From contig JAKQDP010000070.1 in the NCBI GenBank assembly GCA_029558735.1, forward strand, positions 42,700-106,699: 64,000 nt of DNA, in the 5' to 3' direction. The DNA comes from a bacterium (GTDB lineage: Bacteria > Patescibacteriota > Patescibacteriia > 2-01-FULL-39-33). Both the position numbers and the translations under genes were made by a program. Positions 1-64,000 of this stretch are shown one piece after another. Below the pieces are notes generated by a model. That model had not been told where the DNA came from. It did no database searches and saw only the letters and a program-made list of their open reading frames with translations. Each line of letters starts with the position of its first letter. Positions within the stretch are counted from its first letter, which is position 1.

Positions 1-2401
1 TAGTTTGAGAATCAGGATCAATTTCAGCGCTATTTTCATTAAGCAGCCCCTCATCAACCATCAAGGGATAATCAACTTCTTTAAAATCAGTTTCCTTGGG
101 CTGGCTAAAGCCGATTGCTTTAATCAATTGACTGCCGGCTGGCACATAAAATCGCAAATAACTACGACTGGGATAATTGGTAAAATTTTCATCAATTGGT
201 CCCAAATGACTGCGCCGAACAATCACTGAATCAATAACTGACCCGTCGACCATAATCTGAGCCTGATGATAAATTTGCTGTTTAATAATATTATCTGTTT
301 TACCGCCGCCAATATTAGTAGAAACCAAACTAAAGTAATCCTTGTCAGTATCTTTCATTCCTCCATGCCAATTATTACTGGCGATAAAATTCTGCAATTC
401 ATCATCAAAAGAATAAATCAAGATATCCTTGGCGGTCAAACCCTGCTCGATTGCCGCCAATAAATTCAAAAATTCATCCGGCTCAGCGTCAAAAACCTCC
501 GTCAATAATTTAGGCGCCAGATCACCAAGGATTTTTTTGGGCTGGTGTTCGCTATCATACTCAATTTCCACTTCTTTTTGAATCTCCATTTCAAAATTTG
601 CTGCCGTTATTTTTTTCTGATATTCAGGCAAATCAATATCGCCAATTACCGTCAACAATTGACTAAGCCAATCAGAATTGACGGCAATCACCCCATCAAT
701 GGTTGGCCCGCCGCTTTTATTATAAAACCAAGCGATTTTTTCCGCTGATCTAGGCCAATCCGGCCACCAATTGGCATCTTGAAACTCCCAACGCGGATTG
801 ATCAATTGTAGCGGTTGAGGCGACTGAACCAATTCTTTCATTCCGGCCCGGACATCATAAGTTCCGCCAGCCGGGATATCAATCTTATCAATATTACCGG
901 ATTTAAAATCAATCAAAGCAAAACTGCCCATAAAACCGCCCGTCGCCCTTAATTCGTTATCGTTTTGAAAAACAAACAAATAACGCCTCAATTGGTTATC
1001 ACCCAAAAAATTAACCGCAAAATCTATGGCTGAATTCAACTGCCTGAGACTGTTAATAAACAGCGGCAATTTTTCTGCCAAAACAGTAAATTGAGCCTGC
1101 TTATCCAAGGGTAAATTGCTCATCTTAATTTTGGTTAATTTGTCTTCGGCCAACTCCAATTCTCGCAACGCTACTTGACTATATTGGCCAAATGATTTTA
1201 TTTTCCCCGTTAAGCTTGAATCAGTATCGGCATTAATAGTTTCCAAGCCAACCAATAAATTTTCTCCCGCTAGTGACAAGTGGTCGCCCAAATCAAGCAT
1301 ATTTTTGCCACTTTTGAAAGTATTACCCAGGGGGAGCGTCTCGGCAATGACCGTTAAAAATGATTCAATATCGGTCAACTGTTCCTGGGCAGAAACAAAA
1401 TTCTGGTTAGCGGCCGCTAAGTGTTCCTTGGCTGAAGAAAAATTAAAAAACTTTAACTGCTCACTGGCCAAATCCAAATTCGACAACGCCTCTTCGGCTT
1501 GACCCAAAACCGCTCCTTTAGCCAATTTAATTTCCTGCCAATAATCAAAACTCTTAATTGGTAGGGCGATTATCAGGCATAAACCGACAAAAACAGCCAG
1601 CGGTTTCCAAAATAAACCAGCCGGGCCGGAATTATTAAAATCAACCACTGGCTGGACTGGCTTGACTTTGGCTAACGATGTTCGTTCGATTTGACCAATT
1701 CTAAAATCAACAATCGCTTGGCTGACAGCAGCCTTGGGCCGATAGTCAAAATCAATCACTTCATCATGATTGATAAAACCGATTTTCCCGGCCCACTCAT
1801 AAAGCAATTCCCCGGAAAACAAAATAATCTGATAGAAAAAATTACCTACAAAAATAAGCAAATTAATCACTGATACTTCTTGCCAGCGGCTGAGTGTTTT
1901 TGAGGTTTTTTTGCCTCGAATCAGCGGTAAATTCGGGGACAAATCAACTCGGCCCCAAAATTTTCTTTTCCAATAAGTTACCTTGGCTGAAATCAGTTTC
2001 AAAAAATTAATAAATTCACTTTTTTCGAAAGCCACCAATTCAAAAATATAAAACTTAGATAAAATATCCGCAGCCGGCAATTGGTCATAATAATTACCCT
2101 CTATTCCCGAGAGAGACGGCCTAACTCGCTCGATGAATTTGGCTTGGGATAAATCCAACAAATATGGCGAGCGATAAGAATCAAGAGGATTTTTGGCCAC
2201 AATGACGGAAACCTGCCGATTTTTACCGCCAATAGCAATTTTTTTATCATTAATTAAAAAATCCGTCTCGGCTGACGCTAAAAATCGACCAACACTCTGA
2301 TTGTTTTTAGTTGGTTTGATTTTATTCGCCCTCACCGAAACGGATGTTTTTTTTCTGGTTTTTTTAACTGGACTTTTGACGTCCTTGCTTGCCTTTGCCA
2401 C
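1..2401 (-). CDS. DUF4012-domain membrane protein. Partial: the C-terminal end runs off the window start. Probable GTG start near 2399-2401.
   Basis: Manual translation of the minus strand from ~2400 to 1 gives an uninterrupted ORF that is absent from the ORF track because there is no stop in the window. It contains the DUF4012 signature ...RRYLFVFQNDNELRATGGFMGSFALIDF... and a TM segment PAGLFWKPLAVFVGLCLIIALPI. An extended -10 (TGtTATAAT) lies upstream, around 2429-2437 on the minus strand. Confidence 0.55.
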   Translation of the reverse strand, partial: MAKASKDVKSPVKKTRKKTSVSVRANKIKPTKNNQSVGRFLASAETDFLINDKKIAIGGKNRQVSVIVAKNPLDSYRSPYLLDLSQAKFIERVRPSLSGIEGNYYDQLPAADILSKFYIFELVAFEKSEFINFLKLISAKVTYWKRKFWGRVDLSPNLPLIRGKKTSKTLSRWQEVSVINLLIFVGNFFYQIILFSGELLYEWAGKIGFINHDEVIDFDYRPKAAVSQAIVDFRIGQIERTSLAKVKPVQPVVDFNNSGPAGLFWKPLAVFVGLCLIIALPIKSFDYWQEIKLAKGAVLGQAEEALSNLDLASEQLKFFNFSSAKEHLAAANQNFVSAQEQLTDIESFLTVIAETLPLGNTFKSGKNMLDLGDHLSLAGENLLVGLETINADTDSSLTGKIKSFGQYSQVALRELELAEDKLTKIKMSNLPLDKQAQFTVLAEKLPLFINSLRQLNSAIDFAVNFLGDNQLRRYLFVFQNDNELRATGGFMGSFALIDFKSGNIDKIDIPAGGTYDVRAGMKELVQSPQPLQLINPRWEFQDANWWPDWPRSAEKIAWFYNKSGGPTIDGVIAVNSDWLSQLLTVIGDIDLPEYQKKITAANFEMEIQKEVEIEYDSEHQPKKILGDLAPKLLTEVFDAEPDEFLNLLAAIEQGLTAKDILIYSFDDELQNFIASNNWHGGMKDTDKDYFSLVSTNIGGGKTDNIIKQQIYHQAQIMVDGSVIDSVIVRRSHLGPIDENFTNYPSRSYLRFYVPAGSQLIKAIGFSQPKETDFKEVDYPLMVDEGLLNENSAEIDPDSQT

Positions 2402-2517
2402 CGTGTTTAAAGTTATAAAACTTTTTTTATTATAACATAAAACAATAATTAAAAACAACTACCAACCAATTGGGGATAAAATAAATTTTTTAAGCTCAGG
2501 TCGCCATCAAGAAATAA

Positions 2518-3675
2518 CTAATTTCCTTTAAAAATTTGACGATAAATATTCAAAGTGTTTCTAGCTAAAACAGACCAAGAATATCTTTTTAGATTCTCCC
2601 GTCCGCGTCTAATTAGATCCTCTCTTAATAAATGATCATGTAAAACGGTTTTAATTTTTTGAGTTATTTCGTAGGGATCATTGGGATCAAAAAATAAAGC
2701 GCTCTGTCCAAGAATTTCCGGCAAACAGGTGGCATTGGAACTGACCACCGGCAAGTCATAACTTTGCGCCTCTAGCGGCGGCAAGCCAAAGCCCTCAATC
2801 AAACTGGGAAAAACATATGCTTCGGCGCCGGCATACAAGCAGGCCAAATCATTATCATCAACAAATCCAGTTAATATCACCCGACCAGTTAAGCCGCTGT
2901 CGTCAATTTGCTGTTTTAATTTTTGATAAAAAAATGTTTCTTTACCGACTAAAACCAACTGTAATTGGTCGTGATCTTGAATCAAATACCTAAAGGCATG
3001 GAGCAAATTATCCAAATTTTTATGAGGGTAGGCCGAACCAACATAGAGCAGATAGTTATGGTTCAAATTGAAGCGTTCCAATACTTGCCGGCAATCACTA
3101 GAACGATCAAGCGGCGGATCATAGCCCTCATAAGTAATATTGATTTTTTCCGGTCGGATTTTAAGTGAATTAACAATATCATCTTTGCTAAATTGGGAAA
3201 CAGTAATAATGGTCGCCGCTCGTTTAGCCGCTGATTTGACAGTTAAACGATAGAAAAAAAGTTTTAATCGATAAAGAACCAATGGTAAAGTAGTGGCCCG
3301 GCTATCAGGATAATGAGAAATAATCAAATCATGAATAGTCACTACAAATGGCCGACGATAAAACCAAGGCACATTAAAATGAGGAAAATGAACCAAATCC
3401 AATTTATATTTAGCAAGAAGATAGGGCAATCGCAGTTGCTCTTTCACCGAATAAACCGAATAATCGGCTAAAACCTTTTTAAAATTAGCGCCGGGTACTT
3501 CAAACACAGCAAAACCGGCTCGGTCCAAAAAAATAAAATACTCATTTTTTCCGTCAATTGCCGCCAAACCTTCAATTAATTTCTGGATATAGCGACCAAT
3601 GCCGGCATGGCCGGGTCCATATAACCTGGCGTCAATACCAATTTTTAAGTGAGTTGTTGACTGATCAACTTTCAT
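2518..3675 (-). CDS. Glycosyltransferase, family 1 (GT4-like)
   Basis: C-terminal GT1 motif EGFGLPPLEAQSYDLPVVSSNATCLPEI. Sits in a sugar-transferase cluster. Confidence 0.8.
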   Translation of the reverse strand: MKVDQSTTHLKIGIDARLYGPGHAGIGRYIQKLIEGLAAIDGKNEYFIFLDRAGFAVFEVPGANFKKVLADYSVYSVKEQLRLPYLLAKYKLDLVHFPHFNVPWFYRRPFVVTIHDLIISHYPDSRATTLPLVLYRLKLFFYRLTVKSAAKRAATIITVSQFSKDDIVNSLKIRPEKINITYEGYDPPLDRSSDCRQVLERFNLNHNYLLYVGSAYPHKNLDNLLHAFRYLIQDHDQLQLVLVGKETFFYQKLKQQIDDSGLTGRVILTGFVDDNDLACLYAGAEAYVFPSLIEGFGLPPLEAQSYDLPVVSSNATCLPEILGQSALFFDPNDPYEITQKIKTVLHDHLLREDLIRRGRENLKRYSWSVLARNTLNIYRQIFKGN

Positions 3676-4793
3676 AATTCTTGTTCAAAAATTTGTAAAG
3701 TCTTTCTAGCGGTTTTCTGCCAACTGAACTGTTGAGCGCGCTCCAAGCCCTGATTAATAAGCTGCGCCCGAAAACGGCTATCAGTCCGTAAACAATTAAT
3801 AGCTGCCACTATTTCTCCCTGATTATAGGGGTCAACCAATAACCCCGCGCGATCAACTACCTCCAATTGAGAAGAATTATTGGCCGCGATCACCGGACAG
3901 CCGCAGGCCATCGCCTCCATAATCGGCAAACCAAACCCTTCATAATATGACGGGTAAAGAAAAATTTCCGCTAAATTATATAAAGCCGGTTTATCGGCTT
4001 CGGCCACATAGCCAATTAATTTGATTCGCTTATCTTGATTAGCTAGGGTTCTGACCAATTTCGCTTTCCAACTCAACCCGCCGGCGATTACCAGGTGGTT
4101 ATCCCCCTCAATATTTTTAAAAGATTCTATAATAGTTTCAATATTTTTACGGGGCTCCAAATTGCCAAGATACAAAATAAATTTTTCCGGTAAATTATAC
4201 TTCGTCCTCACCGCCGCCAGAATTGGATCAGCTTTATCCAACTGACGATAGTGTTTACTAACACCCAACTGAACCACTCTAATTTTTTCAACGGGGATAC
4301 CTAATAAATCAACCAAATCTTCCTTAGTGTTATCGGAGTCAGCAATCAAAATATCAGCTTGTTTAATAACCCCCTTCCTTAAAACTAATTTTTGCCACAG
4401 TCGCATTTTCCAGGAAAAAAAATCGGAAAATTTTAAAAAAGATAAATCATGGACAACTAACACTCGCCGACAATTTGGGGACCAGGAAGCAAAATGCAGA
4501 TTGGGCAAGAAAAACAAATCCACCCCGCCAATCAGTTGGTCAAATTTGGGAAAATCAAAAAAATTAACCGCCAAATTAAATAGCTTATTTGGATAATTAA
4601 AGCCGCAATTAAAGGCATTGGTTTGGGAAAAATCTGGCACGGTAGTTTTTTTTCGAGAATTATAAAAAAGCAGATACTGATTTTTTTGATCGAGCGCCAA
4701 TAAATTTTCCAGTAAATGATAGGTATACCAAGACACCCCCGAATACCGATTATCCATCAATGACCGGATGTCGACCCCTATTTTCATCTCCAA
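3672..4793 (-). CDS. Glycosyltransferase, family 1
   Basis: GT1 motif YEGFGLPIMEAMACGCPVIAANNSSQLEVV. Overlaps the neighbour by 4 nt, a coupled-operon arrangement. Confidence 0.8.
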   Translation of the reverse strand: MEMKIGVDIRSLMDNRYSGVSWYTYHLLENLLALDQKNQYLLFYNSRKKTTVPDFSQTNAFNCGFNYPNKLFNLAVNFFDFPKFDQLIGGVDLFFLPNLHFASWSPNCRRVLVVHDLSFLKFSDFFSWKMRLWQKLVLRKGVIKQADILIADSDNTKEDLVDLLGIPVEKIRVVQLGVSKHYRQLDKADPILAAVRTKYNLPEKFILYLGNLEPRKNIETIIESFKNIEGDNHLVIAGGLSWKAKLVRTLANQDKRIKLIGYVAEADKPALYNLAEIFLYPSYYEGFGLPIMEAMACGCPVIAANNSSQLEVVDRAGLLVDPYNQGEIVAAINCLRTDSRFRAQLINQGLERAQQFSWQKTARKTLQIFEQEL

Positions 4794-5901
4794 TCTTAGT
4801 TAATAAATTAAATATTTTCTGCTTGAATGTCTCCAGACTAAATTGTTGGGCGTATTCTTTGATTTGCATCGGATTATAGCGTTGGGGCTCAAAACGAATT
4901 ATCCGGTCAGCCAATTCCTCCCAAATCTGTTCATCAAAAAATTCTCCGCTTAAGCCCTCCTTAACTGTTTCAGTGGCGCCACCGGCGCGATAAGCAATAA
5001 CTGGCCGCCCCGAAGCCATGGCTTCAATCGCGGTAATACCAAAATCTTCTTCTTGAGGATTCAAATAAGCGATACAATTGGCGAATAACTGTTTTTTGGT
5101 CGCATCGTCAATCTTGCCCAAAAATTGAACATTAGGTTTAGCCATTCTCTTCAAGATTTTAAGCTCCGGACCGATGCCAAACACTTTCAGTGGAATGCCC
5201 AACCGAGAAAATGCCCTGACCGCCAAATCAACTCGCTTATATGGCACCAGCCGGCCACCAGCCAAATAATATTTTTTAGGGTGGTTAGAAATAAAAAACT
5301 CCTCCACCGCCACCGGCGGATAAATCACCTCGCTGTTGCGGTTATAATATTTTTTAATTCGATTTTTGACTGTCTGAGAATTGGCCACAAAGTAATCCAC
5401 CCGATCAGCCGCCAACCGGTCCCATTGTCGCAGTTTTCTTAAAGTAAGCGGTAATATCAATTTAATCACCGAATTAACCCGCAACTCTTTGATATAAAAA
5501 TAGGTATCCATCCAAAGAAATCTGGTTGGCGTATGGCAGTAACAAATATGAACACTGTCCGGCCTGGTAATCACTCCTTTGGCGAAAGAAGAGGCGCTGG
5601 AAATAACCACATCATAATCCATCAGATTATAATTTTCCGTTGCTAAGGGCATCAATGACAAATACCACTGGTATTTGGAAACTCCCAAAGGAATATTCTG
5701 TAAAAAAGAAGTTCGAACATCCTGATCGTGGAAAAAATTATTGGTTCGTCTTCGGTCAAAAATCAAAGTAAAAATTGGCGCCTGGGGAAAGAATTCTTTA
5801 AGCACCTTAACGACCTGCTCAGCTCCGCCATCTTGAGCTAAGTGATCATGAACTAAAGCAATCTTTAATCGACCGCTCGGGGTGAAATTAGAACTGGTCA
5901 T
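4750..5901 (-). CDS. Glycosyltransferase, family 1
   Basis: GT1 motif EEDFGITAIEAMASGRPVIAYRAGGATETV. Confidence 0.8.
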   Translation of the reverse strand: MTSSNFTPSGRLKIALVHDHLAQDGGAEQVVKVLKEFFPQAPIFTLIFDRRRTNNFFHDQDVRTSFLQNIPLGVSKYQWYLSLMPLATENYNLMDYDVVISSASSFAKGVITRPDSVHICYCHTPTRFLWMDTYFYIKELRVNSVIKLILPLTLRKLRQWDRLAADRVDYFVANSQTVKNRIKKYYNRNSEVIYPPVAVEEFFISNHPKKYYLAGGRLVPYKRVDLAVRAFSRLGIPLKVFGIGPELKILKRMAKPNVQFLGKIDDATKKQLFANCIAYLNPQEEDFGITAIEAMASGRPVIAYRAGGATETVKEGLSGEFFDEQIWEELADRIIRFEPQRYNPMQIKEYAQQFSLETFKQKIFNLLTKIGDENRGRHPVIDG

Positions 5902-5981
5902 ATATGTCCAGTTTAGCTAATTTACGATTCTTTGGCAAACAAAAACGACTCATCGCAACATGAGCCGTTAATCAAATGGCC

Positions 5982-6161
5982 TTATCTGATTATTTCCAAC
6001 CAGAAAATCGGCCAACACAGACAAACCAGCGCTAAACTGGCCAGTACTGTTCTTCTTCTGACAACGCTCGGATTCTGATGATAAGCGATTGTCAGCAAAT
6101 AAACAAACAAGCTACCGCCCACAGCTAAATAAAATCCCAATAACAGCCAAATCCATAACAT
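5982..6161 (-). CDS. Small hydrophobic membrane protein, 59 aa (MLWIWLLLGFYLAVGGSLFVYLLTIAYHQNPSVVRRRTVLASLALVCLCWPIFWLEIIR)
   Basis: Strong RBS (aaaGGAGGgtaaaaaATG) and two predicted TM helices. Lies between the GT gene and the priming transferase and is below the ORF-track size cutoff. Confidence 0.3.
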   Translation of the reverse strand: MLWIWLLLGFYLAVGGSLFVYLLTIAYHQNPSVVRRRTVLASLALVCLCWPIFWLEIIR

Positions 6162-6184
6162 TTTTTACCCTCCTTTGTTTTCGC

Positions 6185-7588
6185 TTATTCCGCCTGGCGT
6201 CGCCTTAAAATAGCCACTGGAGTTTTAAACAAAATCATTAAATCCAATTTGGGACTCCAATTTTCCATATACCAAGTATCCAAGCGTATTTCTTCTTCAA
6301 AATCAAGATCAGAACGGCCAGAAACCTGAGCCATGCCGGTAATGCCCGGCCGAATGGTCAGTACTTTCCGATGGTGATTCTGATATTTAGCCACCTCCTC
6401 AACTTCATGGGGCCGTGGACCAACCAAACTCATTTTACCCACTAAAACGTTAAATAATTCCGGCAATTCATCAATACTAAAACGGCGAATAAATCGTCCC
6501 ACTCGAGTCACTCGGGGATCTTTTTCAAATTTCATCATCGGAGTACCGGCTCGAAGGTTTTTCTGATGATTTAAAAAATTTTCATCAAACCGATATTTAT
6601 GGGCGTCTTTAACCATTGAACGAAACTTAAAATACTTGAATGGCCGACCCAAAGCGCCAATCCGCTGATAAGAAAAAAATAACGGCCCGACAGAATCAAG
6701 TTTAATCGCCACTGCCGTTAAAATGAAAATTGGCGAGAGTAAGATGATTAATAACAGGGCAACAATAATATCAAACAACCGCTTATAAACCCGCCCCCAA
6801 CCATCCAAACGCGTCTTCTTAACTTCAACAATCGGCAAGCCGGCAATAGTATTGATTTCAAAATTGGTAATCGGCCAATCAAAAATATCAGCAACAAATT
6901 TTAGGGTGATATGATTGATATAAGAAAAATCATTCAAACGATTAATTTCCTTACTGGACAATTGGGCCGTAACCACTAAAATCTCATCAAACTTATCCTG
7001 TTCGACCAATTGAGTCAAACGCGCCTCTGTATTCTTTTGAAAATCAGGAAAAGTCTCCACCACCCGATAGCCAGATTTCTTATCTTGCTGAAAATTAGCC
7101 GCCGCCTCCTGAGCTAATTGACCCTGGCCAATAATGATCAACCGGTGGACCCCCCAGCCGTAATAATATAAAAAATGCTGGACAAAACGAACAATTAGCC
7201 GGCCAGCGACCACTAAAACGATACTAAACAACCAACCAGCAATAATAATAAATCGAGAATCAAATAAACTACGGCTGAAAAAGAAACCAAACATTAATAG
7301 CATCACCGCCGTTGAACAACCCAAAATTATTTTATAGAATTCATCAATCGCCCGTCTGGTACCGCGCATTGAATACAGACCGGCAAAAGCAAAGCTAACT
7401 AGCCAAAGTAAAGCCACCATTAAAACAATCCGTAAATAACTGTCAAAACGCAAATCAAAAATCACCGGCCTAATTTCCTGCACCGGCTCCCAATAGCGAG
7501 CATAAAAAGAAATAATTCCGGCCAACACCACCATCAAATAATCAATTGGCACCAAACTGGCAGAAATGGCAATTTCTGATCTTTTCAT
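6185..7588 (-). CDS. Polyprenyl-phosphate glycosyl-1-phosphate transferase (WbaP/exopolysaccharide priming transferase family, bacterial sugar transferase)
   Basis: Multi-TM N-terminus plus the conserved C-terminal bacterial sugar transferase domain (VGPRPHEVEEV...IRPGITGMAQVSGRSDL). Confidence 0.8.
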   Translation of the reverse strand: MKRSEIAISASLVPIDYLMVVLAGIISFYARYWEPVQEIRPVIFDLRFDSYLRIVLMVALLWLVSFAFAGLYSMRGTRRAIDEFYKIILGCSTAVMLLMFGFFFSRSLFDSRFIIIAGWLFSIVLVVAGRLIVRFVQHFLYYYGWGVHRLIIIGQGQLAQEAAANFQQDKKSGYRVVETFPDFQKNTEARLTQLVEQDKFDEILVVTAQLSSKEINRLNDFSYINHITLKFVADIFDWPITNFEINTIAGLPIVEVKKTRLDGWGRVYKRLFDIIVALLLIILLSPIFILTAVAIKLDSVGPLFFSYQRIGALGRPFKYFKFRSMVKDAHKYRFDENFLNHQKNLRAGTPMMKFEKDPRVTRVGRFIRRFSIDELPELFNVLVGKMSLVGPRPHEVEEVAKYQNHHRKVLTIRPGITGMAQVSGRSDLDFEEEIRLDTWYMENWSPKLDLMILFKTPVAILRRRQAE

Positions 7589-7699
7589 ATTATAATTTTA
7601 ACCAAAAATTCTAACATAATAAAGAAGGAAAATCAAGAATAAAGTCTTCTCTTACCCGCAATCATTGACAAATATTAAAATATTTGATAAAATAATTTT

Positions 7700-8110
7700 G
7701 TCCAAACAAGCTGGATGACTGCTCGGTTTTAGCTTTAAACGCTTTGACCGGGAGGAAAGTCCGAACACTCTTTCCGTTTTTTTTTCGGAATGTCGTGGTA
7801 GTGGCTAACGGCCACCCAGGTCGTCGCAAGGCGGTCTGAGGACTAGTTCCACAGAGACAATACTATCCCGAGCAATCGGGACAAATGTGAAAAGTGTGAA
7901 GGTGTTTTAAATTGGGCTAGAGATATCTCCTCAACTTAAAGCTACTTCACTCGGCCTCTGGCGACAGAGTGCCCGTGGTAAACTCTACCTAGTGCAACCC
8001 CAAATCTAGTCGGGGGCTCGAGCTGGCCAGTAATGACCAGCCCAGATAGATAGTCATCGCTCTGATTATTGTCAGAGTACAGAATTCGGCTTATAGGCTT
8101 GTTTGGACCA
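7700..8110 (+). ncRNA. rnpB: RNase P RNA (bacterial type A-like)
   Basis: Conserved P4 5' strand GGAGGAAAGTCCG at ~7751-7763. GGTAAACTCtACC motif at ~7975. Conserved 3' element ACAGAAttCGGCTTATaGG at 8079-8097. P1 pairing: ccaaacaagc at 7703-7712 pairs with gcttgtttgg at 8096-8105. The 61-aa ORF at 7942-8127 on the opposite strand is spurious. Confidence 0.8.
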
Positions 8111-8112
8111 AT

Positions 8113-8146
8113 TAAAAACCAACCCAATTATTTGGGTTGGTTTTTG
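8113..8146. terminator. Bidirectional intrinsic terminator between rnpB (+) and rnhA (-)
   Basis: Hairpin aaaaaccaaccca-attat-tgggttggttttt, with a T-run on both strands. Confidence 0.5.
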
Positions 8147-8158
8147 CTTTAATGCTTT

Positions 8159-8557
8159 TTAGCAACTATGTTCGTCAAGCGCCTCATTGACCAAACGATC
8201 CGCTTCTTTATTATCCTCGCGAAAAACATGTTTAAAATTTATTTTGTCAAAAGCCTGAGCCAAATTCCAAACCTTGACAAATAATGGCGCGATGCCGGCG
8301 TTTTTGACCTTATACTCCCGATTTAATTGTTTTACTACCAATTCCGAATCAAGACAACAATCCACCTCGCCAACCCCGGCTGCTCGGGCTTTTTCTAACC
8401 CCAAGATTAATGCCTGGTATTCCGCCTGATTGTTGGTCGCCTCGCCAATATATTGCTTATAAACCCATTTTTGCCCAGCAATTTCCAAAACCACCCCAAT
8501 GCCCGCCGGTCCAGGATTGCCCCGAGCTCCCCCATCTGTATGCAAAATCGCTTTCAT
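8159..8557 (-). CDS. rnhA: Ribonuclease HI
   Basis: RNase H type-1 motifs HTDGGARGNPGPAG and NNQAEYQALI, with the DEDD catalytic residue pattern. Confidence 0.75.
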   Translation of the reverse strand: MKAILHTDGGARGNPGPAGIGVVLEIAGQKWVYKQYIGEATNNQAEYQALILGLEKARAAGVGEVDCCLDSELVVKQLNREYKVKNAGIAPLFVKVWNLAQAFDKINFKHVFREDNKEADRLVNEALDEHSC

Positions 8558-8634
8558 AAGTTATAAAATTTTTATTTTTAATTTCAGATCCGCCCCGGCG
8601 TTTTACGAATTTCCCAACTTTTTAACCTTATGGA

Positions 8635-10374
8635 CTAACTACTCAACCTTAAATCCATCAATTTTAGTTGCAACTCCCGATTGCCATTCCATTCGTTCAC
8701 CCCCAATTCAAAAACAATATCAATTTTATCGCCTACTTTCAGTTTAGCACACCAATCGCCAAACGAAAAACCAATCAATTTGTGTTTAGCCGGCGAACCA
8801 TTTTGACTGACAATCACCTTCAAATGTTGGCCGTCATTTCCGACTGGATAAAGTTGTTCTATATTCAATTGCCGAATAAGAAATAATGGCGACAAATTGC
8901 CTTCGCCAAAAGGAGCGAATTTTTCCAACTCACCGACTAAATTCCAATTAACTTCTTCAAGATTAATATCTGCATCAATGTCAACAATAGATTTTAAATC
9001 TTCCTTAGTAATCGCCTGATTGGCCAATTGGGATAAACTGTCTTGAAATTTTAGAAAATTATCTTGGCCGGAAACAGAAAAACCGCAGGCCTGGCTGTGA
9101 CCGCCATAACGTTCCAATAAGTGGTCATTTTTCTTTAACGCGGCGGTAATATCAAAAACCGAAATACTGCGGCCGGAGCCAACGTACTTCCCCCCCTTCT
9201 TGGTCGCCTCCTGTTGTCGGGACACTGCCAAAACCGGCCGATGATGACGATCGCACAAACGGCCAGCAACCAGTCCCAAAATACCGGTCGGCCAATCGTC
9301 ACCAACCGTCCAAAGAATTTTATTTTTTTCCACTTGCTCAATTACCTGCTTATCCGCCTCCCTTAATATTTTATCGGTCAAATTCTGTCGATCTTTATTG
9401 TTCTTCTCCAAAATATCAACCAATTTGGCTGCTACTGACACTGAATCAGTGGTCAACAAATCAAAAGCAACCGAAGCGTGATTAATTCGGCCGGCGGCGT
9501 TTAATCGGGGCACAATTCGCCAACCGACATATTGACTGTCAATTTTTGCCGAACCATTAGTAGCTTCAATTAATTTTTGCAAACCCGGTCGCCGGGTTTG
9601 ATTTAAAACAATTAAGCCATATTTTACCAATACCCGATTCTCTCCGATTAGCGGCATAATGTCGCCAATAGTAGCGATTGCCACTAAATCCATAAGCCAT
9701 TTTTCAAATCCGGCTGGTAATTTAACCGGAAAATCAAGCTGCTCCTGACTGATAGCCAACGCCTGACAAAGTTTAAAGGCCACCCCGGCGCCGGACAAAA
9801 AAGGAAACGGATAACCCGAATTTTTGACCATTGGGTTAATAATGGCCAGCGCCTGAGGCAAGGTGGGCGGCTCTTGGTGGTGGTCAGTAACAATCACCGC
9901 CACGCCACCTTGATTTAAAATTTCAATTTCTTCTTTATTGGCGATTCCGCAATCAACCGTAATTAACAACTGAAAGCCTTGATTAATAATCCGCTTAACC
10001 ACTTTTTGATTGAGACCATAACCCTCAGTATCTCTGAAGGGAATATAAATATCAACATCGGCGCCAAAAGCCTTTAAGGTGGAGAATAAAATCGCCGAAG
10101 CGCAAACCCCATCAGCATCATAATCACCGTAAATCATTATTTTTTCCTTTTGACGGATGGCCGCAAAAATTCGCCCGACTGCTTGCTCCATATCACTGAA
10201 TAAAAACGGACTATGGCTATGATCGTCATAACTAGGGTTAAGAAAATCATCAATCGCGGCCTGGCTAGTCAAACCGCGATTAAACAACAGCTGAACAATA
10301 ATATTATTCAGCTCTGGAAATTGATCGATTATTGAACGGTCAGCAACCGGTTTAACCAACCATCTTTTTTCCAT
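8635..10374 (-). CDS. recJ: Single-stranded-DNA-specific exonuclease RecJ
   Basis: DHH motifs IYGDYDADGVCASAILF and VTDHHQ, plus the DHHA1 region GGGHSQACG. Confidence 0.85.
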   Translation of the reverse strand: MEKRWLVKPVADRSIIDQFPELNNIIVQLLFNRGLTSQAAIDDFLNPSYDDHSHSPFLFSDMEQAVGRIFAAIRQKEKIMIYGDYDADGVCASAILFSTLKAFGADVDIYIPFRDTEGYGLNQKVVKRIINQGFQLLITVDCGIANKEEIEILNQGGVAVIVTDHHQEPPTLPQALAIINPMVKNSGYPFPFLSGAGVAFKLCQALAISQEQLDFPVKLPAGFEKWLMDLVAIATIGDIMPLIGENRVLVKYGLIVLNQTRRPGLQKLIEATNGSAKIDSQYVGWRIVPRLNAAGRINHASVAFDLLTTDSVSVAAKLVDILEKNNKDRQNLTDKILREADKQVIEQVEKNKILWTVGDDWPTGILGLVAGRLCDRHHRPVLAVSRQQEATKKGGKYVGSGRSISVFDITAALKKNDHLLERYGGHSQACGFSVSGQDNFLKFQDSLSQLANQAITKEDLKSIVDIDADINLEEVNWNLVGELEKFAPFGEGNLSPLFLIRQLNIEQLYPVGNDGQHLKVIVSQNGSPAKHKLIGFSFGDWCAKLKVGDKIDIVFELGVNEWNGNRELQLKLMDLRLSS

Positions 10375-10383
10375 AAGTTAATT

Positions 10384-10412
10384 TTGACAATTTTAAACAG
10401 TTACGTTATTAT
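10384..10412 (+). promoter_or_regulatory. Candidate sigma70 promoter (TTGACA-17-TATTAT) that would produce a leaderless transcript
   Basis: TTGACA at 10384-10389, 17-nt spacer, TATTAT at 10407-10412. The ATG at 10419 lies where the TSS is expected. Confidence 0.3.
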
Positions 10413-10418
10413 TTTAAT

Positions 10419-10526
10419 ATGAAAAAATCCAATAAAAAAAATACCCTTAAAACAGTCTGGACGATTATTGTTTTACTGATGATATTTTCAATGGTCTTTT
10501 TCTCAATTATGCCGCTATTCTACTAA
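10419..10526 (+). CDS. Candidate leaderless small membrane peptide, 35 aa (MKKSNKKNTLKTVWTIIVLLMIFSMVFFSIMPLFY)
   Basis: Single TM after a basic N-terminus. A promoter lies immediately upstream and a plus-strand terminator follows. Confidence 0.25.
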   Translation: MKKSNKKNTLKTVWTIIVLLMIFSMVFFSIMPLFY

Positions 10527-10548
10527 TGGACAAATATCTGAAAATTGT

Positions 10549-10582
10549 TTTAATCCCGAAACTTCGGGATTATTTTTTTAAT
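10549..10582 (+). terminator. Intrinsic terminator, plus strand
   Basis: Perfect 9-bp hairpin aatcccgaa-ac-ttcgggatt followed by atttttttt. The T-run is on the plus strand only, and the hairpin overlaps the lepA stop on the other strand. Confidence 0.4.
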
Positions 10583-12372
10583 ACCGCCAAAAAAGTTTCC
10601 GCGGGAATATCCACTTTGCCCAAATTCATCATTTTCTTTTTGCCCTTTTTCTGTTTTTCCAATAATTTGGCGCGCCGACTCCAATCGCCGCCATATAATT
10701 TAGCAGTTACATCTTTACGCAAAGCGGACAATCTTTCAGCGGCGATAATCTTACCGCCAACCGCCGCCTGAATTTTGACCATAAATTGCTGACGGGGCAA
10801 TTCATTTTTTAAAACATTGACAATACGCTTACCTACCTGATGAGCGCTATCCTTGTAAGTGATCAATGAAAGCGCATCTATTTTTTCCTCGGCCACCAAG
10901 ATGTCCATTTTAATCACTTCCGCCGCTTGATAAACATCAAAATCATAATTCAGACTGGCATAACCAGAAGAAATCGACTTGAGCTTGTCATAAAAATCCA
11001 CAATCAACTGAGTCAAGGGAATGCGGTAATGTAAAATAGCCACCTCCTGATCAAGATATTCCGTGTTGAGATATTCACCCCGTTTTTCAGTGGCCAATTG
11101 CATGATTGGGCCAATATACTGCTGGGGGGTAAAAATATCCACGCGCATTATCGGCTCTGCCACTGCCTCAATATAAGTGGCTTCGGGTAATTCCGCCGGA
11201 TTATAAATCATTTTCTCCACGCCACTCTTAAATTTTACCCGAAAAGCGACACTGGGCACGGTCACCACCAAATCCAAATCAAATTCCCGCCGCAGCCGCT
11301 CCTGGATTATTTCCAAATGGAGCAACCCCAAAAACCCGCAACGAAAGCCAAAGCCCAGGGCCGGCGAATTTTCCGGCTCATAACTCAAAGCGGCGTCATT
11401 GAGCTTCAATTTTTCAATCGCTTCCCGCAGACGGCCAAAATCGCTGCCATCTTTACAGAAAAAACCGGCAAACACCATCGGTTTAACCTCTTTGTATCCG
11501 GGCAAAGGCTTGGAATCACTGTTTCTCAAAATAATCGTGTCACCGACCTTACATTGAGCCACCTCCCTCAAACCAGTGACAATATAACCGATCTCACCAG
11601 CAGTTAACTCGCCGGTTTTATAAAGCTTCGGATTAAAATACCCAACCTCCAAGGCTTCCGCGTTTGTACCATTAGAATGAAAACTTAATTTATCTCTAGT
11701 TTTGACTCGACCATCAAAAACTCTGACATAAGCGATTACTCCCTTATAATCATCATAAACCGAATCAAAAATAAGGGCCCGCAAAGAATTGGCTTGGCCC
11801 TCGCGGGGCACCGGCACCTTATTAATCACCGCCTGCAAGACTTCAGCCACTCCCTGGCCAGTTTTGGCAGACACTTTATAAATATCCGCCGGCTGGCAAC
11901 CGATCAGGGAACAGATTTCCCGCTCCACTCGTTCGACCTGGGAATTGGGTAAATCAATCTTATTGATAACCGGAATAATTTCCAAATTGTGCTCCAAAGC
12001 CAGATATAAATTGCCTAAGGTCTGGGCTTGTACCCCCTGGGTGGCGTCAACCAAAAGTATTGCCCCTTCCACCGCCATCAGACTACGGGAGACTTCATAA
12101 GTAAAATCCACATGGCCAGGAGTGTCTATCAAATTAAGTTCATAATTCTGATAATTCATCCTGACCGGCTGGAGCTTGATAGTGATGCCGCGCTCCTGTT
12201 CAATGTCCATCTGATCCAGCACCTGTTGGTGCATTTTTCGTTTATCAATAGTGCTGGTAATCTCCAGCATCCGGTCGGCCAAAGTGGATTTGCCGTGGTC
12301 AATATGGGCGATAATGCAGAAATTCCTTATTTGTTGGTTATTGGTCATAAAAATAATGGATAATACTAACAA
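10570..12372 (-). CDS. lepA: Elongation factor 4 (LepA)
   Basis: N-terminal GTPase motifs IIAHIDHGKSTLADRMLE and DTPGHVDF. Length 600 aa and the LepA-specific C-terminal region. Confidence 0.9.
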   Translation of the reverse strand: MLVLSIIFMTNNQQIRNFCIIAHIDHGKSTLADRMLEITSTIDKRKMHQQVLDQMDIEQERGITIKLQPVRMNYQNYELNLIDTPGHVDFTYEVSRSLMAVEGAILLVDATQGVQAQTLGNLYLALEHNLEIIPVINKIDLPNSQVERVEREICSLIGCQPADIYKVSAKTGQGVAEVLQAVINKVPVPREGQANSLRALIFDSVYDDYKGVIAYVRVFDGRVKTRDKLSFHSNGTNAEALEVGYFNPKLYKTGELTAGEIGYIVTGLREVAQCKVGDTIILRNSDSKPLPGYKEVKPMVFAGFFCKDGSDFGRLREAIEKLKLNDAALSYEPENSPALGFGFRCGFLGLLHLEIIQERLRREFDLDLVVTVPSVAFRVKFKSGVEKMIYNPAELPEATYIEAVAEPIMRVDIFTPQQYIGPIMQLATEKRGEYLNTEYLDQEVAILHYRIPLTQLIVDFYDKLKSISSGYASLNYDFDVYQAAEVIKMDILVAEEKIDALSLITYKDSAHQVGKRIVNVLKNELPRQQFMVKIQAAVGGKIIAAERLSALRKDVTAKLYGGDWSRRAKLLEKQKKGKKKMMNLGKVDIPAETFLAVLKK

Positions 12373-12430
12373 ATTGTACCAATAATTAGGTATAAAATCA
12401 AGGGAATGGAAAACGAATTTAAAATTAAAA

Positions 12431-12462
12431 ATAGAGACATTATCCGCAATGTCTCTACAATC
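12431..12462 (-). terminator. Intrinsic terminator downstream of murJ
   Basis: 10-bp hairpin tagagacatt-atccgc-aatgtctcta, followed on the minus strand by a T-run (plus-strand ttttta upstream of the hairpin). Confidence 0.4.
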
Positions 12463-12486
12463 ATAAATACATTTTGAAAACCAAAA

Positions 12487-14208
12487 TCACACTCCCTCGC
12501 CTTCTCTGGCCACATCCTCGGCAACGGCCGGACTGACTTTTTTGAGCAGCTTCTTTTTCATTGCCGAAACAAAAATTGCCATCTCTTCCATATTCAACAG
12601 CCAACCCAATAGCCAATAACCGGCCAAGCCGCCCAAACCAGCCAGCAGCCCCTGGGCAAAAATGCCCAAAAACTTTTCTGTCGGCACAATCAGATTAAGG
12701 AGCTGGAGCAGGCTATAAGTGATTAACCCGGCACCCAAAGCGGAAAATAAAATCCGCAAGGAGGAATCAATAATTTTACGGCCGTCCAGTCGGCCAATTT
12801 TAAATCGCAGCCAAATTAATAACAAAATCAAATTAACTATTGACGAGACCGAAATCGCCGCCGGCAGAGCCAAAATCCGTAAATCCGCCACTAGCCGTAA
12901 ATCAGAGATTTTCAAAATAGCGGCCGTAAAAAAAGAAAAATCATTATCAAAACTAAACACCCAACAAAAAAACAGTAAGGCAATCAAATTAACCGCCAAA
13001 GAGACCAGGCCCAAATAAAACGGAGTCTTACTGTTCTGTAAGGCATAAAAAGCGCGAATCAATAAGGGCAAAACGCTTTGAGCAAATAAGCTTAGGGCAA
13101 AAATAGCCAGGCTGGCGGCAGTTAGCCGAGTATCCAGCCAACCGAACTCGCCCGCCCCCAAAATAACGCGGACAATCTGCGCCCTAAGCACATAAAACAA
13201 AACTGACACCGGCACAATTAAAAATAAAATCTGACGAAAAGTGGAAGAGAGGGCAACCACAAAATCCCCTAAGTCCTTTTTGACAGCCAAGACCGATAAA
13301 GTCGGCAAAGCGGCCACAGCAAAAGAAACACCAAAAATCCCCAAGGGAAAACTTTGCAAATTATTGGCCAAATTGAAAATCGCTAACGAACCGGCCGCCA
13401 AAGTGGAAGCCATCATAGTCACTAGCAAAATATTCAACTGATTTAATACTAATGTCATTGTCCGCGGAATAGTCATCCGACCGACCCGCAAAACATTTTT
13501 ATCGCGCCAATTTAATATCGGCCGATAACGATAACCCGAGGAAAAAACCGTCGGCAACTGAATCAACAAATGCAACAGGGCGCCGAACACTACGCCCCAA
13601 GCCAGACCATAAAGCCCCCATTCATCAACCAAATAAATTGCGCCGACAATAATGCCGATATTATAAAATATCGGCGCCAAAGAATAAACAAAAAATTGCT
13701 TGAATGATTGGAGAATTGAACCCAAAACCGCTGAAATACCCAATAACACCGGGCTTAAAAACATAATCCGTGACAAAGACACCACGAGCGCCAGCTTCTC
13801 AGCAGAAAAACCGGGCGTAATTAAAGGAATAATTTGTTCGGCAAAAACAAAAAATAAACCACAAATCAGCAATAAGCCAATAATAATGAAGTTAAGCACA
13901 CTATTAATCAATCGCCAAGCTTCCTGTTTTTTACGATTCAATGGCGATGCTTCTTCCAACAGGCTAGTAAAAACCGGAATTAATCCGGCAGAAATCGCTC
14001 CCAAAACCACCAAATTATACACCAAATCCGGCAACCGAAAAGCGGCATAATAAATATCCAGAGTGTCGCCGGCGCCAAAATGCGAAGCTAAAATTCTATC
14101 CCGAAAAACACCCAGTAGCCGGCTAACCAAAGACAAGGCGCCAATAATAATCGCTGCCGAGGTAATAGTCCGGGACTGAGAATTGATAATGTTTTTGAAT
14201 TTGAACAT
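12487..14208 (-). CDS. murJ: Lipid II flippase MurJ (MviN)
   Basis: Polytopic membrane protein of ~573 aa. N-terminus LVSRLLGVFRDRILASHFGAGDTLDIYYAAFRLPDLVYN is typical of MurJ. Confidence 0.75.
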   Translation of the reverse strand: MFKFKNIINSQSRTITSAAIIIGALSLVSRLLGVFRDRILASHFGAGDTLDIYYAAFRLPDLVYNLVVLGAISAGLIPVFTSLLEEASPLNRKKQEAWRLINSVLNFIIIGLLLICGLFFVFAEQIIPLITPGFSAEKLALVVSLSRIMFLSPVLLGISAVLGSILQSFKQFFVYSLAPIFYNIGIIVGAIYLVDEWGLYGLAWGVVFGALLHLLIQLPTVFSSGYRYRPILNWRDKNVLRVGRMTIPRTMTLVLNQLNILLVTMMASTLAAGSLAIFNLANNLQSFPLGIFGVSFAVAALPTLSVLAVKKDLGDFVVALSSTFRQILFLIVPVSVLFYVLRAQIVRVILGAGEFGWLDTRLTAASLAIFALSLFAQSVLPLLIRAFYALQNSKTPFYLGLVSLAVNLIALLFFCWVFSFDNDFSFFTAAILKISDLRLVADLRILALPAAISVSSIVNLILLLIWLRFKIGRLDGRKIIDSSLRILFSALGAGLITYSLLQLLNLIVPTEKFLGIFAQGLLAGLGGLAGYWLLGWLLNMEEMAIFVSAMKKKLLKKVSPAVAEDVAREGEGV

Positions 14209-14353
14209 TATTTACAGTGACAGTAAGTCTGAAAACTAGCTCAACTTAGATTGAGCAATCAAGGCTATTACTACTCCCACAAAAATAATGCCAAAAACAA
14301 CATAAACCATAAAATAAAATTTTAATTTTTTAAGATAAAATTTTCAATAAATA

Positions 14354-16426
14354 TCATTGGCTGATTATCCTGGCATCCACAATCTTGGCGCCCTGGCCTT
14401 TGGCGCCGACCATCACCGGGTTAAAATCCACCTCAGTAATCCGTGGCAATTGGCAGGCGGCCTTACCCAACCTGACCAAAATATCGGCCAAGGCCTCAAT
14501 ATCCAAGGGTTTCTGGCCGCGAGCGCCGGCCAAAATCTTGGCGACTTTTAATTCTTTAATCATCTCTCTGGCAACCGCCGGACCAAAGGGCGCTATTCGA
14601 AAAGAGACATCATTGAACACTTCCGCGTAAATGCCGCCAGTGCCAACCATTACTAACGGACCAAATTGCCTATCTCGCTTCATTCCAACGATAATCTCAA
14701 AGCCGGTCACCATCTCGCCAATTAAAAATCCGGAAACGGCAGGAATATTTTTCTTCATTTGTTTTACAGCTCGCTCTAATTCAATAACGGATTTAATGTT
14801 CAATTTGACCCCGCCAACATCAGATTTATGCAGCGCCTTGGGCGAAACGACTTTGACTGCTATGGGCCAACCAATATTTTGAGCCGCCGCCTCAGCTTCA
14901 GCCAAATGGCGGGCAAAAACAGCGCGATGAAAATTAAATCCCCAGGGCTTCAATAACTGTCTGACTTCTATTTCGGTCAATGTTTTTTTGTTTAATATTT
15001 TAGGCGTCTTACTGCTCGTTAGCGGCTTAATTGTTGGTTTAGTTTTCAGATTATTTTTTTTCCATTGGTTATAACGCCACATCTGGCCCAAGGTGGCAAC
15101 TGCTTGATTGGGAAAAGCATAAACCGGCAGTGAATAACGGCTAAAAAGTTCATAATGGGGAGTAATGCTGGCCTCGCCCATAAAACAAGCCAAAACAGTT
15201 TTTTGACTCCGACGACTAATTTGGCCGACTGTCTTAGTAATAGCGGCAATATCGGTCATTTTCTGCGGCGTCAAGGCAATAATAATGGCATCAATCTTGT
15301 CATCCTTCAGCGCTTGCTCTAAAGCCAACTGGTAACGATCGGCCGTGGCATCGCCCAAAACATCAATTGGATTTTTAACGCTGGCCGCCTCAGGCAATCC
15401 AGCCTTAAGCTTTTTTTGGCTAGTCACCGATAAAGACGCCAAGGTTAGACCATTAGCCGGCAACAAATCAGTTAGTAGCACGCCCGGCCCGCCAGCATTG
15501 GTAATAATGGCGACGCGATTGCCCCTGGGTAACGGTTGCAAAGAAAAACCCTTGGCTAAATTGACAAAATCTTCCAGATCCTCGGCCTCGATCGCGCCGA
15601 CCTGATTAAAAACCGTTCTATAGGTTTGAGCGGAACCAGCCAAGGAACCGGTGTGGGATGATACGGCCTGCTGGCCATGTTCGGTTTTACCAGCCTTTAA
15701 CACCACAAGCGGTTTTTTACGGCTCAAAGCGCTGGCTATCTCCATAAATCGAGTGCCGTTTCTGACATCTTCCAAGTAAGCCATTGCCACTTTGACTTTC
15801 TTATCCGTCATTAAATATTCCAATACCTCAGACTCATCAATGTCCAACTTATTGCCTAGGCTGACAAAATAAGCCAAGCCTAATTTCTGGGCTTGAGCCA
15901 AATCCAAAACAGCCGTCCCCAGAGCGCCGGATTGAGACAAAAAAGCAATCTTGCCAACCGCTGGTGCGGTTTTGGCAAAAGAAGCGTTAATTGGCAATAA
16001 ATTGGAAATATAACCCAAACAATTCGGGCCAAGAATTCTAATTTGATATTTCTGGGCAATTTTTTCAACCTGTTTCTCCAATTTCATTCCGACCGGCCCC
16101 AACTCCCGAAAACCAGCCGAAATAATCACAATATTAGCGCATTTTTTCTTACCGCACTGCTCCACGGCCTTGGGAACAAACTGAGCCGGAATAACAATAA
16201 TTGCCAAATCAACAGCCCTAGGCACTTGCAAAATTGAGGGATAGGCCGGTAAGCCTTCAATATCTTTATCATCCAGATTAATCGGATAAATTTTGCCGCC
16301 AAAACTATTTTTCAAATTGACCACAATGTCATTACCCACCTTGCCCGGCTTGGCCGAGGCGCCAATTATCGCCACTGACTGGGGATTAAAAAAGGAGTCT
16401 AAACTGGTTTTATTTTTAATTGGCAT
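14354..16426 (-). CDS. Acetyl-CoA synthetase (ADP-forming), fused alpha/beta (CoA-binding + ATP-grasp)
   Basis: CoA-binding Rossmann motif VAIIGASAKPGKVGN, a succinyl-CoA-synthetase-like domain and a C-terminal ATP-grasp domain. 690 aa. Confidence 0.75.
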   Translation of the reverse strand: MPIKNKTSLDSFFNPQSVAIIGASAKPGKVGNDIVVNLKNSFGGKIYPINLDDKDIEGLPAYPSILQVPRAVDLAIIVIPAQFVPKAVEQCGKKKCANIVIISAGFRELGPVGMKLEKQVEKIAQKYQIRILGPNCLGYISNLLPINASFAKTAPAVGKIAFLSQSGALGTAVLDLAQAQKLGLAYFVSLGNKLDIDESEVLEYLMTDKKVKVAMAYLEDVRNGTRFMEIASALSRKKPLVVLKAGKTEHGQQAVSSHTGSLAGSAQTYRTVFNQVGAIEAEDLEDFVNLAKGFSLQPLPRGNRVAIITNAGGPGVLLTDLLPANGLTLASLSVTSQKKLKAGLPEAASVKNPIDVLGDATADRYQLALEQALKDDKIDAIIIALTPQKMTDIAAITKTVGQISRRSQKTVLACFMGEASITPHYELFSRYSLPVYAFPNQAVATLGQMWRYNQWKKNNLKTKPTIKPLTSSKTPKILNKKTLTEIEVRQLLKPWGFNFHRAVFARHLAEAEAAAQNIGWPIAVKVVSPKALHKSDVGGVKLNIKSVIELERAVKQMKKNIPAVSGFLIGEMVTGFEIIVGMKRDRQFGPLVMVGTGGIYAEVFNDVSFRIAPFGPAVAREMIKELKVAKILAGARGQKPLDIEALADILVRLGKAACQLPRITEVDFNPVMVGAKGQGAKIVDARIISQ

Positions 16427-16517
16427 AGGGCCCTGGTTTATGATTTTCCTTTTTTATTTTATCATAATTTTCCAGATAAAAAAACAGCTCAACATATTTG
16501 AATATTATTTCTTCATT

Positions 16518-16552
16518 AAAACAGGCGCCATTTAGGCGCCTGTTTTTGAAAT
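16518..16552 (-). terminator. Intrinsic terminator downstream of ppdK
   Basis: Hairpin acaggcgcc-attta-ggcgcctgt flanked by T-runs. Confidence 0.45.
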
Positions 16553-16575
16553 AAGGTATGCTAATCAACCGATTA

Positions 16576-19233
16576 TTACTTGGTGGTCTTCTCTTTTATG
16601 ACTGCCTGCGCCGCCGCCAATCTAGCAATCGGCACTCGAAATGGGGAGCAAGAGACATAAGTGAAGCCCTCGCGGTAGCAAAATTCGACCGAAGCCGGAT
16701 CGCCACCATGCTCGCCGCAAATGCCAATTTTTAAATCCGGTTTGACGCTGCGGCCCTTACGGACGGCAATTCTGATCAGTTCGCCGATTCCTCGCTGATC
16801 CAATGATTGGAACGGATCAATATCATAAATCCCCTGACTGACATATTCCTTCAAAAATTTGCCAGCATCATCACGACTAAAGCCGGCGCCCAACTGAGTC
16901 AAATCATTAGTGCCGAAAGAAAAGAAATCAGCCTGCTTAGCAATTTCATCAGCCGTGACCGCCGCTCGGGGCACCTCAATCATTGTGCCTATTTTATAAT
17001 TAATTTTCGAATCCGCAGCTTGGAGTTTTTGCTCAATAATTTCAACAACCCGCTTCTTGATTATCTCCAATTCTTTAGCCGTACCAATTAAAGGAATCAT
17101 AATTTCCGGCTTAACTTCGGTTTTACGACCGCATTTGGGACAATCTTGTGACACTTCAAGCGCCGCCTCAATAATTGCTGTCACCTGCATATCATAAATT
17201 TCCGGATAAGTAATTGCCAACCGGCAGCCGCGATGACCTAACATCGGATTGAACTCATGTAATTCGGCAATTTTGGCTTTTAAGGTGCCGGCATCCACTT
17301 CCATTTCTCGCGCCAAATCATAAATATCTTTTTCCTCAGTCGGCAAAAATTCATGCAGCGGCGGATCCAATAAACGAATCGTAACGCCAAAACCGTCCAT
17401 AGCATGGAACAAACCAATAAAATCTTCCTTTTGATAAGGCAATAATTTAGCCAACGCTTTTTGCCGGCCTTCAATATCAACTGCCAAAATCATTTCCCGG
17501 ACTGCTTTAATTCTATCACCCTCAAAAAACATATGTTCCGTCCGGCATAAGCCAATGCCTTCCGCGCCAAATTTTCTGGCCACTTGGGCATCATGAGGGG
17601 TATCGGCATTGGTCCGAACACCCAAAGTTCTAATCTCATCGGTCCAATTCATAATCGTGGCGAAATCACCGCTCATTTCCGGATCACGGGTAGTCACCTT
17701 GCCCAAATAAACCCGACCATCGCTACCATCCAGGGTGATAAAATCACCTTCTTTAACGACTACACCCTTGCTTTTAATTGTAAGTTGCTTATTTTTTTCA
17801 TTAATGTCAATATCAGCACAACCGGCAACACAGCAAGTGCCCATGCCTCGGGCCACAACCGCCGCATGAGAGGTCATCCCGCCTCGGGCAGTTAAAATAC
17901 CTTTGGCGCTGTGCATACCGTCAATATCTTCCGGCGAAGTTTCCAGCCGCACCAAAATCACATCCAGGCCTTGTTGGGCCTTATCATACGCTTCCTGGGC
18001 GGTAAAAACCACTTGACCGACCGCCGCGCCCGGTGAAGCCGGCAGCCCCTGGGCAATTTCTTCCGCCTGTTGCTTAGCCACCGGATCAATCTGCTTATGA
18101 AGCAATTTATCCAATTGTTCGGCTTCTATCTTTAGCAATGCTTCCTCTCTGGTTAATTTACCCTCATTAACCAACTCAACCGCGATTCTAACCGCGGCAG
18201 CGGCAGTGCGCTTGCCATTTCTGGTTTGCAAAATAAACAACCGACCATTTTGAATGGTAAATTCCATATCCTGCATATCCCGATAATGATCCTCTACTTT
18301 TTTACAAATATCGACCAGCTCCTGATAAATTACTGGATTTTGCTCTTTTAGGGCATTAACCGGCTGGGGTGTCCGAATACCAGCCACCACATCTTCGCCT
18401 TGGGCATTCATTAAGTACTCGCCATAAAATTCATTTTCACCGGTACTAGGATTACGAGTAAAGCAAACGCCAGTGCCACTCTCCTCGCCTAGATTGCCGA
18501 ACACCATTGCCTGAATATTGACCGCCGTACCAATCAATCCCCTAATATTGTTAATCTCGCGATAACGAATAGCTCGATAATTATTCCAGGAATCAAACAC
18601 CGCATTAATCGCCAATTTTAATTGCTCCTTGGGGTCCTGAGGAAAATCAAGGCCTTTAATTTCCAATACTTTTTCTTTATACCGCCTGATTAATTCCTTT
18701 AAATCGTCAGCGGTTAAATCAGTGTCAAACTGAACACCCTTGGTATCCTTGACGTTCTCCAGTATTTCTTCAAATTCCGCAGAATCAATGCCTAAAACAA
18801 CATTACCAAACATCTGAATCAAGCGCCGATAAGAATCAAAAGCAAACCGCGGATTGCCGGTTTTTTGAGCTAAGCCCAGCGCCGACTGATCATTTAAGCC
18901 CAAATTTAGAATTGTATCCATCATACCCGGCATTGACGAAGCCGCACCCGAACGGACCGATACCAACAAAGGATCAACCGGATCGCCAAATTTCTTACCC
19001 ATATTCCGCTCCAATTCCGCCAATTTCTCATCGACCTGTTCCAGCGCTTCCGACGGATAAACTTTATTATTCTGGTGATAAAGGTCGCAAACCTCGGTAG
19101 TAATAGTAAAACCGGGCGGCACATTAATTCCCAAAGCGCTCATTTCGGCCAAATTTGCGCCCTTGCCACCCAAAATCTCCTTCATTTCCTTGTTTCCTTC
19201 TTGGAAGGAATAAACATACTTTTTTTCAGACAT
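16576..19233 (-). CDS. ppdK: Pyruvate, phosphate dikinase
   Basis: 885 aa. N-terminal PEP-utilizer/ATP-grasp region, the central phosphohistidine region GGMTSHAAVVARGMG and the C-terminal PEP-binding TIM barrel CGE.GGDP. Confidence 0.9.
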   Translation of the reverse strand: MSEKKYVYSFQEGNKEMKEILGGKGANLAEMSALGINVPPGFTITTEVCDLYHQNNKVYPSEALEQVDEKLAELERNMGKKFGDPVDPLLVSVRSGAASSMPGMMDTILNLGLNDQSALGLAQKTGNPRFAFDSYRRLIQMFGNVVLGIDSAEFEEILENVKDTKGVQFDTDLTADDLKELIRRYKEKVLEIKGLDFPQDPKEQLKLAINAVFDSWNNYRAIRYREINNIRGLIGTAVNIQAMVFGNLGEESGTGVCFTRNPSTGENEFYGEYLMNAQGEDVVAGIRTPQPVNALKEQNPVIYQELVDICKKVEDHYRDMQDMEFTIQNGRLFILQTRNGKRTAAAAVRIAVELVNEGKLTREEALLKIEAEQLDKLLHKQIDPVAKQQAEEIAQGLPASPGAAVGQVVFTAQEAYDKAQQGLDVILVRLETSPEDIDGMHSAKGILTARGGMTSHAAVVARGMGTCCVAGCADIDINEKNKQLTIKSKGVVVKEGDFITLDGSDGRVYLGKVTTRDPEMSGDFATIMNWTDEIRTLGVRTNADTPHDAQVARKFGAEGIGLCRTEHMFFEGDRIKAVREMILAVDIEGRQKALAKLLPYQKEDFIGLFHAMDGFGVTIRLLDPPLHEFLPTEEKDIYDLAREMEVDAGTLKAKIAELHEFNPMLGHRGCRLAITYPEIYDMQVTAIIEAALEVSQDCPKCGRKTEVKPEIMIPLIGTAKELEIIKKRVVEIIEQKLQAADSKINYKIGTMIEVPRAAVTADEIAKQADFFSFGTNDLTQLGAGFSRDDAGKFLKEYVSQGIYDIDPFQSLDQRGIGELIRIAVRKGRSVKPDLKIGICGEHGGDPASVEFCYREGFTYVSCSPFRVPIARLAAAQAVIKEKTTK

Positions 19234-19371
19234 AACGATTGTATGATTAAAATTTAGAAATTAAAAACTGGTTAATTCCTGTTGCCACTTTTTAATCTCC
19301 AACTTCAGCATTATTTAAGCAAACAAAAATGACAGGCCATCACTGGTCTATCACCTTCCAAAATTTATACG

Positions 19372-20331
19372 CTAGCGCGTTATTTGCCTCTTGGAAAGCA
19401 AGCCATTCTGGGCGCCGATTTGAGCGACAACGGAGGCGGAATTATTTATCCCCCAGCGCAGGGCGTCCTTAATACTTTTACCATAAATCAAAGCACTTGT
19501 AAAGGCGGAGTTAAAAGCATCGCCCACGCCAACCGTATCCACATTCTTACTGGAGCGCGCTTTCAGGAAATAATACTTCTGCCCGTCATAAGTATAAGCG
19601 CCGGCCGCGCCATCAGTAATTACTACCACCCGAGGGCCCAAACCATGAAGATATTTCAACAAACTCTTGATATTTTTCAATTTCTTGAATTCTAAAGCCT
19701 CATCGCGATTCAGAAACAAAACCTCAATCTTAGGCAAAAATTTCTTGACCCGATCAATTGACGCCAATTGCTGCGAACCCGGATTCCAAGCTATTTTTTT
19801 CTTATAGGCCGTTAAATTTTTTATTATTTTCTCCCAGCCGAGCGCCGGCAATGATGACACATAAAACCAATCTGTACTATAATTTGCCAACTTAATATCG
19901 CGAAATGACAAATCATCATTGCTGCCACGGTAAGTGAACAAAATATGCTCTTTGGCGGGATTATTAATAGTCAAAATCATGGAAAAGCCAGTTTTTTTTG
20001 TTTGATCAATTTTGATTAAGGCTGTCTCTATTGATTTATCTTTAAGGTTTTTTAAAACCGCCCGTCCGTTTTCATCATTGCCCAATCGACAAACAATCCC
20101 GACTTTTAAGCCTACCATAGTAAATGACACCGCAGTATTAGCCGCCCCGCCACCAAAATTAAAATATAAATCATCGGCCGTAATTTTGGCGCCATACTCA
20201 AAGGCCAATAATTTTTGTTTAGTCAAATTACTGGTTGTTACCAACTCGCCCTCACCGGAATAAAACATAATATCACGCGTGGCGCCGCCAATACAGATTA
20301 CATCCAATTTTTTGATTTTATTTTTCCTCAT
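19372..20331 (-). CDS. PfkB-family carbohydrate/nucleoside kinase (ribokinase-like)
   Basis: PfkB signature motifs GGGAANTAVSF and DTVGVGDAFNSAF. Confidence 0.75.
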   Translation of the reverse strand: MRKNKIKKLDVICIGGATRDIMFYSGEGELVTTSNLTKQKLLAFEYGAKITADDLYFNFGGGAANTAVSFTMVGLKVGIVCRLGNDENGRAVLKNLKDKSIETALIKIDQTKKTGFSMILTINNPAKEHILFTYRGSNDDLSFRDIKLANYSTDWFYVSSLPALGWEKIIKNLTAYKKKIAWNPGSQQLASIDRVKKFLPKIEVLFLNRDEALEFKKLKNIKSLLKYLHGLGPRVVVITDGAAGAYTYDGQKYYFLKARSSKNVDTVGVGDAFNSAFTSALIYGKSIKDALRWGINNSASVVAQIGAQNGLLSKRQITR

Positions 20332-20345
20332 TCTGAAATAAAAAA

Positions 20346-21473
20346 TTAATTATGCTTATTTTTTTCCTGCTTCTTTGCCGCTTTCGCCCAACCATCAATC
20401 GGTAACTCAATAAAAAAGGCTGTGCCCTTACCCTCTTGAGAATCAAACCAAATCTTGCCTCCCCCTTTTTCCACTGCCAGTTTAATTAAGTATAAGCCCA
20501 GACCCGAACCTTCGGTCACTTTCTCTTTGGCGTTGTCTGCCCGAAACAGCCGGGTAAAAATTTTGTGCTGCTGGTGCTGTGGAATACCCATGCCAGTATC
20601 TCGAATTTCAATAAATAATTTAAGCCCCTTTTGGGCAATCGTCAAATACACCTTGCCCTGATCGCGATTATATTTAACGGCATTGGACAATAAATTTTGA
20701 AAAATAATCCGCAAAAATTTGGCGTCTGACTTAATCGGCTTAAGCCTAGCGTCATAATCTTTGATTAACTTAACATTTTTCAATTTAATTTTCGGCGCCA
20801 AATCGCCCAACACGTCTTCGGCCAATTCCACCACATCAACCTTTTCAATATTGATTTCAATTGTACCCAAATCCACTCGCGAGACATTCAATAAATCATT
20901 GACCAATTCAATCATCCGCTGATTACCGTCATAAATTTCTTTTAGGTATTCCTTGAGCTCCTTATTGACGCCGCCAATATCACCGTTTAGCATCATCTCC
21001 GCATACCAATTAATTGCCGATAAGGGGGTCCGAAGCTGATGGGAGGCCAAAGACACAAACTCTGTTTTGGACCGATCAATCGCTTTTTCTTGAGTAATAT
21101 CTTTTTCCACGCTAATAAAATACTTTATCCGTCTGGTCGTATCTAAGACCGGCGAAATTCTTAGCAAGGCATCATACTTTTCGCCGTTTTTTCGTTTATT
21201 CTCCAATTCGGCGGCAAAGGCTATCTTCCTGACTTTGACTGTTTGCCATAAATGCTCATAAAATTTCTTATCCATTAAGCCGCCCCAGAGCTGATTACTG
21301 CCGGCTTTTTTGCCCAGCACCTCTTTAACCTTAAAACCGGTAGTTTTCTCTAAAGCCCGATTAGCATAAAGAATCATCCCCTCTTGATCGGTGACAACAA
21401 TACAATCGGAAATATTTTCCAAAATCAGAGGAAAAATTTCCTGATCTATTTTTTTATTTTTTCTGTTAAACAT
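20346..21473 (-). CDS. Cytoplasmic sensor histidine kinase (PAS + HisKA + HATPase_c)
   Basis: PAS-like N-terminus with no TM. H-box SHQLRTPLSAINWYAEMM. ATPase G-boxes IRDTGMGI and GSGLGLYL. Confidence 0.8.
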   Translation of the reverse strand: MFNRKNKKIDQEIFPLILENISDCIVVTDQEGMILYANRALEKTTGFKVKEVLGKKAGSNQLWGGLMDKKFYEHLWQTVKVRKIAFAAELENKRKNGEKYDALLRISPVLDTTRRIKYFISVEKDITQEKAIDRSKTEFVSLASHQLRTPLSAINWYAEMMLNGDIGGVNKELKEYLKEIYDGNQRMIELVNDLLNVSRVDLGTIEINIEKVDVVELAEDVLGDLAPKIKLKNVKLIKDYDARLKPIKSDAKFLRIIFQNLLSNAVKYNRDQGKVYLTIAQKGLKLFIEIRDTGMGIPQHQQHKIFTRLFRADNAKEKVTEGSGLGLYLIKLAVEKGGGKIWFDSQEGKGTAFFIELPIDGWAKAAKKQEKNKHN

Positions 21474-21496
21474 CGACTTTTAGTCGTGATTATCCC

Positions 21497-21533
21497 ACAC
21501 CAAAGCTTGTTCCGAGTACCTCGGAACAAGTCT
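21497..21533 (-). terminator. Candidate terminator downstream of the major pilin gene
   Basis: Perfect 11-bp hairpin cttgttccgag-tacc-ctcggaacaag. The U-tract is weak. Confidence 0.35.
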
Positions 21534-21544
21534 TTGATATGTGA

Positions 21545-21988
21545 TTAACGAGTAACGCTAATGGTCTGTCCTTGTTCGGCATCCGGAGCAGATACCGTGA
21601 CTCGACCGGTGGTGGCATCCTGATAAATTTCATAACAAGCGCCGCCAGTGGCACAAGCGTTACCGGGATCAACCGGAATAGATACCAAATAAGTGCCATT
21701 TAACGTCAAAGGCGACAAATCGATCAATCCGCTGCAGGCGGTTGTGTTAGTAGCGCAAATTTCCGTCGAAGTGGTGGTAATGTTACCGGGCAAATTGCCA
21801 TTATTGTCAATAGCATACTGATAAACCGCGTTCAAAATAGTATTGACATCAATGCTCCGCTGGGCGTTCCTGGTATCAGCCAATTGCTTACCCGGATTGA
21901 TGGCAATAATAACAATACCGGCCAAGATGGCAATCGCCGCCACTACCAGTAAGATTTCCAGCAATGTAAAACCTCGCTGTTTGCTCAT
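21545..21988 (-). CDS. Type IV (major) pilin, prepilin-type N-terminal cleavage/methylation domain
   Basis: N-terminus MSKQRGFTLLEILLVVAAIAILAGIV (class III signal, G|FTLLE). C-terminal Cys pairs for a disulfide-bonded D-region. Confidence 0.8.
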   Translation of the reverse strand: MSKQRGFTLLEILLVVAAIAILAGIVIIAINPGKQLADTRNAQRSIDVNTILNAVYQYAIDNNGNLPGNITTTSTEICATNTTACSGLIDLSPLTLNGTYLVSIPVDPGNACATGGACYEIYQDATTGRVTVSAPDAEQGQTISVTR

Positions 21989-22152
21989 AATTTTGATTAG
22001 TTTATTAATTTATTATTAAAATTAAATCTTATCAACGACCTTTTGGGCTAAAATTGTTAAATGCCATATTGTCATATTATTAGAGACTGCTCTTATCTCC
22101 CCCTTCCCAACTTTACATATTTTGTTGGCTTGTTCACATTATACCATATTTT

Positions 22153-22584
22153 TTAATTGAAATCAGCCACTGGTTGCCAGCTAACAATATTAATCTGGGA
22201 CGACAATTGATCAATCAATACTTGCTGACGGCTGACAGCTGAACCGACATAGGCAGAGGCCTTAATAGTAATCTTGCCGCCGGCTAATTGCTCCACCTGA
22301 TAATCGCCGGCGCCGCTATCCAAAATCAAATTATAAGAGCCGGAAAAAGCCGGATTATTTTTGATATTGACCAGGGCCTGCTCAAGACAAGCATCATTAA
22401 TCGCCCGGGCTTGGGCTAATTGATAAGCCAACAAATCATTTTGGGATTGACCGGCGCTAAAGACGAGTAAAGATACGGCCACGGCCAGACCGACAACACT
22501 AATTAATAAAACACTGACCAGACTGACCATGCCGGCGGCAGAATTATTTTTTGAGATTAAGCGAACCATAAAAAGTTTTGGCAT
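22153..22584 (-). CDS. Hypothetical membrane-anchored protein in the pilus cluster (possible minor pseudopilin); true start probably internal (~22530)
   Basis: N-terminal hydrophobic segment MVSLVSVLLISVVGLAVAVSLLVF with no canonical GFTLxE motif. The longest ORF overlaps the upstream gene by 41 nt. Confidence 0.4.
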   Translation of the reverse strand: MPKLFMVRLISKNNSAAGMVSLVSVLLISVVGLAVAVSLLVFSAGQSQNDLLAYQLAQARAINDACLEQALVNIKNNPAFSGSYNLILDSGAGDYQVEQLAGGKITIKASAYVGSAVSRQQVLIDQLSSQINIVSWQPVADFN

Positions 22585-23044
22585 AATTTAATTCCTGACG
22601 GTTATTATCATTAAGATACTGCAAAGTAAAACTAAACCTAACCAAGCCGGCGGTCGCGGGACGAGACAAATTAACAAATGATAAGGCGCTGGCAATTACC
22701 TGATTAGAATTAAGTTCAACCGGCGAATTAGCGCCTTCGATAATTCTGATTTTACCACCACTCAAATTAAAAACAACCGGATTAACTAGCGGCTCAATAC
22801 TAGTAATAGACAAACTCGGAGCGCTGACGCCGGTCGCCGGACTATTAATTGCCTGGGCATCACTAATTGCCTGCTCCAGTAGTAAAATAATTTGCCGCCC
22901 CTGCTGTTCGACTTCATTAATCGCCCGATTTTTCACCTGACTAGCCAAGATTATTGATAAAAAAATTGATACTGCCAAAAGTATTGCTCCGGCCAAGCCA
23001 ATGTAAAGCAGCAATTCAATTAAAGTAAAGCCTCGTTGTTTCAT
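22544..23044 (-). CDS. Pilin-like (pseudopilin) protein with prepilin N-terminal domain
   Basis: MKQRGFTLIELLLYIGLAGAILLAV at an internal Met. The longest ORF extends to 23122, but the start at 23044 gives a canonical leader. Confidence 0.7.
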   Translation of the reverse strand: MKQRGFTLIELLLYIGLAGAILLAVSIFLSIILASQVKNRAINEVEQQGRQIILLLEQAISDAQAINSPATGVSAPSLSITSIEPLVNPVVFNLSGGKIRIIEGANSPVELNSNQVIASALSFVNLSRPATAGLVRFSFTLQYLNDNNRQELNYAKTFYGSLNLKK

Positions 23045-23054
23045 AGCAAAAAAA

Positions 23055-24734
23055 TTAACGACACTGGTTGCCGGCGCAGCGGCCCGGGCAGGACTGTGTC
23101 TCTTGCTGAGGCAGACAACCAAATAAACAAGTCCGCTCTCTGGCCAAAGTGGTTTTATTCAAACAATACCAATTACCCCAGGCGCCGCAACTATCCAAAA
23201 CACACTGAGTTGTTTCCAAGCAGCCGAACAAACAAACGCGCGCCTGAGCCATATAATCGGCCCCGCAATCGCCCAAGCCGCAACCCTGGTTAACCCAGGC
23301 GTCACAACTATCATCAAGGCATTGCTGTTCAAAGTCGCAGCCAACCGGCGAACAAATTCTGGTTTGATGTATTTGCTCGGCGCTACAACTATCGCTGCCA
23401 CACTGATTATTGGTCCAAGCCAAACATTCGCAAGCCGGATAAATCATCGGGCCGGCGAAAGCAGCTAGACCAAAAGTTTCCGGCAAATGACTGCGTTCAT
23501 TATCCACTACTTGATCTTCCTCGGCTCGCAAACCGACCTGAGTCAGACTATTGCTACAAACCACTGCCCAGGAACCGTCATCATCAGCCATTTCTTGCTG
23601 GCTGGCTAAGACGATTGGCAAGCCAGCGTAATTATTCTGATAATCAAAGGTGAAACAACCATCATCCCGACCACGGACAGTGTTATCAGTCTGATAAGTT
23701 TCCCCCTCAATTATTCCGATGGTGCTAGTAGTATTGGCGCTTACCGCTATCCACCCAATAGTCTCCATATTATGGCTGGCATAAGCTTCCGCGCCATTTA
23801 AAGCAATTCTCATCCCTTGACTATCCGGCGGCTCAGTTTGACTATTGAGATTGCTGACATAACTACTAATCCAGCTGGCGTCATTAAAGCTCATTACCTG
23901 ATGCAACACTACAATCGGATTGTCAAAACTTTGGTTAAACGACTTAGTATCAAACCGCCAATTGCCGCTCGCGCCGACCGTATCGGTATTATGTTTGCCG
24001 GCTTCTATCTTAAGACCGTCTATTTCCCAACTTCCTTGCTCCACGACCCAATAAGCCACCTCGTCAGCCGACAAATTTTTTTCCGCCGGATCCTGCAATC
24101 TTATTTCCAGGCCAGTTGGAGTAATATTCCTAATTCTAACCGAAACCGACCGATTATTATTAAGATTATATACTGTGGCCACCACTACCGGCTCAATATA
24201 AGTATTAGAAAAATCAACTTTGTACCACTGTTCATCAACGGACACCAATCCGGTCTCCATTTTTAATTCACCTTCGGACCGCCGCCAATCCCCCAAATAA
24301 CTGCTTAACTCTACCTGGCCATTTTTAGTCGGGCCATAGCGCCAATCCACCCGAACGGTAACTTTTTTAAGTTCGGGATTGATTGATTGAATAGTGACTG
24401 TCCTGGTAAAATTATCCTCGCTATCGGCTTCAGCTGCTAATTCCCACTGGCCATTATTAATAATTAAACCATAATTGCCATCGGCTAATAACTCAAAATT
24501 ATCATCGCGAATATTTCTAACAACCGCCAACCCTTCGGTCGCCAAATTAAGTGCCTGCCATCTAATGCCGGATAATGCCAACCCCTCTTGACCGTAAAAA
24601 ATCGCGCCAATAAAAGAAGTGGCAATAACCATAAACAGCGCCACCGATAAAATCGCTTCCACTAAAGAAAATCCGCCCCTAGTAATTAAGCATTCCTTTG
24701 GCGTTGATACTGATTGTTTGACTGTTATAACCAT
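23055..24734 (-). CDS. Large pilin-like protein (~560 aa) with a prepilin-type N-terminus and a C-terminal Cys-rich triple repeat; candidate pilus tip/adhesin
   Basis: RGGFSLVEAILSVALFMVIATSF near the N-terminus. The C-terminal ~150 aa holds three C..DSC.AW.N..C...CLFGC repeats (about 24 Cys). The longest ORF starts at 24785. Confidence 0.65.
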   Translation of the reverse strand: MVITVKQSVSTPKECLITRGGFSLVEAILSVALFMVIATSFIGAIFYGQEGLALSGIRWQALNLATEGLAVVRNIRDDNFELLADGNYGLIINNGQWELAAEADSEDNFTRTVTIQSINPELKKVTVRVDWRYGPTKNGQVELSSYLGDWRRSEGELKMETGLVSVDEQWYKVDFSNTYIEPVVVATVYNLNNNRSVSVRIRNITPTGLEIRLQDPAEKNLSADEVAYWVVEQGSWEIDGLKIEAGKHNTDTVGASGNWRFDTKSFNQSFDNPIVVLHQVMSFNDASWISSYVSNLNSQTEPPDSQGMRIALNGAEAYASHNMETIGWIAVSANTTSTIGIIEGETYQTDNTVRGRDDGCFTFDYQNNYAGLPIVLASQQEMADDDGSWAVVCSNSLTQVGLRAEEDQVVDNERSHLPETFGLAAFAGPMIYPACECLAWTNNQCGSDSCSAEQIHQTRICSPVGCDFEQQCLDDSCDAWVNQGCGLGDCGADYMAQARVCLFGCLETTQCVLDSCGAWGNWYCLNKTTLARERTCLFGCLPQQETQSCPGRCAGNQCR

Positions 24735-25116
24735 TAGAAATAATAATCTCTCCACTTGCATTCGGCGCTGACTCGGCCTTGGCAAAAATAATCTCCGCCA
24801 AGCCGCTGTATTGGCTAAGACCGGTTAACTCAAAAATCTCATCCGCACCTGGCTCGCGGTTGGTATAGTCCTCGCCGCGAAAAACCACCGCTCGCTCCTG
24901 ATTGATCGCCACTCCCCAACTGCTATCGTCAACCATGGCCACAGCCTTAATTTGAGCGCGGCGCACCGCTTGGATAATAGTGGAAACCGAAACATCCAAA
25001 TCACTCCGTTGCTGCAAGGAACGATAGACCGGAAAACCAATGGCGGTCAAAATCGCCACTAAAGCGATTGACAACAACACCTCCAGTAAAGTAAAGCCCC
25101 AAAACGACTTGGCCAT
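24679..25116 (-). CDS. Pilin-like (pseudopilin) protein
   Basis: N-terminus MAKSFWGFTLLEVLLSIALVAILTAIGFPV. Confidence 0.75.
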   Translation of the reverse strand: MAKSFWGFTLLEVLLSIALVAILTAIGFPVYRSLQQRSDLDVSVSTIIQAVRRAQIKAVAMVDDSSWGVAINQERAVVFRGEDYTNREPGADEIFELTGLSQYSGLAEIIFAKAESAPNASGEIIISNGYNSQTISINAKGMLNY

Positions 25117-25119
25117 AAA

Positions 25120-26646
25120 TTAATCAGAAATTATTTCAATATAAGCGCCGGTCACCCAACCGGTTTGTCCTGATTCCAGACTGATTTGATACCAGCCATT
25201 TTGCTCCGATAAATAATCAAACACCTGACCGGGAACAACTTGGCCGACCAGCTTGCCGGCGCTGGTCGGACTGCTTCTAACATTCAAATAACCGACGCCC
25301 GTATTTAAAATTTTTAATCTTTGCAAATTATCTTCGCTGGGCGTTAAGGCGACTGACGAAGTCGCCAAAGGAACGACTCCTTGACTAGTGCTAGCGACCG
25401 CGTTAGTCGTAGTGGCCAAAGCAGGGCCCATTGGCGATTTGAAAACAGTCGCCGCCGGCGTCTCACTAATTGATTGCGGCGTCGGCGCGGAAACATTATT
25501 CTGCTTATTTAAGCCCCCAATCAAACTGTAAATCGGCAAAATTACCGCCAGGGCGACCGCTACCACCCCCAACCAAATAATCACCAACAACAGTGGCTCT
25601 AAAATGACTGATAAATTCTTAGTGGTAGTTTCGGTCTTTTCCTCATAAATCTCCCCGATTTTCAACAAAATCTCCGGTAAGCGACCAGACTGTTCGCCGG
25701 AAGCGATCATTTGCTGAACCGGCAAGGGAATAATTTTATCACTATTTTTATAAAGCTCAAAAGTCCGCTGAAAAGAATTACCCTCTTCAATTTTTTCTTT
25801 GGCAAAAGCGAAAAATTTTCGATAAGCAAAAAAGGTGGTCGCTTCGTTAAGTGACACCAGGGCCTCAATAATCGGCAAGCCGGCGTCTAACAAAGTCCCC
25901 AAGATATAGCCCAGTTGAGCCACTTCAATCTGCTGAATCAATTTCTTAATCGCCGGCAGATTAAACAAAATCGCCTGGCCAATAAATTTGGTCCGCCGAT
26001 AAAAAAACAACAAATACAAAATTATCCCCGCCAAACCAATTGCCACCGGCAAAACAATTTGACCGTAAGCTTTGACAAAATCGCCGACGCTAATTAGAAT
26101 TCTGGTAATGACGGGCAAATCCAGGCTTAATTGACTAAACACTGAAGACAGTCGCGGCAAAATAAACCAGGCCACGCCAACGCCAATGACTGCGGTCAAA
26201 CCCAGCACTAATACCGGATACATCATTGCGGAACGAATTTTTGAATTAAAACTGCGTTCCTTTTGCTGTTGCTCGACAATCACCTGCAAGTTTTCTGCCA
26301 ACCGACCCGAGGCTTCGCCAATATCAATCAAAGAAATGACATGGGCGGGCATTAAGTTGGTTCCAGCTAAAGCATTTGAGATCGAGGTGCCCGAATCAAT
26401 TTCGTCGCTCATTTGGTCGATTGCTGCCCGCATATAGCGCGAGCGGAGCCCCTTCTTAATAGCTGCCAACGCCAACAAAATGTCCATGCCCGCCGCCAAA
26501 AGCATCGCCAGATTTTCAATAAAGTAATCCTTTTCTTCACCGACATTCAATTTTGATAACCTCAAAAAAAAGGAAGTTTTACCTTTTTTCCTTTTTTTTC
26601 CTCCTTGAGATTTGACTGTCGGGGGAATTGACTTTGGTCGGACCAT
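25120..26646 (-). CDS. pilC: Type IV pilus platform protein PilC/GspF with a C-terminal SH3b domain
   Basis: Two T2SSF repeats, each with TM helices (EASGRLAENL... / ASGEQSGRLPEIL...). C-terminal GYLNVRSSPTSAGKLVGQVVPGQVFDYLSEQNGWYQISLESGQTGWVTGAYIEI matches bacterial SH3 (SH3_3). Confidence 0.8.
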   Translation of the reverse strand: MVRPKSIPPTVKSQGGKKRKKGKTSFFLRLSKLNVGEEKDYFIENLAMLLAAGMDILLALAAIKKGLRSRYMRAAIDQMSDEIDSGTSISNALAGTNLMPAHVISLIDIGEASGRLAENLQVIVEQQQKERSFNSKIRSAMMYPVLVLGLTAVIGVGVAWFILPRLSSVFSQLSLDLPVITRILISVGDFVKAYGQIVLPVAIGLAGIILYLLFFYRRTKFIGQAILFNLPAIKKLIQQIEVAQLGYILGTLLDAGLPIIEALVSLNEATTFFAYRKFFAFAKEKIEEGNSFQRTFELYKNSDKIIPLPVQQMIASGEQSGRLPEILLKIGEIYEEKTETTTKNLSVILEPLLLVIIWLGVVAVALAVILPIYSLIGGLNKQNNVSAPTPQSISETPAATVFKSPMGPALATTTNAVASTSQGVVPLATSSVALTPSEDNLQRLKILNTGVGYLNVRSSPTSAGKLVGQVVPGQVFDYLSEQNGWYQISLESGQTGWVTGAYIEIISD

Positions 26647-26745
26647 TATTTAAATTCTAAAATTAAAAATTTATATTCTGAGCGACTACCGGCTCAAAGT
26701 TTTATACTCGAAATCAAAAACGCAAAAAATAATTTAAGGCTCGTT

Positions 26746-28455
26746 TTATTTTTTCTTTTTAGCCCGGCTTGTTCTAAGGGACGATTGGGGTGGGACGCTT
26801 GAAACGCTAAATTCCGGCGGGGTCGCCACTCGAAACAGTTCTTCCAGGGTGGTTAAGCCGTTTTTTACCTTTTGCAAGCCATCCTCAAACAAAGAAACTG
26901 CGCCCTCTTGCCGAGCCAAATCCCAAATTTGTTTGGTGGACGGATTGGTTAAAATCAGCTCCTCCATTGCTGGTGTAATCGGCACAAACTCAAAAATCGC
27001 TACCCGACCGCTGTAGCCAGTCTTATTGCAAGCGCTACAGCCCTTACCCTGGTAAAGAGTGGTTTTGGAACCGGAAAAATAATCTTTCACTTTGGGAAAT
27101 TCCTTAAATAATTCCTTGTTATTGGCGGGATAGCTATACCGGCATTTTTCACAGATTTTTCTGACCAACCGCTGCGCCACTACCAGCTCCAAGGTCGATG
27201 CCAATAAAAACGGCTCAATCTCCATATCCAACAACCGCGGAATGGCCGTCGGTGCATCATTGGCATGAAAAGTAGACAACAATAAATGACCGGTCAAAGA
27301 AGCATTGACCGCGATTTCCGCTGTTTCTTCATCGCGAATTTCCCCGACCAGAATAATATCCGGATCTTGCCGGACAATTGACCTTAAGCCCTTGGCAAAA
27401 GTCAAATTTGTCCGCTGATTAACCTGAATTTGATTCACGCCGGTGATCTTATATTCAACCGGATCTTCAATCGTGGTGATATTAACCGTCGAACGGTTGA
27501 GCGGCTTTAATAAGGCGTACAGAGTGGTGGTTTTGCCCGAACCAGTTGGACCGGTAACCAAAATCATGCCAAAGGGCTTACTGGCCGCCTCCCACAACAG
27601 CTCCTGGTCGCGACTGGATAAGCCGATATCAGTTAAAGAAAAGCCCCGGACATACTCGGATAAAATACGCATCACGATTTTTTCCCCGTCCAGAGTCGGA
27701 ATAACCGAGACGCGAAAATCAGTAGCGCGGCCATCGCTGCGCCGATAGCGAATAGCGCCGTCCTGGGCGGCCAAATGTTCATCAGTCCGCAGATGGGCCT
27801 GAACTTTTATCCGGTTAGTGATATTCTCGTAATAATCTTTGTTCAACCGGCCGGCTTCCTGCAACACCCCGTCAATCCGAAAACGGATAACTAATTCTTT
27901 TTCTTGGGGTTCAAAGTGGATATCGGAAGCGCGATATAAAATGGCGTCTTCAAAAATTTCTTCCAAAATTTCCGGCGCAATTCGGCCTTGACTTTTAATA
28001 ATCCGAGCAAACCTGGTATCTAAAGATTTTTGATAATGAATAAAAGCGTCATCAATATCTTCGGTCAAAGAATAAGCGATGGTGATTTTCGCTTTAGGAA
28101 AAACCGCCTGGGCCGCCGCCAAGGCCTTCTTTTTATTCAAGTCATCCGTAGTAATAGTCAGCTCATTTTTATCGGCAGCAAACAACACCAACCGATTTTT
28201 TTTGGCAATGGTTTCAGGAATTTTCAGCACCTGCTCGCGGGCCGGTCGATTAGTATTCAAATCGGCATACGGTAAACCGGCATCTTCGGCAATGGCCTGA
28301 CCGAACAAATCCTTACTGATTAACTGTTCGCTGAGCAAATAATCAATCACCGTCAAATTTTTTAATTTGGAAAATTTTTCCGCCTTCTCAAAATCCTCCG
28401 GCGATACATAACTGCCATCCAAGAGAATTTTTTTCAACTTGGCTGGGTCAAGCAT
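26746..28455 (-). CDS. pilB: Type IV pilus assembly ATPase PilB/GspE
   Basis: Walker A LVTGPTGSGKTTTLYA, Asp/His boxes, Walker B ILVGEIRD, and a C-terminal tetracysteine CEKCR...CSAC. Confidence 0.85.
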   Translation of the reverse strand: MLDPAKLKKILLDGSYVSPEDFEKAEKFSKLKNLTVIDYLLSEQLISKDLFGQAIAEDAGLPYADLNTNRPAREQVLKIPETIAKKNRLVLFAADKNELTITTDDLNKKKALAAAQAVFPKAKITIAYSLTEDIDDAFIHYQKSLDTRFARIIKSQGRIAPEILEEIFEDAILYRASDIHFEPQEKELVIRFRIDGVLQEAGRLNKDYYENITNRIKVQAHLRTDEHLAAQDGAIRYRRSDGRATDFRVSVIPTLDGEKIVMRILSEYVRGFSLTDIGLSSRDQELLWEAASKPFGMILVTGPTGSGKTTTLYALLKPLNRSTVNITTIEDPVEYKITGVNQIQVNQRTNLTFAKGLRSIVRQDPDIILVGEIRDEETAEIAVNASLTGHLLLSTFHANDAPTAIPRLLDMEIEPFLLASTLELVVAQRLVRKICEKCRYSYPANNKELFKEFPKVKDYFSGSKTTLYQGKGCSACNKTGYSGRVAIFEFVPITPAMEELILTNPSTKQIWDLARQEGAVSLFEDGLQKVKNGLTTLEELFRVATPPEFSVSSVPPQSSLRTSRAKKKK

Positions 28456-28484
28456 GGGATTGTAAATTTATGATTTATTAATGA

Positions 28485-28874
28485 TTAACCGCTTAAAACC
28501 TTATTGACATTATCAACCACTTTGGAAATCGGCGTATCTGATTTGACAAAATAATCCTTAGCGCCCAGTTCTTTGACTCGCCGAATATCCTCTTCCTGGC
28601 TTAAGTTGCTGGAAACAATTACCGGCGTCCGGTCGCCACGGTCTTTTAATTCGGCCAAAACCGCAAAACCATCCACCCGCGGCATCATCAAATCCAGTAG
28701 TAACAAATCAAATTTTTCTTTTTTCATTATATCCAGAGCTTCCCGACCATTACTAACCGTCTTGACGGTAAAACCTTCTTTGGTAAATTTCAACTCCAAA
28801 GCCTTGGCCATTGGCCGTTCATCATCAGCCACTAAAATTTTTCTGCCCTTTAGCGCCATAAGAAAAGTTATCAA
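28485..28874 (-). CDS. Response regulator receiver domain protein (CheY-like, single domain)
   Basis: KILVADDE...DLLLLDLMMPRVDG...K motifs; 129 aa. Confidence 0.8.
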   Translation of the reverse strand: MITFLMALKGRKILVADDERPMAKALELKFTKEGFTVKTVSNGREALDIMKKEKFDLLLLDLMMPRVDGFAVLAELKDRGDRTPVIVSSNLSQEEDIRRVKELGAKDYFVKSDTPISKVVDNVNKVLSG

Positions 28875-29015
28875 CAGTTAATATTATAACATTTTTTCCT
28901 TAGTAAAACAAAATCTGGGATTGCCTTCCTTAAATTAAGCCGGCCCGTAAAATTTCCAGTTACCACCTAGTAACAACACCCCAGCGGAAAGCCGCCGCCT
29001 GACCTAATAAATTCT

Positions 29016-29693
29016 TTATTCCTTCTGCCACAATTCAGCCAACTGCTCCAAAGTGACAGATTGGGCCAGGGTAAACTCACCCACCCTGGTCCGCTCCAAA
29101 CCTGCCAGATAAGCGCCCGAGCCAAGCGCCTTGCCAAGATCCCGCGCCAAGGATCGAATATATACTCCCTTGCCGCAAATTACCTTTATCCGTAAGTCGG
29201 GGTATTTGTATTGCAACACCTTGATATCTTTGATTTCCACTGGACGAGGCAAAAGCTCCACCTTTTGGCCGGTGCGCGCCGATTTATACGCCCGCCTTCC
29301 GCCAACTTTGACAGCGCTAAACTGGGGCGGAACCTGCTTGATGATTCCAACAAAAGAACCTAAAGCCCATTTTACTTGGTTTAAAGAAATGCTTTTTTCC
29401 GCTACTAGAAATTCCGAGATATTCTTTATCCCCTCGGCATCATCAGTGGCGCTAGTCAGGCCCAATCTAATCTTAGCTATGTATTCTTTTTCTTGTCCGA
29501 CAATTTCTGATAGTCGCTTGGTCGCCTCGCGACCGACGCCGACGACTAGTACACCGCTGGCCAAGGGGTCCAGGGTGCCAGCATGACCGACTTTTTTGAC
29601 ACCGGTAATTTTCCGCGCTCTTGCCACAATATTAAAAGAGCTCGGCCCTTTGGGCTTGTAAATGCTAAAAATATTTTTATAGGCGATATTCAT
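29016..29693 (-). CDS. truB: tRNA pseudouridine(55) synthase TruB (short, without PUA domain)
   Basis: Catalytic motif GHAGTLDPLASGVLVVGVG. Start chosen at MNIAYKNIF, which puts the catalytic Asp at ~45 as in E. coli. The longest ORF (to 29936) would overlap the uvrC 3' end. Confidence 0.75.
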   Translation of the reverse strand: MNIAYKNIFSIYKPKGPSSFNIVARARKITGVKKVGHAGTLDPLASGVLVVGVGREATKRLSEIVGQEKEYIAKIRLGLTSATDDAEGIKNISEFLVAEKSISLNQVKWALGSFVGIIKQVPPQFSAVKVGGRRAYKSARTGQKVELLPRPVEIKDIKVLQYKYPDLRIKVICGKGVYIRSLARDLGKALGSGAYLAGLERTRVGEFTLAQSVTLEQLAELWQKE

Positions 29694-29703
29694 TTGCGAG
29701 TTA

Positions 29704-30900
29704 TTATCGTCTTCTTCTTTTCTGACGGCTGGCGCGATTGCCAAAGCGGTGCGCCTCATCCCTAACCTGGAGCAAAATATTTTTACTGTTGGCAGCCAAG
29801 TCCTTGATGGACTTTTTGGTTTGCGGCGGAAACACCAGCTTATCCCCGCCGAATTTGGAAAGACCGATAATCGGGGTGGCAATATTGGATTTTCGCAAAA
29901 TCTTGAAAGCATAATCCACTTGAGGCTTGCCGCCATCTATCAGAATCAGATCGGGTAATGGCCACTCCAGATGCCTAAACCGCCTCAACAATGTTTCCGC
30001 CAAGGCCGCCAAATCATCGCCGGGCAAAGCCTCTCTAATACTAAAAAGACGGTATTGGCTTTTGTCCGGCCGACCATCTCTAAATACCGACATCGCTCCG
30101 TAAGTCTCCCGCCCGGACCAATGGGAAATATCATAGCCCTCTATTCTATTGATGGCTTGGGTGGAAGTTATTTCGTCCCTGGTTATCAAAGTGACATCTT
30201 GAATATGCTTCAGGGCCGCCAGTTTGTCCGGGTTTTCTTTTTTTAGTTTATTGACCAGCCTCGTCTTCTGTCCGCCTAAAAGCAAACTGATATTTTTAAT
30301 ATTTTTTTGATAATCCTCACAGCTAATAGCGCCGATGCAGCTGCCCGGACATAAGCCGATTTGCTGATCAAAACAGGGCCGTCCTTGATTGGGCCGGCAA
30401 GTGCTGTAAGGAAATATCCGTCTGATCACTTTAAGCGCATTATTGATCAAGCTAGCGCTTTGATACGGGCCGAATATTCTATTTTTGTTGGCGGGAAATT
30501 TTTTCAATTCCCGCTCCCGGACTATCATCGGCCGGGGATAAGCACCGGCCGTCAGCACAATATAAACAAACGACCGATTATCTTTGTCTTTAACATTGTA
30601 TTTGGGCCAATATTTTTTAATCAGTTTGGCCTCCAAAACAACCGAATCCAAAATATTTTCAGTTGGCTGATACTTAATACTCTTCGCCTGATTGACCATC
30701 TCGGCAATGCGCGGGTCAATGTCTTTCCGGAAATACTGCGCTATCCGTTTTTTCAAGCTGGTGGCTCTGCCAATATAAAGCACCTCGTTATTTTTGCCCA
30801 ACCAAAAATAAACACCGGGCGCGTCTGGAAATTTTTTCGTTTTATTCAATATTTTATCTGTCATAGGATTTAAACCAATCATTCTTAGCACATTTGCCAT
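29704..30900 (-). CDS. uvrC: Excinuclease ABC subunit C (short form, 398 aa)
   Basis: N-terminal GIY-YIG (PGVYFWLGKNNEVLYIGRATSLKKRIAQYF), a UvrBC-interaction region, and RDEAHRFGNRASR at the C-terminus. No HhH tail. Confidence 0.75.
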   Translation of the reverse strand: MANVLRMIGLNPMTDKILNKTKKFPDAPGVYFWLGKNNEVLYIGRATSLKKRIAQYFRKDIDPRIAEMVNQAKSIKYQPTENILDSVVLEAKLIKKYWPKYNVKDKDNRSFVYIVLTAGAYPRPMIVRERELKKFPANKNRIFGPYQSASLINNALKVIRRIFPYSTCRPNQGRPCFDQQIGLCPGSCIGAISCEDYQKNIKNISLLLGGQKTRLVNKLKKENPDKLAALKHIQDVTLITRDEITSTQAINRIEGYDISHWSGRETYGAMSVFRDGRPDKSQYRLFSIREALPGDDLAALAETLLRRFRHLEWPLPDLILIDGGKPQVDYAFKILRKSNIATPIIGLSKFGGDKLVFPPQTKKSIKDLAANSKNILLQVRDEAHRFGNRASRQKRRRR

Positions 30901-30923
30901 AGACGGAGAATACCCGTCTCTAT
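30899..30923. repeat. REP-like imperfect palindrome immediately downstream of the RAYT gene
   Basis: atagacgg-agaatac-ccgtctctat. Shares the core TAGAGACGG with the palindrome inside the gene. Confidence 0.35.
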
Positions 30924-30931
30924 ATTTTAAT

Positions 30932-31447
30932 TTATTTGATATTAATCGGATTGTTTTTGTCTTTATCCCACATCCTTGGATTATATTTTATATAATACCT
31001 GATTTTGTCCAAAGATTCAGCATTGGTTCTTATAACATGGTCATAAAACCTGGATTGCCAAGAAAAATTTTTATGGCCGGCAAGATGAATTTTCCTAGTA
31101 CAAGCTGATTTAAATGATCCAACAATATTGGATAATGAACTGGTTTTGCCTTGTTCCGTAGAGACGGGGCATGCCCCGTCTCTACCCGCATTATCAGAAT
31201 TATTATTAATTTCAATTATAAAATGAATATGATTTGGCATCACAATGAATTCATCCAAAACACAATCAGAATAATGTTTTGAGAGTTCTTGCCAATATTT
31301 GTAACAAATACAACCTAATTTATTCAATCCCATTATCCCATTTTTCACCCTGCCCAAACAGCATTTTCTGTCTTTGACGCATATGGTAATAAAATACAAA
31401 CCCGGACTGGAATAATCATAAACATGCCACCGCGCTGAATTGACCAA
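30932..31447 (-). CDS. REP-associated tyrosine transposase (RAYT / TnpA_REP, IS200-IS605-like Y1 HuH transposase)
   Basis: HuH motif MPNHIHFII. SACT...RFYDHVIR...IRYYIKYNP matches the E. coli RAYT architecture (HAC...RFWEHAIR...YIYINP), including the catalytic Tyr region. 171 aa. Confidence 0.7.
   Translation of the reverse strand: MVNSARWHVYDYSSPGLYFITICVKDRKCCLGRVKNGIMGLNKLGCICYKYWQELSKHYSDCVLDEFIVMPNHIHFIIEINNNSDNAGRDGACPVSTEQGKTSSLSNIVGSFKSACTRKIHLAGHKNFSWQSRFYDHVIRTNAESLDKIRYYIKYNPRMWDKDKNNPINIK
31158..31185. repeat. Perfect 28-bp palindrome embedded in-frame in the RAYT gene
   Basis: gtagagacggggcatgccccgtctctac is its own reverse complement and encodes GRDGACPVS. Confidence 0.6.
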
Positions 31448-31524
31448 ATACTTATTTTGATAATAATTATTATCAATATTTTATCTAAATTTAGACAAAA
31501 TATATATTTTATGGAAAAATACCC

Positions 31525-31553
31525 TTGACAAAATAAATTAGACGTGATATAAT
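31525..31553 (+). promoter_or_regulatory. Consensus sigma70 promoter (TTGACA-17-TATAAT), divergent from the RAYT gene
   Basis: TTGACA at 31525-31530, 17-nt spacer, TATAAT at 31548-31553. Confidence 0.55.
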
Positions 31554-31756
31554 TGTATGTTGGCCTGTCATAGTGATAGGCCTGAAACTGGGAGGAAAGG
31601 AATGTCCCAGTTTAAAGACTCCATTTAAGGGTGAAAAAAACTCCTGCCGGCATACGGGTCGCCGCGCTGGAGGGGAGAAAACGCTTTATTTGCCAACCGG
31701 ACGCGATTGGCAAAAAAAATAAAGCGTTACGGACTCGAAGTCAGCTGGCGAGTTTG

Positions 31757-31838
31757 CGCAAAGTAGCCGCCACTTAAGTGCCGACGAAAGCGTAACTTCG
31801 CAAAGTAGCCGCCACTAAGTGCCGGCGAAACCCGAGAG
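31757..31838. repeat. Tandem direct repeat, 2 x ~42 nt, each carrying the 10-bp palindrome CACTTAAGTG (second copy CACTAAGTG)
   Basis: cgcaaagtagccgccacttaagtgccgacgaaa repeated 42 nt apart. Confidence 0.55.
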
Positions 31839-31913
31839 GCGTTTGAGATGCCTCTGTCCAGCTGAAACGGGACCTGACCAGTCCCTATAAACCGACTCCC
31901 TCACCCGATAACC

Positions 31914-31952
31914 AGCCCCTTGCCCAAGCGAGATAAGCAAGGGGTTTTTTAT
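31914..31952 (+). terminator. Intrinsic terminator (plus strand only)
   Basis: Hairpin ccccttgc-ccaagcgagataa-gcaagggg followed by tttttt. No U-tract on the minus strand, so it does not serve uvrA. Confidence 0.6.
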
Positions 31953-31963
31953 TTGCAAAAAAA

Positions 31964-34525
31964 CTATAAATATTTTTTAAGGTACTGACCGGTAATGCTT
32001 TTCTCATCCCGAGCGACTTCCTCGGGCAAGCCCTTGGCTATCACTCGACCGCCGCCCGCTCCGCCATCCGGGCCCAAATCAATAAGCCAATCAGCAGATT
32101 TAATAATATGCATATTATGCTCAATTATCGCAATGCTGTTACCCCGCTCAATCAATTTATTCAATACTTCCAACAACAATTGGATATCATAATAATGCAA
32201 GCCGACTGTCGGTTCATCCAAAAGATAGAGAGTCTTTTTGCCCAGAGTATGTGTTAGTTCCCGAGCCAGCTTGATTCTTTGCGCTTCGCCGCCCGATAAC
32301 GTGGTGGCGCTTTGGCCCAACTGCAAATAGCCCAAACCGACCTCCTCTAATACTTTCAATTTGTCGGTAATTTGGTATTGGCCGTCAAAATAATTAAGCG
32401 CCTCATCAATGGTCAATTCCAGCACTTCGGCAATATTTTTATTTTTGTACTTGACCTGCAAAGTTTCTCGATTGAAGCGCCGGCCGTGGCACACTTCGCA
32501 TTCCACATAAACCGGCGGCAAAAAATGCATCTCAATTAGATTAAAGCCAGCGCCGGCGCAGGCCTCGCACCGCCCGCCGGCGCGATTGAAAGAAAAACGC
32601 GATAACGTGTAAGCCCGCTCCCGCGATTGGGGCAACTGGGCGAAAAACTCGCGAATCGGCATAAAGATGCCGGTATAAGTGGCGGGGTTGGAACGCGGGC
32701 TGCGGCCAATCGGCGACTGATCCACTACTACCGCCCGATTAATATACTCACTACCGACAATCTTGCTGACATTTTCCAGCTCCTGTCGATGGCCGCTCTT
32801 GATTTTGACCAAATTGCGATAAAGAACATCATACAATAAAGTTGATTTGCCACTGCCGGACACGCCGGTGACGCAAACCAATTTCCGAAGCGGAATCTCC
32901 ACCTGAATATTTTTCAAATTATTAGCTCTGGCGCCGATAATCTTAATCATTTCGCTATCCTTCATTCGTCGGTGGGGAAAATTGATTTCCTTTTTGCCCC
33001 GCAAATAATCCAGTGTCAATGAATCTGCCGGGCTGTTTTTACTAAGCAATTTGTTGACTTCCCCTTGCGCCACCACTTCCCCACCCTGCCGACCGGCCAA
33101 CGGTCCCAAGTCCACCAAATAATCTGACTCCCTGATCACTCGCTCATCATGCTCGACAATAATCACGCTGTTATTTTGATCCCGAAGCGATTTTAAGGTG
33201 TCAATCAATTTTTCGTTATCCCGCTCGTGGAGACCGATAGTCGGCTCATCAAGAATATAAAGCGTATGCGACAGATGCGAGCCGATTTGCGAGGACAGCC
33301 TGATGCGCTGGGCCTCGCCGCCCGATAATGTCTCGGCTTCGCGGTCCAGCGACAAATAATTCAAGCCGACCTGAAGCAGGAAAAACAGCCGATCGCTCAC
33401 TTCTTGGATGATATCGCCGGCGATTTCCTGATTGCGCTTGCTGATTTTTTTACGGTAATCTTCAAAAAAATCATACAATTTGTCTATCGCTAAGGCGCTG
33501 ATTTGGGCGATATTTTTATCCAGTATCTTGATCGCCAATGTTTCCGGCCGCAACCGCTGGCCGGCGCAGGCCAAACATGGTTTAGTCACTCGCTCATACC
33601 GATTGGCCACCTCCCCCACCTCCCCGTCTTTAACGGCTATTTTCTTTTTTTCCCAGGATTCCAATCGGCCCAAGCCAGAACATTGAGGACAAGCGCCATG
33701 CGGACTGTTAAACGAAAACAACCGCGGTTCAACTTCGGGAAAAGCAAAATTATCATAAGGGCAAGTCCAATTGGCCGACAATAACATTTCTTGCTGGTCC
33801 TGACCGTCGCCAAGCACTACCACCACCAAGCCATTACTGTGTTGCAAGGACGCTTCAATTGCCTCCGCCAGCCGGCTCAGATCATCCGGCATCACCTTAT
33901 CGATCACAATGTCAATATTATGCTTTTTATACCGAGCCAGCTTAATCTGTTCGTGCAGGGAATGGACTTCGCCGTCTATTCTGGCCTCGCCATAACCCAA
34001 GGCCAAATAATCATACAACAACTGATAATATTCACCCTTGCGGTCAATAACTACCGGGGCCAAAATAGTCGCGGCTCTAATCGCCAACTCTTTCATCTTA
34101 TCGTTGACAATATCCACCATCTCATCCAAGGCAAGCTTCTTAATTTTGCGGCCGCATTGAGGACAAAACACCTCCCCCACTCGGGCATACAGCACTCGCA
34201 GATAATCGTATATCTCGGTCAAAGTGCCGACTGTCGAACGCGGATTGTGCGACAGGGCTTTCTGGTCAATAGCAATGGACGGCGCCAAACCGACAATTTC
34301 ATCCACGTCCGCCGGCTTCATTTGACCCAAAAATTGCCGGGCATACGGCGACAAGGACTCAATATAACGCCTTTGGCCCTCGGCAAAAATAGTATCAAAA
34401 GCCAAAGAAGACTTACCGCTGCCGGACAAACCAGTAAACACCACCAGTTTGTTGTGTGGTATTTCCAGATTGACATTTTTTAAATTATGGACCCGTGCTC
34501 CGCGAATAATTATTTTATCTGGCAT
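31964..34525 (-). CDS. uvrA: Excinuclease ABC subunit A
   Basis: Two ABC ATPase halves ([16 protein letters not shown]; [10 protein letters not shown]), zinc-finger Cys clusters and LSGGEAQR signatures. 853 aa. Confidence 0.9.
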
Positions 34526-34705
34526 AAAGTTTTTGTTTTTAAAAATATTTTAACTGACTAATTATTGTCTATTGCTGTTTTTAAGTCTTGTTCTTGAGCG
34601 ACTAAATCCGATCAGACCAACGCCAGTTTGACAAACACACTCTTTCCCTGCTAATCTTAGTTAGTTGTTTTATTGTTTCCCCCCAACAAAAGGAAGGTAA
34701 CATCA

Positions 34706-34879
34706 ATGGAAACCGGTGAACAGCTGTTATTGCCTTTGGTTGAGACGACCGTAATCGCCGAGAACCCCAATCAACTGACATTGTTCTTTGAGACCCCCTG
34801 CCAGTGTCGGCCGGGCCAAGCCTGTTCCACTGGTCATACTTATCAAGAGTGCGACCAGGACTGCGGCCTGGGAGCATAA
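34706..34879 (+). CDS. Candidate small Cys-rich peptide, 57 aa (METGEQLLLPLVETTVIAENPNQLTLFFETPCQCRPGQACSTGHTYQECDQDCGLGA)
   Basis: Strong RBS (aaAGGAAGGtaacatcaATG) and a terminator hairpin at 34893-34924. Sits between uvrA and uvrB on the opposite strand, with an acidic N-terminal half and six Cys in the C-terminal 26 aa. An alternative 91-aa ORF on the other strand lacks such signals. Confidence 0.35.
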   Translation: METGEQLLLPLVETTVIAENPNQLTLFFETPCQCRPGQACSTGHTYQECDQDCGLGA

Positions 34880-34892
34880 GACGCCTCTTGAT

Positions 34893-34924
34893 CGGCGACG
34901 GCCTAACAGCTGTCGCTTTTTTTA
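34893..34924 (+). terminator. Intrinsic terminator following the small Cys-rich ORF
   Basis: gcgacgg-cctaaca-gctgtcgc followed by ttttttt. Confidence 0.4.
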
Positions 34925-36808
34925 TTTGGAATTTTTTGGAGACCGAAAAGTCGCTTTGGTTTTTTCGCCTGGCTCTTTTTCAATGTCCAAAAAATCTTCA
35001 ATGTCTTTTTTAATTGTCTGCGGCGTAATGCCGTGTTTTTTATTGTATTCCCTCTGCCGTATCCGCCGCCGCTCCACTTCTTTGAGCGCCCGCTTCATTG
35101 AGCCGGTGATATTATCAGCGTACAAAATCACCTGACCGGTCACATTCCTGGCCGCCCGACCCATGGTCTGCATCAGAGATGTCTCACTGCGCAAAAATCC
35201 TTCCCGGTCCGCGTCCAATATAACCACCAAAGTCACCTCCGGCAAATCCAGACCCTCCCTAAGCAAATTAACGCCGATTAAAATATCAAACCGACCCTTC
35301 CTAAAATTCATCAATATCTCGGTACGCTGAATAGTTTTAATATCGCTGTGAATGTAATCGACTTTGAAGCCTTTTTTGCGCAAATAGCTGTCCAGATCCT
35401 CGGCCATTTTTTTGGTCAAAGTATTGACAATCGCCCTTTCCTTTTTTTCCGCTATTACTGTTAATTCCTTGATTAAATCATCAATTTGGCTGTAATTATT
35501 TTTTTGGTCAAACACCGGCCGGACTGTTACCGGCGGATCAATCAACCCGGTCGGCCGAATCACCTGCTCAACAACTTGCCGAGACATTGCCATTTCCCAT
35601 TTGCCCGGCGTCGCAGTGGTAAAAATCACCTGGCCGATTCGATCCTGAAACTCCTGAAAATTAAGGGGTCGATTGTCAATAGCCGAGGGCAGACGCCAAC
35701 CATATTGGACCAAAATTTTCTTGCGCGCCTGATCGCCCTCATACATCCCCCGAATTTGGGGCACGGCAACATGCGACTCGTCAATAATAGTCAAAAAATC
35801 CGACCGGCCGGCCTGGTCTTTCGGAAAATAAGCCAATAAACTGTCTGGCGCCTCACCTGGCAATTTGCCTACCAAGTGGCGAGAATAATTTTCAATGCCA
35901 TGGCAATAACCCAAGGACAACAACATCTCAATATCATATCTAGTCCGTCGTTCCAGCCGTTCCGCCTCCAAATAAAATCCCTTGGACTGAAAATATTTCA
36001 GCCGATCCTTCAGTTCCGTCTTAATGCTTTTGACTGCTTCCTTGATTTCCGGCATCGAAGAAACAAAATGTTTGGGAGGAAAAATAATTATTTCTGTCAA
36101 TGACTCTTTTATTTTTCTGGTCAACTGATCAACTATGGCCAAACCGGAAACTTGCTGCTCCGACAGCTCTAGCCGATAAATGATATTTTCCGCCGCCGGC
36201 ATAATTTCAAACACATCGCCCCGGACCCGAAATGATCCCCGCTTCAACTCGCCCGGCGTCCGTTCAAACTGAATTCTGACCAATTGCTTGATTAAATCTT
36301 GCCGGACAATCGTCTGACCGATTTTCAGATGCAACCGGGCAGCGGTATAGCTGGCCGGCAAGCCCAAATTGTAAATACAGGACACCGAAGCGACAATAAT
36401 CACATCGCGACGACTAGCCAAAGCGCTAGTCGCCTGATGTCGCAACCGATCAATTTCATCATTGATCATTGCTTCTTTTTCTATATAGGTGTCAGTGGAG
36501 GGCAGATAGGCTTCCGGTTGATAATAATCATAATAAGACACGAAATAGTTAACGCTATTTTGGGGGAAAAAATTCTTGTATTCACGATACAGCTGAGCAG
36601 CCAAAGCCTTGTTGGGCGCCACGACCAAAACCGGCCGATTAATCTTTTCGATAATATTGGCCATCGTAAAAGTCTTGCCCGAACCAGTCACACCGACTAA
36701 TGTCTGGTACTGGTCGCCCCGACTCAAACCGGCAGATAATTTGGCAATTGCCTGCGGCTGATCGCCGGCCGGAGCAAATTTTGATTGTAAGTGGAATAAT
36801 TTAGACAT
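34922..36808 (-). CDS. uvrB: Excinuclease ABC subunit B
   Basis: N-terminal QPQAI, helicase motifs GVTGSGKTFTMANI, a beta-hairpin region and a C-terminal UvrB/UvrC interaction domain. 628 aa. Confidence 0.9.
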   Translation of the reverse strand: MSKLFHLQSKFAPAGDQPQAIAKLSAGLSRGDQYQTLVGVTGSGKTFTMANIIEKINRPVLVVAPNKALAAQLYREYKNFFPQNSVNYFVSYYDYYQPEAYLPSTDTYIEKEAMINDEIDRLRHQATSALASRRDVIIVASVSCIYNLGLPASYTAARLHLKIGQTIVRQDLIKQLVRIQFERTPGELKRGSFRVRGDVFEIMPAAENIIYRLELSEQQVSGLAIVDQLTRKIKESLTEIIIFPPKHFVSSMPEIKEAVKSIKTELKDRLKYFQSKGFYLEAERLERRTRYDIEMLLSLGYCHGIENYSRHLVGKLPGEAPDSLLAYFPKDQAGRSDFLTIIDESHVAVPQIRGMYEGDQARKKILVQYGWRLPSAIDNRPLNFQEFQDRIGQVIFTTATPGKWEMAMSRQVVEQVIRPTGLIDPPVTVRPVFDQKNNYSQIDDLIKELTVIAEKKERAIVNTLTKKMAEDLDSYLRKKGFKVDYIHSDIKTIQRTEILMNFRKGRFDILIGVNLLREGLDLPEVTLVVILDADREGFLRSETSLMQTMGRAARNVTGQVILYADNITGSMKRALKEVERRRIRQREYNKKHGITPQTIKKDIEDFLDIEKEPGEKTKATFRSPKNSK

Positions 36809-36839
36809 GGCAAAATTGCTATATTGTTATATTGTTTTT

Positions 36840-36863
36840 ATGTATATACATATCTATATACAT
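36840..36863. promoter_or_regulatory. Candidate operator upstream of uvrB: perfect 12-bp palindrome ATGTATATACAT followed by a near-copy ATCTATATACAT
   Basis: Located 32-55 nt upstream of the uvrB start codon, within its promoter region. Confidence 0.3.
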
Positions 36864-37148
36864 AATAAAATATAAATTGCAAATCACGGCTGCCTGCCAA
36901 TAAACAGGGATGATGAATAAATCTTCAAAAGTTTAGCAACCAATTTTAAATTATAAGTTTCAAATTTCAATTTAATTTTAAATAATAAAATATCAAATAA
37001 TCGACATCCATCTTCGGTAAAAAAATGAAATTTTAGATTAAATTTTAAAACTTGAAATTTGAAATTTTGGATTTAATATTTTAAACAAAATACCCAAATT
37101 CACCCCCGATCCATCCACTCTGGGGGGTTGAAAAAATTATTAGTTGGG

Positions 37149-37222
<74 letters not shown>

Positions 37223-37274
37223 CTACACCGACGATGAACATACCAGTGAACATACCAAAAAAATAAAGCTCCTG

Positions 37275-37348
37275 TGGACTCGAGGGGAGTCGAACCCCTG
37301 GCCTCGGCAATGCGAATGCCGCGCTCTAGCCAACTGAGCTACGAGCCC
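37275..37348 (-). tRNA. tRNA-Ala (anticodon CGC)
   Basis: Acceptor GGGCTCG/CGAGTCC with the G3:U70 Ala identity pair. Anticodon loop TTCGCAT. T-arm AGGGG-TTCGACT-CCCCT. Confidence 0.8.
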
Positions 37349-37680
37349 TAACGATTGTCGCCGCTGCCGCCCAGTTTACCCCTTTCTTGGCGAGAAGTCA
37401 ACTTAGCCAGATTATACTGCGCCACTTGTTCCAATTCCAAACCCAACTCCGCCGCTAGCCGCGCTACATACCACAATACATCACCCAATTCTTTCATTAA
37501 TTCTTGTTTTTTCTCCGCCGACAATTGACCATTATCATCCCGGAGCACTTTTTTAATTTTTTCCGCCACCTCGCCGGCTTCGCCCACTAAGCCCAAGGTG
37601 GGATAAACAAAATTATTGCCCAAATTGGGATAAACCGCAGTTTGAGCCGCCGCTTGCTGATAGGAATTAAAATTCAACAT
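37348..37680 (-). CDS. MazG-like nucleoside triphosphate pyrophosphohydrolase (small all-alpha NTP-PPase)
   Basis: EAGEVAEKIKK...ELGDVLWYVARLAAELGLELE motif pattern. 110 aa. Confidence 0.65.
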   Translation of the reverse strand: MLNFNSYQQAAAQTAVYPNLGNNFVYPTLGLVGEAGEVAEKIKKVLRDDNGQLSAEKKQELMKELGDVLWYVARLAAELGLELEQVAQYNLAKLTSRQERGKLGGSGDNR

Positions 37681-37695
37681 TAATTTAATAATAAT

Positions 37696-38745
37696 TTATA
37701 AAATAATTGAGGCGATTAACAAATAAACAAACACACTGGCAACGTCTTGGACGATAGTGGCGATTGGACCGCTGGCATTGGCTGGATCATATTTCAACCG
37801 ACTGAAAATATAAGGAATCAATAAACCGGCAAAAATCGACGAGCTAATGGTGACAAAAATCGCCAACGCTAAAACCGTGCTTAAAACCATCTCGCGATAA
37901 ACAAAAAAACTGCCAGCCCAAATCAATCCGGCGCTCGTCACCGCAATTAATAACAATACTGCCAATTGCTTGACGAAATAAGACCGCCAATCAATTTTAC
38001 GATTCCAAGCAAAATCTCGAATAACAAACGCCTGCATTTGCGTAACAGTGGCGCCGCTCATATACACCACCACTGGAATAAACGAAGCCAAAAGAATATG
38101 TCTTTCCAAAACGAATTCAAACTTATCCACTACAAACGAAGCGAAGAGTCCGCCCAGCAGGCCAATCACCAGCCAGGGCAACCGATTTTTCAAAGCGCTG
38201 CCAATTGAGCCCTTAAAAGCAATGTCCAGATTGGCCGCCTGCCGATTAATGCCGGCCAATTTCAGCATATCAACGCTGACTTCGCGGTAGAGAATCCGCA
38301 AAATATCGTCATTCAAAACCGCCCCCAAAAAATAACCGTTCTTATCGACGACCGGCACCGCTTTGAGATTTCTTTTTAAAGCGATTAATGCCGCCTCTTC
38401 CTGACTGTCGTCCGGCTGCAAGCTGAAAATATTCTTAATCATCACCCGGGCGACAAGCGTTCCTTTTTGGCGGCGAAAAATCTCTTTAATGGAAATGACT
38501 CCCACCAACATTTTTTCCTGATTAACCACATAGACATAATTAATTGAATCGAAAAACCGCGTTTTTTTAAGCAAAATTTTTTCGATTTCGCCAATCGTGG
38601 CGCGAGCCGACACGACTGGCACTCTACTGGTCATAATTTGAACGACCGGCTGAGGGGGGTGGGTGGTTATTCTTATTCTAGCCATATAATTTATTATATC
38701 ATAAAAAAAATATCGCTGTTGAAAGCGATATGATTTTCTTGACAA
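37696..38745 (-). CDS. MgtE-like divalent cation transporter (CBS pair + C-terminal TM domain); start probably at MARIRI (~38686)
   Basis: Tandem CBS domains followed by ~5 TM helices. There is no long N-terminal MgtE_N domain. Confidence 0.55.
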   Translation of the reverse strand: MSRKSYRFQQRYFFYDIINYMARIRITTHPPQPVVQIMTSRVPVVSARATIGEIEKILLKKTRFFDSINYVYVVNQEKMLVGVISIKEIFRRQKGTLVARVMIKNIFSLQPDDSQEEAALIALKRNLKAVPVVDKNGYFLGAVLNDDILRILYREVSVDMLKLAGINRQAANLDIAFKGSIGSALKNRLPWLVIGLLGGLFASFVVDKFEFVLERHILLASFIPVVVYMSGATVTQMQAFVIRDFAWNRKIDWRSYFVKQLAVLLLIAVTSAGLIWAGSFFVYREMVLSTVLALAIFVTISSSIFAGLLIPYIFSRLKYDPANASGPIATIVQDVASVFVYLLIASIIL

Positions 38746-38752
38746 CTAAAAA

Positions 38753-39289
38753 TTATTGGCACGCCAACCACAAGCCCCGCTGAGCCGTTTTTGCCCGTTC
38801 CTGAGCTTGGGAAAAATCATTATTGTGACTGTCATTACCCGGATAATCGACAAATCGAGCAAAGCCCTCCTCAATCAACATCAGGTTGACCAGCTGATCA
38901 CCAACATAAACATAACGCAATAATCGACCGTAATCATCCTTTAGGGTTTCGCCTTTTTCCAGTCTCACTGTCTTGCCTTCGACCAACTCCTGATTGCGGT
39001 TTGTTGCCTCTTGGGCAAAACATTCTTTAGCCTGGCTGGAATAATAATTCATTTCCGACGCGTCAATGCCAATATAGCGAACGATTTCGCCGGTAGCCAG
39101 CTCAATTGTGTCGCCATCAATCACCCGAGCGACTGCGATGCTTCGCTCCTGATCCTGAGACCAGGGAATAAGCGGGATTTTAGCCGCCAAAATCGCCCAA
39201 TTGTCCGGCCGCAAATTTATCAGCCAGGCGGCAAAAATCAAAAATAGCGCTAGGAAAAAAAGAAACCACAATTTATTTTTACTAAACAT
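38753..39289 (-). CDS. Secreted/membrane-anchored thermonuclease (staphylococcal nuclease, SNase-like)
   Basis: N-terminal signal/TM. SNase motifs VIDGDTIEL...VRYIGIDASE, RLLRYVYV and QRGLW. Confidence 0.75.
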   Translation of the reverse strand: MFSKNKLWFLFFLALFLIFAAWLINLRPDNWAILAAKIPLIPWSQDQERSIAVARVIDGDTIELATGEIVRYIGIDASEMNYYSSQAKECFAQEATNRNQELVEGKTVRLEKGETLKDDYGRLLRYVYVGDQLVNLMLIEEGFARFVDYPGNDSHNNDFSQAQERAKTAQRGLWLACQ

Positions 39290-39372
39290 AACTTTTGTTT
39301 GCTTTAATTATAGCAAAAAAAGCATAATCAAGCGATAAGCTTTTAAAATTTTATTTATCTTAATCGATTAAA

Positions 39373-39927
39373 TTAATATTTTGCAAATTTATCAGCTAAA
39401 TGAGGGTACTTTCTTTTTAGTTTCTTCCATTCGGCACGCGGCAGGTCTGTTAACCATATTTTACCTTGGATTTCAAATTCTGGTGGGAAAACTAGTCCAT
39501 CGGCTGATTTGAGGCGTTGAAGCCAAAGATACCCCCCAATAGTTGTAGGGAATATTACCCCCTCGGCTGATTTAAGGTGTTGAAGCCAAAGATCCCCCCA
39601 AACGATTGTGGGGAGGGTTACACGGTTGGCTGATTCAAGGCGCTCAAGTTCAAGGCTCCCGCCAACAGTTGTAGGGAATATTACCCCATCGGCTGATTTA
39701 AGGCCATTAAGATAAAGGCTCCCAATAACTGTTGTAGGGAAGATTACCCCATCGACTGATTCACGCCCATAAAAATTAAGATTCCCATAATGATAAACAA
39801 TGTTGCCAGACAGGGCCTCGTGATTGGTTAAACTGATTTGTGATTCCTGACAGTCAAGAACTAGGGCTAGATCTTTTCTAATATTTCGGCCAGCTTGTAA
39901 TTTATTAATTCTTAGGTCTTTGTTCAT
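39373..39927 (-). CDS. Repeat protein with ~20-aa LRR-like repeats (L..LKSADGVIFPTT.GGSL.L)
   Basis: Five consecutive repeats are visible in the protein, matching ~60-bp tandem repeats in the DNA. Resembles BspA/LRR_5-type repeats. Confidence 0.5.
   Translation of the reverse strand: MNKDLRINKLQAGRNIRKDLALVLDCQESQISLTNHEALSGNIVYHYGNLNFYGRESVDGVIFPTTVIGSLYLNGLKSADGVIFPTTVGGSLELERLESANRVTLPTIVWGDLWLQHLKSAEGVIFPTTIGGYLWLQRLKSADGLVFPPEFEIQGKIWLTDLPRAEWKKLKRKYPHLADKFAKY
39480..39790. repeat. Tandem ~60-bp coding repeats (5 copies) within the LRR-like gene
   Basis: Repeated ccatcggctgatttaaggc..ttaag...aggctccc.a...gttgtagggaa.attacc units. Confidence 0.5.
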
Positions 39928-39990
39928 GCCGAAATACCTGATAGGGCTTTCGATTTCATAAAGGAAAACGAGCTCGCTTTTGTTTAACGT

Positions 39991-41247
39991 CTAGCCTTGC
40001 CTGGTTTTGTTTTCTATTTCCGTAAGCTTCTTCATGTCTTGAGATTTGCCTTCGTATTGCTCACCATTGCCAAATTCAGCCAGTTCGGCACTTGCCACTT
40101 CGCTCATATAGGGATCAAGATTCTGTTTATGGGCAATGCCTCTCATTTCAGCAATTTGATCGCCTTTGGCATGAATGGCGATTCGGGGGAAAGTCGGATT
40201 GCCTTTCTCATCATTGGAATAATAGATATAGAGATCGCCGGTTTTTAAATATTCGTTGGCTGCTCCTTTGCCGGCAATGCACAGGCCGGTACCCTTGCCT
40301 TTGAGGGTTTTAACCACTTCGCTTGTATTCGATCCTTGTTTATATTTTACCCACTTACCTTCGGTAACAGGCAAAAGCTCTTGGGGAATCGGATTGAATG
40401 ATTCCATGGCCCAGGCATAGAGCTTGGCAAAACTTTCCTGTTCCAGATATGTTTTAAATCTTTCTCTTTCCTTTTCGGAAATATCATAGCCGAATTTATG
40501 GCCTTGCCCTTTATGTTTTTCGACCAGGGCATCAGTTACGTAGCGCAAAGCTTCCGGATGGAGATCGGGAAATTTTTTAAGGGAATTTTTTGTTCGGCGG
40601 GGAAATTTGCCGAAAGTTTTTTCTTCGATTGTTTCTGCTGTCAATTCTGTAGCTTCTTTTTTTTCTCCACGAGCCTCTTTTGCCCAATTCTGGGGCTTTT
40701 CATACTCCTGGAGATTAACTATGCTGCGAAAAATCCAGTATTTAAGATAGTCGGGAATGTCGCCTGAAAGCTCGTCATCCAGAAAGTAGTCAACCCATTC
40801 TTCAAGCGAGCCTCTTTGGTCTTCGATCAGTGTCTCAGCGTGATTTCTTTTGTATTTTTCTTTTTCCTCTTCATCCATATCTTCCCAATCAGCAGACAGC
40901 CCATGCTCGTAAAGCTCGCGATAGAAAGAACCCATGCCGCCTTTTTCGTCTTTTTCTCGCCAGTAGTTGTCGGGAATACTTTCATATTTGGTAATGAATT
41001 TATCCATAATAATGGATTTGAATCTCTCGATGGCGCGCTCCCTTGATCTGTCATCCTTGATTTCGGCAAGTAGATTTTTATGCTCTGTGAACCTATCTAG
41101 GTAATTTTGAATCAGGGACGCAAAATCACCGGATACTTTTTTGCCGGTCCTTCTTTCGGTTCTTTTTTTGGCGCTCATCACTTCCTCGGCCTTGCCCAGG
41201 CCGGGGAATTTATTGAGGAATTCCGGATTTTTAAAGCTCTCTGGCAT
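39991..41247 (-). CDS. Hypothetical protein, 418 aa, highly charged (K/E/D-rich), no TM and no recognisable domain
   Basis: Long ORF with good codon-usage continuity. No motif recognised by eye. Confidence 0.5.
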   Translation of the reverse strand: MPESFKNPEFLNKFPGLGKAEEVMSAKKRTERRTGKKVSGDFASLIQNYLDRFTEHKNLLAEIKDDRSRERAIERFKSIIMDKFITKYESIPDNYWREKDEKGGMGSFYRELYEHGLSADWEDMDEEEKEKYKRNHAETLIEDQRGSLEEWVDYFLDDELSGDIPDYLKYWIFRSIVNLQEYEKPQNWAKEARGEKKEATELTAETIEEKTFGKFPRRTKNSLKKFPDLHPEALRYVTDALVEKHKGQGHKFGYDISEKERERFKTYLEQESFAKLYAWAMESFNPIPQELLPVTEGKWVKYKQGSNTSEVVKTLKGKGTGLCIAGKGAANEYLKTGDLYIYYSNDEKGNPTFPRIAIHAKGDQIAEMRGIAHKQNLDPYMSEVASAELAEFGNGEQYEGKSQDMKKLTEIENKTRQG

Positions 41248-41386
41248 ATTATTTAAAGCTTAATTATATGCCTTCATTTTAGCCCAAAAAGAGGGATTTT
41301 ACAATTTCTGCGAGGTCGAACCGCCGTATCCTCGGCGGCTGGCGGCGGATTATTTTTATTATTTATGGAAGAGTGATAGGATTTAA

Positions 41387-41466
41387 GAATCCTAACTCTC
41401 ATTAAATAATTTAAATAGACACCTTTTGGGTGCCTATTTAAATTATCAAACTGCGGGACTAGGATT
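41387..41466. repeat. 80-bp direct repeat, copy 1; contains a duplicate of the last 16 nt of tRNA-Gln
   Basis: gaatcctaactctcattaaataatttaaatagacaccttttgggtgcctatttaaattatcaaactgcgggactaggatt is identical to 41605-41684. Confidence 0.7.
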
Positions 41467-41604
41467 TCCGCCTCGTCTTTTTGCCAAAAAGCAAAAAGAC
41501 TTGTTGTACTGGGCAGCGCCGGATGCTACGCCAGCTCGCATCCGGCGACATTCGGCTTCTCTTTTCGTCTTCCGCCGAAAAGCTTGCCTCACTTCTGCCC
41601 GTTC

Positions 41605-41684
41605 GAATCCTAACTCTCATTAAATAATTTAAATAGACACCTTTTGGGTGCCTATTTAAATTATCAAACTGCGGGACTAGGATT
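41605..41684. repeat. 80-bp direct repeat, copy 2; overlaps the genuine 3' end of tRNA-Gln
   Basis: Identical to copy 1. Period 218 bp. Confidence 0.7.
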
Positions 41685-41739
41685 CGAACCTAGGCTACCT
41701 GGGCCAGAACCAGGCGTCCTACCACTAGACTATCCCGCA
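41669..41739 (-). tRNA. tRNA-Gln (anticodon CTG)
   Basis: Acceptor TGCGGGA/TCCCGCA with U1-A72 and discriminator G (Gln identity). Anticodon stem-loop CCTGG-TTCTGGC-CCAGG. T-arm CTAGG-TTCGAAT-CCTAG. Confidence 0.75.
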
Positions 41740-41789
41740 TTATCCAATAAAGCCCGTTAAATTTAACATAAAAACATCAAAAAATCAAG

Positions 41790-43553
41790 CTAAAACATAC
41801 TGGCCACTTCCTGGGCCGCGTCTTTAGGTTTATTAAGATTGACCAAATTGCTCTCCGGTTGCGTTCCGGTTGACGGACCAATCTCAATCTGACCCGCATT
41901 ATTAACTATTGACCCCGATTCAATAATTACCGGCGCCTGATTAGCCGTCTCAACCGGATTAAGATCATCTTTGACTACGCCACAAACAATCACTTCCGCC
42001 TTGATTACCTCGGAAATCACCTTTTCTACCACGCGCCGATTTTTCATCTCTTCCAATCGATCTTTATAAAAAACGCTCTGAACTCCAATTTCCAACATAT
42101 TATCCCGACACTTTAACGGCTGACTGATTTTGAGTAGAGCCGACAAAGTATAGTTCTCCTCCAACAGCTTATCGGCAATTTCCGGCCAACAATGTTTTAC
42201 CTTCTTGAAGCTGATCGCCGAATGAGGTTTGAGTTTATCTTCATCGGAGATGAAATTGACTTCCACCTCCGGCTGACATTTCTTTTCTTTTTTCAGCTCC
42301 GTATTGGCCAAGGGTAGGTCTTTTTTGTCTTTACGCGGACTAAGATAAGAAATTTTCTCTTTAATTTTTTCTTTTACTGACTGATCGCCACCACCACTGC
42401 CACCACCACCCTCATCGTTATCTGATTGTTGAACTGTTTCCTGACAAAGCTGAACAATCGCCAATTCCAGGGGAAATTGAGGAATAAAAGATGTTTTAAT
42501 CTCCTGTTTTTTGAGATTAAATAAATCAATCATTGCCATTAAAACAGTATCATCAAAGCGCTGGGATAATTTTTGCGCTTCCCGAGCGGTTGTTTCGTCA
42601 AGCTCAAGACCAAAATCTCCCAAAGCCCCACTGACTCTTATTAACATCACTTTACGCAAAAACTCCAAGAGATTGTCAACAAAAACGAACAAATCCATAC
42701 CGTTATTGGCTAGATTATTGATCAATTCAATTCCGGCGGTAGCATTCTTATCCAACAAAAAATTGAGCAGTTTAATAATTGAATCAAAATCAGAACGAGG
42801 CAAAACGATTTCCGCCTCAGCAATGCCGATATCATCACCTAAAATCAAAATTTTTCCGAGCAGGCTTTCAGCGTCCCGAACACAGCCCTCGGAGTGAATG
42901 ACAATATTGGTCAACACCTCTTCAGCCACGCGCTTGCCTTCTTGGGCCACTATTTGTCTGAGTTTTTTCTTTAATTCCTCCGCTGTCACCTTATGAAAAT
43001 CAAAGCGCTGACAACGAGAAATAATCGTCTGAGGAATTTTATGAATTTCGGTGGTGCACAAAATGAAAACCACGTGGGCCGGCGGCTCTTCCAAGGTTTT
43101 GAGCAAGGCATTGAAAGCGGAAATGGACAACATATGAACCTCATCAATGATAAACACCTTATACTTGCTTTGATTGGGTGTAAACCGGGAATTTTCAATG
43201 ATATTTTCCCGAACATTGTCCACGCCAGTGTGCGAAGCCGCGTCAATCTCAATAATATCAATGGCACTGCCGGCGATAATCGCCCGGCAGGAGGAACATT
43301 GATTGCAGGGCTCGCTCTGATCAGCCGGCCGACTTTCACAATTAATCGCTTTGGCCAGTAGTCGAGCCAACGTGGTCTTACCCAAGCCGCGCGGACCGCA
43401 AAAAAGATAAGCCTGACCGATCTCCGACCGTTCAATCTCATGTTGCAAAGTAACTTTGATATGGTTTTGACCGATGACTTCAGCAAAAGTCTGCGGCCGA
43501 TATTTGCGATATAATACTGACATATTGGCAAAGAAGATGGGCCGACCTGACAA
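41790..43553 (-). CDS. dnaX: DNA polymerase III subunit gamma/tau
   Basis: RKYRPQTFAEVIGQ, AAA+ Walker A GPRGLGKTT, a Cys4 zinc module CNQCSSC and Walker B/sensor motifs. The start appears to be TTG. The 181-aa ORF at 42986-43531 in another frame is spurious. Confidence 0.9.
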   Translation of the reverse strand: MSGRPIFFANMSVLYRKYRPQTFAEVIGQNHIKVTLQHEIERSEIGQAYLFCGPRGLGKTTLARLLAKAINCESRPADQSEPCNQCSSCRAIIAGSAIDIIEIDAASHTGVDNVRENIIENSRFTPNQSKYKVFIIDEVHMLSISAFNALLKTLEEPPAHVVFILCTTEIHKIPQTIISRCQRFDFHKVTAEELKKKLRQIVAQEGKRVAEEVLTNIVIHSEGCVRDAESLLGKILILGDDIGIAEAEIVLPRSDFDSIIKLLNFLLDKNATAGIELINNLANNGMDLFVFVDNLLEFLRKVMLIRVSGALGDFGLELDETTAREAQKLSQRFDDTVLMAMIDLFNLKKQEIKTSFIPQFPLELAIVQLCQETVQQSDNDEGGGGSGGGDQSVKEKIKEKISYLSPRKDKKDLPLANTELKKEKKCQPEVEVNFISDEDKLKPHSAISFKKVKHCWPEIADKLLEENYTLSALLKISQPLKCRDNMLEIGVQSVFYKDRLEEMKNRRVVEKVISEVIKAEVIVCGVVKDDLNPVETANQAPVIIESGSIVNNAGQIEIGPSTGTQPESNLVNLNKPKDAAQEVASMF

Positions 43554-43852
43554 TTGTCAGGGCGGCCTTTAATTTTACTTATAACGGCGACTTTTTTTAA
43601 TTGGTCGGCTATGACGACGCCAAACCGATTCCCGAGTGCCTAAATTAGTTCCGGCCAAAAAAAGCCAGTAACCAGTCAGAGAGCCGGCTGTCTGACCTGC
43701 CACTAAGGGGCTTTTTCTCCTTTCCACCAAATGCCTCCCGGGCTCAATCAGTTGAGAAGACCAGTCATTTGAGGTGTCTATCAATTCCAGAGCTGACCAA
43801 ATTCTGACAACCATCATCCTGACTCCTTTCTCTGTTTTAATGATAATCGATT

Positions 43853-43899
43853 ATCAAAAAAAAATCAAAAGGCGGCCAAACTATCATAGTTTAGCCGCC
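43853..43899 (-). terminator. Intrinsic terminator downstream of the 78-aa ORF
   Basis: 14-bp hairpin ggcggccaaactat-c-atagtttagccgcc with a long T-run on the minus strand (plus-strand tcaaaaaaaaatcaaaa). Confidence 0.45.
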
Positions 43900-43955
43900 A
43901 ATTACCAATAGCGACCAAGCGGCGATTTCTTGGTTCTCCCCTGACCTAGCCATTC

Positions 43956-44192
43956 CTACCTCCTACCGTTCTCTGAATGCTCCTCCCAAGTTACCACGCT
44001 TGTTCCGTAATCTCGACCGTCAATTGTCGTCTTGAGCCACTTTGCCCCAAAACCATTAATGGGGTTGTTGATTTCCTGCACCGAATACCAGCCTGGGTTG
44101 ATGATTAGGAATTCCCATGGTTGGGAGCCCAATCGAACAACGGGCATCGGCCTAATAATCTTCTTATTTATCATCGTTAACTCCTTAGCCAC
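43956..44192 (-). CDS. Hypothetical small protein, 78 aa
   Basis: ORF with its own downstream terminator, immediately 3' of the ATPase gene. No recognisable motif. Confidence 0.4.
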   Translation of the reverse strand: MAKELTMINKKIIRPMPVVRLGSQPWEFLIINPGWYSVQEINNPINGFGAKWLKTTIDGRDYGTSVVTWEEHSENGRR

Positions 44193-44214
44193 TAACCGCT
44201 ATTGGCTGCCAACT

Positions 44215-44240
44215 GGATGAAAAAAGAGGCGTTTGCCTCT
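44215..44240 (-). terminator. Intrinsic terminator downstream of the VirB4-like ATPase gene
   Basis: Hairpin aagaggc-gttt-gcctctt with ttttttcat on the minus strand. Confidence 0.45.
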
Positions 44241-44255
44241 TTGTTTGTTAATTGT

Positions 44256-46805
44256 TCAAAGTACTCTTTTGGGCTTGGCTGCTAATTGCCCTAATTTGGC
44301 CTGATCGATTATTTCCTGGACCACCAATTGACGATCACGGCCATATTTTAACCGTGATAAACCACGTAAAAGGCTCACATTATCGATGTTTTTATCGTCC
44401 GACAAGAGCCGACTGGCCATATTGAAAGCCTCGGAAGCGGTGTTATCTATCAACAGTCTAACATAAGCGTTAAATTTTTCAATATTCATCAAATCGTATT
44501 CGCTGACCCGCGGTCCCAGCTGTTTGGCCACCACCTCGGCATCGTCAACACCAATTCTAAAACTAATTAAGGTGCCGACATTGCCAAAGACCGCATCCTT
44601 GACCCGACTGTCACCATTGACTACCAATTGGGCGATATATTGATGCGCCATAATCAAATTTAATTTGTATTTGCGAGCTTCAGCCAAGATAACCGAAATA
44701 CTATCAGTAATAAAATTTTGAAACTCATCAATATACAGATAAAAACTTTTCCGCTTGGCTTCCGGTAAGTCAGCGCGGGACAAGGCGGCCATCTGTAGTT
44801 TGGACACTGCAATCAATCCCAACAGATTACTGTTGGTTTCGCCGATTTTGCCCTTTGATAAATTCATTAGTAAAATTTTGCCCTGATCCATTACTTGACG
44901 AAAATTAATGCCGGACTGACGTTGGCCAATGATGTTTCTCATCATTTCATTTTCCACGAACCGACCGGTCTTGGAAATCACATAAGACAACATATCGGCG
45001 GCGGTCGAACCTTTTTGCGAGGCGGTGTATTCCCGCTCCCAAAAATCTTTGACTAGAATATCCTTGACATGCGCCAATTTCTGCTGCCGATAACCCTCAT
45101 CAGTAAAAATCCGCCCCAATTCCACCAAAGTACCGGGGTTATCCTGATCAGCCATTAGCGCCAATAAGGCATTTCTCATATAATGCTCAAACATCGGGCC
45201 GGCCATAGCCGGGTCAGGCAATAATTTGTAAAAAATATTTATCATTTCCTGGGTGGCAAAATCCATTTCTTGAGTGGTCTTGGCTTCCAGCATATTCAGA
45301 CCGATCGGCCGCTCAACATCGGACGGATCAAAAATAATCACGTCTTCAAATCGCTCTTTGGGAATGTAGGGTAAAATATCTTCAATCAATGAGCCGTGCG
45401 GATCGACAATGCAGACGCCCTTACCTTGCTTAATATCTTGAATTGCCAAATTAGCCATCAGATAAGATTTACCGGAGCCGGTCATACCAATAATATACAT
45501 ATGACGCTCACGGTCACGATCTTTGATTCTGATTAACTGCTTATTGCCACGATAAAAACTATCCCCCAAAATCAGACCCTCCTGAGGTATTTCCTGAGGC
45601 GGGGCCAAGCGCCGCGCCTGCAACCAACGCAAATGAGGGATATCTGTATTAAGTAAGGGCAAATGCCAAAGGGAAGCCATTTCTTCAGTATTTAAAACCA
45701 AGACCGATTTCTCATCAAAATTGCGGTAAATAAAATCATTAATAAATTTCGGCCCCGAGCCTTTGATGACTGCCTTAAAGCCATTGGCATATTCATAATT
45801 GGAGTATTGAGAAAAAGAATTGGCAATCTGGCGCAAAATATTTTTGGCCTGATTTTCATCGGCCGCAAAAGACACCAGCCGAATATTGACATCCAGACCG
45901 GCCTTGGACGCTTTTTCTTCGATTGAACGCATCATCTGCTCTTCCATTGGCGACAGCCGATACTGAGGCAGGCCGGCCTTATCAGCCGCCTGATCCTTAT
46001 TGGCATAAAACCAATCCGCCGGCTTGCCAATCACCCCCAAGAGACCACCCGAACCGTTACTGGCGGCGTTTAAAGCCTGCTTTAAATTTTTACCTTGCTG
46101 CATCTCTGAAGCCACCTTGACTCCCCGCTTGCGCCAAGTCCCTTTAGCCGAGCGCATTACCAATTGAATGGCGGCCATCTGGCCATTGGACAATTTGGAC
46201 AGCGTGCTGAGCAGTGAATTCAAAGGATCAGCATCAATATTTTTGTAAGTCAGAATGGGAAACATTTTATCCTTAATCAGCTTCAAATAGCCAACTGCCA
46301 CAAACCCTTGGGGCTGAAAAATATTATAATCATCCACCTCATCAATTTGACAATAAGGATAATGGGACAAAAACTGCTGTTTAATATAATCGGTCAGATA
46401 CTGAGGAACGGCAATATAAAAAGTAATCAAACCATCCGTACCAAACACAATTTCAAACGACCAATGGTCGTGCCGACCAAACAACCACGGCCGCCAGCCG
46501 CGATCGGCCCGCAAGCCGCCCAAACTGGAATAAAAATTATCAATCCCGGCCAAAATCTCTTTGGGCTCCTTGGCTTTGTCTTCTTGGTCCAAAGAGCGTT
46601 GGGGAATAGCCAACCGAAACACTTTTTTATGATAAGCCGGCGGAATTATCTGATAACGAGCAAATAATAATTTTAAAACCCACAAAACCAACAAGACAAA
46701 AAATAAAACCAACAACAAAACAACCACCAGCCCCAGCCAGGGATACAGTTGAACAACCAAAGAACCAACTTCCGGCGACACTTGATAATTCAGGCCATAA
46801 TCCAT
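44256..46805 (-). CDS. Membrane-anchored VirB4/TraC/TrbE-like (HerA/FtsK superfamily) AAA ATPase
   Basis: N-terminal TM helices. Mid-protein Walker A HMYIIGMTGSGKSYLMANL followed by VCIVDPHG. Walker B YLYIDEFQNF. Then ARKYKLNLIMAHQ, typical of VirB4/CagE/DUF87 ATPases. 849 aa. Confidence 0.6.
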   Translation of the reverse strand: MDYGLNYQVSPEVGSLVVQLYPWLGLVVVLLLVLFFVLLVLWVLKLLFARYQIIPPAYHKKVFRLAIPQRSLDQEDKAKEPKEILAGIDNFYSSLGGLRADRGWRPWLFGRHDHWSFEIVFGTDGLITFYIAVPQYLTDYIKQQFLSHYPYCQIDEVDDYNIFQPQGFVAVGYLKLIKDKMFPILTYKNIDADPLNSLLSTLSKLSNGQMAAIQLVMRSAKGTWRKRGVKVASEMQQGKNLKQALNAASNGSGGLLGVIGKPADWFYANKDQAADKAGLPQYRLSPMEEQMMRSIEEKASKAGLDVNIRLVSFAADENQAKNILRQIANSFSQYSNYEYANGFKAVIKGSGPKFINDFIYRNFDEKSVLVLNTEEMASLWHLPLLNTDIPHLRWLQARRLAPPQEIPQEGLILGDSFYRGNKQLIRIKDRDRERHMYIIGMTGSGKSYLMANLAIQDIKQGKGVCIVDPHGSLIEDILPYIPKERFEDVIIFDPSDVERPIGLNMLEAKTTQEMDFATQEMINIFYKLLPDPAMAGPMFEHYMRNALLALMADQDNPGTLVELGRIFTDEGYRQQKLAHVKDILVKDFWEREYTASQKGSTAADMLSYVISKTGRFVENEMMRNIIGQRQSGINFRQVMDQGKILLMNLSKGKIGETNSNLLGLIAVSKLQMAALSRADLPEAKRKSFYLYIDEFQNFITDSISVILAEARKYKLNLIMAHQYIAQLVVNGDSRVKDAVFGNVGTLISFRIGVDDAEVVAKQLGPRVSEYDLMNIEKFNAYVRLLIDNTASEAFNMASRLLSDDKNIDNVSLLRGLSRLKYGRDRQLVVQEIIDQAKLGQLAAKPKRVL

Positions 46806-46808
46806 AAA

Positions 46809-47285
46809 TTAAATCAGTCTATTTTTATCCATTTGGGAAACAATTTTATCGGCTTTAATTTTCGCTGCCTGCTCCAAAAAAAATTTATTCACGCCTGGAA
46901 TTGCTTTTAACCAATCCTTGATTAAACTAAGAATTTTTTTGATCTTTATTTTCGGTCGACTCACCAAAACAGCGATTTTTCGCGCCGTCACTTCGCCCTT
47001 AAGTTTAAAGGCGCGCTGGTCGGCTGGCGGCAAACTTAAATAAATATCCGCTAAATCTTCCTCCAAGATTGTTTCAATTCGCCGATAATGATCATCGGCA
47101 GCCGAAAGAACCGAACCAGTATCACTGGCGACCACGACTGGTTGGCAATAATCAACGGCCGAGCGTTCACTAGGGTTGACGGACAATTCTCTTGTTTCTT
47201 TAGGTGAAGTCTCCCCTGATTGTTCAATTTTGAAATCAGGAGAAAATTCCGGCGTTATTTTCTGATTGAGACCAAGGTTGGGCAT
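46809..47285 (-). CDS. Hypothetical protein, 158 aa, 4-nt intergenic gap to the ATPase gene (likely co-transcribed)
   Basis: ORF abutting the downstream ATPase gene. No recognisable motif. Confidence 0.45.
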   Translation of the reverse strand: MPNLGLNQKITPEFSPDFKIEQSGETSPKETRELSVNPSERSAVDYCQPVVVASDTGSVLSAADDHYRRIETILEEDLADIYLSLPPADQRAFKLKGEVTARKIAVLVSRPKIKIKKILSLIKDWLKAIPGVNKFFLEQAAKIKADKIVSQMDKNRLI

Positions 47286-47402
47286 AAAAAAAATTATTTA
47301 ATTACATTATACCACAAATCAATCATTCTGTGCTATAATATAATTAATTATTCATAATGCCGCGCCAAGTAAAATCCCCACCGCTAATCGGCTCCAAAAC
47401 TC

Positions 47403-48344
47403 ATGACCAAAAATATTACCACCTTTAAGTCCAGCCCGGGCGGGCTGACCTGGATCAACATCATCAATGCCAGAAAAAAAGAAATCGACTACCTGCAAAG
47501 GAAATACAAATTCCATGAGCTAGATTTGAAAGATTCTTTTGCCAGCCACTACGCCCAACGACCCAAGTTTTTTCAACGCCACAATTATTGTTTTTTAATT
47601 CTGCAATTTCCTTTCTATAATCCCAAAAATCGAATAATTGAGGCGACAGAAATAGATTTCTTTATCAGCCGAGACCAGATTATTACCGTTCACAACAACA
47701 ATCTGCCGCCCCTGGTCGAGCTTTATAATCTATGCAGCAGCGATAAATTTTATCGCGACCAATATTTGTCCGATAATAATGCCGCCTTCCTCTATGAAAT
47801 CTTAATCCGACTTCAAGAATATTGCTATCCCCTGCTCGACCACATCAGTATTGATATAAAAAACATCGAGCAAAATATTTTCTCCGGCCGGGAAAGGCGG
47901 ATGGTGGGGGAAATTATGCTGGTCAAAAGAAACATCCTTAACACCCGGCGGATTATGGAAGCGCACAAAAATGTCATCCAAAAAATCATCCAGGAAAAAA
48001 CTAGCTATCTGCCGATAGAAAAAATAAAAATCTTCTATAATGACCTAGTCGAACACACCAAAAACATTTGGGATATCCTACAAAGCCAGAAGGAATTAAT
48101 CGAAACCTTAGAAAACACCAATTCAACCTTAGTCTCCTTCAAGCTAAACGACATTATGCGCACCTTGACCGTCTTCTCGGTAATTGTCTTCCCCCTGACT
48201 CTGTTCGCCGCCGTTTTTGGCATGAATACCCTAAACAGTATGCCTTTTATCGACCATCCCTACGGCTTCTGGTTTATTATCGGTATTATGCTCGCCGCCA
48301 CTTTGGCCATGTTTATGTTTTTCAAAAAGAAAAAATGGTTGTAA
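47403..48344 (+). CDS. corA: Magnesium/cobalt transporter CorA
   Basis: C-terminal two TM helices with the GMN signature (FGMNTLNSMPF). An extended -10 (TGcTATAAT) lies upstream at ~47333-47341. Confidence 0.85.
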   Translation: MTKNITTFKSSPGGLTWINIINARKKEIDYLQRKYKFHELDLKDSFASHYAQRPKFFQRHNYCFLILQFPFYNPKNRIIEATEIDFFISRDQIITVHNNNLPPLVELYNLCSSDKFYRDQYLSDNNAAFLYEILIRLQEYCYPLLDHISIDIKNIEQNIFSGRERRMVGEIMLVKRNILNTRRIMEAHKNVIQKIIQEKTSYLPIEKIKIFYNDLVEHTKNIWDILQSQKELIETLENTNSTLVSFKLNDIMRTLTVFSVIVFPLTLFAAVFGMNTLNSMPFIDHPYGFWFIIGIMLAATLAMFMFFKKKKWL

Positions 48345-48410
48345 ATAATCACTTTTCGAACAATTAAAAACGGCTGATTTTCCCTTAAGAAAAATCAGCC
48401 GTGAAACGAT

Positions 48411-49175
48411 TTAAAGCGGGGTCGCGCTCGAACGCCGCCGGCGCCATTTCAGTACCAAATACCAGGGCGGCGGCGGCGCGGTAATTGTCGCCTCTAATTG
48501 ATGGCACAATGCCTCAGACTCACCAATTTCATCTTCAATTTCCCGCATCTCTGTTTGGAGACGCTCAATTTCGCGCCGCCGAGTTAACAGCTCAACGGCT
48601 TTTTTTAACCGTTCAGCCAAATAAACTCTCGACTGGCCGACACCCTCGATTAATTCCTGAACATACTCGTCCGATCCGGTATTAACCAGTTGATTAGCTA
48701 AGCGCTCAAATAAGTCATAATGGACATACTCATAGCCGGCGTTAATCCGTTCCCACTTGATGCGCAAAAATTCGGCCAGTATCCGACCAAGAAAATCGGC
48801 CGGCAAAAACTTAAAAAGCTTGGGCGTAATTTGAAAATCAGCGACCGACCAGACAAAGAACGGCTGGTCGCCAAACTGGCACAAATAATAAATTATCTCC
48901 GAGTCTTCCAATTTGATAATCTGCGTGAACGTCCGCCTTAATTGTCGGCGCTGAATCTTTTCCAGCCAAAAACAAAAGCCGGAAAAACCGATAAACACCG
49001 CCAACACGGCTATGACGCCGATAAACGGCAGCATTCCGCCAAGGGTCGGTTCGCGACCGGTGGTTTGGGAAAAGGCTAAATAATGATAGAACAGCCAACA
49101 AACACCCACTAGCAATGAAGTGGCTGCTCCGCCGACAAAACCGTTTGTCAAGGAACTGAGTTGTTTCAGGGACAT
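48411..49175 (-). CDS. Hypothetical membrane protein (3 TM N-terminal, coiled-coil, Pro/Arg-rich C-terminus)
   Basis: ORF only. No recognisable domain. Confidence 0.45.
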   Translation of the reverse strand: MSLKQLSSLTNGFVGGAATSLLVGVCWLFYHYLAFSQTTGREPTLGGMLPFIGVIAVLAVFIGFSGFCFWLEKIQRRQLRRTFTQIIKLEDSEIIYYLCQFGDQPFFVWSVADFQITPKLFKFLPADFLGRILAEFLRIKWERINAGYEYVHYDLFERLANQLVNTGSDEYVQELIEGVGQSRVYLAERLKKAVELLTRRREIERLQTEMREIEDEIGESEALCHQLEATITAPPPPWYLVLKWRRRRSSATPL

Positions 49176-49307
49176 AGTTTTTCTCCTTGCTAGTTATCCC
49201 TATCCTTCCCGCAACCACTAATACTACCAAAAATAATAAAAAAAGTCAATCGTCCCACATAGACTTCAACTACCGGCCCCGCTTAAGTAAACTTTGTCCC
49301 AACCGGC

Positions 49308-50264
49308 TCAACTGATACGATTTAATATTTGTTCAATTGCCGCCAAGGTTTCCACCCGCACTAATTCCGAACGCAATTTTTTGGCTTCGGACCAGCCGGC
49401 CACATACCACAAGAGATGCTTTCTTAATTCAACCAAGCCGTGGCTATTTTTGGTGGCCAAGGCCAGCTTGGCATGTCGCAAAATAACTTTTTTAATCTCA
49501 ATTGGCCCAACTGTTTTATATTGACCGGTTTTCAAATAATCCTTTATCTGCTTAAACAGCCAGGGCTGACCATAAAGCCCCCGCGCCAAGCCCAGGCCAT
49601 CAACACCAGTTTGCTCAAGCATCTCCTTGGCCGCTTCCGGCGAAGCAATCCCGCCATTAGCCAAAACAATGCCGCCAAATTCTCGTTTGGCTCTTTTTAT
49701 CATATCCCGATCAACTGGTCCGGAAAAAGGATTTTTAAAATAACGACCATGAACCATCAGGGCGGCAATGGGCAAATCTTTGATATGGGAAATAAAATCA
49801 ACCGCCGTCACCTCATCAATGCCGGCGCGAATTTTTACTGACACCGGCAAAGATGTACCGGCCAAAACCGCCTCAACTATTTGACGACAATTATTCAAAT
49901 CACGCATCAGGGTGACACCACCGCCATGAGCGACCACCTTTTTGGCCGGACAGCCGAAATTAATATCAAGACCGTCAAAACCGGCGGCTTGACAAATAGC
50001 CGCCGCCTTAACAAAAGTGGCCGGCCGTTTGCCAAACAATTGAACGACGATCGGCTTTTCGGCCTTAGAAAATTTCAACAATTCCAAGGTCTTCTTGGAA
50101 TCATAATACAAACCATCGGCCGAGACCATCTCCGTATAGACCACATCAGCGCCATAATGCTTACATAATTGACGAAAAGCCGAATCAGTAACGCCCGCCA
50201 TCGGGGCGAGCGCCAAAATCGGCTTTTTGATTTTTTGCCAAAAATTCATAAGAAAATATTTCAA
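49308..50264 (-). CDS. dus: tRNA-dihydrouridine synthase (DusB-like)
   Basis: LAPMAGVTDSAFRQLC...VYTEMVSA; FMN-binding TIM barrel motifs. Confidence 0.85.
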   Translation of the reverse strand: MKYFLMNFWQKIKKPILALAPMAGVTDSAFRQLCKHYGADVVYTEMVSADGLYYDSKKTLELLKFSKAEKPIVVQLFGKRPATFVKAAAICQAAGFDGLDINFGCPAKKVVAHGGGVTLMRDLNNCRQIVEAVLAGTSLPVSVKIRAGIDEVTAVDFISHIKDLPIAALMVHGRYFKNPFSGPVDRDMIKRAKREFGGIVLANGGIASPEAAKEMLEQTGVDGLGLARGLYGQPWLFKQIKDYLKTGQYKTVGPIEIKKVILRHAKLALATKNSHGLVELRKHLLWYVAGWSEAKKLRSELVRVETLAAIEQILNRIS

Positions 50265-50634
50265 GTATTAATTATAAAACTTCATTAATTTTTAGCAATA
50301 TCCTCCATATAAACTGACATCATTTTAATATGGGGAGAAGCAATAACAAAAGAGAGTTTCTAGAACGACACGGACTTCCGGCTTGTTTTTTTTTGGACTG
50401 TTATCGAAAAAATGACTATTTAAAACAAGATGACGACAGTTGACTAATACCTGAACTTAGTTTTAATACAGTAATAAAAAACATCTTCGATTATCAAGGA
50501 TTGAAATCAATAGCCCTGCTAAAATCTAATTAAAGATTAAAACGAGAAAAAAATCAAAAAAAGACAAATAACACACCTTTACCGTCCTTATTCGGACAAT
50601 TTCTTCTTCAATTTATGTATTTTTTATAAATCTA

Positions 50635-50663
50635 TTGACAAAAAAATATAAATATGATATAAT
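50635..50663 (+). promoter_or_regulatory. Consensus sigma70 promoter with extended -10 (TTGACA-17-TGaTATAAT)
   Basis: TTGACA at 50635-50640; TGaTATAAT at 50655-50663. Confidence 0.55.
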
Positions 50664-50728
50664 AACAAATAGCTAAATATTGTGCTGTAGTCACCCAGTA
50701 CTTAACCTCAGAGATAGGAGAATTTAAC

Positions 50729-50926
50729 ATGGCTAAATCAGAAGAGCAGAAGCAGAGGGAAGAGGAGAGGAAGTACAATGAAGGTTACGAGTCCGCCGTC
50801 AAAGATGGAGGCAGTATGAGTATCGGCGCCTCGATCATGGCTCCCATGTCTGACAGTTGGTGGAAGGGTCGCGAAGACGCCAAGCACGACATTCAGAAGG
50901 GAAAGGCGGAGCGCGGCGAGAAGTAA
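50729..50926 (+). CDS. Small charged hypothetical protein, 65 aa
   Basis: RBS AGGAG 8 nt upstream. Strong promoter ~65 nt upstream. A terminator follows. Confidence 0.5.
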   Translation: MAKSEEQKQREEERKYNEGYESAVKDGGSMSIGASIMAPMSDSWWKGREDAKHDIQKGKAERGEK

Positions 50927-50956
50927 CCGACGAATAATTTGTCGGCAACACCATTC

Positions 50957-50995
50957 GCGGCTTGGAAATTAATCCGAGCCGCTCTTTTAATTTAT
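50957..50995 (+). terminator. Intrinsic terminator after the 65-aa ORF
   Basis: gcggcttgg-aaattaat-ccgagccgc followed by tcttttaatttatttt. Confidence 0.45.
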
Positions 50996-51177
50996 TTTAT
51001 TTTTCAAGTCGAGCCAGTTTATCATCAATCTGTGTCAATATCCAGATCAGGGTCAATATCCAGATCGGAGTAAACATACTGGAAGGTGAAAAACACAGCT
51101 AGCTAGTCTCTTGAGAAAAAATACAGACTAGCAAGGGAAATTATTCACCTGTCCACAGCACATGCCATTATAGCTTT

Positions 51178-52578
51178 CTATTTCCTCTTCAACTTGTACC
51201 CATTTTTCTCGTCCTCAATCACATATCCCAACCTTTCTATTTCGCCTCTCAGCTCATCGGATTTGGCCCAGTTTTTTTCCGCTCGAGCCGAGAGCCTGGC
51301 GCGAGCCAATTTTTCCACTGCCAGCGGAATTTTAACCGGTTTCAGTTTGGCCAAATCCAAACCAAATACCTTGTCAAAATCCAAAATAGTAGCTTTCTTG
51401 TCGCTATCCGGCAAATCGGATTTAAGCATTTCCCAACTTACAGCTAAAGCTTGAGGCAAATTGAAGTCATCTTCTATAGCGGCAATGAATTTATCTTTGA
51501 AACCGACGTTTATAACCCCTTTGGCAGGGCTAAAATTCAATACTTCGTTGCGCAGATTATTCAAAGCAGTCTGGGCTCCCAGAAGGGCATCCCAAGTGAA
51601 ATTCTGCTTGCTGCGATAATGGGCCTGCATAAAAAAATAACGCAAAGCCAGAGGATCAAATCCCTTTTCCTTTATTTCTTCCAGATTGTAAGCGGTACCC
51701 TCGGATTTGCTCATTTTGGCGCCGTCAACCGTCAAATGCTCATTATGCAACCAATAATTTACAAACTTTTTTCCGGTAGCGGCCTCGCTTTGGGCGATTT
51801 CATTGGTATGATGCACCGGAATGTGCTCTACTCCGCCCATATGGATATCCATCGTATCTCCCAGATATTTTCGGCTCATAGCCGAGCATTCCAAATGCCA
51901 GCCGGGAAATCCCTGTTTTGTCGGCTGATTGATATTTTTGAATTTGACCGGCCAAGTCTGCAAAGCATTCTTATGGGCGCCCGCTTTGAAAAACCAGACA
52001 GCAAAATCAGCCGGATGCTTTTTGTCTTTATCAGCCACATCTCCCTTTCCGGCCTCGGAAATATTTTTAGACAGGTCTTGTCCGGACAGCTGAGTGTAAT
52101 TTTCAAATTTTGACACGTCAAAATAAATCGCCAAATCAGTGGCATAAGCATAACCCTTATCCACCAACAACTGGACTATTTTGGCCATCTCTTTGATATG
52201 CTTGGTAGCCAACGGTTTTTTCCATGGAGCCAGGCAATTCAAATCATCAACATCAGATTCAAAAGCCCTAATATATTTTTCAGCAATCTGCTTAGGATCT
52301 GATTTTTCCCGCTTGGCAGCCTGAGCCATCTTATCCTCACCTTCGTCTTGATCGCTGGTCAAATGACCAACATCCGTATAATTTCTGACCAGCCGAACTT
52401 TATATCCCAGATATTCTAAAGACCTTACTATCAAATCAGCCAGGACCATCGCCCGCAAATTGCCAATATGTTGCGTCCAATAAACCGTCGGACCGCATTG
52501 ATAAAAAGAGACCACCCTCGGCTTGAGCGATTTGAATTCTTGTTTTGTTTTGGTAAGAGTGTTATTTATTTTCAACAT
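51178..52578 (-). CDS. cysS: Cysteine--tRNA ligase
   Basis: Class I HIGH (YQCGPTVY...HIGN) and KMSKS motifs. Zn-binding Cys and the CysRS anticodon-binding domain. Confidence 0.9.
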
Positions 52579-52676
52579 AAATTATAATAATTATTATCTT
52601 AATTCTACGATTATTACCTAATTTTGGCAAGAAACAGGCGGACAAAATAAATTGTCCGCCTAAACTACCGACTTGA

Positions 52677-53117
52677 TTACAACCACAGCAAGGTATTCCG
52701 CTCCGGCTTCATTTCCGCCAACGCGGTCGCAAACTTCCGCGACAGCTTCTGGTGACGCTCCAAATTATCCTCCAAAAATCTAACCAGCCGGGCCTGAATT
52801 GCCTGCCGAAACTCGGCGGCAGTTTGGCCGTTAAGCTGAATCTCCCAGACACAAACCGACGCCGCGCTCAAGGGCCGCGCGCCACAATTGACCGCCTGCA
52901 ACAAAAAAATTTTTTCCGCCGGCTTGATCACGCCAGCCCAAATACAGCCAAAATCCGGCAACTCCATCGTGGCAACTGTCCTAAGCAGGTCCCGATCAAC
53001 CGACTCGGCCAGCGGCTGAACGCTACCTTTGTCCCAATCAATTTTGTTCCCTTGCTCATCAAACAATTCAATCTTCATTAAATCGCCCTCCTTATCAAGT
53101 TTGGATCGAAAGAACAA
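52677..53117 (-). CDS. Hypothetical protein (146 aa; true start may be MKIELF)
   Basis: ORF only. Confidence 0.4.
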   Translation of the reverse strand: MFFRSKLDKEGDLMKIELFDEQGNKIDWDKGSVQPLAESVDRDLLRTVATMELPDFGCIWAGVIKPAEKIFLLQAVNCGARPLSAASVCVWEIQLNGQTAAEFRQAIQARLVRFLEDNLERHQKLSRKFATALAEMKPERNTLLWL

Positions 53118-53292
53118 AAAAACCAGACTGCCGTAGTGGAAGTCTGATTAGTGATTACCGCTTGATCTTTAACCGCTAAGCACAAATAAAACTTCCACCC
53201 CGAAATCCGAGTAGCAATAGTCCCAACAACAAGCCTAAATTTTGAGTGAAAGTATTCATATTGTCAGTATAAATTATTTTTCTTTGGCCGTC

Positions 53293-53331
53293 AATTAAAA
53301 AACCGCCGCGAGAATCTTTCCTCACGGCGGC
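53293..53331 (-). terminator. Intrinsic terminator
   Basis: 11-bp hairpin accgccgcgag-aatctttc-ctcacggcggc with tttttt on the minus strand, 8 nt after the stop of the 48-aa ORF. Confidence 0.6.
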
Positions 53332-53338
53332 AATGGTT

Positions 53339-53485
53339 CTAAAACTGACGAACGCCTTTGCTTGGCGTCAGTTTGTGGCGGGATTTATTTCCTCGCCGAG
53401 GCTTATTTCTAAGAAGGGGTTTTCCGGGGCTAACACCCAGACTCAATTTTTGAAAAATTCTATAAACAATCCCCTTTTTCTTCAT
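53339..53485 (-). CDS. Small basic protein, 48 aa (MKKKGIVYRIFQKLSLGVSPGKPLLRNKPRRGNKSRHKLTPSKGVRQF)
   Basis: Own consensus promoter, RBS AGGGAG 6 nt upstream of the ATG, and a strong terminator. Below the ORF-track cutoff. Confidence 0.45.
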   Translation of the reverse strand: MKKKGIVYRIFQKLSLGVSPGKPLLRNKPRRGNKSRHKLTPSKGVRQF

Positions 53486-53525
53486 TTTTTTCTCCCTTTG
53501 ATGATTTTTCTTACCCCTATCTATA

Positions 53526-53554
53526 ATTATAGCATATTTTCAACTTTTTGTCAA
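53526..53554 (-). promoter_or_regulatory. Consensus sigma70 promoter (TTGACA-17-TATAAT) on the minus strand
   Basis: Minus-strand TTGACA at 53549-53554 and TATAAT at 53526-53531. Confidence 0.55.
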
Positions 53555-53581
53555 AATATCGAAAAAACAAACCAACTCTAT

Positions 53582-54871
53582 TTAACTCCACGGCTTATCC
53601 TGACGAACCAGCAAGTCCTTGGCTTTAAGCGGTTCAGCCATAATTTCCTTGACGATTTTCTCCATTCGCATCCCCTGCGAACCTTTGACTAAAATAAAAT
53701 CGCCGGTCTCAATCCTGTCCTGAATGAAACAGCCGGCCGTCTCAGCATCGGAAAAATTAAAAATGTCTTCCGACCTTAAGCCGAGCTCTTTCGCCTTCTC
53801 GCCAATAAGTCTAGCCCGTTCGCCCACTGTAATCAAGCTGTCTATTTTATTTGCCGCCGCCAGCGCGCCGATATTTTGGTGCGCTTCTACTGTATATTCG
53901 CCCAACTCCAACATATCGCCCAAAACAGCAATTTTTTTACCCAAAACATTAAGTTGGCCCAGTACGGACAGAGCGGCCGCCATTGACTCGGGCCCGGCAT
54001 TATAGCTATCGTCAATAATAAAAGTATTTTTAATACCAGCCAATAAACGCATCCTTCCTTTGGGCGCCTCAAACAGTCGTAAAGCCTCGGATATTTCCAC
54101 CAAATTCATGCCGTTGATTACGCCGACGGCAGCGGCAGCTAAAGCGGCATAAACTAAATGCTCGCCCAAAATATTAGGCAATAACACCGGCACAGTACTG
54201 CCCTGATAAGACAACTTAAAACTTAAACCCGCTACCCGTTCACCACTATCCTTGGAAATAATAATTTCCGACGCCCTAACTTGAGCCTGCTGGCTGGTGA
54301 TACCATATTTGATCACCCGGCCCTTGACTACCTGCTCCATGTCGCAAACATAATGATTGTCGCAGTTTAAAACCGCCCAGCCATTTTTGCCCAAATGAGA
54401 GACCATGACTGATTTTTCCTTGGCAATCCGCTCTAAGGTTTTGAAAAATTCCAAGTGAACCGGGCTAATATTAGTCACTACGCCGATTTGGCAGGGCGCT
54501 AAATCGGTCAGATATTTCATATCCCCCACTCGATCGACTGCCATTTCCAAAACTAAAATCTTGGGATAGTTTTTGTCCCGCCAAGCCAGCAAAACCAAGC
54601 CCCTCATAAAAACTCCGAGCCAGCCCCAGACGGATCGACCGCCCGAACCAGCGCCGATAGTAGTCAGGGGCAAGCCGATTTCATTGTTGTAATTTTTAAT
54701 ATTTTGGCGAACATTAAACTTCAAAGCCAAGACCTTAAAAATAGCCTGCTTGGTGGAAGTTTTGCCAACACTACCGGTAATCCCGATGATTTGGGGCTGG
54801 TACTTTTTGATAATCGCCCGAGCTAATACGGCCAAAGCTTTCTGGACTAATTTTTTTAAAAAATTCTTCAT
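53582..54871 (-). CDS. murF: UDP-N-acetylmuramoyl-tripeptide--D-alanyl-D-alanine ligase
   Basis: Mur ligase P-loop IGITGSVGKTSTK, with central and C-terminal Mur ligase domains. Lies in the dcw cluster. Confidence 0.85.
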   Translation of the reverse strand: MKNFLKKLVQKALAVLARAIIKKYQPQIIGITGSVGKTSTKQAIFKVLALKFNVRQNIKNYNNEIGLPLTTIGAGSGGRSVWGWLGVFMRGLVLLAWRDKNYPKILVLEMAVDRVGDMKYLTDLAPCQIGVVTNISPVHLEFFKTLERIAKEKSVMVSHLGKNGWAVLNCDNHYVCDMEQVVKGRVIKYGITSQQAQVRASEIIISKDSGERVAGLSFKLSYQGSTVPVLLPNILGEHLVYAALAAAAVGVINGMNLVEISEALRLFEAPKGRMRLLAGIKNTFIIDDSYNAGPESMAAALSVLGQLNVLGKKIAVLGDMLELGEYTVEAHQNIGALAAANKIDSLITVGERARLIGEKAKELGLRSEDIFNFSDAETAGCFIQDRIETGDFILVKGSQGMRMEKIVKEIMAEPLKAKDLLVRQDKPWS

Positions 54872-54910
54872 CTTTTTTGACTTTCGATTTTAAACTGTCG
54901 ACCTGATGCC

Positions 54911-56800
54911 TTATTTATTGTCATAAGGCACATTATAATACTGCAAAATAAATTTGGCAATCTCTCCAAAGACTGGCGCGGCAGTCAAGGTGGCTTCCTT
55001 GCCCCAACCCGGTTGATTGATTACCACAATCATCGCAAAACGAGGGTTGTTAAACGGCGCAAAACCGACAAAAGAAGTGTTGACCTCCTCAGAATAGCCG
55101 CGACCGTTTGCTTTGGACACTTGGGCAGTCCCAGTCTTGCCGGCCACCCGATAACCAGCCACCTTGGCCGGTTGACCGTGGCCATTTTCCACGACACTGA
55201 CCATCATCGCGCCTAAAACAGCCGCCGTTTTAGAAGAAATCACCTGCCGAATCTCTTCGGGCTGAATAATTTGCATCTCGCCCTGATTATTGGCGATTTT
55301 TTCGACCAGATACGGCTTCATTAATTTGCCCCCATTGGCAATGGCCGCTACCGCTTTGACTACCTGTAACGGGGTGACAGTAATGCCCTGACCGAAAGAA
55401 GCCGTCGCCGGATAGATTTCGCCGCGACGATCCAAATTGGAAATATCACCGGCCGCTTCCGTGTCCAAAGTAATGCCGGTCAGCCGACCAAAATCAAAAT
55501 CTTCCACGTATTTTTTAAACACTTTGGGAGTGGTTTTGCGCATAGCAAAAATCATTCCGGTGTTAATTGATTTTTCCAAGGCCTGAGTCATCGTCTGGCT
55601 GCCGTAAATCTTATCGTCATAATTTTTAATGATGTCACTGCCGATTTTAACACTGCCCGTATCCTCAAAAACCGTACTCGGAGTAACGCTGTTGCTGTCC
55701 AGGGCCGCCGCCAAAGTAATCACTTTAAAAATCGAACCGGGCTCATAGGCGCTAAAAATCGCCGGATTGTTATACACCTTAATGTCGCTGACCTGATTAT
55801 ATTCGGCTGGATTAAAATCCGGCGCGCCGCACATCGCCAAGACCGCTCCGGTCTTGGGTTCCAAAACTATTACTGCGCCACTCTGAGCCTTGAAATAATC
55901 AACTGCCTGATGAATCGCTTGGCAGACTTTGTACTGAATCGCCCGATCAATGGTCAAAATCAGATCCGAACCGTCAACTTTTTCCCGCAAAGAATGACTG
56001 CCAATGGTGATAATATTGCCCCAAGCATCTCGTTCGGAAAAAATTTCGCCAAACTGCCCGGTTAAAATTTCATCAAAATAACCCTCCAAACCATAACTGC
56101 CTTGCCGCGTATCACCCTGAAATCCCCAAAAACCAAAAATATGTCCGCCCATACCCTGTTCCGAATAAAACCGCCAAACCTCCTGCTGAAATTGCAAACC
56201 CTTAATCCCCCACGATTCGATTATCTCTTTGGTTTCCTCATTGATCCGATGACGCAACGGTTCATAGGGGTCGTCAACTTTGGAAAAAATATTTTTCAGC
56301 CTATCAATCTCCAGGGTTTTTTGCGCTTCTCGCCAATCTGCCAATCGTTTGTCTTTGATTTCCTCGGCCAAAACCGGGTCAAGCGTCGGCGCCAAATCGG
56401 CAAACAACTCGCTTTTAACCTGCTCCATATTGATATCCTCGGGCAAGCCAAATAACTCAAACAACTTATTAGCCGTGGCTTCCGGATCAATAATCTCCTT
56501 GGGAACGGCATAAAGCATATATAAATCCTGATTGGCGACCAGAGGAAACAAAACTTCCTGACCGTTAACATTTTCCGCCACATAGATCGAACCGCGCTCC
56601 GGTACAAACCGCCGATGGAGCTCATGTTGGTCCACGGCGGCAGCGGCATAAAAATCACCCATCAATATCTGCACCTTGAATAAACGCAACACCAATAAAA
56701 CCGCAATAAATATAAAAAAAATGGATAGAAATTTAATTCTACCCTGCCCAGCAATTTTTTCGCGGCTGCGTGTATGGGAAAATGACTTACGCCAAACCAT
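54911..56800 (-). CDS. ftsI: Peptidoglycan D,D-transpeptidase (PBP2/FtsI class B penicillin-binding protein)
   Basis: N-terminal TM and PBP dimerisation domain. Transpeptidase motifs SIFK, SIN (KSINTG) and KTGTA. Confidence 0.85.
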   Translation of the reverse strand: MVWRKSFSHTRSREKIAGQGRIKFLSIFFIFIAVLLVLRLFKVQILMGDFYAAAAVDQHELHRRFVPERGSIYVAENVNGQEVLFPLVANQDLYMLYAVPKEIIDPEATANKLFELFGLPEDINMEQVKSELFADLAPTLDPVLAEEIKDKRLADWREAQKTLEIDRLKNIFSKVDDPYEPLRHRINEETKEIIESWGIKGLQFQQEVWRFYSEQGMGGHIFGFWGFQGDTRQGSYGLEGYFDEILTGQFGEIFSERDAWGNIITIGSHSLREKVDGSDLILTIDRAIQYKVCQAIHQAVDYFKAQSGAVIVLEPKTGAVLAMCGAPDFNPAEYNQVSDIKVYNNPAIFSAYEPGSIFKVITLAAALDSNSVTPSTVFEDTGSVKIGSDIIKNYDDKIYGSQTMTQALEKSINTGMIFAMRKTTPKVFKKYVEDFDFGRLTGITLDTEAAGDISNLDRRGEIYPATASFGQGITVTPLQVVKAVAAIANGGKLMKPYLVEKIANNQGEMQIIQPEEIRQVISSKTAAVLGAMMVSVVENGHGQPAKVAGYRVAGKTGTAQVSKANGRGYSEEVNTSFVGFAPFNNPRFAMIVVINQPGWGKEATLTAAPVFGEIAKFILQYYNVPYDNK

Positions 56801-56811
56801 AAGAAAAAAAA

Positions 56812-57183
56812 TTACCTCAAAGCGACCGCCGAACCAACAGCATAAACCGTATCCACTTCAGCAGTAACGACCAAATCCAGACCTTTGACCTGTTCAACCA
56901 TATTAGCCATTGACTTGGCTTCAATATATTTTAAATTTAATTTTTTATTCTCTTCGGTCAATTCGCTGATCCGCTGATTCAATTCCTTTATTTTATAACC
57001 CTTGGTGGCGGAGATATTAGTCTGAACCAAGTACCAAAAACCAACTGCCAACGTAATTGCCACTAAAGTGATCGACGCCAACCGCCAATTAAATAAAGTC
57101 AGAAAAAACCCGCTTATTCTCTTTCTCCGATTCAATTCCGGAAAGTGATGGTTGCGTTTTTCTTGTGTCCAATTTTTACACAT
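56812..57183 (-). CDS. ftsL: FtsL-like cell division protein (single TM + coiled coil)
   Basis: Position between rsmH and ftsI. TM LASITLVAITLAVGFWYLV followed by a heptad-rich region. Confidence 0.55.
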   Translation of the reverse strand: MCKNWTQEKRNHHFPELNRRKRISGFFLTLFNWRLASITLVAITLAVGFWYLVQTNISATKGYKIKELNQRISELTEENKKLNLKYIEAKSMANMVEQVKGLDLVVTAEVDTVYAVGSAVALR

Positions 57184-57198
57184 ATTAATCTGCTTTAT

Positions 57199-58089
57199 CT
57201 AATTAATTATTTTTTCCGCCACCCGCAATTTGGCGCTGCGACTGCGCGGATTATTTTTGATTTCACTGGCCGTAGCCGAAACCGGCTTCTTGGTAATAAT
57301 TTTAATCACCGGCCGCGCCAGTTTTTCCATTTTCCGAAAAAAATGCTTCACAATCCTGTCTTCGCCGGAATGAAAGGCTATAACCGCCAAGCGGCCACCC
57401 GGCTTTAAGGCGTCAATCGCCTCAGGCAGCGCTTGCTCTAGATTGGCAAACTCATCATTAACCGCTATGCGCAAGGCCTGGAAAACTTTAGTGGCCGGAT
57501 TCTTGAATGATCGCCCCTTAAAGTAACGAGCATAGACTTTCGCTACTGTTTCCGCCAACACTGGCGCTGTTTTAATCGGATGTCCACTCTGACGCAAATT
57601 AATTATTTCTCGAGCAATTGGCCGGGCTAATCGCTCCTCGCCGTACTGAAAAAAAATATTGTTCAATTGCTCTTCGCCACAATCAGCCAAAAGTTGAGCC
57701 GCGGTTGGCCGATTAGAAACAGGATTAAACCGCAAATCCAAATCGCCCCCCTGAAAACTAAACCCCCGATTACCGGCGCCGAGCTGGTCCGACGACAAGC
57801 CCAAATCCAGCAAAATACCGTCAACCTTATCAATCCCCGCTTCAGCCAATATTTTTTTTAAATTTTTATAATTATCATTAACCAGAATCAAATTATCGCC
57901 AACGCTATTTTGAACTACAGTCGGGTCCCAATCAATACCGACCACTCGACCAGTAGGCTTAACCCGCTCTAAAATCGCCAAACTATGCCCACCACCGCCA
58001 AAAGTGCCGTCCACAAACACTTGATTGGGCTGGGGATTTAACAGAGATAACACCTCTCTCAATAATACCGGCTGATGAATAGTAGTCAT
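57199..58089 (-). CDS. rsmH: 16S rRNA (cytosine1402-N4)-methyltransferase RsmH (MraW)
   Basis: HQPVLLREVL...VDGTFGGGGHS SAM-binding motif. Confidence 0.9.
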   Translation of the reverse strand: MTTIHQPVLLREVLSLLNPQPNQVFVDGTFGGGGHSLAILERVKPTGRVVGIDWDPTVVQNSVGDNLILVNDNYKNLKKILAEAGIDKVDGILLDLGLSSDQLGAGNRGFSFQGGDLDLRFNPVSNRPTAAQLLADCGEEQLNNIFFQYGEERLARPIAREIINLRQSGHPIKTAPVLAETVAKVYARYFKGRSFKNPATKVFQALRIAVNDEFANLEQALPEAIDALKPGGRLAVIAFHSGEDRIVKHFFRKMEKLARPVIKIITKKPVSATASEIKNNPRSRSAKLRVAEKIIN

Positions 58090-58126
58090 AAAACTGCTTG
58101 AAAAACCAAGCGACGACTAAGCGTCC

Positions 58127-58555
58127 TTAGACCCCCAAACCGCTGAGGGTTTCCGCTATCTCATTAGAATTCTTCTCGGTTTCGGCGTTATATTTCGCCC
58201 AACTGGCAGCATCCCAAATTTCCAAACGATTATATAAACCGGTGATAGTAATGTTTTTTTTCAAGCCGGCAAAATTTCTAAGGTATTCCGGCACGATAAT
58301 CCGACCCTGTTTATCAATTTCCACATCCATAGCGCCACCCAATAAATTACGGTTAAAAGCGCGATTATTGGTTTTGCTAAAATCCAAAGCGGAAACTTTT
58401 TCAGCCAATTTTTCAAATTCCTTTTTAGGATATAAGAACAAACAGTTATCCAACCCTTTAGTCACAACGGCTTTTTTGAGTTCGCCCCGAAACTTAGCTG
58501 GAATGGCCAACCGTCCCTTGGCATCAAGATTGTGTGAATATTGACCGACAAACAT
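58127..58555 (-). CDS. mraZ: Transcriptional regulator MraZ
   Basis: MFVGQYSHNLDAKGRLAIPAKFR and a second DxxGR repeat (IDKQGRIIVPEYLR). The internal Met is used as the start; the longest ORF extends to 58660. Confidence 0.8.
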   Translation of the reverse strand: MFVGQYSHNLDAKGRLAIPAKFRGELKKAVVTKGLDNCLFLYPKKEFEKLAEKVSALDFSKTNNRAFNRNLLGGAMDVEIDKQGRIIVPEYLRNFAGLKKNITITGLYNRLEIWDAASWAKYNAETEKNSNEIAETLSGLGV

Positions 58556-58703
58556 TGATTTGTTGTTAATCCTGGCCCGGCAGGGCGATTTATCCGCCCC
58601 GCCGGCTTTATTTTGAGGCCTATTAATGACCAGCAAAGAGAGAAACAGGCCGACAAGCATGGCAAAGATTTGACAAGATATTCTGATTTATATCCTTTTC
58701 ATC

Positions 58704-58746
58704 CACTTTAAGAACAGTTTATCCCCACTTTTCCCCACTTTTCACC
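58704..58746 (-). promoter_or_regulatory. Candidate MraZ operator: direct repeats of GTGGGG/GTGG at 10-bp spacing in the mraZ leader
   Basis: Minus-strand reading aGGTGaaaaGTGGGGaaaaGTGGGGataaa...aaaGTGGatg. Confidence 0.4.
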
Positions 58747-58757
58747 TTATATGTTTA

Positions 58758-58786
58758 ATTATACTCCACTTAAATCCAAGCGTCAA
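58758..58786 (-). promoter_or_regulatory. Candidate Pmra promoter (TTGACG-17-TATAAT)
   Basis: Minus-strand TTGACG at 58781-58786 and TATAAT at 58758-58763. Confidence 0.45.
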
Positions 58787-58872
58787 CACTGGATAACTTT
58801 TTATTAACAACAAAAAAAGACCAATTAAGGCCATTTTCAAGCAACCCCGAATTAATAATGGGGATAAAAATT

Positions 58873-59271
58873 TTAGCCGATATTCGGCTCCCGACCATAA
58901 GCCGGAAGAAGAGGAATAAATTTTTTTCTTCGCTTCAGACGGCTGATTGTTTTATTCACCAATTCTGCATCATAATTAAATTCTGTTGCTGTCAAGCCCA
59001 CAATGGGCAGTTTTCGAGCGTAAGCCAGAGCATTGGCAACGGCAATGCCAATCCGCAAATTAGTAAAACCGCCCGGACCAATAACCGCGGCCAAGCCGCG
59101 TAACTGGCCTAGTTTAACTCCGTTTTGGCGCAAAAAAACATCCAATTCTCGCAACAACTGATCAGTCGCCCGATTGTCAATGGTGATTTGTTTAATTTTA
59201 AAATTATCCCCACTCCGCGCGAGGATTATTTTGAGGCGATTATCACCCGAACTATCAATAATTAATACCAT
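58873..59271 (-). CDS. tsaB: tRNA threonylcarbamoyladenosine biosynthesis protein TsaB-like (short, N-terminal Kae1/YeaZ fold only)
   Basis: MVLIIDSSGD...AVIGPGGFTNLRIGIAVANALAY pattern typical of YeaZ/TsaB. Confidence 0.6.
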   Translation of the reverse strand: MVLIIDSSGDNRLKIILARSGDNFKIKQITIDNRATDQLLRELDVFLRQNGVKLGQLRGLAAVIGPGGFTNLRIGIAVANALAYARKLPIVGLTATEFNYDAELVNKTISRLKRRKKFIPLLPAYGREPNIG

Positions 59272-59879
59272 TAAAATCTGGTTTGATGAGTTAAATAATC
59301 AAGAATAATCAAATTTTTTCCCTCTAATAAATCATACAAAAACCGATCCGTAACATCGCGGCGATACTGAAAATCTTTAGCAGTCAATACTGAATACCTG
59401 ATTTCTTGCCCCAATTCCCGCTCAAAAATCTTAATCAATTTTAGCAACCGATTGCGTTTAACCCGACCGACAATCAACAAATCCGCCGGTGCGTCAGTCC
59501 GACCGACAAAAACCCCCGACAACAGAAAAAAACTGATACTGCCCAGGGCTTCGACTTTTTTAATCAGTGATTGTTCCAAAATCAATTGGGCCTTAATCAG
59601 CAAGGCCCGTAATTCTTCGACGAAAACAAAATTATTGTTCAGTTTGTAATACTTTTTGTTGTCCTTGAGCTTCTTTTCCACTTCCTTTTCCAAATCCTTT
59701 TTAGTATGGGAAGTGATAATACCAATGGTTTCCAGGTTTTCCAATTCCCGCCGGACCGAATTAAGGTGGGCGCCCAAGCGTCGCGACAATTCCCGAACAA
59801 AAAAATAATCATCCGGGTTATTTAAAAACAACCTCAATAACAATACTCTGGTTTTAGATCCAAAGAGACGCTCTAACAT
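59271..59879 (-). CDS. Hypothetical protein with an N-terminal winged-helix-like segment
   Basis: VRELSRRLGAHLNSVRRELENLETIGII resembles a wHTH. The remainder is unassigned. Confidence 0.4.
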   Translation of the reverse strand: MLERLFGSKTRVLLLRLFLNNPDDYFFVRELSRRLGAHLNSVRRELENLETIGIITSHTKKDLEKEVEKKLKDNKKYYKLNNNFVFVEELRALLIKAQLILEQSLIKKVEALGSISFFLLSGVFVGRTDAPADLLIVGRVKRNRLLKLIKIFERELGQEIRYSVLTAKDFQYRRDVTDRFLYDLLEGKNLIILDYLTHQTRF

Positions 59880-59966
59880 CTGATTTGACTATTTACTGGT
59901 TACTAATAAATATTGTATAATATTAGGAGCAAACTGTAAACCATCCCCAACTATAATTAATCGGAT

Positions 59967-62174
59967 ATGGAAGAACTGATTATAAAAATAAGCCAATTAA
60001 GCATTGAAAACAACCAAGCCGTGGCTGGGGATGTTTTTATTGCCGAAACAAAAAAAGAGTTGCGAACCAAATTGGGTACTATTTTTGGTCTAATTGAAAT
60101 TTTTAACCTGCCACCGGAATTTTGTGACAAATTTTTTGAAATTATAAATAATCTGCAAACTGAATATTATCTTCCGCCGTTTGACAGCGAGCTTGGTCCG
60201 GAAAAAAGATTTGAAGAATGCCTCCAACGAGCCAACCGCCGGATTAGCAAAATCATCCAGGAAACCAGCTATGATATCAAACTGGAAAACATTAATGCCC
60301 TCGTCGGATTAATGGTTAAGAATAAGATTCATTTAAGCCAAATCGGCCAACTTAACGCTTTTTTGTTTCACCGTAAAAAAAGATATGAAAATTTGATTAT
60401 TGACATTTTTGGCCAAGCCAGCGACAAGAAAGGCAAAATCAATCCTGATAAGATGTTTTCCAATATTATCAGCGGCGTGATCAGCCAGAAGGACGACCTG
60501 TTTTTTTCCAATGATGCCGTTTTTGAATACTTGTCCCAAAACCAACTGATGGAACTAATCAATGAAAACATCTCACCCATCCCCGCCCAGCAAATCAAAA
60601 AAATCTTGGAACAACAAGGGGGTAATGACAATTTTTATTCCATTATCTTCCAAACCGACAAACAAGCCGAACCAGCGGTGGCCATGGCGCCTCCCGTTTC
60701 AGCACCAAACAGAGTGGCCTCAGCGACCAATCGATCCGGCGACGGTTCGATTAAAAAACTGCTCGACACTCAAACGTCCACCGAACAGTACCTAATGCCG
60801 TCGACTATACCCAACTGGAAAAAAGTTATAATTATGTCGTACCAAATAATCAGCAAAGCCGTCACCTATTTGGCCGGTAATTTATTTCGACTGCTAAACG
60901 CCGGCCTAAAAATCAGCTGGCGCCGATTAAAGGGGTTTAACCGAAAAAACCGATCCGCCAACAACCAAAACAATAATCACCACCAATTGACGGCGACCGA
61001 TCGCCAAGATAACGCCGTTTATACTCCGGGCGCCAAACCGAGTCAAAAGATCAGTAATTTTATCAATCGTCAAATCGCCAAATTCATCCACCTGAAAAAA
61101 TTCCAACAACTACTGCTGATTATTGCCTTTATTTTAATTTTCTTTTTTAGTCAAAGCATTGTCTGGCAAGGCCAATTGGCCGGTTCTTCCGCTGGTATTA
61201 ATATTGACGATTTAGTCAAACAAATCGAAGAGCAAATCAATAGCGCCGAAGCCTTAAATATTTTTAACGATGAATCGGGCGCCAAAGACAAGCTTCGCCA
61301 GGCAGAAGAATTACTGGCTCAAATTCCGGAAAAAAAGAAATATGAACAGACTCGCCTCGACTTGAACCAAAAAATAGACGACTTGAAACAAAAACTGGAT
61401 CGCCTGATTTACCTTAATGACCCTAAAGTGGTGGCCGATCTCAATGACAAAAATCCCACTGCCGCCGCTGTCGGACTGGCTAAAACCGGCCGCTTGCTAT
61501 TTACCTTTGACAACAATAATCATCAGCTCTACCGAGTCGATCTGGAGCAACAACAATTGGCCGAATTTAATTTTGATCTGGGAACAATACAAAAAATCAA
61601 ACCCTTGACCGACCAAGAAATAATTCTCTTAACTGACCAGGGTGATTTCTATCGTTATAACGCCAACGACGCCGCCGCTCCGGTTAAGGTTTTAAGTTTG
61701 GCGGGATTAAAAGATTTTGATGTTTATGGCGGAAAAATTTACACTCTGAAAGACAACCGCCTTTTAAGGCATTTACCAGTTGACAGCAAATTTAATTCCG
61801 GCAGCAACTGGCTCAAGGCGGGCGCCAGCGCCGACCAAGCGCAAACGATCGCTATTGACGGGGGAATTTTCACCTTTAATAGCGATGACAGCGTCAATTA
61901 TTTTGAGAATGGTCAATCAACCAACAAATTTACTCCCCCGATCAAAGGCCAATTTTCTCCGGACCAAGCTTATACCAAGGCCGATTCCAATTATCTGTAT
62001 CTGCTTGACAAAAACAATAACAAGCTAGTGGTTTTGACCAAGCAAGGCGAGTTGAAGATTCAGTATACGTCCAAACAATTCTCCAATACTCAAGCGATGG
62101 CCATTGATGAGCCGGCTAAAAAAATTTACTTGCTCAGCAACAATAAAATCTACGAGATAACAATGGATTTTTAA
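59967..62174 (+). CDS. Large hypothetical membrane protein (735 aa): N-terminal cytoplasmic domain, central TM, coiled coil, C-terminal beta-rich extracytoplasmic domain
   Basis: TM LLLIIAFILIFFFSQSIVW at ~aa 385. The N-terminal domain has a weak PP2C/SpoIIE-like flavour (NALVGLMVKNKIHLSQIGQLNAFLF); this is not confident. Confidence 0.5.
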   Translation: MEELIIKISQLSIENNQAVAGDVFIAETKKELRTKLGTIFGLIEIFNLPPEFCDKFFEIINNLQTEYYLPPFDSELGPEKRFEECLQRANRRISKIIQETSYDIKLENINALVGLMVKNKIHLSQIGQLNAFLFHRKKRYENLIIDIFGQASDKKGKINPDKMFSNIISGVISQKDDLFFSNDAVFEYLSQNQLMELINENISPIPAQQIKKILEQQGGNDNFYSIIFQTDKQAEPAVAMAPPVSAPNRVASATNRSGDGSIKKLLDTQTSTEQYLMPSTIPNWKKVIIMSYQIISKAVTYLAGNLFRLLNAGLKISWRRLKGFNRKNRSANNQNNNHHQLTATDRQDNAVYTPGAKPSQKISNFINRQIAKFIHLKKFQQLLLIIAFILIFFFSQSIVWQGQLAGSSAGINIDDLVKQIEEQINSAEALNIFNDESGAKDKLRQAEELLAQIPEKKKYEQTRLDLNQKIDDLKQKLDRLIYLNDPKVVADLNDKNPTAAAVGLAKTGRLLFTFDNNNHQLYRVDLEQQQLAEFNFDLGTIQKIKPLTDQEIILLTDQGDFYRYNANDAAAPVKVLSLAGLKDFDVYGGKIYTLKDNRLLRHLPVDSKFNSGSNWLKAGASADQAQTIAIDGGIFTFNSDDSVNYFENGQSTNKFTPPIKGQFSPDQAYTKADSNYLYLLDKNNNKLVVLTKQGELKIQYTSKQFSNTQAMAIDEPAKKIYLLSNNKIYEITMDF

Positions 62175-62233
62175 ATCCGGAAACTTAAAGCACCCCCGAA
62201 TATTCGAGGGTGCTTTGATTGCTGAGCAATGCT

Positions 62234-62635
62234 TTACTTCAAAGTAACAGTGGCGCCGGCTTCTGTCAATTTTTTCTTAATCTGTTCCGCTTCTTCTTTT
62301 TTAACCGATTCCCGCACTATTTTGGGAGCGCCGTCCACCAAATCCTTGGCTTCCTTCAAGCCCAATTCAGTCACTTCTCTGACCGCTTTAATAACCGCGA
62401 TCTTATTAGCGCCAGCGGCCGTCAGTTCGATATCAAAACTGTCTTTTTCTTCAACCGCTTCCGCCGCGACCGGAGCAGCGGCAATGGCCGCAACCGGAGC
62501 AGCGGCAGAAACGCCAAATTTCTCCTCAAGCACTTTGACCAGTTCCGCCAAATCAATGACGCTCAACTGCTCAATTTGTTCCACCAAAGCCTTGAACTTT
62601 TCCGGAACCACTACTTCTTTTTTTTCTTCAGACAT
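62234..62635 (-). CDS. rplL: 50S ribosomal protein L7/L12
   Basis: Canonical L7/L12 sequence with an Ala/Pro/Val-rich hinge and C-terminal [24 protein letters not shown]. Confidence 0.9.
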
Positions 62636-62662
62636 AATATTATCAATTATTTATTATTTAAA

Positions 62663-63187
62663 TTACTGTTTTTTATCCTTCAGGGCGCTTAAGGCATAAA
62701 CCAGTCCCCTAATATTGCCTTGCAGCACATTGACCAAGCCGGACATTGGCGCGGCAAGACTGCCAACCAGTTTAGCCAATAATTCTTCCTTGGCAGGCAA
62801 AACCGATAGTGCTTTGACCTTGGCCTCATCAATCAGGCCGTTCTCCAAAATACCGCCCAAAATCTTCATATTATCGTGGCTCTTGGCAAACTCACTGACC
62901 AATTTGGCCGGGGCCACCTCATCTTCATAACCAAAAACCGTGGCTATCTCACCCTCAAATTGCCGGCTGTCATCTTGGACTAATCCTTTTTCTGTTAATG
63001 TTTTTTTAAGCAAGGTTTTTTTGGTTACCAAATATTCAGCGCCCGCTTCTTTGCACTTTTGGCGCAATTGATCTATTTCTTTGACCGGAATGCCGGAAAA
63101 ATTGACAAACACCGAGGCTTTGCTTTTTTCAAGGCCTTGGCCGAATTTATCCAGCATATTTTTTTTCTGCTGTTTTGTTTTCGCCAT
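62663..63187 (-). CDS. rplJ: 50S ribosomal protein L10
   Basis: Canonical L10 N-terminus and the position upstream of rplL. Confidence 0.9.
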   Translation of the reverse strand: MAKTKQQKKNMLDKFGQGLEKSKASVFVNFSGIPVKEIDQLRQKCKEAGAEYLVTKKTLLKKTLTEKGLVQDDSRQFEGEIATVFGYEDEVAPAKLVSEFAKSHDNMKILGGILENGLIDEAKVKALSVLPAKEELLAKLVGSLAAPMSGLVNVLQGNIRGLVYALSALKDKKQ

Positions 63188-63189
63188 AT

Positions 63190-63312
63190 TTTTATAAATA
63201 AATTAATAAAAAAATCCGCGTTGCCGCAGACGATAATCGCTTAATTTAAGCTTTTTTCCTCGGCAGGTCTTATTGACGACGCCTGCTGTCTGCGGAATTT
63301 AATTTAGGTTGA
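63190..63312 (-). promoter_or_regulatory. Structured 5' leader of rplJ (candidate L10 autoregulatory leader)
   Basis: Long-range pairing ccgcagac...gtctgcgg enclosing ~60 nt, lying between the promoter and the rplJ start. Confidence 0.35.
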
Positions 63313-63319
63313 TGCGTTT

Positions 63320-63347
63320 ATTATAGCAGACCGCGAAAAAATGTCAA
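63320..63347 (-). promoter_or_regulatory. Candidate sigma70 promoter for rplJ-rplL (TTGACA-16-TATAAT)
   Basis: Minus-strand TTGACA at 63342-63347 and TATAAT at 63320-63325. Confidence 0.45.
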
Positions 63348-63356
63348 ATCTTAACC

Positions 63357-63396
63357 ATAAAAAAGGCGGCAGCAGGAATAATTTTCCCGCTGCCGC
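63357..63396 (-). terminator. Intrinsic terminator downstream of the window-end gene
   Basis: gcggcagcggg-aaaattattcc-tgctgccgc followed by tttttt on the minus strand. Confidence 0.5.
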
Positions 63397-63407
63397 AGTG
63401 AAACGAA

Positions 63408-64000
63408 TTAAATGCTACTAGCTGAGGCCGTGCCCAAGCCAATAGCCTCGATATTGAGGGAATACATTACGACTTGCCCGCCCAGGAGCAATTCGTAATT
63501 CCCGCCGACCAAAGCGACCTCCTCGCCGTTAAGCGTCAGGTCGATTTCGGCGGTATTGCCGCTCAAAATTCGGCTCTTTTTGGTGACTGAATCGTACACC
63601 TGGAAGACCGGATAGGCCAGAAAAGCATCCACTACCTCCAGGCTAAAATTAGCCCGAGAGGCAAAGCTACTGTTAAGGCAATCCGTGCCTGCCAAGGACA
63701 ACACTTCCGAGAAGCTATTGACCGGCAAGCCGCTGGCCAAGGCCTCAATTTCAAGGGCGAAGTTGGCCGGACTGTCGGTCGGCCACATCAGGGCCAAGCC
63801 AACACCGACCACGCTTTCATTGGCGCCGAGGCCAATGACGAATTGTGATTCGTCTGCCCCATTGGCATTGAACCGGCCTTCCAACAGGCCACTGCCATCG
63901 GTGTACTCAAAAGCAAACAGGGGTTTGCTATTGACATACAGCTGAGCAGTATTAGAGGTCACACTGCCGCCGGCGTTGGAAACGACGCAATAATAGCCGC
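63408..64000 (-). CDS. Hypothetical protein, partial (5' end beyond the window); Gly/Ala/Ser/Leu-rich, visibly higher GC than neighbours
   Basis: The ORF continues in frame to the window end with no stop. It occupies the position where rplK-rplA would usually precede rplJ. Confidence 0.45.
   Translation of the reverse strand, partial: GYYCVVSNAGGSVTSNTAQLYVNSKPLFAFEYTDGSGLLEGRFNANGADESQFVIGLGANESVVGVGLALMWPTDSPANFALEIEALASGLPVNSFSEVLSLAGTDCLNSSFASRANFSLEVVDAFLAYPVFQVYDSVTKKSRILSGNTAEIDLTLNGEEVALVGGNYELLLGGQVVMYSLNIEAIGLGTASASSI

Follow-up and report, generated by a model that had tools for sequence, protein, structure and literature searches.

An in-frame REP-like palindrome inside a RAYT gene of subclass 2.4 type at the uvrA–uvrC junction of a Patescibacteria genome

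In a bacterium of the Patescibacteria (CPR), a RAYT, or TnpA(REP), gene lies between uvrC and uvrA and carries a perfect 28-bp palindrome in its own reading frame. What is this palindrome, and how does a hairpin-forming sequence persist inside the gene of the enzyme that may recognize it? We addressed this in a 64-kb stretch of DNA (64,000 nucleotides, hereafter the window), together with homologous loci. The gene and its surroundings comprise the following features.

29704-30882, minus strand: uvrC, encoding UvrC with GIY-YIG and UvrC RNase H domains
30883-31963: block between uvrA and uvrC, missing in one relative
30932-31447, minus strand: RAYT / TnpA(REP) gene, 171 aa, TTG start, from the ORF list
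30977-30994, minus strand: Y motif YIKYNP with the catalytic tyrosine Y152
31223-31231, minus strand: codons for H73-I74-H75 of the HuH motif, at the end of strand beta3, modeled as residues 73-80
31448-31477, minus strand: possible N-terminal extension, where NYY.NKY homology runs upstream of the TTG
31964-34525, minus strand: uvrA, encoding UvrA

The initial annotation called the 171-aa ORF a RAYT on the basis of the motifs HIHFII, SAC, RFYDHVIR and YIKYNP. All four are present: HIHFII spans residues 73 to 78, N72-H73-I74-H75 precedes a variable loop, and KSAC and RFYDHVIR occur as described. The identification itself also stands. The ORF scores 28.7 bits against Pfam Y1_Tnp (PF01797), above the gathering cut-off of 23. 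The best NCBIfam model is REP_Tyr_transpos (NF047646), with a score of 57 bits that falls below the equivalog cut-off of 80; judged by its sequence score, the protein is not an equivalog of NF047646 under the NCBI threshold. The sole PDB match by sequence was marginal (4er8, E = 0.25), and confirmation of the fold therefore needed structure prediction. The AF2 model (pLDDT 83.6) matched Escherichia coli TnpA(REP) (4er8) in Foldseek with an rmsd of 2.7 Å, and its best 30 PDB structural matches were all TnpA of IS608, ISDra2 or IS200, or 4er8. The model supports the assignment of the gene product as a Y1 HuH single-strand DNA endonuclease of the REP-associated type.

We found 1157 homologues of the protein. 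Across an alignment of 45 sequences, H73, H75, W130-Q131 (the WQ motif), Y152 and N156 do not vary, P157 hardly varies, and the consensus of the Y motif is YIxxNP. In the same alignment an ATT codon at 31475-31477 aligns with the homologue Met, as it does with the orthologues L205 and L207, within the possible N-terminal extension. At the other end, the protein stops 14 residues past the Y motif and has no C-terminal tail domain. Comparison with a sister strain gave a pN/pS of 0.0097/0.151, a ratio of ~0.06, indicating that the RAYT gene is under purifying selection. By its motifs and the internal REP described below, the protein matches TnpA(REP) subclass 2.4, as defined by Quentin, Siguier, Chandler and Fichant (2018, BMC Genomics 19:475; PMC6006769), which equals RAYT group 4 of Bertels et al. 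2017 (PMC5581495).

The gene had been described as an insertion between uvrC and uvrA, and comparison with relatives bears this out. In a relative with a 67%-identical UvrC, only 3 nt separate uvrA from uvrC and there is no RAYT, and two relatives with 70%-identical UvrC carry an orthologous RAYT at the same junction. The locus context is identical in three independent assemblies. As read from these aligned gene orders, the comparison shows that the block entered between uvrA and uvrC in an ancestor and was inherited vertically thereafter. Alignment of the RAYT–uvrA spacer with the orthologous loci revealed no conservation beyond the promoter region.

The palindrome, the loop that contains it and a related copy beyond the stop codon are located as follows.

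30900-30923: putative decayed 3′-flanking REP copy, TAGACGG-AGAATAC-CCGTCTCTA, in the 49-nt spacer from the RAYT stop to the called uvrC start
31136-31207, minus strand: variable loop, residues 81-104, between beta3 and helix alphaC, without secondary structure in the model
31158-31185: putative internal "double-foot" REP, a perfect 28-bp palindrome with the halves GTAG-AGACGGGGCA and TGCCCCGTCT-CTAC, in frame

The perfect in-frame palindrome reported at 31158-31185 proved to be exactly that: its sequence, GTAGAGACGGGGCATGCCCCGTCTCTAC, is a 14+14 inverted repeat. Because it starts with GTAG and ends with CTAC, the same GTAG-plus-stem is presented on both strands. It is the sole perfect even palindrome with a stem of at least 12 in the window, and none of 200 block shuffles exceeded a stem of 11. 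The fold predicted for it as single-stranded DNA is a 12-bp stem capped by a CATG loop (dG −13.3 kcal/mol, z = −5.6). It is translated as (G)RDGACPVST, between H75 and Y152, with the frame kept. The encoded residues, G88 to T97, sit inside the loop of residues 81 to 104, which is disordered in the AF2 model: pLDDT is below 50 for residues 86 to 100, and the following helix spans 105 to 122. The "~15" extra residues originally given for this segment are about right, the excess being ~13 residues relative to palindrome-free homologues and ~21 relative to E. coli TnpA(REP), measured from HuH to WQ.

The related imperfect palindrome reported past the stop was also recovered, at 30900-30923, 9 to 32 nt beyond the RAYT stop. 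This apparent REP remnant forms an imperfect hairpin with a 6-bp stem (dG −5 kcal/mol) and is the only REP of the same type within ±1000 nt of the RAYT gene; none was found 5′ of it. Just past the RAYT stop, a REP is present in at least 12 homologous loci, and the orthologue L205 has an AGACG...CGTCT hairpin immediately 3′ of its stop. A role for the 3′ hairpin as the RAYT terminator was rejected: the terminator-like match is on the plus strand only, whereas the genes are on the minus strand, where there is no T-run.

Upstream of the RAYT gene, at ~300 to 380 nt, we observed a different pair of short GTAG-headed hairpins. A structured unit of ~390 nt in the upstream region contains GAGGAAAG- and GGGUGAAA-like strings suggestive of RNase P RNA; this identity was rejected because the bona fide RNase P RNA is at 7703-8109. 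Rfam (E up to 1) and ARAGORN searches over 30800-32100 returned nothing relevant, which places the hairpins outside known RNA families.

If these palindromes are REPs, how far have they spread? The initial annotation had proposed a search for a REP/BIME-like distribution. Exact matches to TAGAGACGG in the window number three, namely the two palindrome arms and 30914-30922 on the minus strand, within the imperfect 3′ hairpin; allowing one mismatch gave 9 matches against 5.3 expected, the exact ones being confined to the RAYT locus. The 8-mer feet occur in the window at chance level. Neither the window nor ~35 kb of related loci contains further copies of the motif beyond the one copy and one remnant at the locus; REP mobilization is thus not visible in this lineage. 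No REP/BIME-like distribution was found in the 64 kb, but the exact 26-mer is dispersed across metagenomes, in at least 120 contigs whose GC spans 0.32 to 0.68. Of 129 occurrences there, 119 are farther than 600 nt from any RAYT-like gene, and large unrelated ORFs contain some of the occurrences in frame.

Homologous RAYT genes place a hairpin at the same site again and again. A hairpin with a stem of at least 10 lies in the HuH..W segment of 52 of 78 homologous genes from many phyla; this segment holds 55 hairpins, 29 of them perfect, versus 6 in the remainder of the gene, a stretch of twice the length. The codon phases of GTAG in the internal hairpins are distributed 17/10/0, the zero falling on the phase that reads TAG as a stop. 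The loop segment is hypervariable in length and sequence, contains 0 to 3 palindrome copies and is missing from five homologues with intact motifs (P0036, P0050, P0053, P0097 and P0113). In homologues the extra segment comes with palindromic DNA and not without it, which goes against the refuting outcome named in the initial annotation. Loop peptides vary widely while the DNA remains self-complementary; comparison shows the palindrome to be a DNA-level element, not a protein motif. The proposal that the palindromes are cognate REPs, one of them internalized in frame, is supported by the GTAG foot, the defining feature of REPs, and by the resemblance between copies: across 18 homologous loci, identity of the internal palindrome is 91% to REPs flanking its own gene and 57% to those of other loci, and the internal copy matches the flanking REPs of its own gene in 17 of the 18.

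Closer relatives show two behaviors. The sister strain has lost the perfect palindrome through two synonymous changes, GAC to GAT and GGG to GGA; their rate is close to the overall synonymous rate and the protein is conserved, which fits a passenger. Orthologues with 58% protein identity, on the other hand, have perfect or near-perfect palindromes in which apical stems and codon phase differ; neutral decay alone cannot account for this, and renewal or selection is required. Differences between copies within a locus are often symmetric (e.g. L012, L015 and L055), and in L016 the internal copy resembles a hybrid of its two flanking copies. Given the retained palindromes with changed stems or phase, the symmetric differences and the hybrid-like copy, it is conceivable, if rather doubtful, that the internal REP is maintained, being rewritten by the enzyme or by hairpin-templated repair from one arm or from neighboring REPs. 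If so, the coupling of enzyme to repeat would rest on the internal copy, acting as a protected master template or as a site of self-limiting cleavage.

These data probably describe a REPtron of subclass 2.4 (RAYT group 4) in Patescibacteria whose internal REP copy is a tolerated passenger. The cognate substrate of the RAYT endonuclease would be the GTAG-footed hairpin, and the enzyme would be expected to bind and cut the 28-mer hairpin. Experiments have established the GTAG foot as recognition and guide motif in TnpA(REP) groups 2 and 3, the only groups for whose enzymes binding and cleavage of GTAG-footed REP single-stranded DNA have been demonstrated (PMC8266576). One REP copy would then lie in frame in the disordered beta3–alphaC surface loop of the enzyme's own gene, and a second, decayed, 3′ of the stop. 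The internal copy presumably entered the RAYT gene through the REP copying or recombination that also sets REPs beside the gene, and it would persist because the loop takes almost any peptide and a GTAG palindrome is free of stops in two of its three codon phases. The uvrA/uvrC insertion dates from an ancestor, with vertical descent since.

A palindrome found at one site in two thirds of homologues across phyla, perfect in 29 of 55 cases, might instead be a selected cis-acting element: an autoregulation or self-limitation site, with the enzyme binding or nicking the gene or mRNA that encodes it, or a protected "master copy" through which the genetic linkage of enzyme and REP is preserved. The (near-)perfect palindromes of same-locus orthologues, retained despite a changed apical stem and phase, and the symmetric differences between copies in one locus also speak for selection. 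We consider it unlikely, since five homologues lack the palindrome with motifs intact, the copy number per loop ranges from 0 to 3, and the nearest strain has broken the stem by synonymous changes at about background rate with its protein conserved. The identity with flanking copies, extending in L018 to imperfections common to internal and flanking copies, likewise indicates that the palindrome was copied rather than conserved where it stands.

The wide dispersal of the 26-mer, largely away from RAYT-like genes and partly in frame in unrelated ORFs, would suit a foreign REP/MITE family, moved by another enzyme, that landed in a permissive loop without being cognate; REPs inside unrelated genes are documented, as intragenic GTAG/CGTC REPs (Di Nocera et al. 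2013; PMC3733652). This origin is highly improbable in view of the insertion site common to 52 of 78 homologues, the match to own-gene flanking REPs in 17 of 18 loci, the RAYT recognition motif in the foot (PMC8266576; groups 2 and 3) and the related remnant directly 3′ of the stop, as in many REPtrons. There is next to no chance that palindromy is incidental, whether through selection of the loop peptide, chance or misassembly. RDGACPVST is seen in about 15 of 120 homologues, but in the homologue P0030/L204 the other open codon phase of the identical 28-mer is used, giving VETGHAPSLQ, the peptides diverge widely over DNA that stays self-complementary, and the segment is disordered in the model. 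No shuffle attained a stem of 12, and the locus is present in three independent assemblies. Chance and a selected peptide are thus contradicted by the two-phase reading, the recurrence in 52 of 78 genes and the self-complementary DNA with varied peptides.

The tolerated passenger preferred here is not a new kind of object. An in-frame internal REP was described for subclass 2.4 in 2018 (PMC6006769), and the initial remark that internalization is unusual is mistaken for this subclass, of which internal REPs are a hallmark in the literature; in the present set, 52 of 78 homologues have one. The locus, from an uncultured bacterium, is therefore a new but ordinary example. Its novelty lies in the host, a member of the Patescibacteria, and in vertical inheritance of the insertion between uvrA and uvrC. 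As a discovery the locus matters little; it adds a clean example from reduced Patescibacteria genomes, in which an entire REPtron, inserted at a single junction and passed on vertically, can be followed and set against a relative whose site is empty. Three behaviors are combined in one unit: purifying selection on the protein, decay of the 3′ REP, and change in the apical stem and phase of the internal REP. The lineage thus offers a convenient natural series in which to ask if the enzyme renews internal REPs or if these are passengers.

Among known systems, the closest is subclass 2.4 itself. Its published criteria include NH[IFV]H, WQ, YIxNNP, a variable beta3:alphaC insertion and no C-terminal tail (Table 1 of PMC6006769), together with REPs in the ±1000 nt around the gene; its REPs are either double-foot (5′ GT[AG]G, 3′ C[TC]AC) or of the canonical long type, and double-foot REPs and in-frame REPs between HuH and Y in tnpAREP are unique to it (PMC6006769). 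The present locus has NH[IFV]H, WQ, a Y motif of YIxxNP type, a variable beta3–alphaC insertion, no tail, a double-foot REP (GT[AG]G ... C[TC]AC) with an in-frame copy between HuH and Y, and a putative, decayed gene-adjacent REP; the scattered taxonomic distribution and low REP copy number are also shared. It differs in its host, the hosts in the defining paper being Cyanobacteria, Bacteroidetes and "various phyla"; in its Y motif, YIKYNP, which agrees with YIxNNP at 5 of 6 positions and has Y for N at position 4; in its length of 171 aa versus a median of 194; and in having only a decayed 3′ REP, no 5′ REP of the same type and no dispersed copies in 64 kb.

The E. coli TnpA(REP) (subclass 2.2, group 2; 4ER8) shares the Y1 HuH fold, the WQ..RF(Y/W)(D/E)H region, a GTAG-footed hairpin (here the putative substrate) and a single-copy REP-associated gene. 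Its sequence similarity to the present protein is marginal (E = 0.25, as above), it lacks the beta3:alphaC insertion and has a short alphaC:beta4 insertion and a C-terminal extension, and its REPs are single-foot bulged hairpins, extragenic and present in hundreds of copies. TnpA of the IS200/IS605 family (IS608, ISDra2), the source of the top structural matches, is likewise a HuH/Tyr single-strand DNA enzyme that recognizes subterminal hairpins with a 5′ guide tetranucleotide. IS200/IS605 elements, however, are true insertion sequences with many identical copies and the motifs DH[VI]H and Y...Q, and their hairpins are found at the ends of the element, beyond the gene, unlike the RAYT internal palindrome. 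Rickettsia palindromic elements and the intragenic REPs of Di Nocera et al. (PMC3733652) offer a parallel in that a short in-frame palindromic repeat is tolerated in protein loops; in contrast to both, the gene that hosts the repeat here encodes the putative repeat-recognizing enzyme itself, and the site recurs across its subfamily.

The RAYT gene at the uvrA|uvrC junction, its motifs (positions read from the sequence), and the two palindromic elements associated with it are located as follows.

30932–31447, minus strand: RAYT ORF, 171 residues, TTG start
31223–31231, minus strand: HuH codons of the HIHFII motif
30977–30994, minus strand: YIKYNP motif
31158–31185: internal palindrome GTAGAGACGGGGCATGCCCCGTCTCTAC, a perfect inverted repeat of two directly abutting 14-nt arms
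30900–30923: imperfect hairpin with a third copy of TAGAGACGG, 6-bp stem, −5 kcal/mol

Along with HIHFII and YIKYNP, the RAYT protein carries the KSAC and SWQSRFYDHVIR motifs, as stated in the initial annotation. It scores 28.7 bits against Pfam Y1_Tnp (cut-off 23), and among NCBIfam models it fits REP_Tyr_transpos best (57 bits; equivalog cut-off 80). An AlphaFold2 model with 45 homologs as input has a mean pLDDT of 83.6 and a pTM of 0.79. All 30 of its 30 best PDB matches are Y1 HuH transposases (IS608, ISDra2, IS200), and the lowest rmsd, 2.7 Å, is to E. coli TnpA(REP) (4er8). In this model, HuH lies on strand 73–80, with no secondary structure between it and helix 105–122 and with pLDDT below 50 for residues 86–100. 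Because the palindrome corresponds to residues 88–97, it sits in the disordered β3–αC loop. Upstream of the TTG (31448–31477, minus strand), homology to the family N-terminal motif (NYY.NKY, just before LVNS) reaches back to an ATT codon where orthologs have Met, with a stop two codons further up; this stretch is identical in the sister strain. Judging from the sequence, the gene would either use a non-canonical start codon or have lost about 10 N-terminal residues.

The internal palindrome, which translates in the RAYT frame to (G)RDGACPVST, has no equal in the 64-kb window, where no other perfect even palindrome reaches a stem of 12. In 200 block shuffles, the stem never exceeded 11; the palindrome is far beyond chance. 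As ssDNA, it forms a 12-bp stem with a CATG loop (−13.3 kcal/mol, z = −5.6), and a GTAG...CTAC palindrome displays a GTAG foot on either strand. Exactly three copies of TAGAGACGG are present in the 64 kb, comprising both palindrome arms and 30914–30922. The hairpin that holds the third copy lies 9 to 32 nt past the RAYT stop, within the 49-nt spacer ahead of the called uvrC start. Both the in-frame perfect 28-bp palindrome and the related imperfect palindrome past the stop, as initially described, are thus borne out.

A protein search with the RAYT yielded 1157 homologs of 155 to 251 aa. Conservation across their alignment is good, apart from the segment that follows HuH, where both length and sequence are hypervariable. 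Peptides in this segment include RDGACPVST, RDVACNVST, VETHCNASLQ, VETRHASSLQ, VGTRHALSLQ, and VGNGLKPFPT; some homologs carry two or three such peptides in tandem, and others lack the segment wholly. In genomic loci (80, from many phyla: Cyanobacteria, Bacteroidota, Chloroflexota, Planctomycetota, Nitrospirota, Gammaproteobacteria, and Patescibacteria), these peptides are encoded by palindromes that start with GTAG(A/G)G(A/G)C and end with its reverse complement, and whose inner stems vary by locus yet remain self-complementary. If hairpins are counted from a stem of 10 upward, with one mismatch allowed, 52 of 78 homologous genes have one in the HuH..W segment. This segment holds 55 hairpins (29 perfect), compared with 6 in the remaining gene, which is twice as long. 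The G of GTAG takes codon phase 0 in 17 cases and phase 1 in 10; phase 2, which would give a TAG stop, does not occur. The identical 28-mer occurs in the homolog P0030 in phase 0, where it encodes VETGHAPSLQ, whereas in the window it is in phase 1 and encodes RDGACPVST. Since the same 28-mer is found in two codon phases, a selected peptide cannot explain the palindrome, and maintenance as a peptide was ruled out. This phase difference is the strongest single item for a DNA-level element.

In many homologous loci, the same or a near-identical palindrome is found a few hundred nucleotides ahead of the gene, directly after its stop, or on both sides (e.g., L003, L004, L007, L010, L012, L014, L015, L016, L018, L020, L023, L024, L054, L055, L062, and L080). 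For the 18 loci with both internal and flanking copies, the internal core averages 91% identity with a flanking copy of its own gene versus 57% with those of other genes. GTAG at the hairpin foot is the defining REP feature (PMC3733652) and the experimentally established recognition and guide motif of group 2 and 3 TnpA(REP) enzymes, which cleave at CT or CA adjoining the hairpin (PMC8266576). The identity to own flanks and the GTAG foot uphold the suggestion that the palindromes are the cognate REPs of this RAYT, and we infer that the protein binds and cuts the 31158–31185 hairpin.

Within each of the loci L012, L015, L055, and L016, the palindrome copies diverge symmetrically, with matching changes in the two arms. 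In L016 (4386–5048), the imperfect internal copy joins the left arm of the downstream copy to the right arm of the upstream copy, and looks like a recombinant or intermediate of its flanking copies. Separately, two tandem imperfect direct repeats, GCAAAGTAGCCGCCACT(T)AAGTGCCG(A/G)CGAAA, lie on the strand opposite to the RAYT, ~300 to 380 nt ahead of its start (31757–31830, plus strand). Each has GTAG immediately before a short bulged hairpin (CCG-C-CAC / GTG-C-CGG) and resembles a canonical single-foot REP; the window holds no further copies. These repeats could be a second REP type of the REPtron, or chance.

The genes around the RAYT encode UvrC, UvrA, UvrB, and TruB, and the closest UvrC homologs are from the Patescibacteria group and from Candidatus Buchananbacteria. 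The order uvrB-uvrA-RAYT-uvrC-truB is repeated in three independent assemblies of the sister strain. Two farther relatives (UvrC 70%, RAYT ~58% identical) carry a RAYT ortholog at this junction too, and a third (UvrC 67% identical) has no RAYT and a uvrA–uvrC gap of 3 nt. The block 30883–31963 is therefore an old insertion that was then vertically inherited, and the 3-nt gap confirms that the RAYT was inserted between uvrC and uvrA, as had been claimed. UvrC itself (29704–30900, minus strand; 392–398 aa) has GIY-YIG, UvrC_M, and RNase H domains and no C-terminal HhH region; because this short form is common to more than 100 Patescibacteria homologs, it is a lineage trait, not a truncation. In the 398-aa reading, the uvrC ATG would fall right at the foot of the decayed hairpin.

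Relative to the sister strain, 15 codons of the RAYT differ synonymously and 4 nonsynonymously (pS 0.151, pN 0.0097), which indicates that the protein is under purifying selection. In the sister strain, two synonymous changes (GAC to GAT, GGG to GGA) break the palindrome, and since the foot position is C in the orthologs, its state there is derived. Synonymous sites within the hairpin thus drift at about the general rate in the window/sister lineage, which argues for a tolerated passenger. In the orthologs, the GTAGAGAC foot is kept and the apical stem is different: the internal palindrome of L205, a locus with an orthologous RAYT, is GTAGAGACGTTGCGGCGCAACGTCTCTAC (29 nt, reading VETLRRNVST), and that of L207, the other such locus, matches it with one mismatch. 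L205 also has an AGACG...CGTCT hairpin immediately past the RAYT stop. The perfect or near-perfect palindromes in orthologs at 58% protein identity are in tension with a passenger and require renewal or selection, consistent with the alternative that the internal REP is selected as a cis element or actively renewed; we regard this alternative as unlikely.

Probably, the locus is a subclass 2.4 REPtron with its cognate double-foot REP as a tolerated in-frame passenger, a decayed 3′ REP, and an ancestral uvrA/uvrC insertion. The REPtron unit entered between uvrA and uvrC in an ancestor. The double-foot REP, whose route into the RAYT gene we infer, is carried in frame in a disordered surface loop, accompanied by the putative decayed copy 3′ of the gene.

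The window and related loci contain no other double-foot palindromes, with 8-mer feet at chance level, and no REP expansion is visible in the lineage in this set. The exact 26-mer TAGAGACGGGGCATGCCCCGTCTCTA is present in at least 120 metagenome contigs (L081–L200) of 0.32 to 0.68 GC; the sampled sources include groundwater, rumen, and the guts of termites and humans. REP families are normally lineage-specific, and it is unusual for one REP sequence to be shared without change by genomes this diverse. Among the matches listed, the 26-mer is inside a RAYT-like gene in 9 of 129 occurrences and adjoins one in 1 of 129; the remaining 119 have no RAYT-like gene within 600 nt, an upper estimate, as many contigs are short. 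The stop-free stretches around most listed occurrences are short, suggestive of intergenic positions, and the contig L117 has three copies. Some are in frame within stop-free stretches of 660 to 1330 codons (e.g., L102, L127, L128/L144, L177, and L178), and GTAG REPs inside unrelated genes have been described (Di Nocera et al., PMC3733652). Elsewhere, then, the 26-mer behaves like a dispersed REP, able to sit inside unrelated genes too.

In the unit at 31525–31952 (plus strand), a perfect sigma-70 consensus promoter (TTGACA-17-TATAAT, TG extension, 12/12) points away from the RAYT. The ~390 nt that follow contain no ORF of at least 60 aa, and the unit ends in a hairpin, CCCCTTGC...GCAAGGGG, and a T-run. 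As RNA, the unit has a folding z of −5.6 and no match to Rfam, tRNA, or tmRNA; RNase P RNA was ruled out, as RNase P is at 7703–8109. In L205, conservation covers the promoter and the upstream palindrome ATCTAAATTTAGA but not the transcribed part; the RAYT-less relative lacks the entire unit. An ncRNA is one possible reading of the unit, and decayed cargo of the RAYT insertion another. Farther along the window, identical 41-nt AT-rich hairpins (ATAATTTAAATAGACACC-N5-GGTGCCTATTTAAATTAT) at 41406–41446 and 41624–41664, 218 nt apart, adjoin a tRNA gene (41669–41739).

Quentin, Siguier, Chandler, and Fichant (BMC Genomics 2018, PMC6006769) split the TnpA(Y1) superfamily into subclasses, of which 2.4 is identical to group 4 in the RAYT classification of Bertels et al. 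2017. Its members (median 194 aa) have the motifs NH[IFV]H, WQ, and YIxNNP, a β3–αC insertion of variable length and sequence, no tail domain, and "long" or "double foot" REPs (5′ GT[AG]G, 3′ C[TC]AC); unique to the subclass are in-frame REPs inside tnpAREP between HuH and Y (PMC6006769). A search for subsequent papers on REPs of the double-foot or internal kind, or on cases from Patescibacteria, yielded nothing beyond this study. The initial annotation was right that an in-frame REP has been internalized, but its description of the case as unusual does not hold: the phenomenon is already published, as a hallmark of the subfamily rather than an oddity (PMC6006769). The RAYT of the window shares those of the listed subclass 2.4 features that could be compared, except the Y motif, where YIKYNP agrees at 5 of 6 positions.

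Follow-up and report, generated by a model that had tools for sequence, protein, structure and literature searches.

A candidate structured RNA gene between uvrA and a RAYT-like gene in a Patescibacterium

What is encoded on the plus strand between two genes that both lie on the minus strand? The window, by which we mean the whole 64,000-nucleotide stretch that was analysed, carries uvrB, uvrA, a gene for a RAYT-like Y1/HuH protein, uvrC and truB in that order on the minus strand, and a scan of the six flanking genes against Pfam recognized these five along with a 91-aa ORF that had no match. The interval of interest (31448-31963) lies between uvrA (31964-34525, minus strand), which is convergent with the candidate RNA, and the RAYT-like gene (30932-31447, minus strand, 171 aa), which is divergent from the promoter of the RNA and is a neighbour rather than a demonstrated partner. 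The first-pass annotation called this neighbour a RAYT; the protein is RAYT-like, but its score of 57 bits is below the NCBIfam cut-off of 80 bits for RAYT. The same annotation proposed a structured plus-strand non-coding RNA of about 390 nt and of no recognized class. The promoter, the terminator, the predicted fold and the lack of an Rfam or tmRNA match all agree with this, and the RNA remains a candidate. The uvr operon of this lineage is split by the RAYT-like gene and the convergent promoter unit, and uvrA in the window has no terminator of its own. The window belongs to a metagenome-assembled genome of the Patescibacteria (CPR), and the species is also represented by GCA_035408165.1 and by contigs of several anaerobic-digester metagenomes. 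Patescibacteria genomes are typically about 1 Mb in size.

The promoter is the clearest feature of the interval. A sigma-70 promoter is located at 31525-31553 on the plus strand, with TTGACA at 31525-31530, a 17-nt spacer and TATAAT at 31548-31553. It had been described as near-perfect; it scores 12/12 and has the extended -10 TG (31545-31546) as well. Transcription would start at about 31559-31562. Four perfect TTGACA-17-TATAAT sites are present on the two strands of the 64 kb, where our own estimate from base composition predicts about 0.05 by chance. The other three precede real transcription units, namely the L10 (rplJ) leader and two small genes, and the RNase P RNA gene of the window has a promoter that scores 11/12 and also has the TG. 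Since a 12/12 promoter with TG is of the type found at the rplJ leader and the RNase P RNA, the candidate RNA promoter is, by its sequence, of the grade of the highly expressed units in this genome. Two perfect TTGACA-17-TGnTATAAT units encode small proteins and may be noted in their own right. One, at 50635-50990 on the plus strand, encodes a 65-aa protein rich in Glu and Lys (50729-50926), and the other, at 53554-53300 on the minus strand, encodes a very basic protein of 48 aa (53485-53339). Each of them has its own terminator.

An intrinsic terminator closes the unit at 31916-31950 on the plus strand. The stem, CCCCTTGC/GCAAGGGG, is located at 31916-31944 and is followed by a U-tract at 31945-31950 (T6); the hairpin can also be written as CCCCUUGC...GCAAGGGG. 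RNAfold extends the stem to 10 bp with a 13-nt loop and an energy of -15.8 kcal/mol, and the terminator was missed by the terminator scanner solely because the scanner limits loops to 8. The terminator ends 14 nt short of the uvrA stop codon (31964-31966, minus strand). The statement that it acts on the plus strand only is borne out, as the minus strand has CUGGUUAUCGG after the hairpin and no U-run there.

Is the transcript between these two signals structured? The GC content of the interval is 50-54%, compared with 31% in the flanking spacer. The whole transcript has a predicted minimum free energy of -154.9 kcal/mol on the plus strand, with a z-score of -6.29 against dinucleotide shuffles, and the core without the 5' hairpins and the terminator reaches a z-score of -4.21 against the same kind of shuffles. 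For comparison, the z-score is -4.83 for the RNase P RNA of the same window, -3.12 for a complete small mRNA unit with its terminator and -1.05 for an equal length of uvrA coding DNA. The structure signal is genuine, and the predicted folding is as strong as that of an established structured RNA from this genome. The minus strand of the interval folds equally well (-160.8 kcal/mol, z-score of -6.21 against dinucleotide shuffles), and the numbers of G.U pairs are symmetric, nine on the plus strand vs nine on the minus strand, and so uninformative for the strand. It follows that only the promoter and the terminator decide the strand.

The predicted fold consists of two 5' hairpins, a closed core and the terminator. 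Hairpin H1, GGCCUGUCA-UAG-UGAUAGGCC (31562-31582, plus strand), has 9 predicted base pairs including one G.U pair that would become an A.C mismatch on the minus strand. Hairpin H2, AAACUGGGA/UCCCAGUUU (31585-31613, within an element of 31585-31628 on the plus strand), encloses a Shine-Dalgarno (SD) sequence GGAGG and an ATG at 31602. The core is a predicted closed multi-branch structure of about 275 nt (31629-31906, plus strand), in which GGGUGA (31629-31634) would pair with UCACCC (31901-31906). It is predicted to contain a long hairpin at 31680-31728, the two hairpins of a tandem repeat, and hairpins at 31835-31855 and 31869-31885.

The presence of a start codon behind an SD sequence raises the question of coding. 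All six reading frames of the interval are interrupted by stops. The SD GGAGG (31591-31595) is canonical and is located 6 nt before the ATG, as in real genes of the window, but this sole ORF with both SD and ATG (31602-31628) has 8 codons and encodes MSQFKDSI*. The earlier claim that no ORF exceeds 8 codons is correct for ORFs with an SD and an ATG; it does not hold for mechanical ORFs starting with GTG or TTG, which reach 47-49 aa on both strands and lack an SD. Two of these were looked up in the assembly collection, where they are not recorded as called genes. Judged from these frames, the interval is without a credible coding frame. A micro-peptide mRNA, or a leader-peptide attenuator whose terminator could be read through to give an antisense transcript to uvrA, would account for the canonical SD 6 nt before the ATG and for the terminator that follows; the rest of the structured RNA would then serve as a long 3' region or as an expression platform. 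The SD and the start codon are, however, sequestered in a predicted 9-bp hairpin, the plus strand has no gene further down that could be regulated, and the 8-aa product is without comparative support. We therefore consider this explanation very unlikely.

The tandem repeat is located at 31757-31839 on the plus strand and consists of two units, 31757-31798 and 31799 to about 31839. In each unit a 7-bp hairpin that contains a C.C mismatch comes after GTAG. The hairpin of unit 1 runs from G31766 to C31785 with a UUAA loop and an extra C.A mismatch, and that of unit 2 runs from G31808 to C31826 with a UAA loop. Between the two 42-nt units 33 nt are identical, the first 18 nt recurring at a spacing of 42 nt and the last 15 nt at a spacing of 41 nt. 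The repeat is thus real, but the 10-bp palindrome CACTTAAGTG that had been assigned to both units is found in unit 1 only (31771-31780); unit 2 has CACTAAGTG in its place, with one T deleted. A search that allowed up to 3 mismatches found no further copies of the GTAG hairpin in the 64-kb window.

A GTAG-tagged hairpin close to a RAYT-like gene brings REP elements to mind. REPs are defined as 20-50 nt palindromes that stand behind a conserved GTAG tetranucleotide (PMC8266576). In the interval GTAG occurs at 31763-31766 and 31805-31808, each time followed by a 7-bp imperfect hairpin, in agreement with the palindrome part of this definition. The many dispersed extragenic copies that are typical of REPs were not found, as the 64-kb window gave this locus only and a metagenome scan gave this locus and two chance matches in coding sequence. 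In related REPtrons one type of repeat flanks the cognate RAYT gene, often as inverted pairs. The homologues of the RAYT-like gene carry GTAGAGAC..GTCTCTAC or GTAGGGGC..GCCCCTAC palindromes inside or beside the gene, and the window units are direct repeats with a different sequence.

Within the species the interval hardly varies. Sixteen independent assemblies carry it at 99.8-100% identity, and position 31841 (plus strand) is the sole polymorphic site, with G in the window and in the contigs L007 and L011 and A in the 14 other contigs. This change converts a G.U pair with U31849 to an A-U pair in the plus-strand stem 31835-31855; on the minus strand it converts C.A to U-A. It counts as one small point for the plus strand. 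The identity of the interval is itself silent on selection, because uvrA is equally invariant in the same contigs and the divergence of the strains is patchy.

Outside the species, a set of 5.8 billion protein clusters contained no UvrA relatives between 84% and 100% identity. The closest relative, the sister species L016 (GCA_964536975.1), has a UvrA that is 84% identical and the layout uvrA, insert, RAYT-like gene, uvrC. It has the same promoter in the same place (77% identity over 84 nt, E value 2e-9) and the hexamers, the spacing and the TG are kept. From the transcription start onward the L016 sequence is unrelated to that of the window. A local alignment of the two cargoes scored within the range of shuffled sequences, and tblastn with the 129-aa protein encoded in L016 gave no match. 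The L016 cargo (7695-8297, minus strand of that locus) consists of an SD-led ORF of 129 aa with a 24-bp hairpin in its 5'-UTR and its own terminator. The folding z-score is -5.5 for the unit as a whole and -2.4 for the ORF alone. The protein is an orphan among 5.8 billion clusters, where its sole cluster mate differs by one residue, and the AlphaFold model is uninformative (pLDDT 52). By these alignments the cargo behind the promoter is different in the two lineages that have the block. Since the L016 promoter drives a protein ORF, the conservation of the promoter is no proof that the RNA cargo of the window is functional.

In relatives whose UvrA is 76% identical, uvrA abuts uvrC with 0-3 nt between them (window 29704-36808 compared with L017 5001-8762 and L018 5001-8777). 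Because the two genes are contiguous in these relatives, the block formed by the RNA unit and the RAYT-like gene is, as gene order indicates, an insertion into an ancestral uvrA-uvrC junction.

Does the RNA belong to the RAYT-like gene? The first-pass annotation considered it as a transposon-associated guide or regulatory RNA that might recur next to RAYT copies. Homologues of the RAYT-like gene were collected from 80 loci with 31-58% identity, one genome per GTDB species, and four closer homologues with 53-59% identity were added from a large protein set, for a total of 84 loci. None of the 84 has anything similar to the RNA by blastn or nhmmer. In the 30 loci that were measured, the gene is mostly part of a compact array of genes on the same strand, with 30-120 nt separating neighbours. 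Examples are positions behind trmD, between cysS and dus, behind hicAB and behind a secA-like gene, and gaps of this size leave no room for a partner RNA. In addition, L016 has a protein cargo, and the cognate palindromes are different. On the sequences compared, the proposal of a guide or regulatory RNA is therefore not supported, and neither is a role for the candidate RNA as a REP substrate or as a cofactor of the RAYT-like enzyme.

The RAYT-like genes have palindromes of their own. The window gene contains a perfect 28-bp palindrome, GTAGAGACGGGGCATGCCCCGTCTCTAC, inside the ORF after the HuH motif (31158-31185). The identical 28-mer occurs in the same place in L105 (3411-3438), L106 (3853-3880) and L107 (360-387), and the RAYT-like proteins of these three loci are only 54-59% identical to that of the window. 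Another locus, L104, has three copies of GTAGAGACG...CGTCTCTAC, with one before, one within and one after the gene (3456-3483, 3780-3807 and 4112-4139). The palindromes of Patescibacteria RAYT-like genes are of the form GTAGAGAC...GTCTCTAC. In distant homologues from Chloroflexi, Ignavibacteria, Bacteroidota and Clostridia the form is GTAGGGGC...GCCCCTAC, placed either at the corresponding site of the ORF or at the ends of the gene. Both forms are perfect palindromes tagged with GTAG. Many of the loci L021-L100 have palindromes at about 4247-4311. Further relatives of the palindrome in the window are located at 30899-30923, just before the uvrC start, and at 12432-12458, where the minus strand has a terminator-like GTAG hairpin and then a T-run after a gene. 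The likely cognate REP of the RAYT-like enzyme appears, from the placement of these palindromes, to lie within the coding region of the enzyme itself. A second RAYT-like copy with the same internal palindrome is found in the sister species (L022, 3863-4711), so that the gene is not strictly single-copy in that genome. It directly follows a gene of 908 aa, whose C-terminus resembles a SecA-type zinc finger by a reading of the sequence and not by Pfam.

How is the interval best explained? We regard a discrete plus-strand non-coding transcript of about 390 nt (approximately 31559-31950) that has a function as an evenly balanced proposition on the sequence features described above. It is plausible that such an RNA would be the product of an independent, species-restricted sRNA gene belonging to no known family. 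The promoter and the terminator could also frame a lineage-specific cargo slot in which a gene has decayed or been replaced, and the transcript would then be an idle and non-functional relic. L016, with the same promoter, an SD, an orphan ORF of 129 aa and its own terminator, fits this explanation, as do the perfect SD and ATG of the window that open 8 codons only, and the phage, plasmid, metagenome and RAYT-locus searches returned no homologue of the 390-nt element. A relic is nevertheless unlikely. No trace of similarity to the protein or the DNA of L016 is left, the ATG frame has six stops and no long frame fragments are left, and the GC content of 50-54% stands apart from the 31% of the flanking spacer. 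A z-score of -4.2 for the core is unexpected for a decaying gene, the L016 ORF alone reaching -2.4, and all of the assemblies retain the 400 nt unbroken in a genome that is probably very small.

It is quite unlikely that the element acts on the minus strand or as DNA, either as a BIME-like spacer that stabilises or insulates a uvrA-RAYT-uvrC read-through mRNA or as single-stranded DNA hairpins for the RAYT-like enzyme. Both forms leave the consensus promoter and the plus-only terminator unexplained. The minus strand does fold equally well (z-score of -6.2), uvrA lacks a terminator here and is contiguous with uvrC in relatives, and GTAG with an imperfect palindrome by a RAYT-like gene corresponds to the published definition of a REP (PMC8266576, PMC3733652). 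However, no other copy of the GTAG hairpin was found in the 64-kb window or in the metagenome scan, the units are direct and not inverted repeats, and the recurrent palindrome of the clade, GTAGAGAC...GTCTCTAC, has a different sequence.

If the plus-strand RNA is functional, how might it work? The RNA would fold into two hairpins at its 5' end, a closed core of about 275 nt with several branches, and the terminator, and it would act in trans. The most likely mode is that of a protein-binding RNA, in which the two near-identical hairpins 42 nt apart would serve as tandem sites for one RNA-binding protein. The repeat hairpins are the most site-like feature of the RNA, and the loop indel (UUAA vs UAA) would be tolerated by an RNA or single-stranded DNA hairpin but not by a double-stranded DNA operator with fixed spacing, which suggests recognition of a folded hairpin. 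Protein binding specifically, as a reading of the predicted structure, is still doubtful. Antisense pairing would be a less likely mode, and the leading candidate for it is a 16-nt exact match (23/25) between 31902-31925 and 55145-55169, both on the plus strand, with a BLAST E value of 0.002 within the window. By this match RNA positions 31902-31925 are complementary to the mRNA of a minus-strand PBP/FtsI-like gene (54911-56800) in the KVAGYRVAGKTG region. The complementarity is deep in the coding region; its probability of arising by chance in the window is about 0.01, and it may be a chance match. A prediction of targets at the ribosome binding sites of 61 window genes gave a best z-score of -2.1, which is not significant.

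What would the RNA mean if it is real? A strongly expressed structured RNA of 390 nt would have been kept in a lineage of typically very small genomes. An orphan RNA from a single species cannot yet carry the claim of a new RNA class. It is distinctly improbable that the locus represents a new structured RNA class of the Patescibacteria lineage with a tandem-hairpin protein-binding module, or an exchangeable cargo slot beside a HuH enzyme. The cargo slot is the more speculative of these ideas; it would consist of a conserved outward promoter by a domesticated RAYT-like gene, with an RNA here and an orphan protein gene in the sister species, in the manner of a cassette. A useful negative is that the candidate is not to be listed among transposase-associated guide RNAs. 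The GTAG-tagged palindromes inside RAYT-like genes across distant phyla probably matter more widely than the RNA does.

Searches for known families and for homologues elsewhere were made with several methods. Covariance-model searches with Rfam 15 (4227 models, gathering scores) gave no match in 31448-31963, and at E values up to 10 the best scores were 8-21 bits against thresholds of 39-80 bits, which is noise, with none on the core. The first-pass judgement that the RNA is neither tmRNA, SRP RNA nor 6S RNA stands. ARAGORN found three tRNAs in the window but no tmRNA, inspection by eye showed neither a GGUUCGA-type T-arm nor a CCA end, and SRP RNA and 6S RNA were below the Rfam gathering thresholds. 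The gathering thresholds were likewise not reached for other Rfam families, including RNase P, OLE, ROOL, GOLLD, HEARO, riboswitches and T-box. A blastn search of phage and plasmid collections gave no match. Of four exact-pattern scans of viral contigs three were empty, and the fourth gave one match (L020) that is due to chance inside coding DNA. A scan of the metagenome collection with the repeat hairpin returned the same locus (L103) and two chance matches in a high-GC coding gene. These collection scans used exact patterns that diverged homologues would escape, and of the several JGI contigs on which the locus is known to occur the metagenome collection gave just one, which makes this negative weaker than it appears. 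The best RAYT-like match in the genome collection is 58%, so the window species is apparently absent from that collection.

The candidate shares features with several known systems. OLE, ROOL, GOLLD and raiA are examples of large or medium-sized structured non-coding RNAs of bacteria that have a promoter and a terminator of their own and whose function is unknown, and these families are defined by covariation across many genomes. Like them, the candidate is a stand-alone unit, a few hundred nucleotides long, that has no ORF and is predicted to fold with several branches, at a z-score comparable with that of RNase P RNA; it differs in being found in a single species and in having no match to any of the 4227 Rfam models at E values up to 10 apart from noise. 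With the omega-RNAs of TnpB and IscB and the bridge RNAs of IS110 the candidate shares the position of a structured non-coding RNA beside a gene of mobile-element type. Omega-RNAs and bridge RNAs recur with their effector gene (TnpB, IscB or the IS110 recombinase), and none of these was found among the six flanking genes scanned with Pfam. Y1 transposases choose their targets by DNA-DNA pairing (PMC8266576). TIGR arrays have in common with the candidate a Patescibacterium host and a short tandem repeat, and they consist of 36-nt units with two variable spacers each that adjoin a gene for Tas, a Nop-domain protein (PMC12045711). The repeat of the window has two near-identical units of 42 nt, and no Tas or Nop-domain protein is encoded by the six flanking genes. 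In a type III toxin-antitoxin RNA of the ToxI type a toxin gene would be expected downstream; here the repeat RNA is followed by the terminator and by no downstream plus-strand gene.

With REP/BIME elements and REPtrons the candidate shares GTAG and a GC-rich, imperfect palindrome whose stem is irregular, at most 360 nt from a RAYT-like gene; it differs in having just two copies, in direct orientation and on one side of the gene, with none found elsewhere. CsrB and RsmZ are protein-sequestering sRNAs with repeated hairpins. The candidate resembles this type of sRNA in having repeated near-identical hairpins in a long non-coding RNA with a strong promoter, but it has two repeats only and no enrichment in GGA, with about 8 counted by eye vs about 6.6 expected per 390 nt. 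The general features of an sRNA gene, namely its own promoter, its own terminator and the lack of a coding frame, are all found at this locus.

Follow-up and report, generated by a model that had tools for sequence, protein, structure and literature searches.

The 57-codon open reading frame between uvrA and uvrB in the window (the whole 64,000-nt stretch of DNA analysed here) bears the marks of a real small protein gene, and its product is best read as an acidic mini-protein of the cytoplasm in which Cys and His residues bind a metal, probably zinc. With a confidence a little above even, we favour an independently transcribed small gene whose product would form a metal site from C34, C40, H44, C49 and C53 and would act by binding a partner in the cytoplasm. 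The features on which this reading is built are as follows.

34706-34879, plus strand: small protein gene, 57 codons plus stop, carried in public MAGs as 'hypothetical protein' (PK619_00610; HNS33706.1 and others)
34690-34697, plus strand: Shine-Dalgarno sequence AAGGAAGG, read from the sequence, 8 nt upstream of the ATG
34628-34657, plus strand: promoter-like site of the small gene, -35 TTGACA (34628-34633) and -10 TAATCT (34652-34657)
34894-34927, plus strand: intrinsic terminator, 9-bp stem (34894-34902 / 34909-34917), loop CTAACA and T-run
34793-34876, plus strand: conserved Cys/His module, residues 30-57, TPCQCRPGQACSTGHTYQECDQDCGLGA
31964-34525, minus strand: uvrA (Pfam UvrA_inter and ABC_tran), divergent from the small gene
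34922-36808, minus strand: uvrB (Pfam UvrB_inter, UvrB and Helicase_C), convergent with the small gene
34542-34571, minus strand: weak sigma-70-like promoter match for uvrA, TAGACA-16/18-AATATT/TATTTT, 9/12 matches, a kind of site no more numerous in the region than shuffling predicts

The frame translates as METGEQLLLPLVETTVIAENPNQLTLFFETPCQCRPGQACSTGHTYQECDQDCGLGA and lies on the plus strand between two minus-strand genes, just as a preliminary description of this DNA had stated. The good ribosome-binding site and plus-strand terminator reported there are likewise present, the latter as a terminator-like hairpin (34894-34917) followed by TTTTTTATTT, with a T-run that overlaps the uvrB stop codon (34922-34924). 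Transcription independent of the neighbours would run from the gene's own promoter through the Shine-Dalgarno sequence and the 57 codons to this terminator. The promoter-like site has an 18-nt spacer ending in TG (34649-34650) and predicts a transcript start at about 34664; it falls below the threshold of the promoter scan because its -10 element matches at only 3/6 positions. Equivalent sites precede the homologous genes of two relatives discussed below (TTGACA-17-TAGCAT in L079 and TTGACA-17-TATGCT in L029, both with TG). Of all ATGs in the window, 4.3% have a Shine-Dalgarno-like run of 5 nt or more ahead of them, and most genes of the window and of the relatives L079 and L080 are without a Shine-Dalgarno sequence.

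What exceeds chance is the codon usage of the frame together with its protein-level conservation across species. The codon-usage log-odds of the ORF are +12.0 bits, a value reached by only 2% of spurious ORFs (-8.4 ± 7.7, with true genes at 18.8 ± 8.3), and the scores of all five other frames are negative. As for conservation, homologous short ORFs, which the preliminary description had proposed to seek in the uvrA-uvrB spacer of relatives, were found in two genomes (L079 and L080), with a candidate in a third (L029). When the peptide was compared by tblastn with 72 GTDB relatives there was no match; the homologues surfaced only once closer relatives were retrieved through UvrA matches. In the closest of these, L079 (UvrA 84% identical), an ORF with TPCHCRPGQFCNCGHTPQECDGDCALGQ occupies the slot in unchanged orientation and is identical to the window module at 20/27 residues (tblastn E 1e-9). 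The corresponding ORF of L080 (UvrA 76%), with CITGGICKHGHELPTECDGDCMLGA, was recovered at E 3.8e-5 in a non-circular search of 21,838 six-frame segments, using a profile made from the window and L079 sequences only. L029 is a candidate fourth member only, since its match (E 0.41) is not significant alone and its sequence lacks the His as well as one of the Cys. A tree of UvrA places the window and L079 as sisters, with L080 in the sister group. For two further relatives, P0017 and P0011, the contig breaks off 52 and 123 nt upstream of uvrA, which makes them uninformative.

It is the protein, rather than merely the DNA, that has been kept in these relatives, an outcome of the test set by the preliminary description that favours a real gene. 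Of 28 codons compared between the window and L079, 7 are the same, 13 have synonymous changes only and 8 have non-synonymous ones; synonymous sites are saturated (pS 0.89) while pN is 0.22, and identity is 11/28 at third codon positions against 21/28 at positions 1 and 2. This pattern shows purifying selection on the C-terminal 25 or so residues. The N- and C-terminal extensions of the family are free to vary: the N-terminal parts are unrelated among the homologues, consisting of a transmembrane helix and an acidic linker in L079 and of 17 unrelated residues in L080, and differing outright in L029 as well. The N-terminal half had been described as acidic and leader-like; its acidity is confirmed (29 residues with five Glu and no basic residue, in a protein of pI 4.05), while a leader role does not sit with its being the unconserved part. 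The accompanying signals recur, all three relatives having a strong Shine-Dalgarno sequence (GGAGG, 6-8 nt upstream of the ATG) and all four copies an intrinsic terminator after the ORF. Every copy lies antisense within the uvrB-uvrA spacer, and all members are acidic. By its sequences, this appears to be a previously undescribed family, so far confined to a few related Patescibacteria (Parcubacteria/Buchananbacteria-like MAGs).

The module itself holds the case for a metal site. The preliminary description counted six Cys; the window protein has five (C32, C34, C40, C49 and C53). The pattern common to the window protein and its two supported homologues is C-x5-C-x3-H-x4/5-C-D-x-D-C-x-L, and the invariant alignment columns are the Cys/His positions C34, C40, H44, C49 and C53. 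These five residues may form a single structural metal site, most likely for Zn(II) and less likely an Fe-S or redox-active centre, around which a knuckle-like mini-domain would fold; the protein would then act in the cytoplasm by binding a partner, either protein or nucleic acid. The window protein has neither a signal peptide nor a transmembrane segment, and together with the L080 and L029 proteins it is free of hydrophobic segments (maximum Kyte-Doolittle 19-residue mean at most 0.57; pI 4.05 to 5.08). The suggestion of a small metal-binding protein, offered earlier as an alternative, thus agrees with the conserved Cys/His pattern and with proteins mostly free of export signals, metal binding itself being the part that is deduced.

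Several observations weigh against the metal reading. Metal binding is deduced from the residue pattern only, and the spacing C-x5-C-x3-H-x4-C-x3-C is not that of a canonical CxxC-type zinc site. Zinc-finger families and solved structures gave no match even at E up to 10, and an AlphaFold2 model from the three-sequence alignment is unreliable (mean pLDDT 54, pTM 0.27). The CCHC zinc knuckle (C-x2-C-x4-H-x4-C) shares with the module the Cys-Cys-His-Cys order within about 16 residues and an identical H-x4-C, but the first two spacings of the module are x5 and x3 where the knuckle has x2 and x4, the module has a fifth conserved Cys, and there is no Pfam match to zf-CCHC at E up to 10. The bacterial metallothioneins SmtA/BmtA are similar to the window protein in size (about 56 aa), have Cys plus His ligands and share a 'GHT' element with it. 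Unlike these, the window protein has no Pfam match to PF02069 and no metal-resistance genes nearby, and its 5 Cys in 57 residues (9%) are roughly half the share found in SmtA. Another parallel in general design is provided by the one-domain zinc-finger micro-proteins of prokaryotes, such as the C(P)XCG proteins of Haloferax volcanii (PMC6562870, PMC10716476 and PMC11241148): both kinds are shorter than 70 aa, with one Cys-based mini-domain and short variable tails, are encoded by stand-alone genes and are presumed to bind partners. The window protein differs from them in having no C(P)XCG or CxxC pairs, in sharing no sequence similarity, in being bacterial (Patescibacteria) and in having a zinc site that is only predicted. 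Several of the archaeal Cys-motif micro-proteins predicted to be zinc fingers are reported to bind no zinc (PMC11241148).

We regard the finding as ordinary to mildly interesting. If the metal reading holds, a further short Cys/His micro-domain would be added to those known among bacterial small proteins, and it would come from a phylum, Patescibacteria, in which such proteins have received essentially no study. The case also shows that a 57-codon ORF of an uncultured organism can be validated by sequence alone. No new natural product or repair mechanism is indicated. The practical value is modest: the module amounts to a 28-residue peptide of defined sequence, which could be made synthetically and tried for metal binding.

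The location of the gene invites another explanation, in which it is a repair-linked regulator and the acidic protein or its transcript modulates nucleotide excision repair. The protein might bind UvrA or UvrB or mimic DNA; the transcript, which would be antisense over its full length to any RNA reading through from uvrB into uvrA and whose promoter stands back to back with the promoter match of uvrA, might act by transcriptional interference. Slot and orientation are indeed unchanged across three to four species, the starts of the small gene and of uvrA lie as little as 69 nt apart (in L080), and all members are strongly acidic. There is also no minus-strand terminator after uvrB, and antisense overlap is therefore likely. 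We nonetheless consider such a regulator unlikely. Two close relatives of the same clade, L081 and L086, hold unrelated genes in the slot, and the spacers of more distant relatives are 6-64 nt long and gene-free. Common descent fully explains the shared position, and the four promoter regions have in common only the Shine-Dalgarno sequence and AT-rich words, with no operator-like motif. Exceptional RNA structure is found on neither strand of the spacer (folding-energy z -2.07 and -1.43), and Rfam returned no credible match for the region (best E 0.7, far below gathering scores).

Nor is there a sign of SOS control through a LexA box of the GAAC-N4-GTTC type. The 'SOS-type promoters of uvrA' mentioned in the preliminary description come down to the weak sigma-70-like match listed above: no LexA box of the type searched (GAAC-N4-GTTC) occurs in 34526-34705, even with one mismatch. 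The only one-mismatch site of the spacer falls inside the ORF, and the frequency of such sites across the window is below chance. Damage-induced proteins of the DinI, YneA and SidA type resemble the present case in being encoded by a small gene divergent from a DNA-repair gene, with an acidity like that of DinI and, in the L079 homologue, a membrane anchor like that of YneA/SidA. They differ in that here there is no LexA box of the type searched and no sequence similarity, the window protein is without a transmembrane segment, and the small gene is missing from most relatives with the same uvrB-uvrA arrangement. Since the spacer of relatives contains either unrelated opposite-strand genes or none, the position beside repair genes probably reflects an inherited insertion into a variable intergenic slot and is not evidence of a repair function. 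A combined proposal, that the C-x5-C-x3-H-x4/5-E-C-D-x-D-C-x-L module represents a novel kind of metal-binding micro-domain in Patescibacteria and that its gene is functionally coupled to nucleotide excision repair, seems to us quite unlikely. The small gene does split a uvrB-uvrA pair that is plain in other relatives (spacers of 6-64 nt); were such coupling true, UvrA/UvrB could be the targets of the acidic protein, or uvrA expression could be gated by the transcript.

The membrane helix of the L079 homologue bears on a second alternative, in which the mini-domain lies outside the cytoplasm or at the membrane surface and owes its stability to two disulfides instead of a metal; the even number of conserved Cys (four) would suffice for these. 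This homologue begins with a hydrophobic helix of transmembrane grade (Kyte-Doolittle 19-residue mean 2.79), and at least one family member is therefore membrane-attached. However, its positive residues R21 and K25 come after the helix, which by the positive-inside rule places the Cys module on the cytoplasmic side. Neither a signal peptide nor a hydrophobic segment is present in the window, L080 and L029 proteins, and the conserved His among the Cys suggests metal ligation. We find a disulfide-stabilised domain distinctly improbable and retain the cytoplasmic metal site.

It could be argued, too, that there is no functional gene at all, and that the frame arose by chance or is what is left of inserted DNA now in decay. 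Length alone is no evidence, since 18% of shuffled versions of the 396-nt spacer contain an ATG ORF of 57 codons or more. Within the species, the ORF has 4 non-synonymous and 3 synonymous changes, which implies that constraint outside the Cys/His positions is weak. The family is tiny, single-sequence and profile searches of a database of 5.8 billion proteins having returned only its three clusters. But between species the amino acids are kept while synonymous sites are saturated, the L080 homologue is significant independently, every copy retains a Shine-Dalgarno sequence plus terminator, and only one frame has the codon usage of a gene. Absence of a gene is already disfavoured on these grounds and we rate it very improbable. 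A 91-codon shadow ORF on the minus strand (34602-34877) was also considered and rejected; each of the three antisense frames across the ORF has a negative coding score, and the pattern of synonymous changes fits the plus frame instead.

Other databases added little to the family. HMMER against 1.84 billion representatives brought in only two giant repeat adhesins, P0124 (21 matching stretches) and P0125 (5), which were rejected as homologues because their scores are sums of weak repeat matches. A metagenome scan yielded only a strain variant, and a viral scan none. At E up to 1 or 10, Pfam, NCBIfam, PHROGs, PADLOC and the PDB gave no credible match; nothing beyond two PHROG families (E 0.21 and 0.38), against the relatives' proteins, was listed. 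The automated JGI name of the L079 homologue, 'RcnA nickel/cobalt efflux permease component', is accompanied by no Pfam or NCBIfam match and was set aside; our guess is that it stems from an acidic low-complexity stretch.

Least credible of all, hardly to be entertained, is the RiPP or bacteriocin precursor first suggested by the leader-plus-core layout, whose leader would be bound by a maturase encoded elsewhere and whose Cys core would be cross-linked (by lanthionine, sactionine or ranthionine bridges, or disulfides) and exported: the likeness is superficial, consisting of a short peptide whose last 28 residues hold five Cys plus Ser/Thr/Gly, with Cys clustered in the C-terminal half as in SCIFF/ranthipeptide and other Cys-rich precursors, and it fails in every testable feature. 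Conservation is the inverse of the usual, the 'core' being kept and the 'leader' swapped outright in L079, L080 and L029; Ser41/Thr42 are unconserved (N/C in L079, K/H in L080, and T42N within the species); the sequence has no double-glycine, GG/GA-type or other cleavage motif; and NCBIfam precursor models, including SCIFF, and Pfam gave no match at E up to 10. The remark that no modification enzymes lie nearby holds for the window, where nearly all ORFs of at least 120 aa between 2.5 and 57 kb were scanned and no radical-SAM enzyme, LanB/C/M, YcaO, C39 peptidase or exporter was seen; the same enzymes are absent within about 6 kb of the L079 and L080 copies. In all four copies the immediate neighbours are uvrB and uvrA, with no adjoining maturase (radical-SAM or other), protease or exporter.

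A strain variant, L090, carries G34900A, which converts a G.U pair of the terminator to A-U and keeps the stem. The same-species strain contigs L001-L006 are identical (100%) in uvrA and the entire spacer and so were uninformative there; their divergence all lies within a recombinant block beyond about 35700.

The spacer between uvrB and uvrA carries, on the strand opposite to these two genes, a small open reading frame with expression signals of its own. The locus comprises the following elements:

31964-34525 (-), uvrA, recognised with Pfam
34526-34921, uvrB-uvrA spacer of 396 nt, between two minus-strand genes
34628-34633 and 34652-34657 (+), promoter-like site seen by eye (TTGACA, 18 nt, TG, TAATCT)
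8 nt 5' of the small-ORF ATG (+), SD AAGGAAGG, from reading the sequence
34706-34879 (+), small ORF, translated product METGEQLLLPLVETTVIAENPNQLTLFFETPCQCRPGQACSTGHTYQECDQDCGLGA
34894-34927 (+), terminator-like 9-bp hairpin and T-run, 3' of the small ORF
34922-36808 (-), uvrB, recognised with Pfam

The ORF, SD and plus-strand terminator reported in the preliminary description are all present, the T-run of the terminator overlapping the uvrB stop codon. The same description miscounted the Cys residues, which number five rather than six, and its SOS-type uvrA promoters are unsupported: uvrA is preceded only by a weak sigma-70-like match, and the promoter region contains no GAAC-N4-GTTC box. The promoter-like site of the small gene was not listed by the scan tool because its -10 box is too weak. 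The palindrome ACAGCTGT (8 nt) is present at two places, one within ORF codons 5-8 (34720-34729) and the other in the loop and 3' arm of the terminator (34904-34913). Together they make a perfect inverted repeat of 10 nt, which pairs in the predicted mRNA fold and is not conserved in the homologues.

In 18% of shuffled 396-nt spacers an ORF starting with ATG reaches 57 codons or more, so that the length of this one is uninformative, and SD-like runs of at least 5 nt lie upstream of 4.3% of all window ATGs, an SD alone not being decisive. Codon usage, unlike length, is informative here. Scored by log-odds with 30 long window genes as the training set, the ORF frame reaches +12.0 bits, compared with averages of 18.8±8.3 for true-gene segments of equal length and -8.4±7.7 for spurious ORFs (2% of the latter reach 12), and the remaining five frames all score negative. 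An Rfam scan of the region returned no credible family, and folding energies are not exceptional on either strand (z -2.07 and -1.43). GC3 is 0.61 in the ORF versus 0.47 in the window genes (window GC 0.433); this higher GC, along with the SD, hints at a foreign origin or special expression.

The exact protein is found on 22 contigs of one species (uncultured Patescibacterium), annotated as 'hypothetical protein', but these strains are uninformative on constraint because uvrA and the spacer are identical among them. A tblastn search of 72 species-level relatives (fetched via UvrA, at most 80% identity) with the peptide gave no match. Closer relatives were located via UvrA homologues in a large protein database, and their contigs then fetched. 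In the closest, L079 (UvrA 84% identical), the spacer holds a two-gene unit on the strand opposite to uvrB/uvrA, the second ORF of which encodes MAIMAIVSTILVILLGALVARAAIKHFFLGLDGEENEEEDEMTVEASDKMASATPCHCRPGQFCNCGHTPQECDGDCALGQKPPIKDPFIEKRFEKTT. The gene preceding it in the same operon (5449-5727 (-)) encodes a 93-aa orphan protein, MAATPPKTPTELLEEEM..., with neither a window homologue nor a family match. A second relative, L080 (UvrA 76%), carries MTEQLEVPEAKNTPLPRRVCITGGICKHGHELPTECDGDCMLGADKLPQPVAGQPN in this spacer, and a third, L029 (UvrA 73%), the candidate MPQVKVCPMGNNSRNECDGDCPLKDGW..., with a degenerate second copy, ...CNCSRCPLGIDPRECDIPECYGL, upstream in the same frame. When a profile built from the window and L079 modules only was run against 21,838 six-frame segments of distinct loci, the L080 ORF ranked third (E 3.8e-5) and the L029 ORF fourth (E 0.41). 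These values make L080 a supported homologue and leave L029 as a candidate, in whose favour its slot and orientation also speak, being those of the other copies. The related short ORFs that the preliminary description proposed to look for in this spacer are thus present in L079 and L080, and possibly in L029.

The window and L079 modules share 20 of 27 residues (tblastn E 1e-9). Of the 28 codons in the alignment, 7 are the same, 13 carry synonymous changes only and 8 are changed non-synonymously, identity being 11/28 at third positions and 21/28 at positions 1 and 2. Synonymous sites are saturated (pS 0.89) and pN is 0.22, a pattern that marks selection on the protein rather than on DNA or RNA. 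It answers the refuting outcome named in the preliminary description, conservation of the DNA but not of the ORF. As judged from these substitutions, the Cys/His module is shown to be under purifying selection. An intrinsic terminator directly follows the stop codon in all four copies (window, L079, L080, L029); strong TTGACA-17-TAnnnT promoters with extended TG occur in L079 and L029, and GGAGG-type SDs in L079, L080 and L029, the window equivalent being AAGGAAGG. We regard the small gene as very probably real.

Only the module of about 25 residues is shared between members; its flanks are unrelated among the window, L079 and L080. The window protein lacks an export signal, and its N-terminal 29 residues form an acidic stretch; its L079 counterpart combines a helix of transmembrane grade (Kyte-Doolittle mean over 19 residues 2.79) with an acidic linker and a tail at the C-terminus, and the L080 protein has short tails at both ends; all members are acidic (pI 4.05-5.08). 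T30, P31, C34, G37, C40, G43, H44, E48, C49, D50, D52, C53, L55 and G56 do not vary across the three supported members; the last is Glu in a metagenome strain variant, L090. Its protein (P0126) differs from that of the window by T25I, T42N, G54S and G56E, with three further synonymous changes, and retains all Cys, the His and ECDQDC; a single substitution in its terminator stem turns a G.U pair into A-U. The AlphaFold2 model from the three-sequence alignment is too poor for use (mean pLDDT 54).

The four conserved Cys and one His within 20 residues would most likely ligate one structural metal ion in the reducing cytoplasm, zinc by default, an Fe-S or redox-active site being a less likely alternative. 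Such a site would fold a knuckle-like mini-domain working through partner binding. We consider a metal site about evenly balanced; taken with the very probable gene, the combined statement is very slightly favoured. The protein belongs to the general kind of small Cys-rich, probably metal-binding micro-proteins. A link to uvrB/uvrA repair function would fit the position common to the copies and the back-to-back arrangement of the small-gene and uvrA promoters, but the gene is missing from most relatives with the identical uvrB-uvrA arrangement and no shared operator was found among the promoter regions. The RiPP precursor suggested alongside metal binding in the preliminary description, for its leader-plus-core layout, is very unlikely and fails on each testable feature: the 'core' is kept and the 'leader' varies, core Ser/Thr are not conserved, a cleavage motif and matches to precursor family models are absent, and no maturase, peptidase or exporter occurs beside the L079 and L080 homologues or among the ORFs of at least 120 aa at 2.5-57 kb of the window, whose products serve housekeeping functions, glycosyl transfer and type IV pili.

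Searching 5.8 billion proteins with a profile brought up the three family clusters and nothing else. With full HMMER on 1.84 billion representatives, the only additions were two giant repeat adhesins, rejected as members since their scores add up many weak repeat matches. Viral contigs yielded no member, and Pfam, NCBIfam, PDB sequences, PHROGs and PADLOC no credible match at E up to 1-10. The small gene is a lineage-restricted, previously uncharacterised Cys/His protein gene, a finding of ordinary to mild interest. A tree of UvrA places the window species next to L079 as its sister, with L080 in the sister group of this pair alongside L081 and L086, whose slots hold unrelated genes, and L029 in a separate clade. 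Spacers of further relatives are 6-64 nt long, empty at about 300 nt, or occupied by unrelated opposite-strand genes. Occupied spacers (L081/L082 5264-5764, L086 1649-2894, L087 726-2922, L089 ~2585-2797) variously encode a protein with 2 TM segments, a set of four small genes (one HTH/XRE-like by eye), sigma70_r4/SKI/GT2 genes or a hydrophobic 71-codon ORF. Within this clade the spacer is a slot of variable content, and the simplest history is insertion into it in a small-clade ancestor with later replacement in some lineages.

Around the slot, a RAYT-like gene and uvrC lie downstream of uvrA. The former, a REP-associated tyrosine transposase (RAYT)/IS200-like Y1 gene at 30932-31447 (-), stands between uvrA and uvrC and recurs in that position in L086 (6028-6579; UvrA 76% identical); it scores under the NCBIfam cut-off (57 vs 80 bits) and may be domesticated or decaying. 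UvrA has 853 aa in the window (31964-34525 (-)) and 830-900 aa in related Patescibacteria, bacterial UvrA typically having about 940. Compared with strain contigs of the same species (L002, L005, L090), window ~35700-37300 is about 20% divergent in some strains, a block spanning the uvrB 5' half and the upstream tRNA region beside 100% identical DNA, which is a sharp recombination mosaic.

In the start regions of 42 long window ORFs, and in L079 and L080, housekeeping genes almost all lack an SD, and their AT-rich upstream regions often have a TATAAT-like box a few to ~20 nt 5' of the ATG, which together suggest leaderless or short-leader mRNAs. Canonical SDs stand mainly ahead of small orphan genes; SD-bearing genes are those at 34706, 50729-50926 (+), 43956-44174 (-), 43575-43817 (-), 5982-6161 (-) and 48411-49175 (-) in the window, and L079 8758-9147 and L080 11943-12119. 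RNase P RNA class A, tRNA-Val(CAC), tRNA-Ala(CGC), tRNA-Gln(CTG) and an L10 leader (7703-8109 (+), 37147-37348 (-), 41669-41739 (-), 63200-63313 (-)) were detected, all ordinary.

Follow-up and report, generated by a model that had tools for sequence, protein, structure and literature searches.

Integrative elements such as tyrosine-integrase islands and prophages target tRNA genes from the T loop to the 3′ end, and the integrated DNA is bounded by the direct repeats attL and attR. TnpB omega-RNAs (reRNAs) and the guides of tRNA-homing CRISPR-associated transposons combine a scaffold with a 3′ segment that is identical to the DNA target. The system closest in design to the locus presented here is RtT of E. 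coli K-12, where the tRNA gene tyrV, of the tyrT/tyrV operon, has behind it 178-bp repeats that carry the annotation rttR (RtT RNA, Rfam RF00391) and make up 3.14 tandem units. Each of these repeats ends in AAUCCUUCCCCCACCACCA, the sequence of tRNA-Tyr from A58 to the CCA, and in the Rfam consensus an internal GGGGAAGGAU pairs with the copied T-stem strand while the acceptor 3′ end stays unpaired. RtT has been described for decades without a mechanism; it is said to have a part in how the tyrT transcript is processed and perhaps also in the stringent response (bioRxiv 10.1101/2024.07.17.603846). In the Patescibacteria, group I introns are common in tRNA genes (PMC13011429).

The locus under study lies in a 64,000-nt stretch of patescibacterial DNA, referred to throughout as the window. 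Along the direction of transcription, dnaX (43553..41790) is followed by tRNA-Gln, a first copy (A) of an 80-nt repeat, a 138-nt spacer (B, 41467-41604) and a second copy (A′), beyond which lie a gene for a 418-aa protein (41247..39991), a gene for a 184-aa repeat protein, SNase, mgtE, mazG, tRNA-Ala, tRNA-Val and uvrB. The features of the repeat and its surroundings are as follows.

41669..41739, minus strand: tRNA-Gln(CTG), intact and with no encoded CCA (ARAGORN; Rfam tRNA, 67 bits)
41605..41684, minus strand: proximal 80-nt copy, comprising tRNA positions 58-73, the hairpin trailer and the start of the RNA element (inverted T-arm piece)
41624..41664, minus strand: terminator-like hairpin behind the tRNA, with an 18-bp stem (41624-41641/41647-41664); terminator-like by shape only
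41387..41466, minus strand: distal 80-nt copy, comprising the element tail and the duplicated hairpin trailer (hairpin 41406-41446)
41346..41425, no strand assigned: imperfect palindrome with its centre near 41385, from pairwise alignment
39991..41247, minus strand: 418-aa gene, outside the repeat-bounded unit, with a promoter-like site at 41304..41276
39358..41480, no strand assigned: segment of 2,123 bp absent in L031 and L037, which belong to the same species as the window

A reading of the sequence alone had described the exact 80-bp direct repeat at 41387-41466 and 41605-41684 and had stated that it includes the last 16 nt of tRNA-Gln(CTG); both statements are confirmed, the latter by ARAGORN and Rfam. 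The upper copy consists of these 16 nt (41669-41684, from T-loop A58 to the discriminator G) and 64 nt of 3′ trailer, the spacing of the copies is 218 nt, and identity ends abruptly on both sides. The hairpin within the trailer has a G.U pair on the minus strand only. By blastn-short, no further copy of either the repeat or the spacer is present in the 64-kb window. Across ten independent assemblies, produced with different assemblers from data held at ENA, JGI and NCBI, the 542-nt intergenic region is identical in eight; the other two (L001 and L004) show 2 substitutions, both in the hairpin of the tRNA-proximal copy. An assembly artefact might be suspected because the sequence is metagenome-derived, but all ten assemblies have the structure, some of them built with k-mers longer than the repeat, and that explanation has been ruled out for all practical purposes. 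Since the structure recurs in ten assemblies and L001 and L004 hold 2-nt variants, the repeat is real and not brand new. The two copies are probably homogenised in most strains, and the 2-nt difference suggests later gene conversion between them.

Comparison with the sister species L011, whose DnaX is 80% identical and which shares with the window the gene order from corA to the 418-aa homologue, separates the repeat into an old and a young part. In L011, tRNA-Gln is followed by a different hairpin, a homologue of B and then AATCCTAGTCCCGCAGTT again, so that 18 nt are repeated at a spacing of 227 nt. Judged from these sequences, the ancestral repeat is 16-18 nt, and the remaining 64 nt duplicate the hairpin trailer in the window species alone, since its sister repeats only the 18 nt. 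Beyond the distal copy lies an inverted, ~80% identical copy of that copy's end (41346-41425), and this adjacent imperfect palindrome suggests that the extra 64 nt may have been made by a hairpin-mediated template switch. A neutral local duplication by slippage or unequal crossing-over, without function, would fit the extra 64 nt as a recent local copy with an imperfect palindrome alongside, and likewise the homogenisation of the copies in most strains. It accounts for the 64-nt extension only, however, and the tandem duplication that had been offered as one of two explanations does not agree with the layout, which is A-B-A rather than A-B-A-B: there is no second B, and what comes after the second A bears no relation to B. 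Since the core and the tRNA tail are also conserved with covariation across distant hosts, neutral duplication is refuted for both of these parts, and as an account of the whole locus it is very improbable.

The spacer itself is where the locus departs from a simple repeat. On comparative sequence evidence, the interval that separates the copies encodes a conserved structured RNA on which purifying selection acts and which accumulates compensatory changes, and its predicted parts are given below.

41450..41615, minus strand: conserved structured RNA element, complete, ~165 nt (model R1, 182.9 bits)
41601..41612, minus strand: antiT (UAGGAUUCGAAC on the RNA strand), a 12-nt perfect inverted copy of the T-loop and T-stem 3′ strand
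41606-41612, minus strand: 5′ strand of the closing helix P0, part of antiT
41467..41604, minus strand: element core, equal to the spacer, with P1 (41595-41600/41511-41516), the P2a hairpin (41561-41582), P3 (41517-41547) and P4 (41475-41499)
41451..41466, minus strand: 3′ tail of the element, AAUCCUAGUCCCGCAG, a copy of tRNA-Gln positions 58-73

Beyond the window and L011, five members of the family came to light when public genomes and metagenomes were scanned for sequence patterns and the matches extended with blastn and with a covariance model, R1. Scans with an 18-mer and a 20-mer yielded L017, L028, L029 and L030 among chance matches in coding sequence. A junction-only pattern in genome contigs and a two-anchor pattern in metagenome contigs gave no match, though both patterns match the window, and the collections scanned in this way evidently lack the window species. 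In total there are seven distinct members, namely the window, L011, L017, L028 (which is the same contig as L033), L029, L030 and L040. All are Patescibacteria and they represent four or five lineages. At every locus examined, cmsearch with R1 detects a single copy of the element.

In the fold, P0 closes the element through pairing of antiT with the first 7 nt of the tail, an invariant P1 (GGGCAG/CUGCCC) leads to a three-way junction with P2/P2a and P3, and the hairpin P4 follows; the acceptor part of the tail is unpaired. Over the seven distinct sequences, standard pairs fill 92.7% of cells, as against 32-45% when the 3′ partners are slid, and double-sided changes occur in 20 of 44 pairs, as against 3-4 with the partners slid. 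None of 500 shuffles attained the observed values of pairing and covariation, and the fold was checked independently with MAFFT/RNAalifold. The G.U pairs of the element are located on the tRNA strand. The first 60 nt of B are the same in L011 as in the window, while the tRNA hairpin and the region past the distal copy are strongly diverged, unlike the spacer. Two perfect hairpins had been pointed out within the spacer beforehand, gtctttttgc/gcaaaaagac at 41475-41499 and gccggatgc/gcatccggc within 41517-41547; both are present, and both carry compensatory changes between the window and L011. Four of the sequences, those of the window, L011, L017 and L028, share a 28-nt stretch, GAUUCGAACGGGCAGAAGUGAGGCAAGC, without any change.

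No Rfam 15 family matches the element, and a search of 41300-41700 at E<=10 gave only noise. Several known classes were considered and set aside. A 53-aa ORF (41459-41620, minus strand) covers the spacer, yet its frame is disrupted with respect to L011 by indels of +5 and +1 nt although the nucleotides are conserved, so that B is not coding. A relation to 5S rRNA was raised by the collinear words CGAAC, CAGAAGUGA, CGCCGAUGG and AUGCGAG; the 5S model gives no match, the helix topology differs, and the words are treated as chance. ARAGORN finds no tmRNA or tRNA-like domain, and the element has neither a T loop nor a 5′ acceptor strand. A group I intron would likewise be a structured RNA tied to tRNA genes in the same phylum, but such introns break the anticodon loop (35/36 and others) and need splicing, whereas tRNA-Gln is uninterrupted here and Intron_gpI has no match at E<=10. 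A MITE or IS-derived repeat was rejected because the ends vary with the partner tRNA and because there is one copy in 64 kb and one per locus.

The ends of the element are what tie it to the neighbouring tRNA gene. Its last 15-18 nt equal the 3′ end of the partner tRNA, from the A after GTTCG (T-loop A58) to the discriminator, and its first 9-13 nt are the reverse complement of the partner's T arm. The partner is tRNA-Gln(CTG) in the window and L011, tRNA-Gln(TTG) in L028, tRNA-Leu(TAA) in L029 and L040, and tRNA-Gly(TCC) in L030. In each of the six loci with a known partner, the direct repeat (15-31 nt) begins at A58. Since both strands of P0 derive from T-arm copies that are matched to the partner, P0 covaries with tRNA identity, reading AUU/AAU with Gln, AAU/AUU with Leu and AGU/ACU with Gly. 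In five loci the gap between the tRNA and the element is 43-56 nt, and both are on the same strand. The gap in L011, L029, L030 and L040 is likewise occupied by a hairpin that follows the tRNA, equivalent to that of the window yet unrelated to it. In L011, the inverted T-arm piece at 6794-6806, CCAUGAUU, suits the L015-type T stem (CAUGG) better than the species' own (CUAGG); here the tail seems to have followed a change of the T stem, while the 5′ inverted piece did not.

Two pairs of loci bear on how the element is kept or lost. L029 and L040, in which NrdG is 66% identical, both have the element after tRNA-Leu, and in both the hairpins have diverged beyond recognition. They nonetheless keep the element and its tail, including one helix with a double change from GU/AC to AC/GU, and the acceptor part of the tail is unpaired yet identical to the partner tRNA even in these old copies. 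Since terminator-like hairpins and flanks diverge while the RNA is conserved, long-term retention of the element is indicated. Within the window species, L031 and L037 lack 39358-41480, which spans the 3′ end of the element, the tail, the distal copy A′, the 418-aa gene and the 184-aa gene; their identity to the window is 98.6% on the dnaX side and 92.7%, then 82%, on the other side. With L011 as the outgroup this absence is a deletion, and since these strains are without the 3′ end of the element, the element is dispensable. In L031 the truncated element has 4 substitutions in 124 nt against a background of 1.4%, a difference that is not significant (p ~0.1).

The remaining loci are more intricate. 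In L028, dnaX is followed by tRNA-Gln(UUG), an element of ~5 kb, a degenerate copy of tRNA-Gln, a hairpin and then the RNA element, whose tail matches the functional tRNA-Gln 5 kb away at 17 of 17 positions. The ~5-kb element (2051-7239) encodes a large serine recombinase, a rolling-circle Rep (REP_ORF2-G2P) and a ClpP/SDH-like protease, and includes a LOOT RNA (RF03000). The tail in L017 resembles a tRNA 3′ end that includes CCA; upstream lies a degenerate relic of tRNA-like sequence, and no tRNA was found within 8 kb of the element. Thoeris-TIR and 8xMP genes are located upstream of that relic.

When set beside RtT, the element proves to have the same architecture. Both lie directly behind a tRNA gene on the same strand, both end in a copy of the tRNA 3′ end, both respect the A58 boundary (GAGU|AAUCC in RtT and GGUUCG|AAUCC in the element), and both have a closing helix with an unpaired acceptor tail. 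The two are nonetheless without homology in sequence or structure: RF00391 matches only the E. coli locus, and model R1 scores rtT at <=6 bits. RtT forms tandem units, includes the CCA and overlaps the small ORF tpr, whereas the element is single and has a different core. The element also lacks the CCA, except in L017, and has several tRNA partners, unlike RtT. A tRNA-tailed layout of this kind was known before only from E. coli RtT. The 16 nt of tRNA within the repeat are among the features that define an RNA family.

Comparison with attL and attR leads to a mixed result. The sequence-only reading had identified the duplicated piece as the segment copied by integrative elements that target the T loop, and the start at A58 in all six informative loci bears this out; a direct repeat from T loop to 3′ end, an intact tRNA and an indel bounded by the repeat are all shared with integrated elements. 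The repeat-bounded segment, by contrast, is only 218-227 bp, contains a conserved structured RNA in place of an integrase and cargo, and is stable at one locus across species. That no integrase is present had been noted as well, and it holds: none lies beside or between the repeats, the 138-nt interior is non-coding, and Pfam annotation of the neighbourhood reveals no recombinase adjoining the repeat. Candidates come no nearer than ~9 kb (an rve transposase, in some strains) and ~10 kb (a faint Y1_Tnp ORF). The former, of rve type, takes the place of the cysS side in L002, L003, L005 and L009 but not in L001, L004 and L008. The latter is an ORF of 133-171 aa in L001-L010 with faint matches to Y1_Tnp (IS200-like/RAYT-like), situated between uvrA and uvrC ~10 kb past the 418-aa gene.

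The repeat had been read as what may be left of attL and attR after a large tyrosine-integrase island decayed and lost its interior, and the genes for the SNase, the repeat protein and the 418-aa protein as cargo that survived. The classical att segment agrees with such an origin, as do the variation of the 418-aa and 184-aa genes between strains and the use of tRNA-Gln as an integration hot spot in L028. Decay, however, does not describe the interior, which is a conserved structured RNA with compensatory changes; a core conserved with fixed boundaries in seven loci is not the product of random decay. The repeat-bounded unit does not include the supposed cargo genes, and no strain lacks the SNase gene. 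Nor is the 418-aa protein the orphan it was thought to be, for it matches residues 1-412 of a widespread Patescibacteria family of ~620-680 aa, with 68% identity to a Kaiserbacteria protein, and corresponds to the N-terminal two-thirds of that family without its C-terminal ~250 aa. Homologues in L042-L045 adjoin genes for MetRS, ArgRS and IleRS, coming immediately behind the gene in the case of MetRS or ArgRS. The family is an ordinary one in Patescibacteria. Relatives with the same genes and a conserved unit, which had been named beforehand as evidence for a stable structural repeat, are largely what L011 provides, with its own 418-aa gene and a 227-bp unit. Overall, the island account is supported in part, by the boundary of the repeat and by what may be an empty site, while decay, cargo and an integrase are not borne out, and an island scar is accordingly held to be quite improbable.

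The 418-aa family, which contains no Pfam domain, was considered as a possible companion of the element and rejected, since neither a tRNA nor an element was found near the homologues in L042-L045. In L042 a diversity-generating retroelement (bAvd and RT) lies just downstream of the homologue; the C-terminal domain missing from the 418-aa protein may therefore be a target of such a retroelement.

The evidence on an empty site comes from more distant relatives. L012, L015 and L016, whose DnaX proteins are 57-60% identical to that of the window, are without the element, and in L012 and L015 tRNA-Gln adjoins dnaX on the opposite strand relative to the window. A flank of ~65 nt that directly follows tRNA-Gln in L015 follows the tail in L011 at ~85% identity. 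This flank is non-coding (TTTAAAACACT...TTATCTTACCTAATTTAAT...; L011 6967-7035, L015 4760-4847) and is absent from the window. Since the flank meets the tRNA directly in L015 and the tail in L011, the unit, comprising the 58-73 copy, the hairpin, antiT and the core, is by this alignment an indel bounded by the tRNA-derived repeat and placed between positions 57 and 58. A comparison with empty sites had been proposed earlier, and it supports this boundary without giving a direction: L015 could represent the state before insertion or a deletion between the repeats, both of which look alike, and its tRNA is inverted with respect to dnaX. In L012, a stretch of ~830 nt without a long ORF (2409-3241) lies upstream of tRNA-Gln; its DnaX is 60% identical to that of the window.

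With respect to the distribution as a whole, the distance of L028 (DnaX 38% identical to that of the window), the very few hosts that the exact-word scans found and the use of three tRNA species favour spread of the element through copying or insertion of some kind over descent of an ancient universal gene. A switch to a new tRNA by plain integrase crossover would give a chimeric tRNA, so that this route does not readily explain the spread. Searches for a free, phage or plasmid form in IMG/VR, a phage collection and a plasmid collection gave no true match; the single IMG/VR match (L014) is a chance one inside a reverse-transcriptase gene. Across the loci there is no conserved protein downstream of the element, the neighbouring ORFs being mutually unrelated and none of them TnpB-like.

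These observations raise the question of whether the unit is an active miniature (~220 bp) mobile or targeting module without an enzyme of its own, homing to tRNA T loops and rebuilding the tRNA on insertion, its partner enzyme being encoded elsewhere. In one version, a folded single strand in which P0 mimics the T-arm duplex would serve as the att site, as in CTX phage or integron attC; in another, a scaffold RNA would use its 3′ 15-18 nt as a guide, as TnpB omega-RNAs do, with GGTTCG as the adjacent motif. E. coli RtT would then be the domesticated relic of a similar event. Such a module would explain why the core is constant while the ends follow three tRNA species, why the boundary is constant at 57/58, and why the unpaired acceptor part of the tail is still tRNA-identical in the old copies of L029 and L040. 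The sporadic hosts (L028 has the element at 38% DnaX identity while the closer L012, L015 and L016 do not), the empty site in L015 and the 5-kb large-serine-recombinase element at the same tRNA in L028 point the same way. The resemblance to omega-RNAs and to guides of CRISPR-associated transposons extends to a ~130-150-nt scaffold, a 15-18-nt 3′ segment identical to the target and a conserved motif, and it is a resemblance only: the element has no adjacent effector gene, part of the would-be guide is base-paired (its first 7 nt in P0), and there is no Rfam or sequence similarity. A TnpB/IscB-type guide RNA would be expected beside its nuclease gene or overlapping it, and no such gene is present among the neighbouring ORFs. 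Against active mobility in general, no nuclease or recombinase recurs near the element from locus to locus and the proteins encoded downstream are mutually unrelated, there is a single copy per locus and none in the viral or plasmid collections, and the element has stayed resident at one locus across species in both the window/L011 and the L029/L040 pairs. An active module of this kind therefore seems rather unlikely.

The reading that is favoured, and that appears reasonably probable, is that of a compact RtT-like unit at the T loop of tRNA-Gln which carries a new conserved structured RNA with a tRNA-matched tail, the long repeat being the edge of the unit enlarged by the hairpin copy. Under this reading, a unit of ~220 bp would be lodged at T-loop position 57/58 of tRNA-Gln; it would hold a copy that replaces tRNA positions 58-73, along with a terminator-like hairpin and the conserved ~165-nt structured RNA. 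The two 80-nt copies may be kept alike by gene conversion. The RNA would be produced from the tRNA transcription unit, either by read-through or from a promoter inside the hairpin; among the loci scanned, a promoter-like site is seen in front of the element in L029 only. By analogy with what has been reported for RtT, the mimic of T stem and acceptor could let the tRNA 3′-end machinery set the 3′ end of the RNA. Site-specific insertion at the T loop, with the enzyme supplied in trans, may have carried the unit to different tRNAs.

A structured RNA outside Rfam is of interest in the Patescibacteria, whose small genomes retain little that is dispensable. Because the ends of the element track the neighbouring tRNA, whether Gln, Leu or Gly, some process must copy or select the T arm and acceptor strand into the RNA. 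RtT is the only other RNA known to be of such design. The existence of an unrelated family that shares its A58 boundary suggests that there is a general way to make or use tRNA-tailed RNAs, and offers a comparative handle on it. Should the unit turn out to be mobile, few known site-specific insertions would be as small. For genome annotation, a duplicated tRNA 3′ end alone is not evidence of a lost island.

Some further features of the window deserve mention. Upstream of dnaX lies a gene for an 849-aa DUF8128/TraG-VirD4-like ATPase (44256-46805, minus strand); since its position is shared by L011 and L015, it is probably not part of a conjugative element here. The window also contains an RNase P RNA of class A (7703-8109, plus strand, 158 bits) and a ribosomal protein L10 leader (63200-63313, minus strand, 49.7 bits).
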